IMG/VR virus record: IMGVR_UViG_2974574029_000001
Coordinates: 1 to 31,423 of that record
Direction: 5' to 3' (one strand)
Origin: a virus
Lineage: Duplodnaviria > Heunggongvirae > Uroviricota > Caudoviricetes
Length of the DNA stretch: 31,423 nt
In this document: positions 1-31,423 of the stretch, one piece after another
Numbering within the stretch: the first letter of the stretch is position 1
Layout: each line of letters opens with the position of its first letter
Position numbers and translations under genes: made by a program
Notes under the pieces: generated by a model
What the model was told of the DNA's origin: nothing
The model's database searches: none
The model's input: only the letters and a program-made list of their open reading frames with translations

Positions 1-1874
1 TCAACTCTTTACCGATGCGCAGACGACCGTTAACAATTCTCTCAGCAGTTTTTTCTGCACGAAGATAACCTTTAATATTATAAAGCTACTAGCCATATTG
101 ACCTTTTGCTTGTATTCAGGATCTTTTAAAACCTCTACGCCAAGCACCTTTAAGTCCTTAACAAGAGAGCAATAATCCGAGCGCTTAGTCAACTGGTTGA
201 GATGATACTCTAGCAGATTTGAACTTGCAACTTTATAAAGATCTTCCTGTGTGATAGTCCTAACATCATCTTCCAACCAGCCAACCCGGTTTAAAGGAAC
301 GATATACAGCTTATCATCAATACCAAGATCTGATAAGAACGTTTCCGGCTGTTTTCGGGTAGAAAGATACGCTGTTGAACCTAAATCGCAAGACCCACGG
401 GCCTGACCACCAGAATAAATCATAGCGTACTTGATATCTTCAAAATCTGCACGGGAGATCCGTGTTTTTCTGATAGAACCATCCTGCTCAATAATCCAGA
501 CTGGATGACCAGGTTCGTACAGGCCATAGCCACCATATTTCTTCTCAGATTTAGATGCTGGACGCTTTTCCAAATCAGATAGCTTATGGATCATTCCCAC
601 GAAGAATGGATTATCACACATTTGCGCAACACCGCGATTGTCAGTCAGATAAACTGCCTTGCCTGTTACATCAACCAACTGGTTACAGCGGCTACGAACC
701 AGCTTGTTAATATCATTGTACACAAGGTGGAAGCCGTTCATCATGTCGGTGTAAGAGTATGTCTTATCCATTCTTCGCTTTTCACCATGACCATTGTAAG
801 TCACGCACTCTTTAATATTCAAAGAGTTAGTGTGCTCTGCGAAGAGTTCCGCGATGTATTTTGCACCATATTTAGTAGCAAACCAACCACCTACCCGCTT
901 CATATAAGCCAGAACATCTGCAAGTTTTGAAAGCTTACGGAGTTCATGGTAAATTTCTTCCCCACGACGATCAAGGGCAGTCTGGACAAATGTCTTAAGA
1001 CGCTCTTCGAATCCACGGTCATTCTTGCCTTCGATGGTCCATTCACGCCCTGGGTTTACATCACAATCCCCGATCGGGATGGATACCATCATCAGAGGCC
1101 ATTCAGAGTTATTGCTCAGGAACTTTGACTTGTACGGCTGTTGCCCCATTACCACAACACTGTCAGCATTGCTGGATACCGACGAGTACATTTCCAGCAT
1201 CCAACCAGATTCTTCATCTTTGAACGTATACTGCACCGGATAGGTACGGTCACGGATAGATGAGGTCACAAACGGATCGTTGATCTCGTAAGGAAACTTA
1301 GCATAACGCAGGCAACTAATAATTGCACGGCGGTATTTCTCAGTCCCTGTCGGGTCAACGTTGAATTTGATTTCAACACCGTTTTCTTCTATGGTTTTAG
1401 ACTCGTGAAGAGGAACAACCTCAGGAATACCCTGGTCTTTATGAACAGAGTAAATAGTTTTAGTACCATCCTTGACAGAGATGACACTGAACATGTCCGT
1501 AACGGTGAATGGTGCCTTGGAACCAATACCTTTCGCACCGATCAGCTCGTTGGATTCACGTTTGGTTGACGACCCCAGCATCATGAAGGTCTGGGTGACC
1601 ATATCAAAGTCCATCCCAATACCACCATCCTTGACAGAATACCACGGTTCCAGATCAGTTGGGGAGTGATGATAATCGGTTTATCCCGGCATCCGGCTTC
1701 TGTGTGCGCATCTACCGCATTGAACAGGGGTTCACGACAGGCAGCGAGAATCTTGTCCTCATAAATACCATCGATCAAGATACTGAAAGTTTCAGCATTA
1801 ATCGCGATACCAGCCTGATAGCGTTTGACGTTGGTACTAACTTCTACCTTCTTCTCATTACGCTCGATTATCAT
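1..1874 (-). CDS. rIIA: RIIA-like protein (GHKL/HATPase N-terminus), split by apparent -1 indels near 1668 and near 85; probably continues past the left edge
   Basis: ORF 1581-1874 (LIDGIYEDKILAACREPLFNAVDAH) joins ORF 1-1614 via HSPTDLEPWYSVKDGGIGMDFD if one base is restored; GSSTKRESNELIGAKGIGSKAPF is the rIIA/GHKL signature. An alternate frame at the left end reads NIKGYLRAEKTAERIVNGRLRIGKEL with no stop. Confidence 0.85.
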
Positions 1875-1984
1875 CTACTTCTCCTACTTTTTGCAGTTGT
1901 TTGTATTTAGTCTAAAGAGGGAGGTTGCCATACCTATTGCGTATGCTCCACAAATTTGTTCCCAATACATGGGTTGTGACAGTG

Positions 1985-2013
1985 ACAATATCACACACAA
2001 AGGGGTAACGCAA
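1985..2013 (-). promoter_or_regulatory. sigma70-type promoter for rIIA
   Basis: TTGCGT-N17-TATTGT with TG extension on the minus strand. Confidence 0.55.
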
Positions 2014-2043
2014 ACAAATATTGCCAATAATTTCTTCATGAGT

Positions 2044-2571
2044 TCAGGCCCCCTGAGAATCTTTCTCTTTATAATAGATATGATTGTCGATTCTCACTGT
2101 CCGCAGCATAACTTTTGTCCAGTAAGGCTTCACTTTTCGGGAGTGGTAGTGGGTAGCCCCGTGTGTTATATCCAGGGCATCGTAGACGATCCTGTTCTGT
2201 TTATGGATCTTAGTTAGGGCTTTTGCAAATTCTTGTGCCTTATCCCAACGATCTTTTTCATAGACTTTAAACGTTGTTCCAGAAGATGTCCAAGAGAATT
2301 GGCCTGGTTGATAGACAATCTTCTTTACCGTTCCAGGATATTTGTCGTTATCCTTACGATTCAAAGTCACGAATCCAATCGACATTAACCCGGAATCACT
2401 TTCTCCACGGGCCTCTCGATACATATTACATGCCAAGATGTTTACCGCTGTGTCATCTTTCTTGCATAGATGAATCACCTTGGGCTTCTTTACACTTTCT
2501 TTGGCTAAGACAGGTGTGGTAGTCAGAGAAAGGATACAGGCGGTTGCCAAAATTATATTTTTCAATTTCAA
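2044..2571 (-). CDS. Cell wall hydrolase, SleB/Hydrolase_2 family, with signal peptide
   Basis: LACNMYREARGES, VTLNR, YPGTVKKIVYQPGQFSW, GATHYH, RIDNHIYY motifs; hydrophobic N-terminus. Confidence 0.9.
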   Translation of the reverse strand: MKLKNIILATACILSLTTTPVLAKESVKKPKVIHLCKKDDTAVNILACNMYREARGESDSGLMSIGFVTLNRKDNDKYPGTVKKIVYQPGQFSWTSSGTTFKVYEKDRWDKAQEFAKALTKIHKQNRIVYDALDITHGATHYHSRKVKPYWTKVMLRTVRIDNHIYYKEKDSQGA

Positions 2572-2587
2572 ATTTACACTCCAAATT

Positions 2588-2608
2588 AAAAAGCCCCATT
2601 GCGGGGCT
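2588..2608 (-). terminator. Intrinsic terminator
   Basis: Minus strand GCCCC-GCAAT-GGGGC followed by TTTTT. Confidence 0.75.
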
Positions 2609-2619
2609 GTGTTGCATTA

Positions 2620-3105
2620 TTAACGACGGTGATATACATCACCTGAGACAGACCTCACATTACCCTCTATGGTTTGCGCCCGGACATCACCGGAAACGGT
2701 GGTCACATCTGCAAGTGCTCCTGTTTCAACATGAACATCACCAGAAACAGTCTTAACATTACCTGCCGTGCCATAAACATTCACATCCCCGGACGTTGTG
2801 TTTATGCTCCCGGTATTTCCGTGGATGACCACGATAATGTTTTTATCAGAAGTGGTATAGACTTCTTTTCCGTTGATGAGGATTTTATCCCCATTTGCAG
2901 AAATACTCAAGTCACCACCAATAATGTCGCCATTAACCACGGTATCCCCGTTGATCGTGATGGTATTACCATTCACTTTAACCATAGGTTGCTCCTTTGC
3001 ATGTTTTAATTTCACTGCTAAGTATTCACGCAGACCCATTACACCGCCTCCAAGTCGGACTCTGGATGGAATAACCATCCAATATGGTCGATAGAGTATG
3101 CCCAT
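2620..3105 (-). CDS. Beta-helix repeat protein (DUF4097/adhesin-like); start uncertain
   Basis: Repeated T(V/T)SGDV(H/N/R)V units. Confidence 0.65.
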   Translation of the reverse strand: MGILYRPYWMVIPSRVRLGGGVMGLREYLAVKLKHAKEQPMVKVNGNTITINGDTVVNGDIIGGDLSISANGDKILINGKEVYTTSDKNIIVVIHGNTGSINTTSGDVNVYGTAGNVKTVSGDVHVETGALADVTTVSGDVRAQTIEGNVRSVSGDVYHRR

Positions 3106-3224
3106 TCCGCCTTGTTGTACTCGTCACCTTCGGAAAAGTACATGGTGGAAATAGGGCCTACTTTGCCGCTCCAAGTATCTTTGACTGTCTGTCCAACTTT
3201 AAACTTCGGTTCTGGTCTCACCAT
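3039..3224 (-). CDS. Hypothetical protein (SH3-like small fold possible)
   Basis: PKFKVGQTV N-terminus common in small phage proteins; operon-like overlap with neighbours. Confidence 0.65.
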   Translation of the reverse strand: MVRPEPKFKVGQTVKDTWSGKVGPISTMYFSEGDEYNKAEWAYSIDHIGWLFHPESDLEAV

Positions 3225-3387
3225 TTTTAATTACCCTCGCTTTTTGGACATGATAAACAAACTGCTTGTTCTCTTTAACAAACTTTTTGCCCTGTTCTTC
3301 ATCTTCGAAAATCAAGGTATCACACTCGGTGAAAGAATGTCCAGGTCTTTTTTCAACAGACCGCGTTGTGGCTACAATGAGGGCCAT
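3199..3387 (-). CDS. Hypothetical protein
   Basis: 62-aa ORF translationally coupled to the ligase stop. Confidence 0.65.
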   Translation of the reverse strand: MALIVATTRSVEKRPGHSFTECDTLIFEDEEQGKKFVKENKQFVYHVQKARVIKNGETRTEV

Positions 3388-4429
3388 TAGCCCTCCTCAC
3401 TCAGACGAGTCATGTACCATGCACGAGCTTTATTGCTGATAAACTTGCCAACATCTTTCATGGTCATGGAGCTGGCTTCCAGAACATCACCCTCTTCCTT
3501 GTTGATGTCTCGGTTAATCCATCCAATGAACTCGCCGATCTTAGTCTGGTCAAGACCGACTTCGCTAACACCCTGCTCAAGACGCGCTTCCGTCACAGCG
3601 TACTCAACGAACTCACGCATATTTGCGAGGCGTTCTGGGTCGATCGCTGCAAGTGTCTTAACTTTGGATACAGAATGTTTATCACCCTTAACTTTAAACC
3701 ACAGGCCAGAGATTTTAGAAAGCTCAGGGTCTTTTGGAGACCAGACAATACCTTCACCGACACCTTCTACACCAAAGAACTTACCTGCCGGGCATTTGTT
3801 TTCCACTTCACGAGTCAGTTCTGCCAGGTCATTCTGGACAAGTTCTGGCTCATTGAATGGAATATTAGCCATCCAGTAACCGAAGTCAAGGATACTGTAG
3901 ATACGAGCATCCGGCAATCCAATTCCAAATTGGAACGTTGGTGGTAGCCAGTTGAGGGTATCCGTTGCCTCATCCCGGCCCACAGCCACACGGAAGATAG
4001 CAAAGAATGGCTCTACTTCAGTGATGGCAACACCTTTCTGAATGCCGCGACCAGCCCATTCACCAGCAATTTCAACCGGAAAATGGAACTCAACGTCATT
4101 GACTTCACACAGGTATTTAACCTGAGAAAGCAGCTCTCCGGTGTCTTTTCGAGACATGAAGCCGCAAAGCCATTGTTATCGTCACCTACAGTGACGACAC
4201 GCTCTTTAGACTGGAATACGACTTCATCCTCGGAGTGGAATACCACACTACCATTGGTGCCGTGAAGCTTAACCGTACCGATGTACGGGATCAAGTATGC
4301 GTCCGGTGGCAGAACCTTTCGTTTGATGTTACCTTCTTCATCAAGACCGTCGAACGTCAGTTTATCATGCATGGTGCGGATCACCTGGCGGAACTGTGCG
4401 GTGCTTGGATAACGAATTGCTTTTGTCAT
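3387..4429 (-). CDS. RNA ligase, Rnl2-like nucleotidyltransferase; apparent -1 indel near 4160
   Basis: Motif I TVKLHGTNG, FQSKER, GEWAG, GEGIVW, WFKVK; the two ORFs fuse as GFAAFMSRKD if one T is restored. Confidence 0.85.
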
Positions 4430-4432
4430 ACC

Positions 4433-4927
4433 CTAATCTCCTCTTGCGAACTCTCCGTGGAGTTCTTTTCGTTTCTCTTTTAACCAAGAAAGACATTCTT
4501 CTATGGTATCTTTGTTACCTGATAGGTATCGTTGTTTATTTTTCCAGAGACAAGCTCTAAATTTCCCATACTTCATTTTATGGATATTCTTAGGAAGCCC
4601 CGATAATTTCACTTTATTTGGGGCTGAATTCCATTGGTTTTCGGCATTGGTTGCTAACCTAAGGTTTTCCTTTCGGTTATTCATAGGATTACCGTCTTTA
4701 TGGTCTATCTGATACCCTTCTGGTATATCTCCATAAAACATTTTGTAAATCCATATATGATTAGCCACTAAATGCCCATCTATTTTTGTTCTATAGTAAG
4801 GATAACCCTTGTTGCTTCCCGCCACCTTTCCCCTTACACGCCAATGTGCAGACCCACTCCACCTAAGAAATGAAGGAGATGACTCATCATAGATGAGTAA
4901 ATGACTATTTATGGCCCATTTAGCCAA
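4433..4927 (-). CDS. HNH homing endonuclease with AP2-like C-terminus (TTG start after GGAGG)
   Basis: HIWIYKMFYGDIPEGYQIDHKDGNPMNNRKENLRLATNAENQWN HNH core. Confidence 0.9.
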   Translation of the reverse strand: MAKWAINSHLLIYDESSPSFLRWSGSAHWRVRGKVAGSNKGYPYYRTKIDGHLVANHIWIYKMFYGDIPEGYQIDHKDGNPMNNRKENLRLATNAENQWNSAPNKVKLSGLPKNIHKMKYGKFRACLWKNKQRYLSGNKDTIEECLSWLKEKRKELHGEFARGD

Positions 4928-5144
4928 CTTTATCCTCCCCAAATAATTTACTAATGTGTCCACCAGAAAGTTCAAGAACTACATATCTTTGTTGGTCATC
5001 AAAATACTTCTTCCCACTCCAGGTCGCATGAACAAGATTCCAGGCATTCTTAGCCGCGCCGGAGCTAATCCACCCAATCTTGGCTTTGTGGTTCCAGAGA
5101 CATCTGTCAACCGTGTCATAGATGACAAAAACAGACTTACTCAT
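4920..5144 (-). CDS. Hypothetical protein
   Basis: GGAGGG SD before ATG; coupled to neighbours. Confidence 0.65.
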   Translation of the reverse strand: MSKSVFVIYDTVDRCLWNHKAKIGWISSGAAKNAWNLVHATWSGKKYFDDQQRYVVLELSGGHISKLFGEDKVG

Positions 5145-5346
5145 CAGAACCCTCCAGCTTCCAGCCACGACTATTCAGCCACTCTTCAACTTGGATACCC
5201 ACACCTGAACCATTTGGTTTCTCAGCACCAAGCAATAGGACAACAAAACTTTCTCCGCGTGGGGCGGTGTAGGAAAATGTCGTGCCATCGATATGAAGAT
5301 CAATCTTTTTAGTATGTGCAACCATACCGTCTTCTAATTGAACCAT
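5137..5346 (-). CDS. Hypothetical protein
   Basis: 69-aa ORF coupled to upstream stop. Confidence 0.65.
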   Translation of the reverse strand: MVQLEDGMVAHTKKIDLHIDGTTFSYTAPRGESFVVLLLGAEKPNGSGVGIQVEEWLNSRGWKLEGSDE

Positions 5347-5519
5347 TATTCATACTCTCCCATCCAATCTTGCCACAGAACTTCATGGCAAACATCATAA
5401 ATATCATTGAGAGCATCCTTTCTGTCAAGGGCGTCAATCAATTTCGGGTCAATATCCCGGATTGCTGCAATAATCCGATCGTATGCAGTATCAGGGTGTA
5501 GATTTTTCTTTTCTGTCAT
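5346..5519 (-). CDS. Hypothetical protein, 57 aa (not in ORF track)
   Basis: MTEKKNLHPDTAYDRIIAAIRDIDPKLIDALDRKDALNDIYDVCHEVLWQDWMGEYE; fills the gap with coupling at both ends. Confidence 0.65.
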   Translation of the reverse strand: MTEKKNLHPDTAYDRIIAAIRDIDPKLIDALDRKDALNDIYDVCHEVLWQDWMGEYE

Positions 5520-6012
5520 CACTTTTTCTCCGGCAGAATGTATACAGTTACATCACAATCCCAGAACACGGATTTGATCATGCTTCGATGACATTCCAGT
5601 CACCACCTGCCAAGCCTGCACCGATTTTAGGGAACCCGATTCGGTAGGTATCCATAGGACCGTCTGTATAGCTCTGTAAGAGCTTTTTCATCTCGACCAT
5701 TGAATCGTACAGGGCATTGTAATCGAGGTCCCTGAGACCCGGTTTACGACGATTATAGCCGTATTGTGAGTACAGATTAAATCCTGCGAGAGAACCACCA
5801 TTCAAAAAGGCCATTGTACAGGTTCCCAGCTTAGACTTATCGCCCTTCTCAGTTTTCAGATCGGCAGCGTACATCTTAGGGAATGCTTCTTTGATCAACG
5901 GGGCTATTCCGCTTCCCATCGTGCAATAGCAGTTTGCGCCGTGGGCAAACACATTGATCTCACCGCTTTTTGCAGCCGCGATCAGGTCACCAACTTTGTA
6001 TTTGAAGCTCAT
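5519..6012 (-). CDS. Macro domain protein (ADP-ribose hydrolase-like); apparent -1 indel near 5581
   Basis: VGDL, AHGANCYCTMGSGIA, NLYSQ, FPKIGAGLAGGDW motifs; restoring one A adds MIKSVFWDCDVTVYILPEKK, coupling to the next gene. Confidence 0.85.
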
Positions 6013-6182
6013 TGCACTTCCTCACATTCATATGGATAGATGTCAAGGTCTTGGCCTTTCCACTCACAACGGTAATAGTCAATAAATGTCCCATTATACA
6101 CTTCCTCCAGAACATCCAGAATATCACCTTTTTGGGGGGAGTGCCCTTGTTCGCTGTAACTTGCGGTCATTTTAACTTTCAT
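6009..6182 (-). CDS. Hypothetical protein (SH3-like)
   Basis: GGAG SD before MKVKMTA. Confidence 0.6.
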   Translation of the reverse strand: MKVKMTASYSEQGHSPQKGDILDVLEEVYNGTFIDYYRCEWKGQDLDIYPYECEEVQ

Positions 6183-6396
6183 GTACAATCTCCAAGTCTT
6201 CAGGGAAAGCATAAAAACCTTCTGAGACAGTTCCGTCTTGGCGGGTGAAGTCAACTAAGACATCACCGCAATCAACCCCAACAACAATACCTATATCCCC
6301 GATGGAAACACCATCCAAAGAATAATCTTCCTCCATCCGGTCTTGATTGGGATTAAACTTAACCTTACTTCCTGTAACAATCTGGTCTAAATTCAT
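6172..6396 (-). CDS. Hypothetical protein (SH3/KOW-like)
   Basis: GSKVKF...IGDIGIVVGV pattern; GAGGAG SD. Confidence 0.65.
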   Translation of the reverse strand: MNLDQIVTGSKVKFNPNQDRMEEDYSLDGVSIGDIGIVVGVDCGDVLVDFTRQDGTVSEGFYAFPEDLEIVHES

Positions 6397-6569
6397 TTGC
6401 AACTCCTCTCTTTAAACTCTTTCATGGATTCAATAGCATCCGCACGATTTTTCGCACAGACAACAAATACCCGATGACGTCGATAGGTGTATCCTGCCAT
6501 AACACAGTCGGCGGTGTCAAGCCACCAACACTCGTTTAGTTCAGAAACTGGGAATTTGAATTTTGCCAT
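6393..6569 (-). CDS. Hypothetical protein, 58 aa (not in ORF track)
   Basis: MAKFKFPVSELNECWWLDTADCVMAGYTYRRHRVFVVCAKNRADAIESMKEFKERSCK; coupled at both ends. Confidence 0.65.
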   Translation of the reverse strand: MAKFKFPVSELNECWWLDTADCVMAGYTYRRHRVFVVCAKNRADAIESMKEFKERSCK

Positions 6570-6877
6570 TATTTCCTCTTCTTCTTTTTCTTCTTTAGTT
6601 TGTTGTGACCACGCCCCTTAACGATCTTAAACTTAGCATAGTCAACATCATCATTATCAATCACAATGATATTGTTTGCAGGACGGGCAGATATCGCGTC
6701 CAAAGAAATGGTTTCTGCATCCCACAAAGAAGCTAGTGTTGAGTACCCCACAGGATTACCACAACCAAGAACAACAATCTTTCTATCGCCAACCATTTCT
6801 TTGAGGGCTTCACGGACCTTTTCCAGTTCTTCTTTCTGGTCTTCTGTTAACTCTGGACCAATGTTCTGAAGATTCAT
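6569..6877 (-). CDS. Hypothetical protein with basic C-terminal tail
   Basis: 102-aa ORF ending KGRGHNKLKKKKKKRK. Confidence 0.7.
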   Translation of the reverse strand: MNLQNIGPELTEDQKEELEKVREALKEMVGDRKIVVLGCGNPVGYSTLASLWDAETISLDAISARPANNIIVIDNDDVDYAKFKIVKGRGHNKLKKKKKKRK

Positions 6878-6880
6878 TCA

Positions 6881-7213
6881 TCACCCCTGTTGTACAAAAA
6901 GATGAGGGTAGACCTCATAGACCTCTTTTTCAAGCCCTCCGAGAGCCTTGCAACGGCGAACACGGTCCTCATTCCAACCGAATTCCCTCACTTCATCAGC
7001 CAAACGTTGGACACGATCATATGCAGGGCGGAAAGTTTCACGGTCCCCATACACCATGCAGTGCGTAAAGAAACAGATCATCGCCTCGATATCGAACCAG
7101 TGTGGCTGATATGCCTGCACCAGTTCATTAGCACCTCCGACATTTTTGAAATGCGCTTCAGTGATCGGTACAGAAGAAGGGATCTCGTCAGAATTCGAAA
7201 AGTTTTTTACCAT
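6881..7213 (-). CDS. Hypothetical protein
   Basis: 110-aa ORF, GGGGA SD. Confidence 0.7.
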   Translation of the reverse strand: MVKNFSNSDEIPSSVPITEAHFKNVGGANELVQAYQPHWFDIEAMICFFTHCMVYGDRETFRPAYDRVQRLADEVREFGWNEDRVRRCKALGGLEKEVYEVYPHLFVQQG

Positions 7214-7506
7214 AATTCCCCCTTCATGAGGACAATCCGATTACGATGGGCATAATCACGGAAGGCCCCAAGATTATCTTTATCGTGTTTAGCGATCTTC
7301 TCAAGAACTTCCATTGCGGTTATGCCAGATGTCCAGCCTGACTGACAGAAGCCATTGTCTGTACGAAGATAACACTCTTTTCCAGCCTGTCCATATCGCG
7401 CTTGGTTTTCAATATCACTGATGTCAAGGTCACTGATCCTAACAAGGCGCTCTTCCCCAGTAAAATCAGGAATGTAGATATAACCGAAACTAGGTCTGCG
7501 GCTCAT
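7207..7506 (-). CDS. Hypothetical protein
   Basis: 99-aa ORF overlapping both neighbours by a few bases. Confidence 0.7.
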   Translation of the reverse strand: MSRRPSFGYIYIPDFTGEERLVRISDLDISDIENQARYGQAGKECYLRTDNGFCQSGWTSGITAMEVLEKIAKHDKDNLGAFRDYAHRNRIVLMKGELW

Positions 7507-7655
7507 ACTTTGCTCTCCACGTAATAAGGTAATCGCTTGATCAAGTCTTGAGGAGCACCATTTTCTGTCCAGGTGAGGCCTTGGTCACCAGACACATAGC
7601 CTTTACCGTTAACAAACTTGCGCCATATATTACGGAACTGGTTTTTGTAGGTCAC
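7503..7655 (-). CDS. Hypothetical protein, 50 aa (GTG start)
   Basis: GAGGA SD 8 nt before GTG; the track's longer start lies inside a promoter. Confidence 0.55.
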   Translation of the reverse strand: MTYKNQFRNIWRKFVNGKGYVSGDQGLTWTENGAPQDLIKRLPYYVESKV

Positions 7656-7686
7656 TGAATCTATCCTCGTTTTGTTTGATACATGA

Positions 7687-7715
7687 AGCATAACAGCCCC
7701 AAGAGGGGCTGTCAA
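7687..7715 (-). promoter_or_regulatory. sigma70 promoter whose spacer is a hairpin
   Basis: TTGACA-N17-TATGCT; ACAGCCCC-AAGA-GGGGCTGT at 7693-7712. Confidence 0.75.
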
Positions 7716-7717
7716 TA

Positions 7718-8914
7718 TTATTTTCCTTCAATAAGCTTAATATCTTCAGCGTAGTTGACCTGGAAGTCTGCCATAATTTTCATTATGATAGGCTTTGCCT
7801 TCAACAAACGTGCAGGAAGCTTGTCACGGTTGCTCGCGGTGGTCAACAAAGCCTTACCAAACGCATTTTCCTTAATGAACGACAGGAAGATAGAGCTTAC
7901 GAAGTCTCGGTTCTGGTCCATAAAGTGGTCGTAAAGATACTGAAGGAAGTTTCCAGAGAATTCAATAATCTGATCATCGGTGTAGTTGGTATCTGCAATA
8001 GCCTTACGCAACCAAATAGCACCTTCGGAACCTAAAATCCACAAACTATCGGATGGAAGGTCTCCAGGGTCTTGGGCAGTACCGTTCATAACATCTTCGA
8101 TCGGAACCATATTACGAAGTTTAGTGTGGTATGCCCACAGTTCAGCCATTAAAGGTGTGCCAATGAAGCCCTGAAGAGCCACTTTAGCTAGGTTGGCAGG
8201 CAGCAAATTAGCATCGTAATCGTACAATACATCACTGGCGTAAGTTAAAGTACGCGGTGTGGCGAAAGAAGGACACCCGATATCCAGCATTTCTTCATAG
8301 TTTTCAATAGCACTGTTCTTACGAGACAGAAAACCAATGATTGACGAATGAATACCGTTCTGCATGGCATAGTCTTCGATGAACACCGATGCGCTATAGG
8401 TAAGCTCTACCAGCATCATACGGTTAGCCAAAGGGGCTTCCAGTGCAGTCACGGCAGTACCATCCCCAGCACGGTTACCCGCAGCAACCAGTACAGCCCC
8501 TTCAGGGAACTGGTAGGTCCCGATTCGACGGTCCAGCATGATTTGGAATGCCAGTTTCTGAAGGTAAGGCTCGGCGTGGAGAAGCTCGTCAAGGAACACA
8601 ATACCTTTCCAGTTAGGATCACGAGGCCAGAAATCCGGCAAGGCGTACACTGTGCGAGTAACACCATTGTCATCGGTGTATGGAATCTGCACCCCGGTGA
8701 GGTCGGTGTTATCTTTATCAGCCAAGCGGAAGTCTACCAGGTTGTCACCAGGCCCGAAAAGAGAATCCGCAATTTGCTTCACAGCCTGACTTTTACCAAT
8801 ACCTGCCCCACCGAAGATCATCAGTGAACGTTTGTGACGCTGGCAAAATTGTACCAGTGGTGGAAGATCACGCAAAGTGATCCAGTTGCCAGAAAAGATG
8901 TTGCGACTTGACAT
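7718..8914 (-). CDS. MoxR-like AAA+ ATPase
   Basis: Walker A GGAGIGKS, Walker B IVFLDE, AAGNR, EAPLANRM, ATPRT; AGGAG SD before MSSRNIF. Confidence 0.9.
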   Translation of the reverse strand: MSSRNIFSGNWITLRDLPPLVQFCQRHKRSLMIFGGAGIGKSQAVKQIADSLFGPGDNLVDFRLADKDNTDLTGVQIPYTDDNGVTRTVYALPDFWPRDPNWKGIVFLDELLHAEPYLQKLAFQIMLDRRIGTYQFPEGAVLVAAGNRAGDGTAVTALEAPLANRMMLVELTYSASVFIEDYAMQNGIHSSIIGFLSRKNSAIENYEEMLDIGCPSFATPRTLTYASDVLYDYDANLLPANLAKVALQGFIGTPLMAELWAYHTKLRNMVPIEDVMNGTAQDPGDLPSDSLWILGSEGAIWLRKAIADTNYTDDQIIEFSGNFLQYLYDHFMDQNRDFVSSIFLSFIKENAFGKALLTTASNRDKLPARLLKAKPIIMKIMADFQVNYAEDIKLIEGK

Positions 8915-8945
8915 TATTTGTCTCCTGTAAATGAAATTCGGGAAA

Positions 8946-8974
8946 AGGATACATTTCCTCCTCCCCCATTGCAA
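8946..8974 (-). promoter_or_regulatory. sigma70 promoter for the AAA gene
   Basis: TTGCAA-N17-TATCCT with TG extension. Confidence 0.65.
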
Positions 8975-8977
8975 TGA

Positions 8978-9349
8978 TTATTTATCCACCCAAACACGAT
9001 TTTCATCACACCAATCATAAAAATCTTTCATGATATCATTGAATTCCCTCATAGGTGTATAGTGACGAATTGGATCAGCATCATGACCTTCGGCCTCACA
9101 TTCAGCAATGGATGCTAACCACTCAGAATATGTAGGGATATCACGCAAATAGATTATAATATCAATGAGACCTCCATCACACTGAATGCTGTCATAACTC
9201 GCTTTGTTTGGAAACTTTCTTTCCAGACGGCGTGCGATCTCTTTCGCAAGTTCATGCACCGTCTTATCAGTCCAGTCTTCACGACCGCATTCACCATTGC
9301 GTTTATCCCAGATATCACGAAGGTCTAGTGTCGATTTCCACTCAGTCAT
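8978..9349 (-). CDS. Hypothetical protein
   Basis: AAGGAG SD before MTEWKS; C-terminal FNDIMKDFYDWCDENRVW. Confidence 0.7.
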   Translation of the reverse strand: MTEWKSTLDLRDIWDKRNGECGREDWTDKTVHELAKEIARRLERKFPNKASYDSIQCDGGLIDIIIYLRDIPTYSEWLASIAECEAEGHDADPIRHYTPMREFNDIMKDFYDWCDENRVWVDK

Positions 9350-9500
9350 TGTTTCTCTCCTTATATCTTCCTCGCCAAGGCCCGAAATGTCCACATTTCA
9401 AACATTCCCAGCTACATTGCCCATAAATGATGATCTTGCCGATTTTCTTATTGCGACAATTTGGACAAGAGTATACTATCTTACCACCTTTAGACAGCAT
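9342..9500 (-). CDS. Zinc-ribbon protein, 52 aa (not in ORF track)
   Basis: MLSKGGKIVYSCPNCRNKKIGKIIIYGQCSWECLKCGHFGPWRGRYKERNND; two CxxC pairs. Confidence 0.65.
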   Translation of the reverse strand: MLSKGGKIVYSCPNCRNKKIGKIIIYGQCSWECLKCGHFGPWRGRYKERNND

Positions 9501-9993
9501 TTTTCACCTTCCTCAACTCGAATTCATCGCCATAGCCTATCATATGCCCTTTGGCTGTGATCACCTTTTCACCAAACACGCTGCCAGTGCATTTACCAAT
9601 GAATACCTCTGGCATATCCTCTTCTTCCAAGAGGATATTCACATTGAAAATACCGTGATAATGAGTTGCCATACAATGCGGGGCATGTTTGTTTTTATTA
9701 TCATATTTCTTCCACACACCATGCCCAACATAGCGGTACATATTATACTTATACCATGTGTACGACCCCCATAAATCATAGGCTATATGATCAACCTTCA
9801 CGTTTACCAGACGACCTGTTTCCTTCAATAGCTCTCTATGCTCAGATCTTAGTTTCTTTATGGTTTCTTTAGCTCTCTCATAATACTCCAGATGACGATC
9901 AGCTCGCCGCATCATAACATCGAGAATACGTTCCTGGGCAGCACCACTGTCTACTAAAGAGTCGTACATATCCTTACTTGATTTGGTGGTCAT
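9490..9993 (-). CDS. Hypothetical protein
   Basis: AAGGAG SD; coiled-coil-like N-terminal half. Confidence 0.7.
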   Translation of the reverse strand: MTTKSSKDMYDSLVDSGAAQERILDVMMRRADRHLEYYERAKETIKKLRSEHRELLKETGRLVNVKVDHIAYDLWGSYTWYKYNMYRYVGHGVWKKYDNKNKHAPHCMATHYHGIFNVNILLEEEDMPEVFIGKCTGSVFGEKVITAKGHMIGYGDEFELRKVKNAV

Positions 9994-10006
9994 CAGTGGC
10001 ACTCCT

Positions 10007-10516
10007 TTATAGTTTCGATAAAACGTTGATCGCTTCGTGGTGTTCTTTCATCTTTGTCAGACGAAGATACATGTCATGATACTTACGAACACGTAACAAA
10101 TCCTTATCTGTCAGACCTTTCAGGCGACGAACATCCGAGTTGTGGCGTAGGTCTGCAAGCTTCACACGAACCGCATCGTAGTTGCTTGCAATACCCTGAA
10201 AATATTCTTCTGGTGTTTGATTCGGTGTCTTCGTTAGGAGAACCACTGCACAGACAACACGGTTGGAGAACCCCATCATCACGAGATCAGCCGCCATAAC
10301 GTCAGTATCTTCGACAACATCATGTAGCGCTGCGATCGCCATCAACTGAAAGTCATCTGACTTCAGATAATGCATAACCTTCAGAGGGTGAAGGATGTAC
10401 GGGTTACCACCCTTATCTTTCTGATTCAGGTGGCCTTCTGCTGCAATTTTAATTGCCAGGGCAAGCTCTTGTGCTGGATTTAAAACTTGTATCTGGGTAT
10501 TGATTGCTGATACCAT
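10007..10516 (-). CDS. HD-domain hydrolase, SpoT/Mesh1-like ((p)ppGpp hydrolase family)
   Basis: HLNQKDKGGNPYILHP, AALHDVVEDT, VKLADLRHN. Confidence 0.85.
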   Translation of the reverse strand: MVSAINTQIQVLNPAQELALAIKIAAEGHLNQKDKGGNPYILHPLKVMHYLKSDDFQLMAIAALHDVVEDTDVMAADLVMMGFSNRVVCAVVLLTKTPNQTPEEYFQGIASNYDAVRVKLADLRHNSDVRRLKGLTDKDLLRVRKYHDMYLRLTKMKEHHEAINVLSKL

Positions 10517-11499
10517 TTTATGGCCTCATCTAGGTTAAAAGGTTTTATATACAGTCTATCGAAAGATTTTAGGTTGTCAAGCCAAAATTCATTATCATAT
10601 CCCGCAATCGAAATCATCATCAGTTCTTCTTCGGTCGGAGAATTCCCTTCCATCATGCATGAAAGTTTCTGATCATTTTCTATATGAAACATAGTTTCTT
10701 CTGGAGAACAAACGAACATCGCCTTGCGTACCTTATTCTCAATCTTCCTATTTATAATATTGAGAACAGAATGATTGATTTGTCTACACAACTGGTCCAA
10801 TCCTGAAGAATTTAAATAATCAGTGTGGAGAACAAGATCACCGCAAACCAACCTCACATGCAGAAGATCAAATCGATCATAAGGAAGGTTTTTCCACGAT
10901 CCAGGGGCATTTCTTTTGCTTTGATGACTCGCATACTCTACAACTAAACGAAGGTCATCCCCATTCGACATATCTTCAAGAAGGGGTTTCAAATGATAAA
11001 GAAAATTGCTGGTACGGTGGGAAAAATCCCAGAACGAACATTTAAACGCCGCACCATTCCCATGACCATGAAAACAAAGTTCCACTGTCTCTGTTAAACG
11101 ATCTGACCAAGGATGATTTCCGCCTGTGCGGTGTGTTCTATGCTCTACCACCATACTGGATAGGGAATGAGAGGTGGTCCTCCGATTCATATCAAAAGCG
11201 AAATCCATCACATCCTCATCATTACCATCAAACCATTCCCAATAAAAAGGTCCGCCATGTGTAGGAAGTTTATGAAGACAGGACAAAACAATTTCCAAAA
11301 CAGGGTTCTGATCCCGAACCCCTCGAAGATACTCAATAAACCTGGTGGTAGGATTATGGGACGTCTCAAAGGTTGAATTGAATCTCTCCTGGGCCAAGAG
11401 AAGCTTTCTCTCTTCCAACAACATATCTATGAAGCTTCTGTCTTGGTGATTCACCTCCCAAAACTCACCTGTTTTTACATTCACATCGATTTTGTTCAT
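10480..11499 (-). CDS. Hypothetical protein (~339 aa); start uncertain
   Basis: Long ORF downstream of the leftward promoter at 11533-11561. Confidence 0.75.
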   Translation of the reverse strand: MNKIDVNVKTGEFWEVNHQDRSFIDMLLEERKLLLAQERFNSTFETSHNPTTRFIEYLRGVRDQNPVLEIVLSCLHKLPTHGGPFYWEWFDGNDEDVMDFAFDMNRRTTSHSLSSMVVEHRTHRTGGNHPWSDRLTETVELCFHGHGNGAAFKCSFWDFSHRTSNFLYHLKPLLEDMSNGDDLRLVVEYASHQSKRNAPGSWKNLPYDRFDLLHVRLVCGDLVLHTDYLNSSGLDQLCRQINHSVLNIINRKIENKVRKAMFVCSPEETMFHIENDQKLSCMMEGNSPTEEELMMISIAGYDNEFWLDNLKSFDRLYIKPFNLDEAIKWYQQSIPRYKF

Positions 11500-11532
11500 A
11501 ATCATACCTTCCTTTCTAACAAATAATGAGCA

Positions 11533-11593
11533 AAGATACACCACCGATTTTTAGAAATCAAGTGTTGACAACATCTTTCTGAAGAGCGATAAT
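11533..11593. promoter_or_regulatory. Divergent sigma70 promoter pair
   Basis: Minus: TTGATT-N17-TATCTT (11533-11561); plus: TTGACA-N17-GATAAT (11565-11593). Confidence 0.75.
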
Positions 11594-11631
11594 CATCTCA
11601 CTAAGAACGGGAAAGACCCAAGGAGTTAGAA

Positions 11632-12522
11632 ATGTTTGATGTTAAAAAGAAATTTACCAACAGTGAGATTAAAAGCCTAGAAGAACGGTATCATAAAAAG
11701 GTAGAACGCACAAAGAAACGTGGCTTAGAATTCTCCTTGACCCTTGATGATTGGTTCATGATGGGAGAAAAGCTTTTAGGCATCGGCCCGTGCGACTACA
11801 CCAACATGAACTTTAGCATGAGGTCGGTACATGGCGAGAAGGACCCATTGTACCCTACAGTTGAGCGCATCGATGATAAGAAAGGTTATGTTCGTGGAAA
11901 CGTATGCGTTGTCTTGCAAAGAGCCAATGAATTGAAAGATCGTTTGGTTGACAAGAAAACAGCTATCACTATAATTGATCCGCTAGACCGTGAGATTGTG
12001 CAGGCTATGATGCTGAATATGTCTAAAGACCATCTCGAAAAACTGAAAACTAAATATATTCCCCAAGAGGAGAACAAAATGGACATGAAAGAACACATGG
12101 CAGAAGTAGAAGGGAACCACAACACAGAATACAAAGAAATTGCTGAACAGCATTTCCACAAACAACCGCCTGTGGCAGAAGAGACCACTACACCAGTGGA
12201 AGAAAAACAGAAGTTGCCTGATGATGTTGCTGTAGCGCTGGCCTATGCCAACTACTGTAAGACCTTCTCTGATGCGGGTATGAACGTTTCTGTAACCTAT
12301 GCACAGTTCAAAGCCAAGTATGTTCGCAATACTTGTGCCCTGACTGGAGAGAAATTATCTGGTGAACCTAAGTCGATCCTGATCATGGATCTGAAAATTG
12401 GCTTTGCTAAGGACAATTTCGTCATCGTGTCGAAGAAAATGGAAACTGCGATGACTCAACTGATTATCCAGACAGGCATGAGCCTGCCTAAAGTTGCAGC
12501 GATGCTGAACAAGGTGGTGTAA
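11632..12522 (+). CDS. T4 Srd-like protein with a second degenerate copy of the domain
   Basis: KKRGLEFSLT, PCDYT, TVERIDDKKGYVRGNVCVV resemble T4 Srd; C-terminal TCALTGEK...IMDLKIGFAKDNFVIV repeats the pattern. Confidence 0.65.
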   Translation: MFDVKKKFTNSEIKSLEERYHKKVERTKKRGLEFSLTLDDWFMMGEKLLGIGPCDYTNMNFSMRSVHGEKDPLYPTVERIDDKKGYVRGNVCVVLQRANELKDRLVDKKTAITIIDPLDREIVQAMMLNMSKDHLEKLKTKYIPQEENKMDMKEHMAEVEGNHNTEYKEIAEQHFHKQPPVAEETTTPVEEKQKLPDDVAVALAYANYCKTFSDAGMNVSVTYAQFKAKYVRNTCALTGEKLSGEPKSILIMDLKIGFAKDNFVIVSKKMETAMTQLIIQTGMSLPKVAAMLNKVV

Positions 12523-12782
12523 TGTACGAAGACATCTTGGGCCGTCCTGCATCGGCCCCAGAAATAAAAATGCTGAATGCCGGGTTTGGACCAACACTCC
12601 ACTTTGGTGAAGAGGTAGAGACCCTCACTGAGAGACCTGTTCGTGGTAAGATTGACGGTATTGTTTTATTCGCCGTACCTCATCTTCCGGGAGCGCCTGG
12701 TCCACAATTAGCGTGGGGTTTCAGGGTTGAGGGGATAGATGAATTTTTACCCCAAATTGCATTGCAAAGGGTGATGAATTAA
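12522..12782 (+). CDS. Hypothetical protein
   Basis: 86-aa ORF coupled to upstream stop. Confidence 0.65.
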   Translation: MYEDILGRPASAPEIKMLNAGFGPTLHFGEEVETLTERPVRGKIDGIVLFAVPHLPGAPGPQLAWGFRVEGIDEFLPQIALQRVMN

Positions 12783-12817
12783 CCTATAATAAGGCCATCG
12801 TAACTGATGGCCTTTTT
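12762..12817 (+). promoter_or_regulatory. Promoter overlapping an intrinsic terminator, upstream of HNH
   Basis: TTGCAA-N17-TATAAT (12762-12790), then AGGCCATC-GTAACT-GATGGCCT-TTTT. Confidence 0.75.
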
Positions 12818-12831
12818 TCTTGGAGAAGAAA

Positions 12832-13458
12832 ATGAAATTAGTTTGTGGTGTCGGTATAAATGACGCAGATTACAACGTAGTCCAGTTTCGGAATGGTAAG
12901 CAGGTTTGGATATGCCCTCACTATAGGGCGTGGAAGAGTATGTTGGGAAGGGTTACTGGAGTGTACACAGACGTGACGGTTGTTAACGCATGGAAGACTT
13001 TTTCAAATTTTAGGTTGTGGTCTGTAAAAAATGCTCCACGTTCGATGGAAGGTTATGTATTGGACAAGGACTTATTATCTTTTTCGAAAAAAGTATATGG
13101 CCCCCTTACGTGTGTATACATTCCAAAAACTTTGAACTCTTTACTGACAGTCGTCAAAGTAAACAAAAACGGCCTACCGCTTGGTGTGTCCAAGATGGAT
13201 GATTTATTTGTTTCCCAGATTTCATACCTCGGGAAGAAGAAAGGTCTAGGTAGGTTTTTAAATCCTTCAGATGCTCACCGAGCATGGCAACAGGAAAAAG
13301 TAAATAATCTTCTTGACTATTCAACCAAGTATTATAAAGAATTGGATTTTAATCCCGTTGTTTATGATGCTATACTAACTATAGCAATGAAGATTCATAA
13401 AGAAGAGGTCTCTGGATTAGAAACAGTAAATCTCTTTACCAACAACATAATCTACTGA
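12832..13458 (+). CDS. HNH-type homing endonuclease
   Basis: GVGINDAD, YRAWKSML, WKTFSNF, LDKDLL, YGPLTCVYIP pattern shared with 19806-20399. Confidence 0.85.
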   Translation: MKLVCGVGINDADYNVVQFRNGKQVWICPHYRAWKSMLGRVTGVYTDVTVVNAWKTFSNFRLWSVKNAPRSMEGYVLDKDLLSFSKKVYGPLTCVYIPKTLNSLLTVVKVNKNGLPLGVSKMDDLFVSQISYLGKKKGLGRFLNPSDAHRAWQQEKVNNLLDYSTKYYKELDFNPVVYDAILTIAMKIHKEEVSGLETVNLFTNNIIY

Positions 13459-13469
13459 GGGAAATAACT

Positions 13470-14897
13470 GTGTATAAAGACGAGTCGGAGATGATCTCCA
13501 AGCTACAAGATTCAGCACTGAAGAAAGTTCAGTCTGCCCGCATCGCTTTACTTACTAATCGACCATTCTATGGGACATTATTAAGCGGTATGCCGCTGAT
13601 CGTTGACTGTTCATGGCTTCCAACCGCAGCAACTGATCATCGCAATCTATACTTTAACCCAGAGTTTATTATGGGTATGCCTGCCGATCGCAAGAAAAAA
13701 GTCTTTGCTCGTATTGACAAGCATCCGATGATGACACAACAGCAAAAAGATGATTACAAAGAGTACATCAATGTATTTTATCGTCAAAAAACCATGAAAG
13801 AAATTGTATTCATCATGATGCATGAGGTCCGCCATGTCACCAACGACCACATGTCTCGTGGGAAAACATTTGATCGCAAACGTTTCAACATCGCTGCCGA
13901 TCACTATATCAATACTGACCTGGTGAAGGAGTTGGGCCAGAAAGCCGAGAGTTTGAAATGGTTCACTCATCGGCAAGTCTTTGATAAGACAAAAGAATTT
14001 GGATTTCTTGCTTACTGTTATTGCGATTACCAATATGAGGGAAAAACGGCTGAAGAGATTTATGCTCTACTACCGGAAGAGATTGGTGACGGTGAAGGTA
14101 AGCCGCTGGGAGCGCACATAGGGGATTATGATAAAGACCTTGACATCCTGGGGTATACGGACCCACACCCACAGAAGTCTGCTGATCAGGAAGATGAGGA
14201 TATGTCTTGGTCTGAGGACATGATTGACGCTGCTATGAAAGCCGCAGGTGGTGAAGGGCCGAAAGAAGCCAGAGAATTAATCGCACAAAAAGGTAAACCG
14301 AAGATTAATTACCTGCAAATCATTAAGCAGCGAATGATTTCTCGTGTTAAATCAGACCGTACTTATCGGGTCTTAGGTCGTCGATCAGGAGGAATGACAA
14401 AAGTCCTTCGTGATCACGGCGCTCTAACTAAGAAACAGTTCATGGTTATGCCTGGCAGAAAAAGAACAGAGACTGTTGATATTGTAATCGGTTTTGACGT
14501 TTCAGGTTCTATCTCTCGTCAAACAATGACACGTATCTTCAATGAGATAATCGCTTTGAGCACCCTGTACCAATGTTTCCGTATCACATTGTTCTGTTGG
14601 TCAACCCAAGTTGGCAACGTCAACGTGTACACACAGGATAACATAAAGGAAATTCTGGATTACAGAGTTACATCGACTGGTGGGACAACTGCTGCATGTG
14701 CTTTTGAGTACATCGATGAGTTTATTCCTAAGGCAAAAGAGGTTATAATCTTCACAGATGGTTACATAGAGGACCTGAGACATCGTGGCTCAAGCTGGGG
14801 GCGTAAGTACAACACTCTCTGGGTTATCTGCGGTGGGCGCAAGGGTTGGATTCCACCATTTGGAAAAGCTGTGGACTTAGATGAACACTTTAAATAA
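13470..14897 (+). CDS. Metallopeptidase-like (HExxH) plus VWA domain protein, DUF2201-like; usual partner of MoxR AAA
   Basis: PTAATD, HEVRH, FNIAADHYIN; MIDAS FDVSGS, GGT, IIFTDG. Confidence 0.9.
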   Translation: MYKDESEMISKLQDSALKKVQSARIALLTNRPFYGTLLSGMPLIVDCSWLPTAATDHRNLYFNPEFIMGMPADRKKKVFARIDKHPMMTQQQKDDYKEYINVFYRQKTMKEIVFIMMHEVRHVTNDHMSRGKTFDRKRFNIAADHYINTDLVKELGQKAESLKWFTHRQVFDKTKEFGFLAYCYCDYQYEGKTAEEIYALLPEEIGDGEGKPLGAHIGDYDKDLDILGYTDPHPQKSADQEDEDMSWSEDMIDAAMKAAGGEGPKEARELIAQKGKPKINYLQIIKQRMISRVKSDRTYRVLGRRSGGMTKVLRDHGALTKKQFMVMPGRKRTETVDIVIGFDVSGSISRQTMTRIFNEIIALSTLYQCFRITLFCWSTQVGNVNVYTQDNIKEILDYRVTSTGGTTAACAFEYIDEFIPKAKEVIIFTDGYIEDLRHRGSSWGRKYNTLWVICGGRKGWIPPFGKAVDLDEHFK

Positions 14898-15291
14898 AAA
14901 AATTGTTCACAATTTGTATTTCCAGGTACTCTTGTTGGGGCTTGGTTGTTGCCTCATTGTGAACTTTGAAGCCCAAGACGGTCAAGATTGGAACGGATAT
15001 CAGTACGAAATTTTCTGTAACAGGAGGATTGTCGAGGTCTATGGTCACGGAGAAGGAGGTGAGAGGGAGATTCTCATCTCCAGGGATTTCACAGATGATC
15101 CCCTCCACATCACAGAAGAAGAGCTTAGTCTGGTCGAAGTTATGATGACACACTTGTCTCCATTCGAGAGAAGTTTGCACAAACTTGGATGTGATCTGGC
15201 TGTTCTTCACCACAATGATGCATCTCAAGAATATGCCCAAGAGGTTGTACTCACTCATTTGGAGAAATACTTGGATGCCAAAAAAGAGTGA
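14881..15291 (+). CDS. Hypothetical protein; start uncertain
   Basis: 136-aa ORF overlapping both neighbours. Confidence 0.55.
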   Translation: MNTLNKKIVHNLYFQVLLLGLGCCLIVNFEAQDGQDWNGYQYEIFCNRRIVEVYGHGEGGEREILISRDFTDDPLHITEEELSLVEVMMTHLSPFERSLHKLGCDLAVLHHNDASQEYAQEVVLTHLEKYLDAKKE

Positions 15292-15553
15292 GAAGTGGGT
15301 AGCTTGTGACGAAAAAGAGCTGCATGATAAGAACCTGTCATGCACAGATCTTCGTGTCCTGCTCCACATAAAGTACAAGGCAGGATACTTAGAGACAAAA
15401 GGGAAGAAATACTTTGCTAGTTATAAAACGATTAGTGAAGCGACGGGTGTGTCTGAAAGGTCAATCAGCACATCCATAAAAAACCTCGTGGCACTAGGGT
15501 ATCTATCTACAGAACGCAGAGGGATGAGTACGTATGAGTATACCGTGTTGTGA
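15275..15553 (+). CDS. Winged helix-turn-helix protein (HTH_36-like, replication-initiator-type N-domain)
   Basis: LSCTDLRVLLHI...FASYKTISEATGVSERSISTSIKNLVALGYL; GGAGA SD. Confidence 0.8.
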   Translation: MPKKSEKWVACDEKELHDKNLSCTDLRVLLHIKYKAGYLETKGKKYFASYKTISEATGVSERSISTSIKNLVALGYLSTERRGMSTYEYTVL

Positions 15554-15667
15554 TGCAAATTTTGCGTCTCGTGTCATGCAAATTTTGCACATGAATACAT
15601 ATATAAAATAATACACATAAGATCTTAAAAACATAAAACATAGATCTTTATAAAAAGATCTTGATCT
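15553..15667. repeat. Origin-like element: two 13-bp palindromic repeats plus AT-rich tract with AGATCT repeats
   Basis: ATGCAAATTTTGC at 15553 and 15576; AGATCT at 15620, 15642, 15656; very AT-rich 15590-15660. Confidence 0.6.
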
Positions 15668-15700
15668 ATGGTTTACTTAGTGTATAGTTAGTTTCAAGAG

Positions 15701-15796
15701 GAAGTGATGAATCACTTCAGTCATCCACAAGTGGATTAGCCATGAGCTAACCCGTTTACGGGTGTTAGATGTGTGTGGAAGTGCGAACTTGTTCGC
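15701..15796. repeat. Chain of back-to-back short palindromes
   Basis: GAAGTGAT-GA-ATCACTTC; ATCCAC-AA-GTGGAT; TTAGC-CATGA-GCTAA; ACCCGT-TT-ACGGGT; GCGAAC-TT-GTTCGC. Confidence 0.85.
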
Positions 15797-15870
15797 TTAT
15801 GTGATGGAGGCATGGGCGACAGTGAATCTTATGAACGACTTAACTGGGGGCGGCGCGAGGCCGACAACAA

Positions 15871-16131
15871 ATGAAAACGATCCGTATTCGTCAACACCGT
15901 GGTGGCCTGTTGGAAAGCAAACAAACAGAGAAAGAAATTCCTGCCACCAAAGAAGCTGTGCTTGAATACGTTGTAGATTCTGGTATGATTATGACTATGC
16001 TTCCTCTGGGAGCTGATGATGTTGTAGTTGTGCCTTACTATGAAGATGGTAAGGACAAGATTTATATGGTGAAGGTATTCTCTATGCCCTTCGGCTTCAT
16101 TGAAACTGTTGGAAATTTAACACTTAATTAA
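15871..16131 (+). CDS. Hypothetical protein
   Basis: 86-aa ORF, GAGG SD. Confidence 0.7.
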   Translation: MKTIRIRQHRGGLLESKQTEKEIPATKEAVLEYVVDSGMIMTMLPLGADDVVVVPYYEDGKDKIYMVKVFSMPFGFIETVGNLTLN

Positions 16132-16156
16132 AGTTATCCTAAGAGGAGATTACAAA

Positions 16157-16801
16157 ATGGGTTCATGGCCTTTTCTGATTTATGTAATTGATGTTCTGAC
16201 TACAGACGGTAATTATGGTGGTTGGGTTGCTCTGATGCTTATCTCTGCTCTCGCATACGCCGGTTGCTATTTCGGTCAGAAGATTTATGAAGATCTTGAG
16301 AAGAATGGTACAGCCTTAGGGTATCAGTTCTTCGAAGGTGAAAACCTGATTCTTAACCAAGACTGGAGTGGATATAAGGCCGGGGATACGATTGAGATCG
16401 TTACGGTATGGAACAGTGATAATACACTTCGAGTTCGCTTACCTGATGGAAAGCTCTCCAGCAACTATATTAAGCAGTCCACAATTTATAAAGTAACCCG
16501 GAAGGAGAGCCAATCAACAACACCTGTTGTGGTAAAGGATGTTACCAAAGGTCCACGTAAGATCGCAGTCTTTGGCATGGTTGTATGTTTCCTAGGTATC
16601 CTGTACGCTAACTTTATGCCACAGAAAGAAACAGCATATAAAATGCTTGCGGCGTATGTAGGTCAGAATGTGGTCGAGTCACCACGTACACAACAACTGG
16701 CTGATAGCACCATTAAGTATCTTGATGCTCAAATCAAGAAATATACTGAAGAGTTGGATGCAGCCGCCAAAACAAAAGAAGACAAAAAGGAGTCTAAATG
16801 A
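16157..16801 (+). CDS. Membrane protein with a central SH3-like segment
   Basis: Hydrophobic segments at the N-terminus and near residues 135-155; GAGGAG SD. Confidence 0.75.
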   Translation: MGSWPFLIYVIDVLTTDGNYGGWVALMLISALAYAGCYFGQKIYEDLEKNGTALGYQFFEGENLILNQDWSGYKAGDTIEIVTVWNSDNTLRVRLPDGKLSSNYIKQSTIYKVTRKESQSTTPVVVKDVTKGPRKIAVFGMVVCFLGILYANFMPQKETAYKMLAAYVGQNVVESPRTQQLADSTIKYLDAQIKKYTEELDAAAKTKEDKKESK

Positions 16802-17124
16802 CAGGAATCGCTGAACGCGTCCTCCAGTCCTCAGTCCGGGCGCAGGCCCGGTCTACTGTTTCTGTGATGATGAATCTGGTAGAGGAAGTTGGGGAACTGG
16901 CACGAGCACTGAATCGTCCTTATCGCTGTGATGAACCTGCAATTGCAGAGATCGCTGATGTGATCAACTGTGCAATCGACCTAGCATACATGCTTGAGCT
17001 TCAAGACTCTAGCGATTCTGACCTGAAAGAAATCGCAGAGAGGGTCCAGTGTCGTCTTGAGCATTATGTTGATAAGAAGTGCAATAAGTGGGACCGTATT
17101 GTAGAGAAGATGGGGGCAAAGTGA
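16798..17124 (+). CDS. MazG-like nucleotide pyrophosphohydrolase
   Basis: NLVEEVGELARAL...AEIADV acidic helix motif. Confidence 0.8.
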   Translation: MTGIAERVLQSSVRAQARSTVSVMMNLVEEVGELARALNRPYRCDEPAIAEIADVINCAIDLAYMLELQDSSDSDLKEIAERVQCRLEHYVDKKCNKWDRIVEKMGAK

Positions 17125-17471
17125 AACCATTCGAGAAAAAGAAAATAGCACTTGACTTCGATGATACTTTCACGTTAAATCCAACCTTGTGGCACCACAT
17201 TGTTGATTTGATGGTCATCGAGGGTGACTTCGATGTTCGTTTCGTTACCTTCCGATATCCGACTGATAATAACTCGGACATTGAGTTTTGGGCTAATGAG
17301 CTGGATATCAAAGTAATCTACTGTAGTGGTGTACAAAAGGCCCAAGTGTGTGCAGAAAACCTCTGGACACCCGATGTCTGGATTGATGATATGCCAATCC
17401 TGATTCCAATGAAACAACAACTCCAGGGTATGATCCTTGGTATTGAAAATAACGAGGGTAAGCATGGCTAA
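17121..17471 (+). CDS. HAD-superfamily phosphatase-like protein (GTG start)
   Basis: IALDFDDTF motif I, FVTFR motif II, DVWIDD motif IV. Confidence 0.8.
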   Translation: MKPFEKKKIALDFDDTFTLNPTLWHHIVDLMVIEGDFDVRFVTFRYPTDNNSDIEFWANELDIKVIYCSGVQKAQVCAENLWTPDVWIDDMPILIPMKQQLQGMILGIENNEGKHG

Positions 17472-17874
17472 GTTAGGAAAGCGTGGATATCCCGCACTAT
17501 ACCTGAAAGGCAGTAATGTTTGGTATACCGGGTATGCCCATGACTGGAAGATGGGGGATAAGGTGGATGTTTCCGATCGTCATGAAATTAGCGAGCTGAA
17601 ACTTCAGTACACTGGATTCAGTCGTGGTCGTTCTGCTGCTAATATCGAAATGGTCGATCAAGGTGGGAACAAGTTCCTGATGTCGATGTCTGGTTTTGAT
17701 TTGCTGATGAAGATAGTCGATGCACCAGAAAATGTCCAAAAAGCGGAAAAGCTTCTCGGATATGATATCCTCCGTAGCACCCATCATGGTGGTTCCGGTG
17801 TCTGGTACGTTGGTTCATTTTGTCAAACAAAACAAGGTCAGAACTATTTTATTGAACCTGTGGAGGTGAGATGA
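17464..17874 (+). CDS. Hypothetical protein
   Basis: GAGGG SD before MAKLGKRG. Confidence 0.7.
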   Translation: MAKLGKRGYPALYLKGSNVWYTGYAHDWKMGDKVDVSDRHEISELKLQYTGFSRGRSAANIEMVDQGGNKFLMSMSGFDLLMKIVDAPENVQKAEKLLGYDILRSTHHGGSGVWYVGSFCQTKQGQNYFIEPVEVR

Positions 17875-18029
17875 TGAGCTTAGAAAAACGGTCTAAATAT
17901 TTGGTTTTTAAGTTCTGGGAGATCATGTATGATGTCTGCTACTTTGTATTTGGTAATCTTCCGGTTACTTACGACGTAAAACACAAGATGAATATGGCGT
18001 ATATGCGCTACCAAATGAAACGTGACTGA
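17871..18029 (+). CDS. Hypothetical protein, 52 aa (not in ORF track)
   Basis: GGAGG SD; ATGA overlap; MMSLEKRSKYLVFKFWEIMYDVCYFVFGNLPVTYDVKHKMNMAYMRYQMKRD. Confidence 0.6.
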   Translation: MMSLEKRSKYLVFKFWEIMYDVCYFVFGNLPVTYDVKHKMNMAYMRYQMKRD

Positions 18030-18155
18030 AAAACATATGCTATGATACCCCGTATGATGCGTAGAAACGCCGTGGCGGGGTTTTTAGTATACAAGGTAGG
18101 CAAACGTACTGCCTTTGCATAAAACGCCTCAGGATTGATTACAGGACGCTACACG

Positions 18156-18971
18156 ATGACTACTATTTTAAACACTCTCGAACTTATCCCTCATAACAAG
18201 GTTGGTTATGCTTTCCCAGATATGCAGAATGACCTTAAAAGGCTTTACCTTGATGCAGTATATGCCCTTGATGGTGTGGAATTCTCTGCTGACGAGGCTG
18301 ACGAAAGGAATTTCGACCAAGCCAAGGAAAGTGTGAAAAGCGTACTTGATGACCTTAGACAATACGCTACAGGTTCAGAGGTTGAAGGGCTTCTCGATTA
18401 TGCCAAGGACACTGAACGTGCCTTCGTTGAAAGAGGTGAGTATGTACTCAATGCCATGCGCCGCCTGAATAAGTTCAGCAAGGATATTTTAGATATCGAC
18501 AACACCTGGAATAGAGAAGACATTGCAAATGGTGTTGCCTGGGTCGCAGAACAACTTGGCGAGATGTTTGATGGAGGCTCCCATATACGGTACATGATGC
18601 AGAATCGTGGATGGCGAGACCTGTATCTTGATTACCTCGTGAACCTTGTCGGTAACCCGGTAGTAGAGGTGCTTGCACATTATTCTTCTGCTCACGATTT
18701 GGTGTATGGTGTCGATGGTCGTATCAAGATTGCTGATAATACCGTTACACTTATGAATGGCCCTACTTCCTTGGTCCTTTCTCCTATTCCCGGGGATATG
18801 CGTATTGTTTACACAGTCCCAGGAAAGACAGAACGGTTCCTGATTTCTGTATTGAGCACATTTTTCATTGACATTTGTAATCCGACTCCAGATGAGGTTC
18901 AAATGTATGAAATTTCTACAGGCACAACCTATGATATTATTAAATGGAAGGATATTTTCAATCCAAGATAA
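18156..18971 (+). CDS. Hypothetical protein (271 aa)
   Basis: Long ORF, AGGA SD before MTTILN. Confidence 0.75.
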   Translation: MTTILNTLELIPHNKVGYAFPDMQNDLKRLYLDAVYALDGVEFSADEADERNFDQAKESVKSVLDDLRQYATGSEVEGLLDYAKDTERAFVERGEYVLNAMRRLNKFSKDILDIDNTWNREDIANGVAWVAEQLGEMFDGGSHIRYMMQNRGWRDLYLDYLVNLVGNPVVEVLAHYSSAHDLVYGVDGRIKIADNTVTLMNGPTSLVLSPIPGDMRIVYTVPGKTERFLISVLSTFFIDICNPTPDEVQMYEISTGTTYDIIKWKDIFNPR

Positions 18972-19246
18972 GATTCAAAACTGTGGGATATTTGTACGAT
19001 ATTTAATATCCCAAAGATATTTTAAAATTCGAAATGGTTTTCAAAATCGTTTTTGAAACGGATTTCATCTTCCCTGCAAATTTTTAAATAAAGAGTTTTG
19101 GGAGTAGATTATCTCAAACCTTTGTGGAAGCTATGTCGAAAAATGATGCACAAGTGTATGATTGCTATAGGTATCTTGGCATCAAGATTGGACATTTATC
19201 TCAAATAGGCGAAAAAGATATCTCAAATTTTCAGGTAGAAAACTCT

Positions 19247-19450
19247 GGGTTCTCGATCGACTTTTCGTTTTCAAAAACGTATTTGCTCTCACTATCAAAA
19301 AATTTTTCTCTATATCAACCGGGTTCTCGATCGGTTTTTCAAAATCGAGATCGTAATTGTTTTTTCTCTAGAAAAAATTTTTCGGCCCGGTTCTCGATCG
19401 AGATCTCAATTTCCAGATCGTATTTGTTTTCTTACGCGAAAAAATTTTTT
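19247..19450. repeat. Three imperfect ~70-bp direct repeats with A/T tracts
   Basis: GGTTCTCGATCG at 19248, 19322 and 19389, each followed by CGTA(T/A)TTG and AAAAAATTTTT. Confidence 0.8.
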
Positions 19451-19463
19451 AGGGGTATCGCTC

Positions 19464-19492
19464 AGTATCTCACATGAAAAATCAGAAGTCAA
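19464..19492 (-). promoter_or_regulatory. Leftward sigma70 promoter with no downstream ORF
   Basis: TTGACT-N17-GATACT with TG extension and upstream AT-rich UP-like tract. Confidence 0.6.
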
Positions 19493-19510
19493 TATTTAAA
19501 TTTTTTGTTG

Positions 19511-19558
19511 AATGAGAAGCATTCTTATTTAGTTATTTGAATGATAATCATTCTCATT
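19511..19558. promoter_or_regulatory. Two Fur-box-like palindromes
   Basis: AATGAGAAGCATTCTTATT (19511) and AATGATAATCATTCTCATT (19540); core 13/14 to TGATAATnATTATCA. Confidence 0.65.
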
Positions 19559-19620
19559 TGCTGAATGACAGGCACCCCCGGTGTTTTGTACTCCGGTTTC
19601 AATGTTCCCGCTATGTGTAT

Positions 19621-19649
19621 AATATAGGATACACGGCCCCATGTTGCAA
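19621..19649 (-). promoter_or_regulatory. Leftward sigma70 promoter with no downstream ORF
   Basis: TTGCAA-N17-TATATT. Confidence 0.7.
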
Positions 19650-19768
19650 GCGTCTTTACAATTCTTTACAAATAGGCTTTAGGCGAGCTGCCGGCGATTA
19701 TAGCTATCGATGCCCTGCGGCTATCATCACCCAAGTTTATCGCCGTTGGTAGGCGTTCCCGTCTATGT
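19650..19768 (-). ncRNA. Candidate small structured RNA
   Basis: Downstream of the 19774-19802 promoter; no credible ORF; CGCC/GGCG, GGCGAU/AUCGCC and AUAGC/GCUAU pairings. Confidence 0.4.
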
Positions 19769-19773
19769 AAGAG

Positions 19774-19802
19774 ATTATGCGCCCTTGCCGGGCGCTTGTC
19801 AA
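19774..19802 (-). promoter_or_regulatory. Strong leftward sigma70 promoter with hairpin spacer
   Basis: TTGACA-N17-CATAAT; GCGCCC-GGCAA-GGGCGC in the spacer. Confidence 0.8.
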
Positions 19803-19805
19803 GCG

Positions 19806-20399
19806 TCATAAACAAATTATTTCCGCTTTATTTTCGTAAGCCAGATCCAGAGCGTCAACACGTAAAGCCAAACCAGCGGCGATCCGATGATCGGTACATG
19901 AGAAAGCAACAGCCGCTATAATATCACGTTTGCGCCTATTCCATGCAAGATGGGCAGACAACGGATCAGAGTAATAGCCTAACCTTTCCAGATTGTTCCC
20001 GTGTCGCACCGTTGCCAAGTAGGGGCGCGGTAATGGCTTATGATCTAAAAAGGAAACACCGAGCGGCTGTTTCCCTTTATTACTCTTTGTGACTGTTAGC
20101 AAACTATTCATTTCTTGCGTTACAAATACGCAACGATCAGGGCAGTAGAGTTTATTACCTGGTATTATTATATCTTTGTCTAATTGTTTTCCCTGGTGAT
20201 CCTGCTGTTCCATCCAAGCACGAAAAGTGCTAAACGTCAACCATTCATTACAAACAATACAACCTTTATAAGATGGCCTTTTGTCCTGATATGATTCACT
20301 ATAACAACGTTGTAACATGTTGCGCCACGTTGCATAGAATCGACAACCTTTGATCGGGCTTGCGCTATCGTTAACCCCTACACCATAAACTTTTTTCAT
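19806..20399 (-). CDS. HNH-type homing endonuclease
   Basis: GVGVND, YATWRNMLQRCY, VCNEWLTFSTF, LDKDII, YCPDRCVFV; GGAGG SD. Confidence 0.9.
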   Translation of the reverse strand: MKKVYGVGVNDSASPIKGCRFYATWRNMLQRCYSESYQDKRPSYKGCIVCNEWLTFSTFRAWMEQQDHQGKQLDKDIIIPGNKLYCPDRCVFVTQEMNSLLTVTKSNKGKQPLGVSFLDHKPLPRPYLATVRHGNNLERLGYYSDPLSAHLAWNRRKRDIIAAVAFSCTDHRIAAGLALRVDALDLAYENKAEIICL

Positions 20400-20518
20400 C
20401 TGCTAGCCTCCTTTGTAAATACGTTGTACCAGCGATCCACCTTCCAACCAGGTCTCCGCGCCTGGTATGTTAGCCCCGCCTTTTCGCCGTGGGGTGGCGT
20501 CTCTTCTCCTGTCTGATA

Positions 20519-20547
20519 AATATAACCCAGGCCGGGGCCGTTTGCAA
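20519..20547 (-). promoter_or_regulatory. sigma70 promoter with UP element and ~110-nt structured leader for the HNH gene
   Basis: TTGCAA-N17-TATATT; AAAAAATATTTT upstream. Confidence 0.75.
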
Positions 20548-20567
20548 GCCCCGCGATAAAATATTTT

Positions 20568-20753
20568 TTACTCCCAGGAGTCCGCGATCACTTCCCCGTT
20601 TTCCGCTACAATTCTCACCCTGGTAAATCCTGCATTATACATTTTCAACGCGAAGGGTAAAGGCACAACCCTAACCTGGGGCGCTGCGCTTTCCGTCTCC
20701 CAGGTGGAAAGGGTGACCATTGTCTCACTCGTTATTACTTTTGCGTTTTCCAT
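20568..20753 (-). CDS. Early hypothetical protein
   Basis: AAGGTAAA SD; own promoter. Confidence 0.75.
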   Translation of the reverse strand: MENAKVITSETMVTLSTWETESAAPQVRVVPLPFALKMYNAGFTRVRIVAENGEVIADSWE

Positions 20754-20784
20754 TTCGTTTACCTTTATTTGTGGGCGTCCTTAT

Positions 20785-20886
20785 ATAGTACCCTAACCAG
20801 GCCGGGGCGCAAGCCCACACGAACAAAAATATTTTTAATTTATTTTCATCCAGGGGATTGACGCGGGGATCGCTATCTCTTAAAGT
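20785..20886. promoter_or_regulatory. Divergent early promoter pair sharing an AT-rich UP tract
   Basis: Minus TTGCGC-N16-TACTAT (20785-20812); plus TTGACG-N17-TAAAGT (20858-20886). Confidence 0.7.
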
Positions 20887-20938
20887 TTATCACGTCGGGG
20901 CAAGTCGCCCCACAGTAACCAACAAAAGAGGCTACAAC

Positions 20939-21106
20939 ATGAAAAACATTTCTTTTACTACCCGTGACCAGGCCCGCGCTTTTGCCCGTAATGTTAACAG
21001 CAAGGTAACCACGGCGGCGCGTTTACGTCAACCTGTTAAAGATGGCGCCGGGCAATGGGTTATCCCTGGAATTAACCACGGTAAAACCTTATCCCTGGCT
21101 AAATAA
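20939..21106 (+). CDS. Early small basic protein (55 aa)
   Basis: GAGG SD before MKNISFTTRDQARAFAR. Confidence 0.7.
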   Translation: MKNISFTTRDQARAFARNVNSKVTTAARLRQPVKDGAGQWVIPGINHGKTLSLAK

Positions 21107-21125
21107 AATATTTTATCCTGGGCGC

Positions 21126-21154
21126 TTGCTTTCAGTTAGCGCCTTTGATAAAGT
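21126..21154 (+). promoter_or_regulatory. Early promoter overlapping a terminator-like hairpin
   Basis: TTGCTT-N17-TAAAGT with TG extension; GGCGCT...AGCGCC-TTT. Confidence 0.7.
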
Positions 21155-21199
21155 GTTTTCTCAGGCGGCAAGGGCCGCGATAAATCGAGGTAAAAAGCA

Positions 21200-21985
21200 A
21201 TGTCTACGTTTAAACTTAATAATGGTCTGGTTGTCAACTCAGAATCCGAGATCGTGCATAGTGTACCGGGTAAAAAATCCACAGCAAAAAAGGGTTATGT
21301 ATTATATAAAGGCCCGTCAGTTCTGGATAAGGCCCCGATCGTGGTCATTGCTACAATGTCAACCGCTAACGATAAAACCGGCGATATGATCCAGACCTGG
21401 ATCATGCGGGAAGATGTTAGCCCACTGGAGGCGAGCGCTAAAAAACTTGATTCATCTGTTTGCGGTATGTGTCCCCATCGTACCAGCTTAAACGGCGCTT
21501 GTTATGTGACGTTACACCAGGCCCCACTGTCAGTCTGGAAGTCTTACAAAAAAGGCAACTATAAAGATCTTGATTCTCGCGATCTGGTACATTTTGCGGG
21601 GCGTTATATCCGTTTAGGTTCCTACGGTGATCCGGCGGCGGTCCCTTTTGAGGTATGGCAAAACATGGTCAACCATACGCAAGGTAACACGGGTTACACT
21701 CACCAGATCCACCATAAGAATTTTGATCATCGTATCGCTACCATTTGCCAGATCTCAGCCGATACGGAAAAACAAGCGATCACAGCATGGGGCAAGGGTT
21801 ATAAAACTTTCCGCGTGAAAACTCCCAATATGCGACGCCTGGAAGGGGAGATCACTTGCGTTAATACAACGCACGGCATTAGTTGTCTAGATTGCGGATT
21901 GTGCGACGGTAAACGCGCCAACGTCGTGATCGACGTTCACGGCAGATCCGCAAAAAGATTTGATAAATTCGAACGTATCATTTGA
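21200..21985 (+). CDS. Cys-rich putative Fe-S/radical-SAM-like early protein
   Basis: VCGMCPHR...ACYV, IRLGSYGDPA, GYTHQ, C-terminal CLDCGLC. Confidence 0.6.
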   Translation: MSTFKLNNGLVVNSESEIVHSVPGKKSTAKKGYVLYKGPSVLDKAPIVVIATMSTANDKTGDMIQTWIMREDVSPLEASAKKLDSSVCGMCPHRTSLNGACYVTLHQAPLSVWKSYKKGNYKDLDSRDLVHFAGRYIRLGSYGDPAAVPFEVWQNMVNHTQGNTGYTHQIHHKNFDHRIATICQISADTEKQAITAWGKGYKTFRVKTPNMRRLEGEITCVNTTHGISCLDCGLCDGKRANVVIDVHGRSAKRFDKFERII

Positions 21986-22010
21986 CATCAGGCCCGGAAA
22001 GGCCTATAAT
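21982..22010 (+). promoter_or_regulatory. Perfect-consensus sigma70 promoter
   Basis: TTGACA-N17-TATAAT; AGGCC-CGGAAA-GGCCT in the spacer. Confidence 0.9.
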
Positions 22011-22052
22011 TACCAGGCACCAACAAACTAAACACTAAACGAGGTAAATAAA

Positions 22053-22565
22053 ATGGGCTGGACTAGCATTTATTCTAATCTTAATAACAAAAAATTTGTT
22101 GAAAATTATCTGACTGATAACCGCGTGATCGAAACGTCTATTGTAGGCAATGAAGTTTATCAGCTTGCAAGGGCGAGAGATGAAAGTCTTTACATTCGTG
22201 TTACAATCCTTTCCCGCAAAGATGGTGTGGTTTTTTATAAAGATATGGACGAATCCTGCGGCCCGTGTTATTACAATTGTCCTGAAAAATTCCTTAAGCG
22301 ATCCACGCAACAAGATGAATTCTCTGTTAATTGGCGCGCCGCTTGTCGTCAACATGTTAAACACAAAAAAGAGCATAAAGCACTGATTGACCGGATCAAA
22401 CTTCTGAAAAACGGTGATCGCGTGGAAATGATATCCGGGCGCGTGGTTGTCTTTGAGTTCCCCCATAACCGCGCCCGATTTGCTGGACGTCTGGCGGATG
22501 TTGCACCAGGCAAGCAAAATTCTCTTTTTGCATGGTCTTATAAAGACGTTGCAAAGATTCTTTAA
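22053..22565 (+). CDS. Early protein resembling DUF6927
   Basis: MGW start, FYKDMDESCGPCYYNCP, WRAACR. Confidence 0.65.
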   Translation: MGWTSIYSNLNNKKFVENYLTDNRVIETSIVGNEVYQLARARDESLYIRVTILSRKDGVVFYKDMDESCGPCYYNCPEKFLKRSTQQDEFSVNWRAACRQHVKHKKEHKALIDRIKLLKNGDRVEMISGRVVVFEFPHNRARFAGRLADVAPGKQNSLFAWSYKDVAKIL

Positions 22566-22576
22566 ACCGCTATACT
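22549..22576 (+). promoter_or_regulatory. Early sigma70 promoter
   Basis: TTGCAA-N16-TATACT. Confidence 0.7.
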
Positions 22577-22624
22577 GATTAAAGCCGGGGAATTGTCCCC
22601 GGCATAACCTAAAAGGTAAACAAA

Positions 22625-23008
22625 ATGGCTTACATGAACAAAGAAAAGAAAGCGAAAATTGTTGAAGCAGTGAAAGCTGTATTGCCAAAAGGTTGGAAAG
22701 TTACGTTTAAAGTAATTCACTATTCTACGATCCGTTGTACCGTTCGATCCGCGCCGTTCAATTTGGATGATGTTTTAGATTTAACAGATTGGGAACGGGA
22801 AAACGGGCACAAGGATTTAAACACATACCACTATGAAAGATATTGCAAAACTCCTGAATTCAAAAAGGCAGTTGGCGAAATCATCGAGGCATTAAATACA
22901 GATAATTATAATAATAGTGATATAATGACAGATTATTTTGATGTCGGTCACTATATCGGCCTACATTTTGGCGGCCATGATAAGTCATTTAAAAACAGCG
23001 CTGCGTAA
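22625..23008 (+). CDS. Early protein with LPD29-like C-terminus
   Basis: NYNNSDIMTDYFDVGHY motif; AAGGTAAA SD. Confidence 0.7.
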   Translation: MAYMNKEKKAKIVEAVKAVLPKGWKVTFKVIHYSTIRCTVRSAPFNLDDVLDLTDWERENGHKDLNTYHYERYCKTPEFKKAVGEIIEALNTDNYNNSDIMTDYFDVGHYIGLHFGGHDKSFKNSAA

Positions 23009-23114
23009 TATGAAAGAATTTTTGATTCTACTCATATTTTGTTATTATGCAAAAATTCACGCCAGGATCTGGCGTGTTGTAAAATGGTTTTACTACTGGT
23101 ACAGGGTTAAAACA

Positions 23115-23372
23115 ATGTTCCACTATATAGAATATCGCTTCCAGGGTGAGGAGTATCACACCAGGCGATCCGGGCCGTTGAATGATCTGGAAGGTAGCGG
23201 CCTGATTTGTGAGATTAAGCACCGGGGCGGCGTGGTCCTGGTACATAAAGAGGGGCCTTTCGACTACATCGAAGAGCTGATCGAGTATCGCAAAAAACAG
23301 ATCGCGGAATGGCGAGCGGAAACATACAACCACAGGGGATCAAGATATGACAGCAAAAAGCCGCAACTTTGA
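23115..23372 (+). CDS. Early hypothetical protein
   Basis: AGGGTTAAA SD; the leader carries hairpin CACGCCAG-GAT-CTGGCGTG. Confidence 0.6.
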   Translation: MFHYIEYRFQGEEYHTRRSGPLNDLEGSGLICEIKHRGGVVLVHKEGPFDYIEELIEYRKKQIAEWRAETYNHRGSRYDSKKPQL

Positions 23373-23562
23373 GAAGATGACAAGCCAGCGCGATCGCCTT
23401 GCTTTTGGTGAGACTAACGAGCGGCGCGAGCGTAACAACAAACGGCATAAGCCGGAACGGATTGCGGTTCAATGGTCGCCGGACCAGTACGACCCGAAGT
23501 TAAATAAACGCCTTGCCGATCGTAAACGTAATTTGCAGCGATACGCCGTAGCAGGTGAATAG
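23347..23562 (+). CDS. Early basic hypothetical protein
   Basis: 71-aa Arg/Lys-rich ORF followed by a terminator. Confidence 0.65.
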   Translation: MTAKSRNFEKMTSQRDRLAFGETNERRERNNKRHKPERIAVQWSPDQYDPKLNKRLADRKRNLQRYAVAGE

Positions 23563-23566
23563 CCAG

Positions 23567-23595
23567 GCCGGGGATAACTTCCCGGCTTTTTTTTT
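23567..23595 (+). terminator. Intrinsic terminator
   Basis: GCCGGG...CCCGGC followed by a T9 run. Confidence 0.85.
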
Positions 23596-23824
23596 ATTCA
23601 AAATAGTGAATATGGGGAGATCTCAGCGTAGCAATGCACTTACCAGGGTTACACATTGAAGCGCTTACAATCGATTTTAGGGCGTTTTAGAGGGTATCGG
23701 ATAGCCTCGCCGCGCTCAAAACGCCACAAATTTAGTAACCAGTTGAAACTAATTGCATAACAGCGATTTTCTATGCATATCGCTGCATATGAGAACAGTT
23801 CTCAACAATTCTTAAAAATATTTG

Positions 23825-23852
23825 TTGCATCCTGGCGGCGTTATGCTATCCT
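23825..23852 (+). promoter_or_regulatory. Early promoter preceded by a Fur-box-like palindrome (23790-23804)
   Basis: TTGCAT-N16-TATCCT with TG extension; TGAGAAC-A-GTTCTCA upstream. Confidence 0.65.
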
Positions 23853-23898
23853 TTAATCAGTGGCGGAATTCACCGCCACACTGAAAAAGGTAAACAAC

Positions 23899-24183
23899 AT
23901 GCAAAACGTAAAATCTAACATCGCCGCTCTTGAATCAAAGTTCCTGGGTAAAATGGTTTATCATAACTATGGTCAAATCGCTTTTGGTGTGGTAACCGGA
24001 ATCGATGACCGCGATCCCAATAAATTACGTTTGCGTGTTAAGTTTACCCGCAACAATACCCCGGCACATATCAAAAAATATGACAACCGCGCGGATCGCG
24101 TTCGTTGCTTACTCCCTCAATCTGTTACCGTGTCCCGTGTTCAATATGGGATCTATAATCAGACAAATCAGATCAACAAATAA
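23899..24183 (+). CDS. Early hypothetical protein (SH3/KOW-like)
   Basis: AAGGTAAA SD before MQNVKS; leader hairpin GTGGCGG-AATTCA-CCGCCAC. Confidence 0.7.
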   Translation: MQNVKSNIAALESKFLGKMVYHNYGQIAFGVVTGIDDRDPNKLRLRVKFTRNNTPAHIKKYDNRADRVRCLLPQSVTVSRVQYGIYNQTNQINK

Positions 24184-24220
24184 TCAAACCGGGGCCTTGC
24201 GCCCCATTAAGGCGGCTATC

Positions 24221-24439
24221 ATGTTCGGATTTATTTTATTGGCTTGTCATATTTCTGTTAGTTCTATGTCATTACAATGTGATTGGACTGTAAAGAAAGT
24301 TTTTGATGACGAACAAGCTTGCGAGGTGTACGAAAACAGCTACACTTTGAAAAAGGGTGAGCAGGTGGGGATCTGCGATACGTTAGATCCTGGCGTCAAA
24401 GAGGGCGACAAGCGCCCGATCATTACTCTGAAAAAATAA
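24221..24439 (+). CDS. Small Cys-rich exported/membrane-anchored protein (paralog 1)
   Basis: MFGFILLAC...QCDWTV...FDDEQACE...C; AAGGCGG SD. Confidence 0.65.
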   Translation: MFGFILLACHISVSSMSLQCDWTVKKVFDDEQACEVYENSYTLKKGEQVGICDTLDPGVKEGDKRPIITLKK

Positions 24440-24449
24440 GGCGGTTAAC

Positions 24450-24653
24450 ATGTTTGAAGTATTCGCGGGTATGTGTTTTTATAGTGCGCTGGCGTTAAAA
24501 CAGTGTGATGATTATGTAGTTGAAAGTTATGATGATCAATTGACATGCGAGATCGTCGCCGTTGATTATCAACGTCAAGAGCGCTGGATTAACCCGGCTT
24601 GCATACCATCGCCGGAAGTCGAACCGATGCCGGAAAGCAAAAATAATCATTGA
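24450..24653 (+). CDS. Small Cys-rich exported/membrane-anchored protein (paralog 2)
   Basis: MFEVFAGMC...QCDDYV...YDDQLTCE...C; AAGGCGG SD. Confidence 0.65.
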   Translation: MFEVFAGMCFYSALALKQCDDYVVESYDDQLTCEIVAVDYQRQERWINPACIPSPEVEPMPESKNNH

Positions 24654-24679
24654 TCCCCCCCGCCCGGTTAGGTTATATT
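24650..24679 (+). promoter_or_regulatory. Early sigma70 promoter
   Basis: TTGATC-N18-TATATT. Confidence 0.55.
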
Positions 24680-24725
24680 ACTTGGACCGGGCAATATTGA
24701 CCCACTAATAGAAAGGTAAAAGAGT

Positions 24726-25049
24726 ATGGAAAAGGCAAACAAATTTTTCTTCCTGGAAAATGTTAACGATAATGTTAATTGTAACTTTAATCGCCAGGGT
24801 GAAAAAACCATGTTAGTGTTTTGTCATGCTAATGACAGCGAACAAGCGGACCTTTTAACTGTCCTGATCCGTACTGAAAAATCTATTCAATCCCATAATG
24901 GAAAACTTGAAAACCGCCATTTTATCGCCTACACTCTTGAAAGAAGCGGAGTAACAATAAAACAGGCGGATAGTCTCCCGATAACTTCCCCGGATCTGGT
25001 CTGGATGCTTACAACTGCTATTGTAAACGATGTTTTCCGTGCTGACTGA
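24726..25049 (+). CDS. Early hypothetical protein
   Basis: AAGGTAAA SD. Confidence 0.7.
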   Translation: MEKANKFFFLENVNDNVNCNFNRQGEKTMLVFCHANDSEQADLLTVLIRTEKSIQSHNGKLENRHFIAYTLERSGVTIKQADSLPITSPDLVWMLTTAIVNDVFRAD

Positions 25050-25075
25050 TTGAGAAAATTAATCTAAAAAGTCGC

Positions 25076-25104
25076 TTGCAAACGTGGGCGACTTTTATTA
25101 TATT
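25076..25104 (+). promoter_or_regulatory. Early promoter embedded in a bidirectional terminator
   Basis: TTGCAA-N17-TATATT inside AAAAGTCGC...GCGACTTTT. Confidence 0.8.
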
Positions 25105-25156
25105 TAATGCACAGGGCGGCAATGATGCGACGGCCCACAAATCGAGGTAAAACAGA

Positions 25157-25927
25157 ATGACTACTAAAATCACCGTTACTTATTACATCGACTCCGGCAA
25201 GCTGAATGCAATGTACACATTACGCCGCCGTAATTTTGGCGGTAACGTTTTTGCAGATTCTTACATCTGCAATCTTTCAACCGACCCACAGAAAGCAGAA
25301 ATTAAAGCAAAGGAATATTTTGATCGAGTAACCGCGCGGATCGCCAATACAGAAAACTTTGAACAAGTTTTTGCAGGCTACGCAGATTTTGAGCTGGGGC
25401 AACGTCGCGGTAAATTGTCAATCGTCGATACAACCCGGATCGAAGAAATCGAAGCGGGGCGCTTTCCGTTTGGTAAACATTGCGGTAAAACGTTTGCCGA
25501 TGTTAAAGAATCCTATGTTTTATTTTTTGCCGATATGGCAAACAAGCCAGACAACGGCCCGGTAATGGAAGCATTAAGCGCGGCATGTTTGGGCTATGCT
25601 CTTGATCATGGTTACATTGCAGCCCGTGACCAAAAACGCGCCGATCGTAAAGCCGAGGATTTAAAAAGTAATTGGATCGGCAACATTGGCGATCGCCTGG
25701 TTTTTGAGGGTGAGATCGTTTTCTCTTATCTCAAAATTGATGAATGGAATCAATCATCATACTATATTATTAAAATCCGCCAGGGTAATGACCTGGTAAC
25801 ATACATCGGATCAAAAGAGTTCGGCCCGGTTGGCGCGGTTGTTAAGTTTAAGGCTACCATTAAAAAACATGATACCTATCAAGACGTTAAAACAACCGTT
25901 GTAAACCGTCCCGCCATTGTGTCATAG
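25157..25927 (+). CDS. Early protein with DUF3820-like FGKH-G motif and OB-fold-like C-terminus
   Basis: RFPFGKHCGKTFADV; C-terminal IGNIGDRL...KFKATIKKH. Confidence 0.7.
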   Translation: MTTKITVTYYIDSGKLNAMYTLRRRNFGGNVFADSYICNLSTDPQKAEIKAKEYFDRVTARIANTENFEQVFAGYADFELGQRRGKLSIVDTTRIEEIEAGRFPFGKHCGKTFADVKESYVLFFADMANKPDNGPVMEALSAACLGYALDHGYIAARDQKRADRKAEDLKSNWIGNIGDRLVFEGEIVFSYLKIDEWNQSSYYIIKIRQGNDLVTYIGSKEFGPVGAVVKFKATIKKHDTYQDVKTTVVNRPAIVS

Positions 25928-25970
25928 TGTACACCAGGCCCCGGATCGCCGGGGCAACTTTTACTGGTAA

Positions 25971-26126
25971 ATGCAAATGATACGTTTTCTCAATATGCGA
26001 TCTGGTAAAATTTATCGCTGGATTGAAAACCGTGTTTTGGTTGAAACGACAAAAGGCTGGCGACGTGTAGATCACTTGCGCCCCGCCGATCTGGCTTGCT
26101 TTCCTTTCATGGGGATTAAAAAATGA
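25971..26126 (+). CDS. Early hypothetical protein, 51 aa (not in ORF track)
   Basis: MQMIRFLNMRSGKIYRWIENRVLVETTKGWRRVDHLRPADLACFPFMGIKK; leader hairpin CCCCGG-ATCG-CCGGGG. Confidence 0.55.
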   Translation: MQMIRFLNMRSGKIYRWIENRVLVETTKGWRRVDHLRPADLACFPFMGIKK

Positions 26127-26212
26127 TTAGTGTACGAATGTTTTATTACGATGAATTATCAGACCAGGCAAAAGCCGCCGCCCGGAGTTTTTTTAGAACA
26201 AAAGGGCCTTAA
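26123..26212 (+). CDS. Small ORF, possibly frameshifted in the T7 run
   Basis: ATGA-coupled MISVRMFYYDELSDQAKAAAR; an alternate frame continues FLEQKGLKVIKVTKRKKG to a stop coupled to 26246. Confidence 0.4.
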   Translation: MISVRMFYYDELSDQAKAAARSFFRTKGP

Positions 26213-26245
26213 AGTAATCAAAGTAACTAAACGCAAAAAAGGTTA

Positions 26246-26458
26246 ATGATCATGAGAACTGTAAAAGCGAAGGAATTAAAAGGCGGAATGGTCATTGAGT
26301 TACCGGACATTGCACCAGGCTTTAAACCTGGTTTAGTGACTATCACACAAATAGAAATCGAAGCGCCCCACATTGTGGAAGTATCTTTCTATTACAAAAA
26401 GCGCTATATGGCCGACCTTTATCACCCTGAGGCGGAATTTAACCTAATCAGTGAATGA
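26246..26458 (+). CDS. Early hypothetical protein (SH3-like)
   Basis: MRTVKAKELKGGMVI N-terminus. Confidence 0.7.
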   Translation: MIMRTVKAKELKGGMVIELPDIAPGFKPGLVTITQIEIEAPHIVEVSFYYKKRYMADLYHPEAEFNLISE

Positions 26459-26482
26459 GGCTGTAAAGAAAAGGCAAAACGC

Positions 26483-26511
26483 TTGCCTAGCCAGATGTTT
26501 TCGACTATTAT
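26483..26511 (+). promoter_or_regulatory. Early sigma70 promoter
   Basis: TTGCCT-N17-TATTAT. Confidence 0.7.
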
Positions 26512-26560
26512 TTATTTCAGGGCGGGAAGAAACCAACCCGCAAAACCGAAGGTAAATAAA

Positions 26561-26730
26561 ATGTCAAATATCCGCTACAATATCAAAAGCACTTCAAAAA
26601 CCGGTTATGTGTCTTATGTTCGCCAGGGGTCTACAATGCTTGGGCCTTTGAAGAATGTGTAAAAATTGTTACTACGCTTTCAGGTGATGATCGCTATATG
26701 GGCGTTTTATTTGAGATTGAATTAGCTTAA
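26561..26730 (+). CDS. Early protein of ~56 aa with an apparent -1 indel in the G run at 26626-26629
   Basis: AAGGTAAA SD; MSNIRYNIKSTSKTGYVSYVRQG joins VYNAWAFEECVKIVTTLSGDDRYMGVLFEIELA if one G is added. Confidence 0.55.
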
Positions 26731-26755
26731 TTAGCAAAATAACATCGGGGCGCTA

Positions 26756-26784
26756 TTGCAGCGCCCTTTTTCGTCTGTTATTCT
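26756..26784 (+). promoter_or_regulatory. Early promoter embedded in a terminator
   Basis: TTGCAG-N17-TATTCT inside GGGCGCT-ATTGC-AGCGCCC followed by a T run. Confidence 0.75.
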
Positions 26785-26815
26785 TTTACCTCCCTCATTA
26801 AACGAGTAATACCAA

Positions 26816-27079
26816 ATGACAAACATGATTTACATTGTAAGCAAAACAAGCCTTTTACGCGCTACCCTGCTGGCTTGCCTTATTGCTTTAGTGTCTAATA
26901 CGTGTTTTAACTGGCTGGCCTGTCTGGTAACGACTGAGACAACGGCGCAAGGGTTTAACACCATGATCGACGTTTTACAATTGACGTTTTACACCCTGAT
27001 TAAACTTAATCGCTTTAATCGTTTAGACCGTTATGATCTCCCTTTCTTGATCGCTGGCCTGCTGGCTATCGCGCTGTAA
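26816..27079 (+). CDS. Early membrane protein (2-3 TM segments)
   Basis: Hydrophobic segments; followed by a terminator. Confidence 0.65.
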   Translation: MTNMIYIVSKTSLLRATLLACLIALVSNTCFNWLACLVTTETTAQGFNTMIDVLQLTFYTLIKLNRFNRLDRYDLPFLIAGLLAIAL

Positions 27080-27104
27080 GGCTCCACTACTCCCCAAAAA
27101 TAAT

Positions 27105-27125
27105 GCCGGGCAACTCCCGGCTTTT
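27105..27125 (+). terminator. Intrinsic terminator ending the early block
   Basis: GCCGGG-CAACT-CCCGGC-TTTT. Confidence 0.75.
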
Positions 27126-27361
27126 GTGTTTTTATATGTTAGGTTTTATCAATCAATAATCAAAAAGTGATAGGTGACTAAAACCTGCATAATCGAGATC
27201 TCCAGGCGGTAACCCACTAGCCAGGGCAAGGGATAAAGTCCCTCAGAATGGCGCATATTGCGCTTAAAAGGGTATGGCCCTACCTAACAACCCCCACAAT
27301 TAATAACGCATGTTATTAACTGAATAAAATATGCATTTTTACGCATTATGTATGCATAGCG

Positions 27362-28103
27362 TGAGAATCACTCTCAAATGATAACTTTTATCATCTAATC
27401 TATTGTGTGAACTGGTTTTATTGAGCATAACTATACACTTTTCAAGTGTTTTAACATCCTGTTAAAATCGCCTTGCGATACTAAAATAAAATCTTGTCAA
27501 ATAAAAATCGTTCGCGTAATCGTGGGGAGTGGCGCGAGCGTAGCGAGCGACACAATAACACGAGAGTAACTCAAATGCGAACAAATCGCATTCTCGTTCG
27601 CGTTATCGTGGCTCGTTAGCGCCTAAGAGCGAATGAAAATTGTTATCATTAAGATCATTACATCCGTAATGATTAGCAAACTTATTTTATCACATCGCCA
27701 CGATAACACCGATCACGCTCTGCGTGATCGCTCTCGTGTTATTGTGTCGCTGGTGATAGTAAACCCGTGTTATTATATGCGATCAAATCGCATTAAATCG
27801 TGAATAATGGTTGACAAACCAGAATTATTGATAATGAAAACATGTTGTTTTTGAGCATAGTTTGCCTGAAGTGTCAATATAAATTTATCATAGAGAATAG
27901 CTATCAATCCCTTGCGTAGCAAGGGTTGATGGGAATGATTATCATTGCGGAAATGCTCAAAATTGTATGGTGTGTTAGTGTATTGCTAAACACGATTCTC
28001 TCTCCTTGTCAAGCTTTTATTTATAAATTTACAAAATATTTATATTTACGGAATGATTCTCATTTCGAAATTGAATTCGAAATCGAAATAATAATGATTC
28101 TCA
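27362..28103. promoter_or_regulatory. Cluster of seven Fur-box-like 7-1-7 sequences
   Basis: Sites start at 27362, 27379, 27634, 27892, 27930, 28048 and 28089 (see findings). Confidence 0.6.
27546..27751. other. 206-nt multibranch secondary-structure element (ncRNA or ssDNA structure)
   Basis: Perfect 21-bp inverted repeat 27546-27566/27731-27751 enclosing an 11-bp stem and four hairpins. Confidence 0.8.
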
Positions 28104-28135
28104 TTCGTCATCTCATTCACAAAACAACCCTGAAA

Positions 28136-28153
28136 GATGAATAATCACACATG
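28136..28153 (+). promoter_or_regulatory. ARG-box-like sequence (ArgR)
   Basis: GATGAATAATCACACATG fits TGAAT-N4-A(T/C)NCA; ~108 bp before the XerC arm. Confidence 0.45.
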
Positions 28154-28261
28154 AAACTATCACCATGATAACAGTCACACCATGTAATGACCTGAAGCGG
28201 CTGGCCTATGTGTCACACTGGTAACATTGGGGCATTATTAGTCTGCTATGTATTGTTAGCC

Positions 28262-28289
28262 AGTGCGTATAACGTGTTTTATGTTAAAT
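28262..28289 (+). other. XerC/XerD dif-like recombination site
   Basis: AGTGCGTATAA-CGTGTT-TTATGTTAAAT; XerD arm 11/11 and XerC arm 9/11 identical to E. coli dif (GGTGCGCATAA-TGTATA-TTATGTTAAAT). Confidence 0.85.
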
Positions 28290-28663
28290 GGTGTAATTCA
28301 TATAAATATAAGCTTGTCAAGAGTAAATCGTGCTGTAAGCTGGCAAACCATAAGCTTGCTATCTGACACACCCAATTATTATTAGTTTCGGCAAGTAACT
28401 ATCATGCCTGAAGAGGCCCCGAGGAACCGGGAACCGGATCGACCTTGCCCATGATATTTTGTAAAGATCCGTAAAGATAGTTGACGCCAGGAGCTGTCCG
28501 TCTAGCACCGCAGATGGTGCGAATACAATATTTTTTACCCAAGGACCAAGCCATGATATTTTTCGGCAAGTGATATTTTCGGCAGGGGGTCTGTTTTGAT
28601 TTCCCCACGGGGGGAAGGGGTGGTTATACGGGGAAAACAGGGGCCTGTTTACGCGATATATTT

Positions 28664-28782
28664 ACCCGTGTACGGGTTAGCCTCTGGCTAATCGCCCAAG
28701 GCGATATATTTATAGCACCGGAGGTTTTTGCCTTTGGCAAAGTGCTTCGCACCGTAATGTTTATGGCATCGACACGTTACGG
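28664..28782. repeat. Second chain of back-to-back short palindromes
   Basis: ACCCGT-GT-ACGGGT; TTAGCC-TCT-GGCTAA; ATCGCC-CAA-GGCGAT; TTTGCC-TTT-GGCAAA; GTGC-TTC-GCAC; CCGTAA...TTACGG. Confidence 0.85.
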
Positions 28783-28971
28783 CAATGTGTTTATGAAATG
28801 GAGTTTTATCGACATATCGGGGAGACCCTTCATATTATGTGTGTTAATGGGATGTGCAACCTTTCACGCAGGGGTGGTGATTGTATCCTCCCGCTTCAGG
28901 AGATTTGGCGTATAATGACTATATCAGGGCTGACTGTTTACGTCAAGGAAAATTGATGCGCCACTTTAGAT

Positions 28972-28998
28972 AAAAGAAAAGGAGCCTCTTCAGGCTCC
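28972..28998 (-). terminator. Intrinsic terminator for the leftward genes
   Basis: Minus strand GGAGCC-TGAAGA-GGCTCC-TTTTCTTTT. Confidence 0.8.
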
Positions 28999-29011
28999 CT
29001 TGTTGTGTGGG

Positions 29012-29440
29012 TCAGATATTCTTGACTGCGATCAGGTTTGGGACATACGTGCATGTTGAGGAGTACGGGGTGTCCTTCCTGCGAAGCTGTGTCTTGCACA
29101 GAGAAGCATGTGATTGTGTGTCCACAGGCCCTCGGTCATAGAACGGATATCCGCTGCACATGTACGGGCGATCCTCGTATATTGAGCACTTGTTGTCTTT
29201 CAGCTTTGTGCAGGTAAAGTAGCTGGTGAAGTGTTTTGTTCCTTTACCAACCTCTTCACGACCTGTAACAACAAGAGGATTCCGTTTGTAGGCCTCATCC
29301 CTGGAGATTGGTTTCATCATCTCCCCGTGGATAGCCGATACTCTTCCGGTCCTGACCTTTTCGTGAAATTCTTCGTGCGTGATGTTATCTATGGCGATAA
29401 CTTCACAACAGGCACTGCAATTATGGCAATGTTTTATCAT
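29012..29440 (-). CDS. YkgJ-family zinc/iron-chelating cysteine-cluster protein
   Basis: CHNCSACC...CTKLKDNKCSIYEDRPYMCSGYPF. Confidence 0.8.
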   Translation of the reverse strand: MIKHCHNCSACCEVIAIDNITHEEFHEKVRTGRVSAIHGEMMKPISRDEAYKRNPLVVTGREEVGKGTKHFTSYFTCTKLKDNKCSIYEDRPYMCSGYPFYDRGPVDTQSHASLCKTQLRRKDTPYSSTCTYVPNLIAVKNI

Positions 29441-29725
29441 TTATAGCCTCATCCAGGTTTGATAGTCAGCTTCTGTGTAGTGCTCATCACGTGCAACTTT
29501 TTGTGGTGGAGCAGGGTTCTTTGCAGCAGCTTCCATGATTCCCCGTGGGTCGGGGTCTTCAATCAGGTGTTTGTGTTCATCACAGGCGTAGTGCTTGTAC
29601 CAGTCACGCAGTCCCCACGGCGGTTGGTATTTCGTCATGACTGTGCAGCGCCTGCGGATGCCAATGGCTTTGCAGAATTTGCAGTAGGTTATAGGTTTGC
29701 ACTTCTTCAGTGGGATATGTTTCAT
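29441..29725 (-). CDS. Cys/His zinc-binding hypothetical protein
   Basis: CKFC...ACDEH. Confidence 0.65.
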   Translation of the reverse strand: MKHIPLKKCKPITYCKFCKAIGIRRRCTVMTKYQPPWGLRDWYKHYACDEHKHLIEDPDPRGIMEAAAKNPAPPQKVARDEHYTEADYQTWMRL

Positions 29726-29928
29726 TGATAATAATCCTCAGGCCCACCCATGTACCAGGAGTCTGGTGCATCCCCCAGGTCAACCTCTCCCCAGTCACGA
29801 CTCTTTTTCCCTTTGGTCTGCTCCTTTCCAAAAAGAGCAGTTCCGTCAAGAAGGTGACCCATAGCTTTCTCGCCCTTTTTGACGATCCTCCCACGGGCGT
29901 TCCATTCATCAAATGTTCTGTAAGCCAT
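29722..29928 (-). CDS. Hypothetical protein
   Basis: GGAGA SD before MAYRTFDEW. Confidence 0.65.
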   Translation of the reverse strand: MAYRTFDEWNARGRIVKKGEKAMGHLLDGTALFGKEQTKGKKSRDWGEVDLGDAPDSWYMGGPEDYYQ

Positions 29929-30145
29929 AGTAATTCTCCCCAAGAATAAACTCGGCAGCGGCGTTCCACCCCAAGCAATAAGCATCTGTTCCCCGAAGGA
30001 TACTCCCTTTGTCATTGATTTCGTGCTGCTTAAGCATACAGTCTCGCCAACCTCTGAGTGCCTCATCTTTTGAGCCGACATCGAGCCTTCCCAGATTTTG
30101 CCACCAGAAGTGAAAGACTTTCGTGTAGGTGTTTAGGGTGTTCAT
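29909..30145 (-). CDS. Hypothetical protein
   Basis: 78-aa ORF in operon context. Confidence 0.6.
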   Translation of the reverse strand: MNTLNTYTKVFHFWWQNLGRLDVGSKDEALRGWRDCMLKQHEINDKGSILRGTDAYCLGWNAAAEFILGENYYGLQNI

Positions 30146-30146
30146 C

Positions 30147-30467
30147 TCATATTATCCATTTATCGATAGGTGTGTCACCAAAGCTTTTATGCCATCTGTG
30201 CGGCTTGTGCCCACGGTTATGATCCAATCTGGTGGTATCGGGAGGGACGGATAAATGTGCCCCCTCTATATCGTAGAACACCTTCCCTATTTTGGTATAA
30301 ACATGGCCTTCACTTGGGGAGTAACATATTTCTGAATCCGGGAAAATGTGTCTGAGCACCAAGGCTACTTGATAACATTTTCCGTTTTTTCCTACCCAAC
30401 TGACGTCTACTTGAGGCGGGAAAATATCTCTTATCTTTCTAATAAGACTGGTTATGTTATTTTCCAT
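30147..30467 (-). CDS. Hypothetical protein with Cys/His/Asp triad-like motif
   Basis: GKCYQVA...GHVYT...FYDIEG. Confidence 0.7.
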   Translation of the reverse strand: MENNITSLIRKIRDIFPPQVDVSWVGKNGKCYQVALVLRHIFPDSEICYSPSEGHVYTKIGKVFYDIEGAHLSVPPDTTRLDHNRGHKPHRWHKSFGDTPIDKWII

Positions 30468-30651
30468 TCCCCACCTTCGTTAATCTACGACGTTCCAGCT
30501 CTTCACGAGCAAAGCTGGCCCATTTACGGACTTGGCTACGACCTTTTAGAATTTCAGGTTCTGGGTGTTCTACCAGGTAACTCTCTGCCGTCTCGGCATA
30601 CTCAATCAGTCGCTCATCAGAGAGTTCTTTCAGGTATTCTTCTGTGGTCAT
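30457..30651 (-). CDS. Hypothetical protein
   Basis: GGGAG SD; helical 64-aa ORF. Confidence 0.65.
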   Translation of the reverse strand: MTTEEYLKELSDERLIEYAETAESYLVEHPEPEILKGRSQVRKWASFAREELERRRLTKVGNGK

Positions 30652-30868
30652 TTCATAACTCCCGGTGTCGGTATTAACTTAGAGACATCCTTCCCACAAG
30701 AATCGCATACATAACGCTTACCCCCAGAAATCACCTTGTTATCACCCTGATTATAAGGTATGCCAGTGAAATCAACATGCAGCGTATAGCGTTCTGTGAT
30801 AACTGTGCTGGCAGAGTAGCCTCACAGTGTGGGCAGGTCTCTGTCCCCATCTTATCAATATCTTTCAT
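30648..30868 (-). CDS. Zinc-ribbon protein (~73 aa) with an apparent -1 indel near 30810; not in ORF track
   Basis: GAGAGGG SD; TCPHCEATL joins STVITERY...YVCDSCGKD if one base is restored. Confidence 0.6.
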
Positions 30869-30876
30869 TGGCCCTC

Positions 30877-31155
30877 TCACCAAAGAATGACATAGTTATG
30901 CTTCAGGCATCTCTTCATACCATAAAGGTCGGCCTGAATACACATAATGACCAGCTCCCGATCGAAAGAGGTCATGCCATCTTCATGACATCCCTTTACG
31001 TAGTTTTCGATCCAAACTTCATCTGTTAACTGCGCCTCAGCGACAGCAATTTCTTGCTTTATCCACTCACGCTCTTCAGGTGTAAGCGGTGTGTAGGCCC
31101 GTGCATCTGTAAAGATATTCATGGTGCCATCTCCCACCAAACATTGAACATCCAT
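30877..31155 (-). CDS. Hypothetical protein (true start probably MNIFTD)
   Basis: Helical ORF; GGAGA SD before the internal ATG. Confidence 0.65.
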   Translation of the reverse strand: MDVQCLVGDGTMNIFTDARAYTPLTPEEREWIKQEIAVAEAQLTDEVWIENYVKGCHEDGMTSFDRELVIMCIQADLYGMKRCLKHNYVILW

Positions 31156-31316
31156 GCTGAAAGGAATGCATGGGCAATCATCATGATACCAGGAAAAACA
31201 AACGGGTCTTCTTTTTCACGAAGCAGGAGTGTTAATGCCTGCAAACCACAGCAAACCGCGTTCAAAATGAACAGGAAAAACGTAAATACTAAAGCAAGCA
31301 TATCTCTTACTCCCAA
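31119..31316 (-). CDS. Small two-TM membrane protein
   Basis: Two hydrophobic segments. Confidence 0.6.
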   Translation of the reverse strand: MGVRDMLALVFTFFLFILNAVCCGLQALTLLLREKEDPFVFPGIMMIAHAFLSAWMFNVWWEMAP

Positions 31317-31423
31317 AGACCAAAGTGATTAAGTACCGCGATGATGAGAACGATGACTACGACTTTCAGGATAAAAGGTAGACATCCGAGGTTCTCATAA
31401 ACACCACTTCTTTCCGCATTGAA
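31307..31423 (-). CDS. Partial membrane protein (C-terminus only)
   Basis: FNAERSGVYENLGCLPFILKVVVIVLIIAVLNHFGLWE-stop; open to the window edge. Confidence 0.5.
   Translation of the reverse strand, partial: FNAERSGVYENLGCLPFILKVVVIVLIIAVLNHFGLWE

Follow-up and report, generated by a model that had tools for sequence, protein, structure and literature searches.

A strictly lytic Klebsiella-type phage (genome of 145,759 bp) carries, in two zones of ORF-less DNA, palindromes that are Fur boxes by sequence, as supported by matrix tests in both directions. We consider that these palindromes may be genuine operators for host Fur, selected at fixed places and acting locally on non-coding transcription, and put the probability of this reading at roughly 0.45. 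Coordinates refer to the window, that is, the whole stretch of 31,423 nucleotides analysed, and the features are collected in Table 1. The two zones (zone 1, 19478-19805; zone 2, 27080-28401) bracket 8-9 kb of small genes beside one genome end. The first-pass annotation had described about ten Fur-box-like palindromes confined to non-coding zones around this block of small genes (20.9-27.1 kb); all ten 15-mers are present in place and letter for letter, and the DNA that holds them is indeed ORF-less.

A 19-bp position weight matrix (PWM) for Fur was learned unsupervised from nine Fur-regulon promoters of E. coli K-12 (ryhB, fhuA, fecI, exbB, cirA, fiu, fepA-fes, fepD-entS and fepB-entC). Its consensus is AATGATAATCATTATCATT, and its training sites score 17.5-23.4 bits. 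The four best matches in the phage genome (19511, 19540, 27632 and 28087) all lie in the two zones; they share the consensus of enterobacterial Fur operators and, with 20.3-27.2 bits, score as high as or higher than the nine E. coli operators. Adjacent multiple boxes are likewise a feature of the host fepB-entC and fiu promoters. Beside the top four are six or seven weaker boxes of 9.5-13.4 bits, and the earlier count of about ten stands in this graded form, except for the core at 28048, which is only a half-site; the boxes at 27500 and 27574 are two additional to those listed before. Nine of the eleven genomic matches of at least 12 bits fall between 19.5 and 28.1 kb. The reciprocal test agrees: a matrix built from the phage sites only, applied to 27 kb from E. 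coli, places its top seven matches in the control regions of fepA-fes, fepD-entS and fepB-entC, which are the three divergent ent/fep promoters under Fur control.

These counts are far above those in dinucleotide shuffles (composition-matched, 2000 per zone), so that AT-richness does not explain the enrichment. The first-pass annotation had proposed such a comparison, and its outcome is clear: genome-wide, four matches of at least 17 bits are observed versus 0.13 expected. Zone 1 holds two matches at this threshold (0.002 expected) and zone 2 holds six of at least 12 bits (0.056 expected), counts that were reached in none of the 2000 shuffles in either zone; for top-grade matches the expectation is about 0.002-0.006 per zone. 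A reversed control pattern of the 15-mer has no match in five related genomes.

The palindromes might instead be bound by a phage protein or by a host factor other than Fur, or form DNA or RNA hairpins that resemble Fur boxes. We regard this as improbable: the match spans all informative positions of the 19-bp matrix learned from E. coli, with variation concentrated where Fur sites vary, the same consensus is retained in phages of Escherichia, Klebsiella, Salmonella, Cronobacter and Vibrio as well as in the unrelated T5, and boxes change position yet keep it. What speaks for a different ligand is that several boxes sit inside larger inverted repeats and that a compensated palindrome takes the place of the Fur consensus at 27574. 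The corresponding score is 26.9 bits for both VIK251 and DP, 25.9 bits for EspYZU15 and PVP-SE1, and 21.0 bits for 4MG; a second copy of the palindrome is found at 27777. Since the palindrome is kept and the Fur consensus lost, at least one site may function through a hairpin or be bound by a different protein. No gene of the FUR family was found in the phage genome by a search whose positive control worked, hence the ligand of the boxes would be host Fe2+-Fur.

Table 1. Fur boxes, predicted promoters and associated features of the two zones and of the early block between them.
Feature	Position	Strand	Remarks
Leftward promoter P3, TTGACT-17-GATACT with TG	19464..19492	-	promoter scan; predicted
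Distal Fur box AATGAGAAGCATTCTTATT	19511..19529		20.3 bits; exactly 29 bp from proximal box
Proximal Fur box AATGATAATCATTCTCATT	19540..19558		27.2 bits; best match of the genome
Conserved leader between P2 and Fur array	19559..19613	-	closing stem AUAGCG/CGCUAU; invariant ACACCG
Leftward sigma-70 promoter P2, TTGCAA-17-TATATT	19621..19649	-	promoter scan; predicted
Intermediate Fur-like box	23788..23806		12.2 bits; between early terminator and next promoter
Promoter TTGCAT-16-TATCCT restarting early block	23826..23853	+	read from sequence; predicted
Two adjoining intermediate boxes	27360..27395		27360: 9.5 bits; 27377: 12.5 bits
Intermediate box	27500..27518		13.4 bits
Palindrome AATGCGAACAAATCGCATT	27574..27592		12.2 bits; site of full Fur box in relatives
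Strong Fur box	27632..27650		23.3 bits; within 27546-27751 inverted-repeat structure
Two intermediate boxes	27890..27946		27890: 11.9 bits; 27928: 13.3 bits; just outside terminal repeat
Direct terminal repeat (physical genome ends)	27989..28501		placed by homology to Klebsiella phage DP
Half-site GGAATGATTCTCATT	28046..28064		2.1 bits; direct-repeat family D1/D2
Strong Fur box	28087..28105		24.7 bits; about 100 bp inside terminal repeat

Zone 1 consists, across relatives, of a tandem of one to four boxes in strict 29-bp phase. The proximal box is kept at 17.6 bits or more in each of the 18 distinct sequences of relatives, which range from rV5 to a Vibrio phage, and the distal-box unit is there or missing as one whole. 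On either side of the array a leftward promoter is predicted, P2 and P3; both are ORF-less and directed towards conserved repeats. The strong promoter P2 keeps its -35 TTG and its -10 TAnnnT in position across six genera, and its spacer diverges; with a predicted start near 19613, the Fur array comes to lie at about +55 to +105. On the leftward strand the leader has a consensus fold, of weak energy, with a 6-bp closing stem in which AU<->GC exchanges are compensatory and G-U pairs occur; the same fold of the opposite strand yields no such stem. P3 is located 18 bp past the distal box (box at about -63) and is directed into the 70-bp repeat region; its left flank is equally far from the outermost box in relatives with one box and in those with two. 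Zone 1 borders conserved 70-bp repeats.

According to the first-pass annotation, the majority of sites are clear of gene promoters. For promoters of ORFs this is correct: no convincing ORF promoter has a box in the classic place between its -35 and -10 elements, and in the best rightward candidate (TTGAAT-18-CTGAAT) this phage is missing the crucial A at -11. Weak promoter-like hexamers overlap the box at 28087, and about 50 boxes surveyed for promoter distance have no shared geometry apart from the homologous P2. The statement has to be amended for zone 1, whose boxes are flanked by conserved ORF-less sigma-70 promoters. Unlike enterobacterial operators, then, the phage boxes are found in ORF-less DNA of a strictly lytic phage and not over the -35/-10 of gene promoters, namely downstream of a promoter, as an array in 29-bp phase, and within a terminal repeat.

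If Fur acts locally, the one to four boxes of zone 1 would carry a near-continuous Fur coat; one Fur footprint corresponds to about the 29-bp spacing. The coat would lie directly downstream of P2 and the structured leader and directly upstream of P3, and bound Fur would form a local iron-dependent block, as operator or as roadblock, on non-coding transcription units. In zone 2, Fur would likewise block promoter-like AT-rich DNA in or beside the terminal repeat, and phage non-coding transcription would shift with the iron status of the host. A Fur roadblock far downstream of the start site would depart from textbook mechanisms. The sequences show operator identity, enrichment, conservation and geometry; Fur binding, the direction of its effect and the role of the transcripts are inferred.

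The intermediate box at 23788 has a score that is matched in 12 of 2000 local shuffles, and it is found about 20 bp upstream of the promoter predicted to restart the early block. Among metatranscriptome contigs of a relative, one begins at 23869 and another stops at 23510, short of the terminator at 23565-23588, which is a weak hint.

Zone 2 sits in and next to a putative terminal repeat of about 513 bp. In phage DP a repeat_region of 514 bp is annotated at both ends, and its first and last bases align to 27989 and about 28501. The box at 28087 would therefore be present in two copies per virion DNA; its central base is the sole difference to the E. coli ryhB operator. It is identical in five Mydoviruses, and the Seunavirus box is displaced by about 12 bp. 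The box at 27632 is shared with VIK251, DP and EspYZU15 (28.8 bits) and missing in AV124, Mydo, PVP-SE1 and 4MG, which have boxes at other places, indicating turnover. The pair at 27360 and 27377 is kept in Mydovirus and Seunavirus relatives (27360 with 15.1 bits in VIK251, DP and Mydo), and the 19-mer at 27500 is identical in VIK251, DP and Mydo. At 27928, about 45 bp short of the repeat boundary, DP and Mydo reach 20.9 bits and 4MG 21.2 bits. The half-site unit at 28046, of which a related copy exists at 27932, is kept in eight of eight aligned phages with two single-base variants, and corresponds to a full box (21.6 bits) in 4MG. Among relatives, boxes of zone 2 vanish and reappear nearby, with several retained per genome.

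The two-zone layout is common to rV5, CR3, ESCO5, FBKp34 and Vibrio phage 1.161.O: all matches to the 15-mer in these five genomes are in, between or right beside two clusters 8-13 kb apart. Zone 1 is located 8-13 kb inward in six genera, corresponding to 6-9% of the genome; here it is about 8.5-9 kb from the terminal repeat, as placed by homology with DP. Such constancy bears on the main reading of the first-pass annotation, a position-independent decoy array by which multiplying genomes soak up Fur, derepress host iron uptake and RyhB, and feed iron to phage enzymes. Multicopy Fur boxes do titrate Fur (the FURTA principle), each genome offers four top-grade and about seven more boxes, of which 28087 is doubled by the terminal repeat, and one phage gene (48007-48849) specifies an iron-dependent small subunit of ribonucleotide reductase. 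A decoy, however, needs site number and affinity, not place, whereas phase, spacing and repeat placement are conserved across genera, and some relatives have just one zone-1 box. E. coli also contains several thousand Fur molecules, so that only late, high-copy phage DNA could bite. With the boxes fixed in place across distant genera, we do not retain the decoy as the main reading and regard it as unlikely; a local role and titration are compatible with each other. The same 29-bp phase, promoter/leader spacing and repeat placement across distant genera argue for a local role in cis, probably control of ORF-less transcription by Fur. Iron-sensing control of transcription and an architectural scaffold, the two other options of the first-pass annotation, are the leading candidates.

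The scaffold option belongs to a wider set of roles at the genome end. Fur would mark the borders of the terminal segment, perhaps the first to enter the cell, or hold them in place; alternatively, it would assist the start of replication or packaging in the manner of IHF at lambda cos. Zone 2 is situated in the terminal repeat and the DNA next to it, and one of its top-grade boxes is about 100 bp away from the physical end, the conserved 70-bp repeats adjoin zone 1, and the depth of zone 1 resembles the 8% of the T5 genome that make up its first-step DNA. With the same PWM, the three best matches in the first 13 kb of T5 (22.6, 28.8 and 23.4 bits at 9552, 9656 and 9691) all fall within the annotated injection stop signal (iss, 9140-10149). 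This signal is Repeat Region 3 of the left terminal repeat, and its palindromes and direct repeats have been known for decades. In both phages, a gene-free, repeat-rich block with palindromes borders a terminal early segment on its inner side, and this segment makes up a comparable share of the genome. The T5 repeat, in contrast, measures 10 kb and holds the whole early segment, whereas the repeat here has about 0.5 kb; the sequences are non-homologous, two-step entry is not known for the rV5-type group, and neither staged DNA entry nor the first-entering end is established for these phages. For the injection stop region of T5-like phages, paired DnaA boxes have been proposed (10.1101/866236), and no mention of Fur was found in the T5 injection-stop literature searched. 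The DnaA motif TTWTNCACA is not enriched in the window (4 matches versus 3.9 expected); one match is in zone 1 (19614-19622, minus strand, on the predicted P2 start) and none in zone 2. GC skew tracks gene direction and marks no origin, and Fur has no known part in DNA entry, packaging or replication. A role at the genome end is a contender, though less probable than local control of transcription. Decidedly less probable still is the specific proposal that the two zones border a terminal segment handled separately at infection start, an rV5/phi92-type counterpart of T5 first-step DNA, and that bound host Fur helps to pause, anchor or insulate this segment.

Host Fur sites borne on phage DNA have precedents. 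On a temperate phage, a Fur box is located upstream of stx1. In lambdoid prophages, a Fur box is found upstream of the iron-related cargo sitABCD (PMC6969025). Both lie at the promoter of a prophage cargo gene that benefits the host. The boxes described here differ from both in that the phage is virulent, no cargo gene is involved, and the boxes are part of a conserved non-coding core. A literature search, with many subscription journals outside its reach, found no published virulent phages that conserve arrays of top-grade Fur operators in such a core. Judging from the sequences, these phages probably exploit host Fur and the iron status of the host in a manner that has yet to be described.

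If Fur binds, entire therapeutic-type phage subfamilies of Klebsiella, E. coli, Salmonella and Cronobacter would read or disturb the iron status of their hosts. Since iron is scarce in infected tissue, the performance of the phages there could be affected. Fur is among the best-known bacterial regulators, and the conserved non-coding hubs would be supplied with a named, easily tested host partner; via T5, the same partner may be offered for palindromes in the injection stop signal that have long lacked an explanation. Were the reading of a separately handled terminal segment true, iron status would gate the start of infection in large lytic phages from several groups that are unrelated to one another.

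The palindromes in zones 1 and 2, two ORF-poor regions of the window, are by sequence ordinary operators of Fur, the iron-sensing repressor of the host; what is unusual is their carrier and their arrangement. All ten palindromes listed in the first-pass annotation are present as written. Sites were scored with a position weight matrix obtained by an unsupervised palindromic EM search of nine E. coli K-12 control regions (fhuA, cirA, fecI, ryhB, exbB, fiu, fepA-fes, fepD-entS, and fepB-entC); mismatch counting against a 19-mer consensus was too coarse and was replaced by the matrix. The common motif of the nine regions is AATGATAATCATTATCATT, with one site per region at 17.5-23.4 bits. Among the ten listed sites, 28048 is a half-site (2.1 bits) and 27360 is weak (9.5 bits); boxes at 27500 and 27574 had been missed. 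Matches lie far above expectation: four reach at least 17 bits genome-wide, compared to 0.13 expected from dinucleotide shuffles of the whole genome, and zone-wise shuffles that retain AT-richness give expectations of 0.002 (zone 1) and 0.006 (zone 2). Nine of the 11 matches of at least 12 bits in the whole phage genome are located between 19.5 and 28.1 kb. In the reverse test, a matrix built from the ten phage sites alone and run over 27 kb of the E. coli ent/fep cluster scores its three Fur-controlled divergent promoters highest. The ryhB operator and the 28087 box differ solely in the central base. ArgR, Zur, FNR, CRP and LexA were considered as alternative regulators and rejected on spacing or consensus.

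Features of the two Fur-box zones and their surroundings (window coordinates; scores from the E. coli-trained matrix)
Feature	Position	Direction	Remark
Zone 1, ORF-poor	19478-19805		holds Fur boxes
Minor ORF-poor zone	23563-23859		
Zone 2, ORF-poor	27080-28401		holds Fur boxes
Conserved A/T-rich element TTTGTAAAGAATTGTAAAGA	upstream of P2	leftward	first element of zone 1
Promoter P2, TTGCAA-17-TATATT	19649 to 19621	leftward	predicted
Leader, ~55 nt	19559-~19613	minus	after P2; invariant ACACCG stretch
Fur array	about +55 to +105 relative to P2 start		after leader
Proximal zone-1 box	19540		27.2 bits, best match genome-wide
Distal zone-1 box	19511		20.3 bits, fourth-best
Promoter P3	19492 to 19464	leftward	predicted; after Fur array
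Conserved A6T6 tract	beyond P3		followed by 70-bp repeats
Zone-2 box	27632		23.3 bits, third-best
Zone-2 box	28087		24.7 bits, second-best

The 145,759-bp virus record, whose first 31.4 kb form the window, is complete. The window shares 93-95% identity with Klebsiella and Proteus phages of the genus Mydovirus (subfamily Vequintavirinae), rV5-like virulent myoviruses. Its genes point leftward up to 11.5 kb, rightward from 11.6 to 27.1 kb, and leftward again from 28.4 kb; the two gene blocks that flank zone 2 converge on it. The small genes between 20.9 and 27.1 kb have no known function and are of a type typical for early genes. A tRNA scan of the window gave no tRNA; GC and AT skew track gene direction and carry no origin signal, and DnaA boxes are not enriched in the window. 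The RNA runs with matches are contig sets from metagenomes of wastewater or of animals. Early-block genes of a related phage are covered by contigs of a bovine metatranscriptome that leave out zones 1 and 2, a gap that is uninformative. One of these contigs ends at 23510, upstream of a terminator (23565-23588), and a second begins at 23869, directly past a predicted promoter, and is flanked by sequencing adaptor on both sides; these contig borders weakly suggest that the early genes form separate transcription units.

None of the zone-1 promoters is associated with an ORF. The -35 and -10 elements of P2 are fixed in position across six genera with a diverged spacer. The closing stem of the leader has AU/GC compensation as well as G-U pairs, on the leftward strand only, and its ACACCG stretch shows no variation across a range that extends from phages of Klebsiella to one of Vibrio. 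P2 and its leader (19559-19649, minus strand) are a candidate small RNA or leader outside any Rfam family: the Rfam search of the window gave no family at gathering score, and that of five related loci only two miRNA matches, both due to chance. The sequence TTGTAAAGA occurs in only three copies in 145.7 kb, two in tandem directly upstream of P2 (19653-19675, minus) and a third at the right-hand border of the putative terminal repeat (28455-28486, plus). Each copy is followed by a TTGAC/TTGCA hexamer, and the element may serve both places as a protein site or as an upstream element of promoters. The 70-bp repeats overlap the doubtful ORF 19124-19477, which belongs to a PHROG family of unknown function, coincides in alignments with three ~70-bp GATC/A-tract repeats, and may be non-coding. 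On the other side of the zone, ORF 19806-20399 (197 aa) covers no more than the C-terminal half of an HNH endonuclease family, and a related phage contig lacks 19689-20426, joining 19688 to 20427. The segment is suggestive of a homing endonuclease that inserted recently, is probably truncated, and splits the conserved non-coding region.

The 80 bp that hold the zone-1 boxes have matches in 274 phage records. We aligned Mydovirus with rV5, CR3 (Certrevirus), ESCO5 and FBKp34 (Stephanstirmvirinae), and Vibrio phage 1.161.O: the array consists of one to four boxes in an exact 29-bp phase, and the proximal box is universal. When up to one mismatch to TGAKAATNATTMTCA is allowed, all matches in the five distant genomes belong to two clusters separated by 8-13 kb, or lie between them or immediately next to them; reversing the pattern as a control gives no match in these genomes. 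A strict IMG/VR search, which required two perfect Fur cores at a distance of 29 bp, returned only 10 further viral stretches (among them L050 10736-10837 and L052 3487-3588); in two of the 10, a second core pair follows 58 bp on, giving as many as four cores in one phase.

In zone 2, each of the eight aligned Mydovirus and Seunavirus genomes keeps several boxes. Some boxes that one lineage has lost have a counterpart in another that is displaced by a few bases or by tens of bases, the pattern expected under selection for Fur-box content. An exception is 27574, where the palindrome is kept and the Fur consensus is lost, the relatives retaining it at 21-27 bits; as symmetrical changes replace the full Fur box of the relatives, it seems to be the palindrome as such that is maintained. 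This palindrome, AATGCGAnCAAATCGCATT, occurs twice (27574-27592 and 27777-27794), 202 bp apart. That the sites serve a ligand other than Fur, or act purely as hairpins, is the least probable reading and quite unlikely.

Klebsiella phage DP has a 514-bp repeat annotated at both ends, whose boundaries align to window positions 27989 and about 28501. Homology thus places the putative terminal repeat of the present phage at 27989-28501, so that the 28087 box would be located within the repeat, some 100 bp from the physical end, and have two copies per virion DNA. The 27928 box is 45 bp outside the repeat, and the remaining zone-2 boxes are located within 650 bp, some of them inside a 21-bp perfect inverted repeat. 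The left repeat boundary has the motif TAAACAC, which eight phages share and which may mark the terminase cutting region.

Phage T5 offers a comparison: its injection stop signal (iss) is a region known for unexplained palindromes. The three best matrix matches within the first 13 kb of T5 (9552, 9656, 9691) are all inside the annotated iss; these Fur boxes (22.6-28.8 bits, T5 9552-9715) lie on either side of the reported shear point near 9618. Relative to genome length, zone 1 here lies at a similar distance from the terminus as the T5 region. A structural role of the boxes at the genome end is consistent with these parallels, and we regard it as unlikely, though the foremost of the alternatives. 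Fur is never mentioned in the T5 injection-stop literature examined, and literature searches turned up no account of Fur boxes in virulent phages; the sole phage report found concerns sitABCD on lambdoid prophages (PMC6969025).

The main idea of the first-pass annotation, a decoy array that titrates Fur, we consider doubtful. In its favour, the phage encodes an iron-dependent NrdB-type reductase subunit; titration leaves the fixed geometry unexplained. The strict conservation of box positions favours a local role. A search for a phage-encoded Fur found none, hence the ligand would be host Fur. Our preferred reading, with a probability of about 45%, is that a Fur coat would block the ORF-less transcription units in an iron-dependent manner. 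Against it stands the lack of a classic operator-over-promoter geometry, and to our knowledge a Fur roadblock downstream of the start has little precedent. Box-to-promoter distances at ten loci show no shared geometry beyond P2, in a survey that is noisy because Fur boxes themselves resemble -10 and -35 hexamers. A rightward promoter with the box in its spacer (TTGAAT-18-CAGAAT) is plausible in rV5, CR3 and Av-05; it was given low weight, as the A at -11 varies, being T in this phage and G in two others. In the mechanism we propose, host Fur would coat the array and thereby impose an iron-dependent block on the ORF-less transcription units.

Follow-up and report, generated by a model that had tools for sequence, protein, structure and literature searches.

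The window analysed here, a stretch of 31,423 nucleotides, is part of a 145,759-bp virus record whose nearest relatives are Klebsiella Mydovirus phages (Vequintavirinae). Its plus-strand genes stop at 27079, ahead of a two-way terminator (27105-27121), and the minus-strand genes that converge on them stop near 29012, where a terminator occupies 28978-29001. The roughly 1.9 kb between these two blocks are free of genes. In this zone, with small hypothetical ORFs and terminators as its neighbours, lies a single-copy, non-coding element, a 206-nt multibranch fold (27546-27751) closed by a perfect 21-bp inverted repeat. Annotation pipelines have placed spurious small ORFs on the element in several records.

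The outer stem, P1, is made of arms at 27546-27566 and 27731-27751 that are 100% complementary across a spacer of 164 nt, just as the first-pass annotation had claimed. The 5' arm leads into an unpaired junction, TAACTCA (27567-27573), which is invariant in our alignment and the same in Erwinia phages, and then into hairpin H1 (27574-27592; AATGCGA, loop ACAAA, TCGCATT). Site B, TCGTTCGCGTTATCGTGG (27594-27612), is invariant in all homologues, those of Erwinia phages included, and contains the 5' arm of the inner stem P2, GTTATCGTGGC (27602-27612). The 3' arm of P2, GCCACGATAAC (27697-27707), is also invariant and pairs perfectly with it, so that the 11-bp inner stem described earlier holds as well; the 5' flank of P2 (TCGTTCGCGTTATCGTGGCT) is equally unchanging. 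P2 encloses a variable, A+T-rich interior of mosaic sequence (27613-27696) with hairpins H2 (27613-27629) and H4 (27654-27673; 8 bp, loop ATCC). Beyond P2 stands hairpin H5 (27710-27730; CGATCACGC, loop TCT, GCGTGATCG), with a stem of 9 bp in the window and of 7-9 bp across its nine variants. All three of the latter hairpins had been proposed at first reading and are present.

Further conserved sequences accompany the fold on the plus strand. A direct copy of the invariant site, TCGTTCGCGTAATCGTGG (27508-27525), lies 86 bp upstream of the P2 site and is 94% identical to 27594-27611; it is kept in all genera, including the Erwinia phages, and occurs nowhere else in the 145.8-kb genome. Closer to the fold, a direct 7-mer repeat, GCGAGCG-TA-GCGAGCG (27534-27549), shares its last 4 nt with the start of the outer stem. 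This flank is invariant or nearly so in 26 homologues and also kept in Erwinia phages, and it can pair alternatively as GTGGCGC/GCGACAC (GGTGGC/GCCACC in Erwinia). The motif GCGAGCGTAGCGAGC, which had been likened to a sequence near ColE1-type origins, is this same local repeat; none of 72,556 plasmid records matches 27500-27780 at E <= 0.01 (blastn), and the lead was dropped for that reason. On the other side of the fold, a box, AATGGTTGACAAA (27806-27818), is kept in all genera, with no conserved, properly spaced -10 after it. It is followed by the motif GC/TAAACACGATTCT (27985-27999), kept in Mydo-, Seuna- and Henunavirus, which marks the inferred left genome end, that is, the start of an inferred 514-bp direct terminal repeat (DTR; 27989-28502, transferred from phage DP).

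The fold of the element is far beyond chance. Under RNA parameters a stretch of 241 nt reaches -98.5 kcal/mol on the plus strand and -102.8 kcal/mol on the minus strand (z = -9.1 and -9.3, a stability matched by none of 200 shuffles), and under DNA parameters the 206 nt reach -57.9 and -61.7 kcal/mol on the two strands (z = -11.2 and -11.6), energies that none of the shuffled controls approached. The multibranch structure seen at first reading is thus real, with z from -9 to -11.6 on both strands and under both sets of parameters, and the close energies of plus and minus strand agree with the statement that both fold equally. One proposed helix has to be replaced: GCGAAC/GTTCGC (27577-27601) is indeed complementary in the window phage, but it is not a conserved helix and lacks covariation, GATAAT taking the place of GCGAAC in relatives with GTTCGC unchanged throughout. 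The helix that covaries here is AATGCGA/TCGCATT (27574-27580 / 27586-27592); relatives have AATGATA/TATCATT or AACGATA/TATCGTT in its place.

A blastn search of 50,697 phage records matched the element in 64, all of them Vequintavirinae, and 53 of the 64 cover at least 80% of the query. The matches in Mydovirus come from Klebsiella, Proteus and some Escherichia phages, and those in Seunavirus from Salmonella, Cronobacter, Enterobacter and Escherichia phages; in Henunavirus (Erwinia phages) blastn matched the left part only. The relatives were found with an 18-mer from site B as a probe. Scans of IMG/VR and of metagenomes with this invariant 18-mer added few new homologues, most of the metagenome matches being due to chance, and related loci reached through the upstream 87-aa ORF numbered only four. 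The architecture is shared by 23 distinct homologues, which represent at least three genera (Mydovirus, Seunavirus and Henunavirus). In several Klebsiella phages the element is 92% identical as against 79% for the surrounding 800 bp, and the invariant core and the architecture persist across genera with flanks at 68-80% identity. P1, P2 and the flanking site have no other occurrence in the 145,759-bp genome.

The pairing was examined in an alignment (A2) of 26 distinct sequences, to which two Erwinia-type sequences, half-aligned by blastn, were added separately. RNAalifold returned 49 pairs for A2, of which 8 show compensatory double changes. Our own count, made in Python together with 500 column shuffles, covered 46 pairs in 26 homologues. 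Of the cells, 1164 are Watson-Crick, 27 are G.T and 4 are mismatched; a single pair at the junction, invariant and doubtful, accounts for 26 of the G.T cells. As few non-Watson-Crick cells were reached in 0 of the 500 shuffles (31 observed, shuffle mean 98), the number of compensatory pairs taken alone being less extreme (6 of 500 shuffles reached 8), and in the pair-count control every slid register collapsed. The outer stem exists in 9 distinct versions among the 23 homologues, each perfectly complementary to its own partner. The two Erwinia-type versions of P1, starting GCCACCTATAAAAGC and GCCACCTATAAACGC, share about half of their bases with that of the window and keep 21-22 perfect pairs. 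H1 (7 versions, with compensatory double changes at three pairs) and H5 (9 versions, again with compensatory changes) are Watson-Crick with no G.T, apart from three single internal mismatches (in H1 of the Erwinia phage pEp01, in H5 of Mydo and in H5 of KNP2/4MG). H4 covaries from ATCATTAC/GTAATGAT to ATGATTAC/GTAATCAT. The interior of P2 cannot be aligned between genera, yet each lineage has hairpins there, those of the seunaviruses being unrelated. Collection of homologues, as proposed in the first-pass annotation, found P1, H1 and H5 to be kept by compensatory change.

Loops of the element have also taken up insertions of 17, 20, 52 and 53 nt that are themselves small hairpins. The 53-nt insertion, also self-pairing, lies within the H1 loop of phage Mydo, and H5 of locus L020 carries another self-pairing insertion; in PVP-SE1 and AV124 an insertion of about 80 nt at the 3' arm of P1 is flanked by a 13-bp duplication of the arm. 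The interior insertions of 17, 20 and 52 nt exclude a conserved reading frame.

The pattern of pairing points to a structure at the level of DNA, a cruciform or a fold-back strand, rather than to RNA. That the folded molecule would be the DNA itself we infer from compensation that is Watson-Crick only, from the equal folding of the two strands, from the lack of a conserved promoter or terminator, and from the lack of any Rfam match, even at E <= 1, over 26500-28800 on both strands. These last points agree with the initial impressions that the fold had no convincing promoter and belonged to no recognised RNA family. A structured non-coding RNA of about 210-230 nt, made from one strand and serving regulation or acting as a decoy, would account for a strong, covarying fold, and a TTGTCA box about 50 nt upstream (27494) is kept in most relatives. 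The spacing from this box to a -10-like hexamer is not conserved, however, and the box is absent in Erwinia phages; the only promoter-like match just upstream of the fold (27439-27468) falls within a 53-nt insertion missing from most relatives, and P1 has no terminator after it. A functional RNA with such covariation should moreover show many G.U pairs on one strand. G.U is essentially absent from about 1000 stem cells despite the many compensatory changes, and the types of pairs show no asymmetry between strands: P1 has just two intermediates among its variable pairs, a G.T in VIK251 and an A.C in KpS8, and each strand's reading accounts for one of them. We therefore regard an RNA as improbable. 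It had been remarked that strict Watson-Crick stems fit a DNA structure as well as an RNA, and the pair counts now favour DNA.

If the element is DNA, its palindromes could also be ordinary sites in duplex DNA, half-sites through which dimeric host or phage regulators (Fur or others) loop the DNA with no extrusion of a cruciform. Operator-like palindromes, some of them similar to a Fur box, are indeed frequent in the zone, and P2 and its flank are invariant in sequence. Half-sites should keep their sequence, whereas P1, H1 and H5 are replaced by unrelated yet complementary sequences, and insertions shift the arms relative to each other by 17 to 53 bp and would thereby put the sites out of helical phase; that pairing is kept as the distance between arms varies is an argument against phased protein sites on duplex DNA. 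We consider this explanation very improbable. The Fur-like box that had been noted in an internal loop is found in some relatives only and is absent in 4MG, GAP31, BIS47 and Mydo; it is hence not a conserved feature of the element. The Fur-like version of H1 (AATGATAAT..TTATCATT) is replaced by AATGCGA..TCGCATT in the window phage, and the reading of H1 as a Fur site was rejected, since its sequence changes while its pairing stays.

A by-product with no function is the other way to obtain such symmetry. Perfect palindromes can also persist through template-switch correction under weak selection, and the element could be an assembly of palindromic cassettes kept perfect by this (quasi-palindrome) correction, or the relic of a miniature inverted-repeat mobile element. 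Small self-pairing insertions are found throughout the gene-free zone, those of PVP-SE1, AV124 and FENT2 are flanked by short duplications of the right arm, and the 21-bp perfect arms are formally terminal inverted repeats. Yet there is one copy per genome, no target-site duplication surrounds P1 (..GTAGCG on the left, GGTGAT.. on the right), and none of the more than 60 related records showed an empty site, full-length homologues occupying the same position in 23 relatives; the MITE form of this explanation was rejected on these three grounds. Against a by-product of either kind, the element is better conserved than its surroundings in several Klebsiella phages, and its core outlasts the divergence of the flanks between genera. 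Overall we find such an origin of the element quite improbable.

What the homologues do share, besides shape, is the position relative to the ends of the genome, a context that the first-pass annotation did not notice. Phage DP carries an annotated repeat_region of 514 bp at both ends of its record; the two copies are identical, begin at AACACGATTC, which is 27989 in the window, and align to 27989-28502. In KPP-1 a DTR of 514 bp has been established from two-fold read coverage and PhageTerm, and packaging was classed as T7-type (PMC9862379). The element of KPP-1 lies on the same side of its DTR, about 300 bp away. The record of the window phage itself is without end repeats, the DTRs being seen in its relatives DP, KPP-1 and Gotham; with coordinates transferred from relatives, P1 ends about 235 bp before the inferred left boundary of the DTR (27751 vs 27989), and the fold would thus be about 750 bp inside the right physical end (27751 vs 28502). 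In a concatemer the element would be on the right-end side of the junction, in unique DNA. The terminus GC/TAAACAC(G/A)ATT is common to all three genera, and TAAACAC follows P1 at 226-317 nt in 22 of the 22 homologues checked. Distances from P1 to the terminus fall into two classes, one of about 235 nt and the other of about 305 nt, with a hairpin cassette of about 70 nt accounting for the difference; the element thus needs no exact distance from the cut site.

The Vequintavirus Gotham (MT682716), with a measured 459-bp repeat at both ends of its record, extends the association to a further genus. There is no inverted repeat to the left of its right-hand repeat, and the record runs in the opposite direction. 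On the equivalent side, 200 bp from the 459-bp repeat, stands a nested fold (z = -10.5) whose outer stem is an 18-bp inverted repeat free of mismatches (659-676 / 793-810). It has an arm that resembles the Erwinia version, and TAAC follows the outer stem, as in the TAACTCA junction. This analogue beside the repeat makes the fold and its position a trait of the subfamily.

The comparison thus shows a single-copy DNA element, conserved in shape and in part invariant in sequence, that is tied to the boundary of the terminal repeat. Since it is always a few hundred bases from that repeat, it would most likely help to copy, cut or package the genome end. By analogy with the hairpin of the T7 concatemer junction, we propose that the element may be a cis signal for genome-end maturation, that is, for duplication of the DTR or for packaging, a reading to which we give a probability of about 0.45. 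The link to end processing is drawn from position. Under this proposal the element would act in cis through intra-strand pairing, either as a cruciform extruded from supercoiled duplex or by the folding back of either strand once displaced or unwound, and would serve to duplicate the one repeat copy by which genomes are linked in a concatemer, or to initiate cutting and packaging. A phage protein, perhaps the small terminase or a nuclease, would read P2, its flank and the direct copy 86 bp upstream, the covarying P1, H1 and H5 supplying shape only. Against end maturation, the distance from P1 to the terminus is not fixed, the inverted repeats of T7 itself are weak, a non-coding hub beside the genome ends could equally hold a replication origin, and template-switch correction could likewise keep palindromes perfect under weak selection.

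In phages with short exact terminal repeats, neighbouring genomes of a concatemer share one copy of the repeat, which is duplicated before or during cutting, and the sequences needed in cis for the packaging of T7 and T3 (pacB) lie in unique DNA left of the repeat. To our knowledge, how the second repeat is regenerated when the concatemer is cut is unsettled even for T7. With relatives classed as T7-type packagers, the window phage would resemble T7 and T3 in having short exact terminal repeats. A further likeness is that a putative cis element, non-coding and in unique DNA, borders the left side of the terminal repeat at the right end of the genome. Self-pairing DNA has been proposed to take part in repeat duplication there too: a hairpin end beside the T7 junction was reportedly proposed as an intermediate by Chung, Nardone and Hinkle (J Mol Biol 216:939, 1990). 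The window element differs in being a 206-nt branched fold with an invariant core, and it has no sequence relation to the T7/T3 junction region, the blastn search of 50,697 phage records having matched Vequintavirinae only. On the left of its own terminal repeat T7 has only short inverted repeats with mismatches (10-12 nt at 83-90%), so that the analogy with T7 is one of position and not of structure.

In overall design the element is like the T- or Y-shaped ITR of parvoviruses and AAV, where a long outer stem similarly encloses small palindromes, pairing is that of Watson-Crick DNA, and one arm is read by sequence while the others contribute shape only. The resemblance is of shape alone; the window element lies about 750 bp inside the inferred right end of a 146-kb double-stranded genome. 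One might speculate that this large dsDNA myovirus harbours an ITR-like fold-back element recognised by a protein, a possibility that we hold to be doubtful. At this site a structure-specific nuclease or the terminase would then initiate copying, from a hairpin primer, of the one terminal repeat that concatemers have at each junction; alternatively, both displaced strands would prime outward synthesis. If true, T7 would no longer be the only phage with a defined cis element for the duplication of a terminal repeat, and structured DNA signals would gain a new class.

The same folded DNA may instead be a replication origin or a priming signal, at which unwinding of the region would let the fold, formed by one strand or by both, recruit primase, a primosome or RNA polymerase. 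The A+T-rich interior would be the unwinding element and the repeated invariant site the binding site of an initiator; the motifs are confined to this locus of the genome, as an origin would lead one to expect. An imperfect branched palindrome of about 200 nt resembles signals of the ssoA type (rolling-circle plasmids), ssi signals and Frpo (of F). At its A/T-rich centre each P1 arm reads TGTTATTGT (TGTTATAGT in Salmonella phages), which would be similar to an extended -10 within a paired stem. Like these signals and those of the G4 and phiX type, which are branched imperfect palindromes of 150-300 nt with small conserved patches and function only as folds of single-stranded DNA, the element is a stable branched DNA fold of about that size (z about -11). 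The known single-strand initiation signals are strand-specific, however, and come from replicons that must pass through a single-stranded stage, whereas the window fold is equal on both strands, with no hint of a preferred one, and no plasmid sequence matches it. Nor is there an initiator-like gene next to the element in the window or in annotated relatives, or an iteron array beside such a gene, the invariant site occurring just twice in direct and once, in part, in inverted orientation. Finally, an origin does not require the tight link to the terminal repeat that is seen throughout the subfamily. We take an origin to be possible but unlikely, and genome-end maturation remains the reading that we prefer.

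A last likeness, of setting, is to the injection-stop-signal region of T5, which is also free of genes, near a genome end, and dense in inverted and direct repeats. The T5 region differs in that it is inside a 10-kb repeat and tied to a two-step entry of DNA, and we know of no two-step entry in the group of the window phage.

Many of the large rV5-like phages are candidates for therapy, and we know of neither a packaging signal nor an origin mapped in them. The element is a precise, conserved and mutable target with controls built in, as its stems can be broken and then restored by compensation and its invariant arm is expected to be intolerant of change; its location in a gene-free zone beside the inferred genome ends makes the zone relevant to the engineering of these genomes. 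We found no published description of the element in the literature on Vequintavirinae terminal repeats, transcriptomes, transposon maps and PVP-SE1. In the Vequintavirus Bas54, HIDEN-SEQ obtained insertions at 91.6% of TA sites, those outside genes being recorded and not analysed (PMC13716836); PhageMaP concerns a Felixounavirus, not Vequintavirinae (PMC11482910).

Sequencing runs touch the locus in places. At most 22% of the sampled words of 27100-28900 were recovered per run, and the usable runs were all contigs. A 16-kb contig from the isolate run of a relative spans the whole zone and is without the 53-nt insertion at 27430-27482, and in two metatranscriptome runs (contigs) part of the repeat is covered, with no cover on the element, a pattern that we weigh neither for nor against any reading. 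Contigs of three wastewater runs start at 28000-28005, 11-16 nt inside the inferred start of the repeat; these starts are compatible with a physical end there and give a weak indication of one.

The right arm (27731-27751) of P1, the 21-bp outer stem of the 206-nt branched self-pairing element at 27546-27751 (the fold), is interrupted in several relatives. In phages PVP-SE1 (L007:1512-1826) and AV124 (L048), about 80 nt rich in hairpins are inserted into this arm, with 13 bp of the arm (GTGTTATWGTGTC) duplicated at the borders; a Seunavirus and a Mydovirus carry this insertion in almost identical form. FENT2 (L050) carries a different insertion, of 46 nt, at the same spot, bordered by TGTGTCG. 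Judged from these sequences, P1 appears to have at its outer end a hotspot, either of staggered breaks or of insertion by a tiny mobile cassette. In the GenBank records of several relatives (L001, L002, L044, L050, L054), small "hypothetical protein" open reading frames are annotated over the fold, on one strand or the other. It is almost certain that none of them is a gene, because the insertions found among relatives break the frame.

Variation also extends to the upstream flank, where a block of 53 nt made up of three small hairpins (27430-27482) is shared only by the window phage and phage Mydo. It is missing from most relatives and from a 16-kb contig of an isolate run of a relative, and the sole decent sigma-70-like match upstream of the fold falls within this block. 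Downstream, 26 nt beyond the fold, lies a second hairpin (ATGCGAT-CAA-ATCGCAT, 27777-27794) of the type of H1, the internal hairpin at 27574-27592. It has 94% identity with 27575-27592, is shared with one metagenome relative and is absent from phage DP. A chain of short G+C-rich hairpins, such as CCCGTGTACGGG, TTAGCC-TCT-GGCTAA and ATCGCC-CAA-GGCGAT, occupies 28600-28760, just past the right boundary of the inferred 514-bp terminal repeat (27989-28502, coordinates transferred from phage DP). Self-pairing DNA is therefore found on both sides of the inferred repeat.

Two short motifs, both kept across genera, recur in this region: TTTTGAGCAT in three copies around the fold (27419 and 27849 on the plus strand, 27953 on the minus strand), and CTTGTCAAG in two copies within the terminal repeat (28005 and 28313). 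A properly spaced partner hexamer was found for none of the three copies of the former or the two of the latter, and the motifs may thus be protein sites rather than promoters. Palindromes resembling the Fur box core, AATGATTATCATT (27934-27946) and AATGATTCTCATT (28052-28064 and 28093-28105), stand on both sides of the terminal repeat start and are kept in relatives; similar motifs (..CTTCTCATTC.. and ..AATTCTCA..) occur at the terminal repeat start of the Vequintavirus Gotham (L061:9-35). They could be sites for the host Fur protein, or for a phage protein acting at the genome end.

The contigs of three wastewater runs, from two studies, all start at 28000-28005, 11-16 nt inside the terminal repeat start as inferred from phage DP, and in one of them a transposase adapter immediately precedes the start. 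The shared contig starts are compatible with a physical DNA end near 28000-28005. Further inside the inferred repeat, at 28262-28289, lies a dif-like sequence, AGTGCGTATAA-CGTGTT-TTATGTTAAAT. Compared by eye with the E. coli dif site, GGTGCGCATAA-TGTATA-TTATGTTAAAT, its XerD arm is identical and its XerC arm has 2 mismatches.

Follow-up and report, generated by a model that had tools for sequence, protein, structure and literature searches.

We report a dif-like site in the terminal repeat of a virulent Vequintavirinae phage. The site is a near-perfect match to the chromosomal sequence recombined by the host XerC/XerD recombinases, and its conservation across seven lineages of the subfamily suggests that these phages may rely on host XerCD to cyclise or monomerise their genomes. 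The narrower proposition, that the sequence is a selected XerC/XerD-binding site, is likely; the cyclisation mechanism is inferred from sequence alone, without experimental evidence for binding or recombination, and is put forward tentatively. Known exploitation of host Xer recombination is limited to plasmids, chromids and small integrating elements, and in the literature searched we found no paper linking Xer or dif with Vequintavirinae or with the terminal repeats of lytic phages. The publications on phages KPP-1 and Jab report the repeats, but not the site.

Materials and methods

The sequence analyzed here (the window) comprises 31,423 bp, corresponding to bases 1-31423 of a 145,759-bp virus record (IMGVR_UViG_2974574029_000001). 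Its nearest relatives are Klebsiella, Proteus and Escherichia phages of the genus Mydovirus, subfamily Vequintavirinae (rV5-like virulent myoviruses), and Klebsiella is the probable host genus inferred from these relatives. The window was searched with the dif arms as pattern, allowing a free 6-bp spacer and up to 3 mismatches, and the search was repeated on 100 dinucleotide shuffles. Reference dif sequences were extracted from 120 bacterial species genomes. The distribution of the site among phages was assessed with a short blastn query and compared with that of a subfamily marker, the MoxR-type ATPase encoded at 7718-8974. Conservation was examined in Mydovirus loci and in a nine-genome alignment, and the genome was searched for Phage_integrase, DUF3653 and FtsK_gamma domains, KOPS and Chi motifs, and cumulative GC skew, and the gap around the site for Pfam, PHROG and Rfam families. 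Integrated or episomal forms were sought by searching 25 kb of the window against 72,556 plasmids (PLSDB) and the repeat region of phage HdK5 against 5,426 complete E. coli genomes.

Results

A dif-type site in the intergenic region

The site lies in a gap of about 1.9 kb between a rightward gene block, whose last family-supported gene is at 26816-27079, and a leftward gene block, whose last gene is at 29012-29440. The features identified in and around this gap are as follows:
27105-27121 (+), terminator-like hairpin ending the rightward gene block
27989-28502 (no strand assigned), inferred 514-bp direct terminal repeat of the virion DNA, present as a single collapsed copy in this assembly
28048-28062 (+), Fur-box-like 7-1-7 palindrome on the XerC side, 214 bp from the arm
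28089-28103 (+), second Fur-box-like 7-1-7 palindrome, 173 bp from the XerC arm
28136-28153 (+), ARG-box-like 18-mer, judged not significant
28262-28272 (+), XerC-binding arm, AGTGCGTATAA
28273-28278 (+), 6-bp central region (spacer), CGTGTT
28279-28289 (+), XerD-binding arm, TTATGTTAAAT
28453-28470 (+), conserved block GATATTTTGTAAAGATCC near the right border of the repeat
28978-29001 (-), terminator-like hairpin ending the leftward gene block

The 28-mer AGTGCGTATAA-CGTGTT-TTATGTTAAAT is the only match in the window under the search criteria, and 0 of 100 shuffles gave any match. Compared with E. coli dif (GGTGCGCATAA-TGTATA-TTATGTTAAAT), the XerD arm is identical at 11/11 positions and the XerC arm at 9/11, as stated in the first-pass annotation. 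Compared with the dif site of K. pneumoniae ATCC 13883 (AGTGCGCATAA-TGTATA-TTATGTTAAAT), the XerC arm matches at 10/11 positions, so that 21 of 22 arm bases are shared. The flanks of the phage site are unrelated to those of host dif (7/40 and 11/40 identities), indicating that it is not a recently captured host fragment.

No coding or RNA family explains the site. The small ORFs inside the gap have no PHROG or Pfam family; the ORF at 28208-28366 exists only in some Mydoviruses, and no reading frame remains open over the site across genera. No Rfam family matches 26700-29300 at E values up to 1.

The site lies within the direct terminal repeat

The first-pass annotation proposed that virion DNA would carry two direct copies of the site if this zone lay in a terminal repeat, and by homology this condition holds. 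Klebsiella phage DP is deposited with an identical 514-bp repeat_region at both ends, and for phage KPP-1 about two-fold read coverage over 116,316-116,829 (MT438396) and a 514-bp direct terminal repeat confirmed with PhageTerm have been reported, with T7-type packaging (PMC9862379). Both repeats align end to end with 27989-28502, at 95.7% and 94.2% identity. The site occupies positions 274-301 of 514 in DP, KPP-1 and this window, 289-316 of 519 in Erwinia phage Hena1, and 263-290 of an exact 459-bp repeat in E. coli phage HdK5. The two copies would therefore lie in direct orientation about 270 bp from the left end and about 210 bp from the right end of the virion DNA.

The borders of the repeat (27986-27993 and 28494-28507) are conserved across genera and are probably the terminase cutting signals. 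On the left, the repeat begins with AACAC, preceded by TAA in this window, and the DP and Hena1 repeats also start with AACAC. On the right, TTGTCCGTC at the repeat end, followed by TAGCA beyond the border, is shared by DP, KPP-1 (repeat end only), KP12 and Hena1, with the KP12 record and the Hena1 repeat ending at the same homologous base, while HdK5 has TCGTCCGCC.

Conservation across Vequintavirinae

All 12 Mydovirus loci carry the 28-mer, with one change in one phage. The site is also present in Seunavirus (FENT2, EspYZU15, LNA4), Vequintavirus (HdK5), Certrevirus (CR3, PcCB7V), Henunavirus (Hena1), Avunavirus (18-1-2) and the unclassified Serratia phage ChuuTotoro. The XerD arm is invariant in all 22 phage loci examined, whereas the XerC arm varies only at positions 1 (A/G), 7 (C/T) and 8 (A/T), and four of these lineages match the E. 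coli arms at 22/22 positions. Their flanks cannot be aligned with the window: in the nine-genome alignment the 28-mer is the one solid block, and the best local alignment between the Hena1 repeat and the window is the site itself (a 27-mer). Position 1 of the XerC arm is A in K. pneumoniae and its Mydoviruses and G in E. coli and its Vequintaviruses, but this is confounded with phage genus, and host genera are themselves mixed, so that it provides only a hint of host covariation.

Within Mydovirus, the repeat is much less variable (17% of columns) than its left flank (mostly 40-75%), and the only 28-bp window between 28140 and 28440 with at most one variable column starts exactly at 28262. The blastn query found the site in 286 phage records and the marker ATPase was found in 235, with nearly the same host-name tallies (Klebsiella 30 and 30, Cronobacter 15 and 15, Enterobacter 7 and 7, Erwinia 6 and 6), indicating that the site is close to universal in the subfamily. 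Sixteen to eighteen of the records are named 'Campylobacter phage' (about 135-141 kb, one a 75.6-kb partial record); they carry the rV5-type dif site and their ATPase matches at the same identity (about 53%) as those of E. coli Vequintaviruses. Their host labels look doubtful. Aeromonas phage 4L372D and Pseudaeromonas phage KLEP7, used as outgroups, show no XerC-plus-XerD pair with the enterobacterial XerD arm at up to 2 mismatches, although this says little because the dif of their hosts was not established. Phage 4L372D does contain three identical copies, at about 9.7, 10.4 and 134.2 kb, of an element of at least 68 bp that includes TTATGTTAAAT but no XerC arm; two of the copies are inverted, 680 bp apart.

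The spacer differs from that of host sites

Among the 120 bacterial sites sampled, 93 have the spacer TGTATA and none has a phage-type spacer. The phage spacers are CGTGTT, CGTGTA, GGTGTA and TGGGTA; they are always 6 bp long, always carry G at position 4, where the host has A, and always have a further mismatch in the XerC-side half. Strand exchange by tyrosine recombinases requires spacer homology between partners (PMC5357621), and this pattern should therefore hinder complete exchange with chromosomal dif. T7-type packaging copies both repeat copies from one template, so their spacers are always identical to each other. This supports the self-by-self recombination argued for in the first-pass annotation, but it remains an inference.

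The ARG box and the cer-like designation are not supported

The first-pass annotation described the site as cer-like on the basis of an ARG-box-like 18-mer upstream of the XerC arm. This element matches only 11 of 16 specified positions in a working version of the ARG consensus, a level equalled or exceeded by 382 matches in the window on both strands, including 13/16 matches in the same gap, and it is alignable only in Mydovirus and Seunavirus. This part of the observation is hence no more than chance. Moreover, cer is a 30-bp core with an 8-bp central region plus about 180-200 bp of accessory sequence (PMC5357621, PMC11724359), whereas the site reported here is a 28-bp dif-type site.

Absence of phage-encoded recombination functions and of integrated forms

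The first-pass annotation noted that no integrase is present in the window, and this extends to the whole genome, which has no Phage_integrase (PF00589) match at E values up to 1. Any recombination at the site must therefore use host enzymes. No DUF3653 (the XafT-type Xer activator) or FtsK_gamma domain was found in the genome either. The genome contains 6 KOPS, 3 of them in the permissive orientation, with no polarity toward the site, although these are too few to judge. The only KOPS motif near the site (GGGNAGGG, 28612-28619, +) lies 110 bp outside the repeat on the XerD side and points away from the site. The 3 Chi copies show no useful polarity, and cumulative GC skew follows gene orientation only. 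No match was found to 25 kb of the window in PLSDB, or to the HdK5 repeat region in complete E. coli genomes, and within these searches we see no trace of lysogeny, carriage as a plasmid or integration at dif.

Discussion

We tentatively propose that host XerCD binds the two direct copies of the site on the injected linear genome, synapses them and exchanges strands, yielding a circle with one copy of the repeat and a repeat-length linear by-product; the same reaction on head-to-tail multimers would give monomer circles. The main argument for cyclisation over mere multimer resolution is position. To be present twice per virion the site must lie in the repeat, which is 0.35% of the genome, and it has stayed there in three genera with recorded ends. 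The variation observed also follows Xer-site rules, with an invariant XerD arm, three variable positions in the XerC arm and three of six in the spacer. The weak point of the model is activation. Complete XerCD recombination at 28-bp dif-type sites is FtsK-dependent in the cases tested (PMC11724359), and FtsK sits at the septum. Possible activators are FtsK itself, an unknown phage factor, or a route without FtsK in which XerC-made Holliday junctions, formed inside fully homologous repeat DNA, could migrate away and be cut by a resolvase. In addition, T7-type phages with terminal repeats are not known to need circles, a 514-bp repeat could recombine homologously without Xer, and monomerising concatemers would work against packaging.

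The closest functional parallel appears to be phage P1, in which Cre acting at loxP in terminally redundant DNA probably forms a circle independently of RecA (Hochman et al. 1983; Sternberg et al. 1986). P1, however, is temperate and encodes its own recombinase, whereas here no phage recombinase was found and the site mimics that of the host. With respect to chromosomal dif of Enterobacterales, the site shares the 11 + 6 + 11 organization but lies in a phage terminal repeat rather than a replication terminus. Large enterobacterial plasmids such as R27 likewise carry 28-bp sites without recognisable accessory sequences on replicons above 115 kb and rely on host XerCD (PMC11724359), but the carrier here is a virulent phage that is not inherited by daughter cells, and the site is duplicated at the ends of a linear molecule. 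ColE1 cer and pSC101 psi are also host-Xer sites borrowed by foreign replicons, acting with PepA plus ArgR or ArcA; the sites described here lie 145 kb apart on an initially linear molecule. IMEX elements (CTXphi, VGJphi, TLCphi; PMC5357621) similarly combine a dif-like site with the lack of an integrase, but they are small filamentous phages or satellites that integrate at dif.

Several alternatives can be considered, all of which we regard as less likely. The site could serve only for FtsK-controlled multimer resolution on circular or concatemeric replication intermediates, its place in the repeat being a historical accident. Its 28-bp length, the lack of recognisable accessory sequence on a large replicon and the single copy per genome unit agree with this view, but a lytic phage with T7-type packaging needs concatemers rather than monomers and does not segregate to daughter cells, and the persistence of the site within the repeat in three genera is left unexplained. 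It is also conceivable, though unlikely, that XerCD binds without recombining, the site acting as a protein handle to bridge or protect the genome ends or to place phage DNA near the septum or nucleoid, or as a sink for host XerCD. Arm conservation shows selection for binding only, the spacer is the least constrained part, and Fur-like boxes share the repeat; yet spacer positions 2, 4 and 5 are invariant and spacer length is constant, which matters for catalysis rather than for binding, and we know of no precedent.

The cer/psi-like model of the first-pass annotation, with accessory sequences bound by ArgR (or ArcA) and PepA restricting recombination to copies on one molecule without FtsK, appears improbable. 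The XerC-side flank inside the repeat (262-288 bp in three genera) exceeds the 180-200 bp required, the stretch 28005-28110 is highly conserved within the genus, and psi is also 28 bp, so that accessory-dependent control cannot be excluded. Nothing positive supports ArgR, however. Accessory-sequence control relies on slithering of supercoiled DNA and is expected to be inefficient over about 100 kb (PMC11724359), an entering linear genome is not supercoiled, and in Vequintavirus the conserved boxes lie on the XerD side. Integration at host dif, leading to a hidden lysogenic or carrier state, is very unlikely. A dif-like site on a phage with no integrase is the IMEX signature, and spacer positions 2-3 next to the XerC arm match the host in most genera, but the spacer mismatches the host in both halves, no integrated or plasmid forms were found in the collections searched, and KPP-1 is reported as strictly lytic (PMC9862379). 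Equally remote is the possibility of an Xer-unrelated packaging, replication or transcription signal. The site does lie among other conserved repeat motifs (the border motifs, TTGTCAAG and GATATTTTGTAAAGATCC) that presumably serve the phage's own machinery, but 22/22 arm identity to dif in four lineages with exactly 6-bp spacing cannot be coincidence, and the variable positions are those that also vary among bacterial dif sites.

A dif mimic kept across large, strictly lytic phages, several of them studied as candidates for phage therapy or biocontrol (KPP-1, PMC9862379), would add a new host dependency, pointing to xerC and xerD as possible resistance loci, and would offer an answer to how genomes with short terminal repeats become replication-competent.

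Other conserved elements and related sites

Fur-box-like 7-1-7 palindromes (TGAKAAT-N-ATTMTCA) cluster in the gene-free zone (27362-28103) and in one other intergenic region (19513-19556). At least one, and up to six, lie inside the terminal repeat in every genus. The two boxes listed above match at 11/14 (28048-28062) and 13/14 (28089-28103) positions. They are found on the XerC side at about -214 and -173 in Mydovirus and Seunavirus and at -231 and -190 in Hena1, with the 41-bp spacing between them kept in Mydovirus, Seunavirus and Henunavirus; a box abuts the XerC arm in CR3, and in HdK5 they lie on the XerD side. Next to the Fur-like boxes, the first gene to the right of the repeat (29012-29440, -) encodes a 142-aa protein with a CxxCxxCC putative Zn/Fe-chelating domain (PF03692, E 3.7e-7). 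A highly speculative and improbable reading is that these boxes act as the architectural or regulatory partner of XerCD in place of ArgR/ArcA/PepA, in which case genome cyclisation, and so the infection outcome, would be gated by the host's iron status.

The motif TTGTCAAG, whose reverse complement holds TTGACA, occurs once near the left border of the repeat (28006-28013) and once 25 bp after the XerD arm (28314-28321). The left-hand copy aligns in all genera compared except Avunavirus and the second in about five of the nine genomes (degenerate, GTCAAK), but no well-spaced -10 was found. The block GATATTTTGTAAAGATCC, about 35 bp inside the right border, is alignable in Mydovirus, Seunavirus, Henunavirus and Avunavirus, partly in Certrevirus, and absent in HdK5, with at most 1 variable column per 28-bp window within Mydovirus; further GATATTTT copies lie just outside the repeat (28540-28600).

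Other large phage contigs, an IMG/VR contig of 154,976 bp and another contig of 261,806 bp, carry two or three dif-like sites, in direct and inverted orientation, beside arrays of TGTGGATAA (DnaA-box-like) repeats. In the 154,976-bp contig the first site is 276 bp from the contig end. This is a different lineage from Vequintavirinae with a similar habit.
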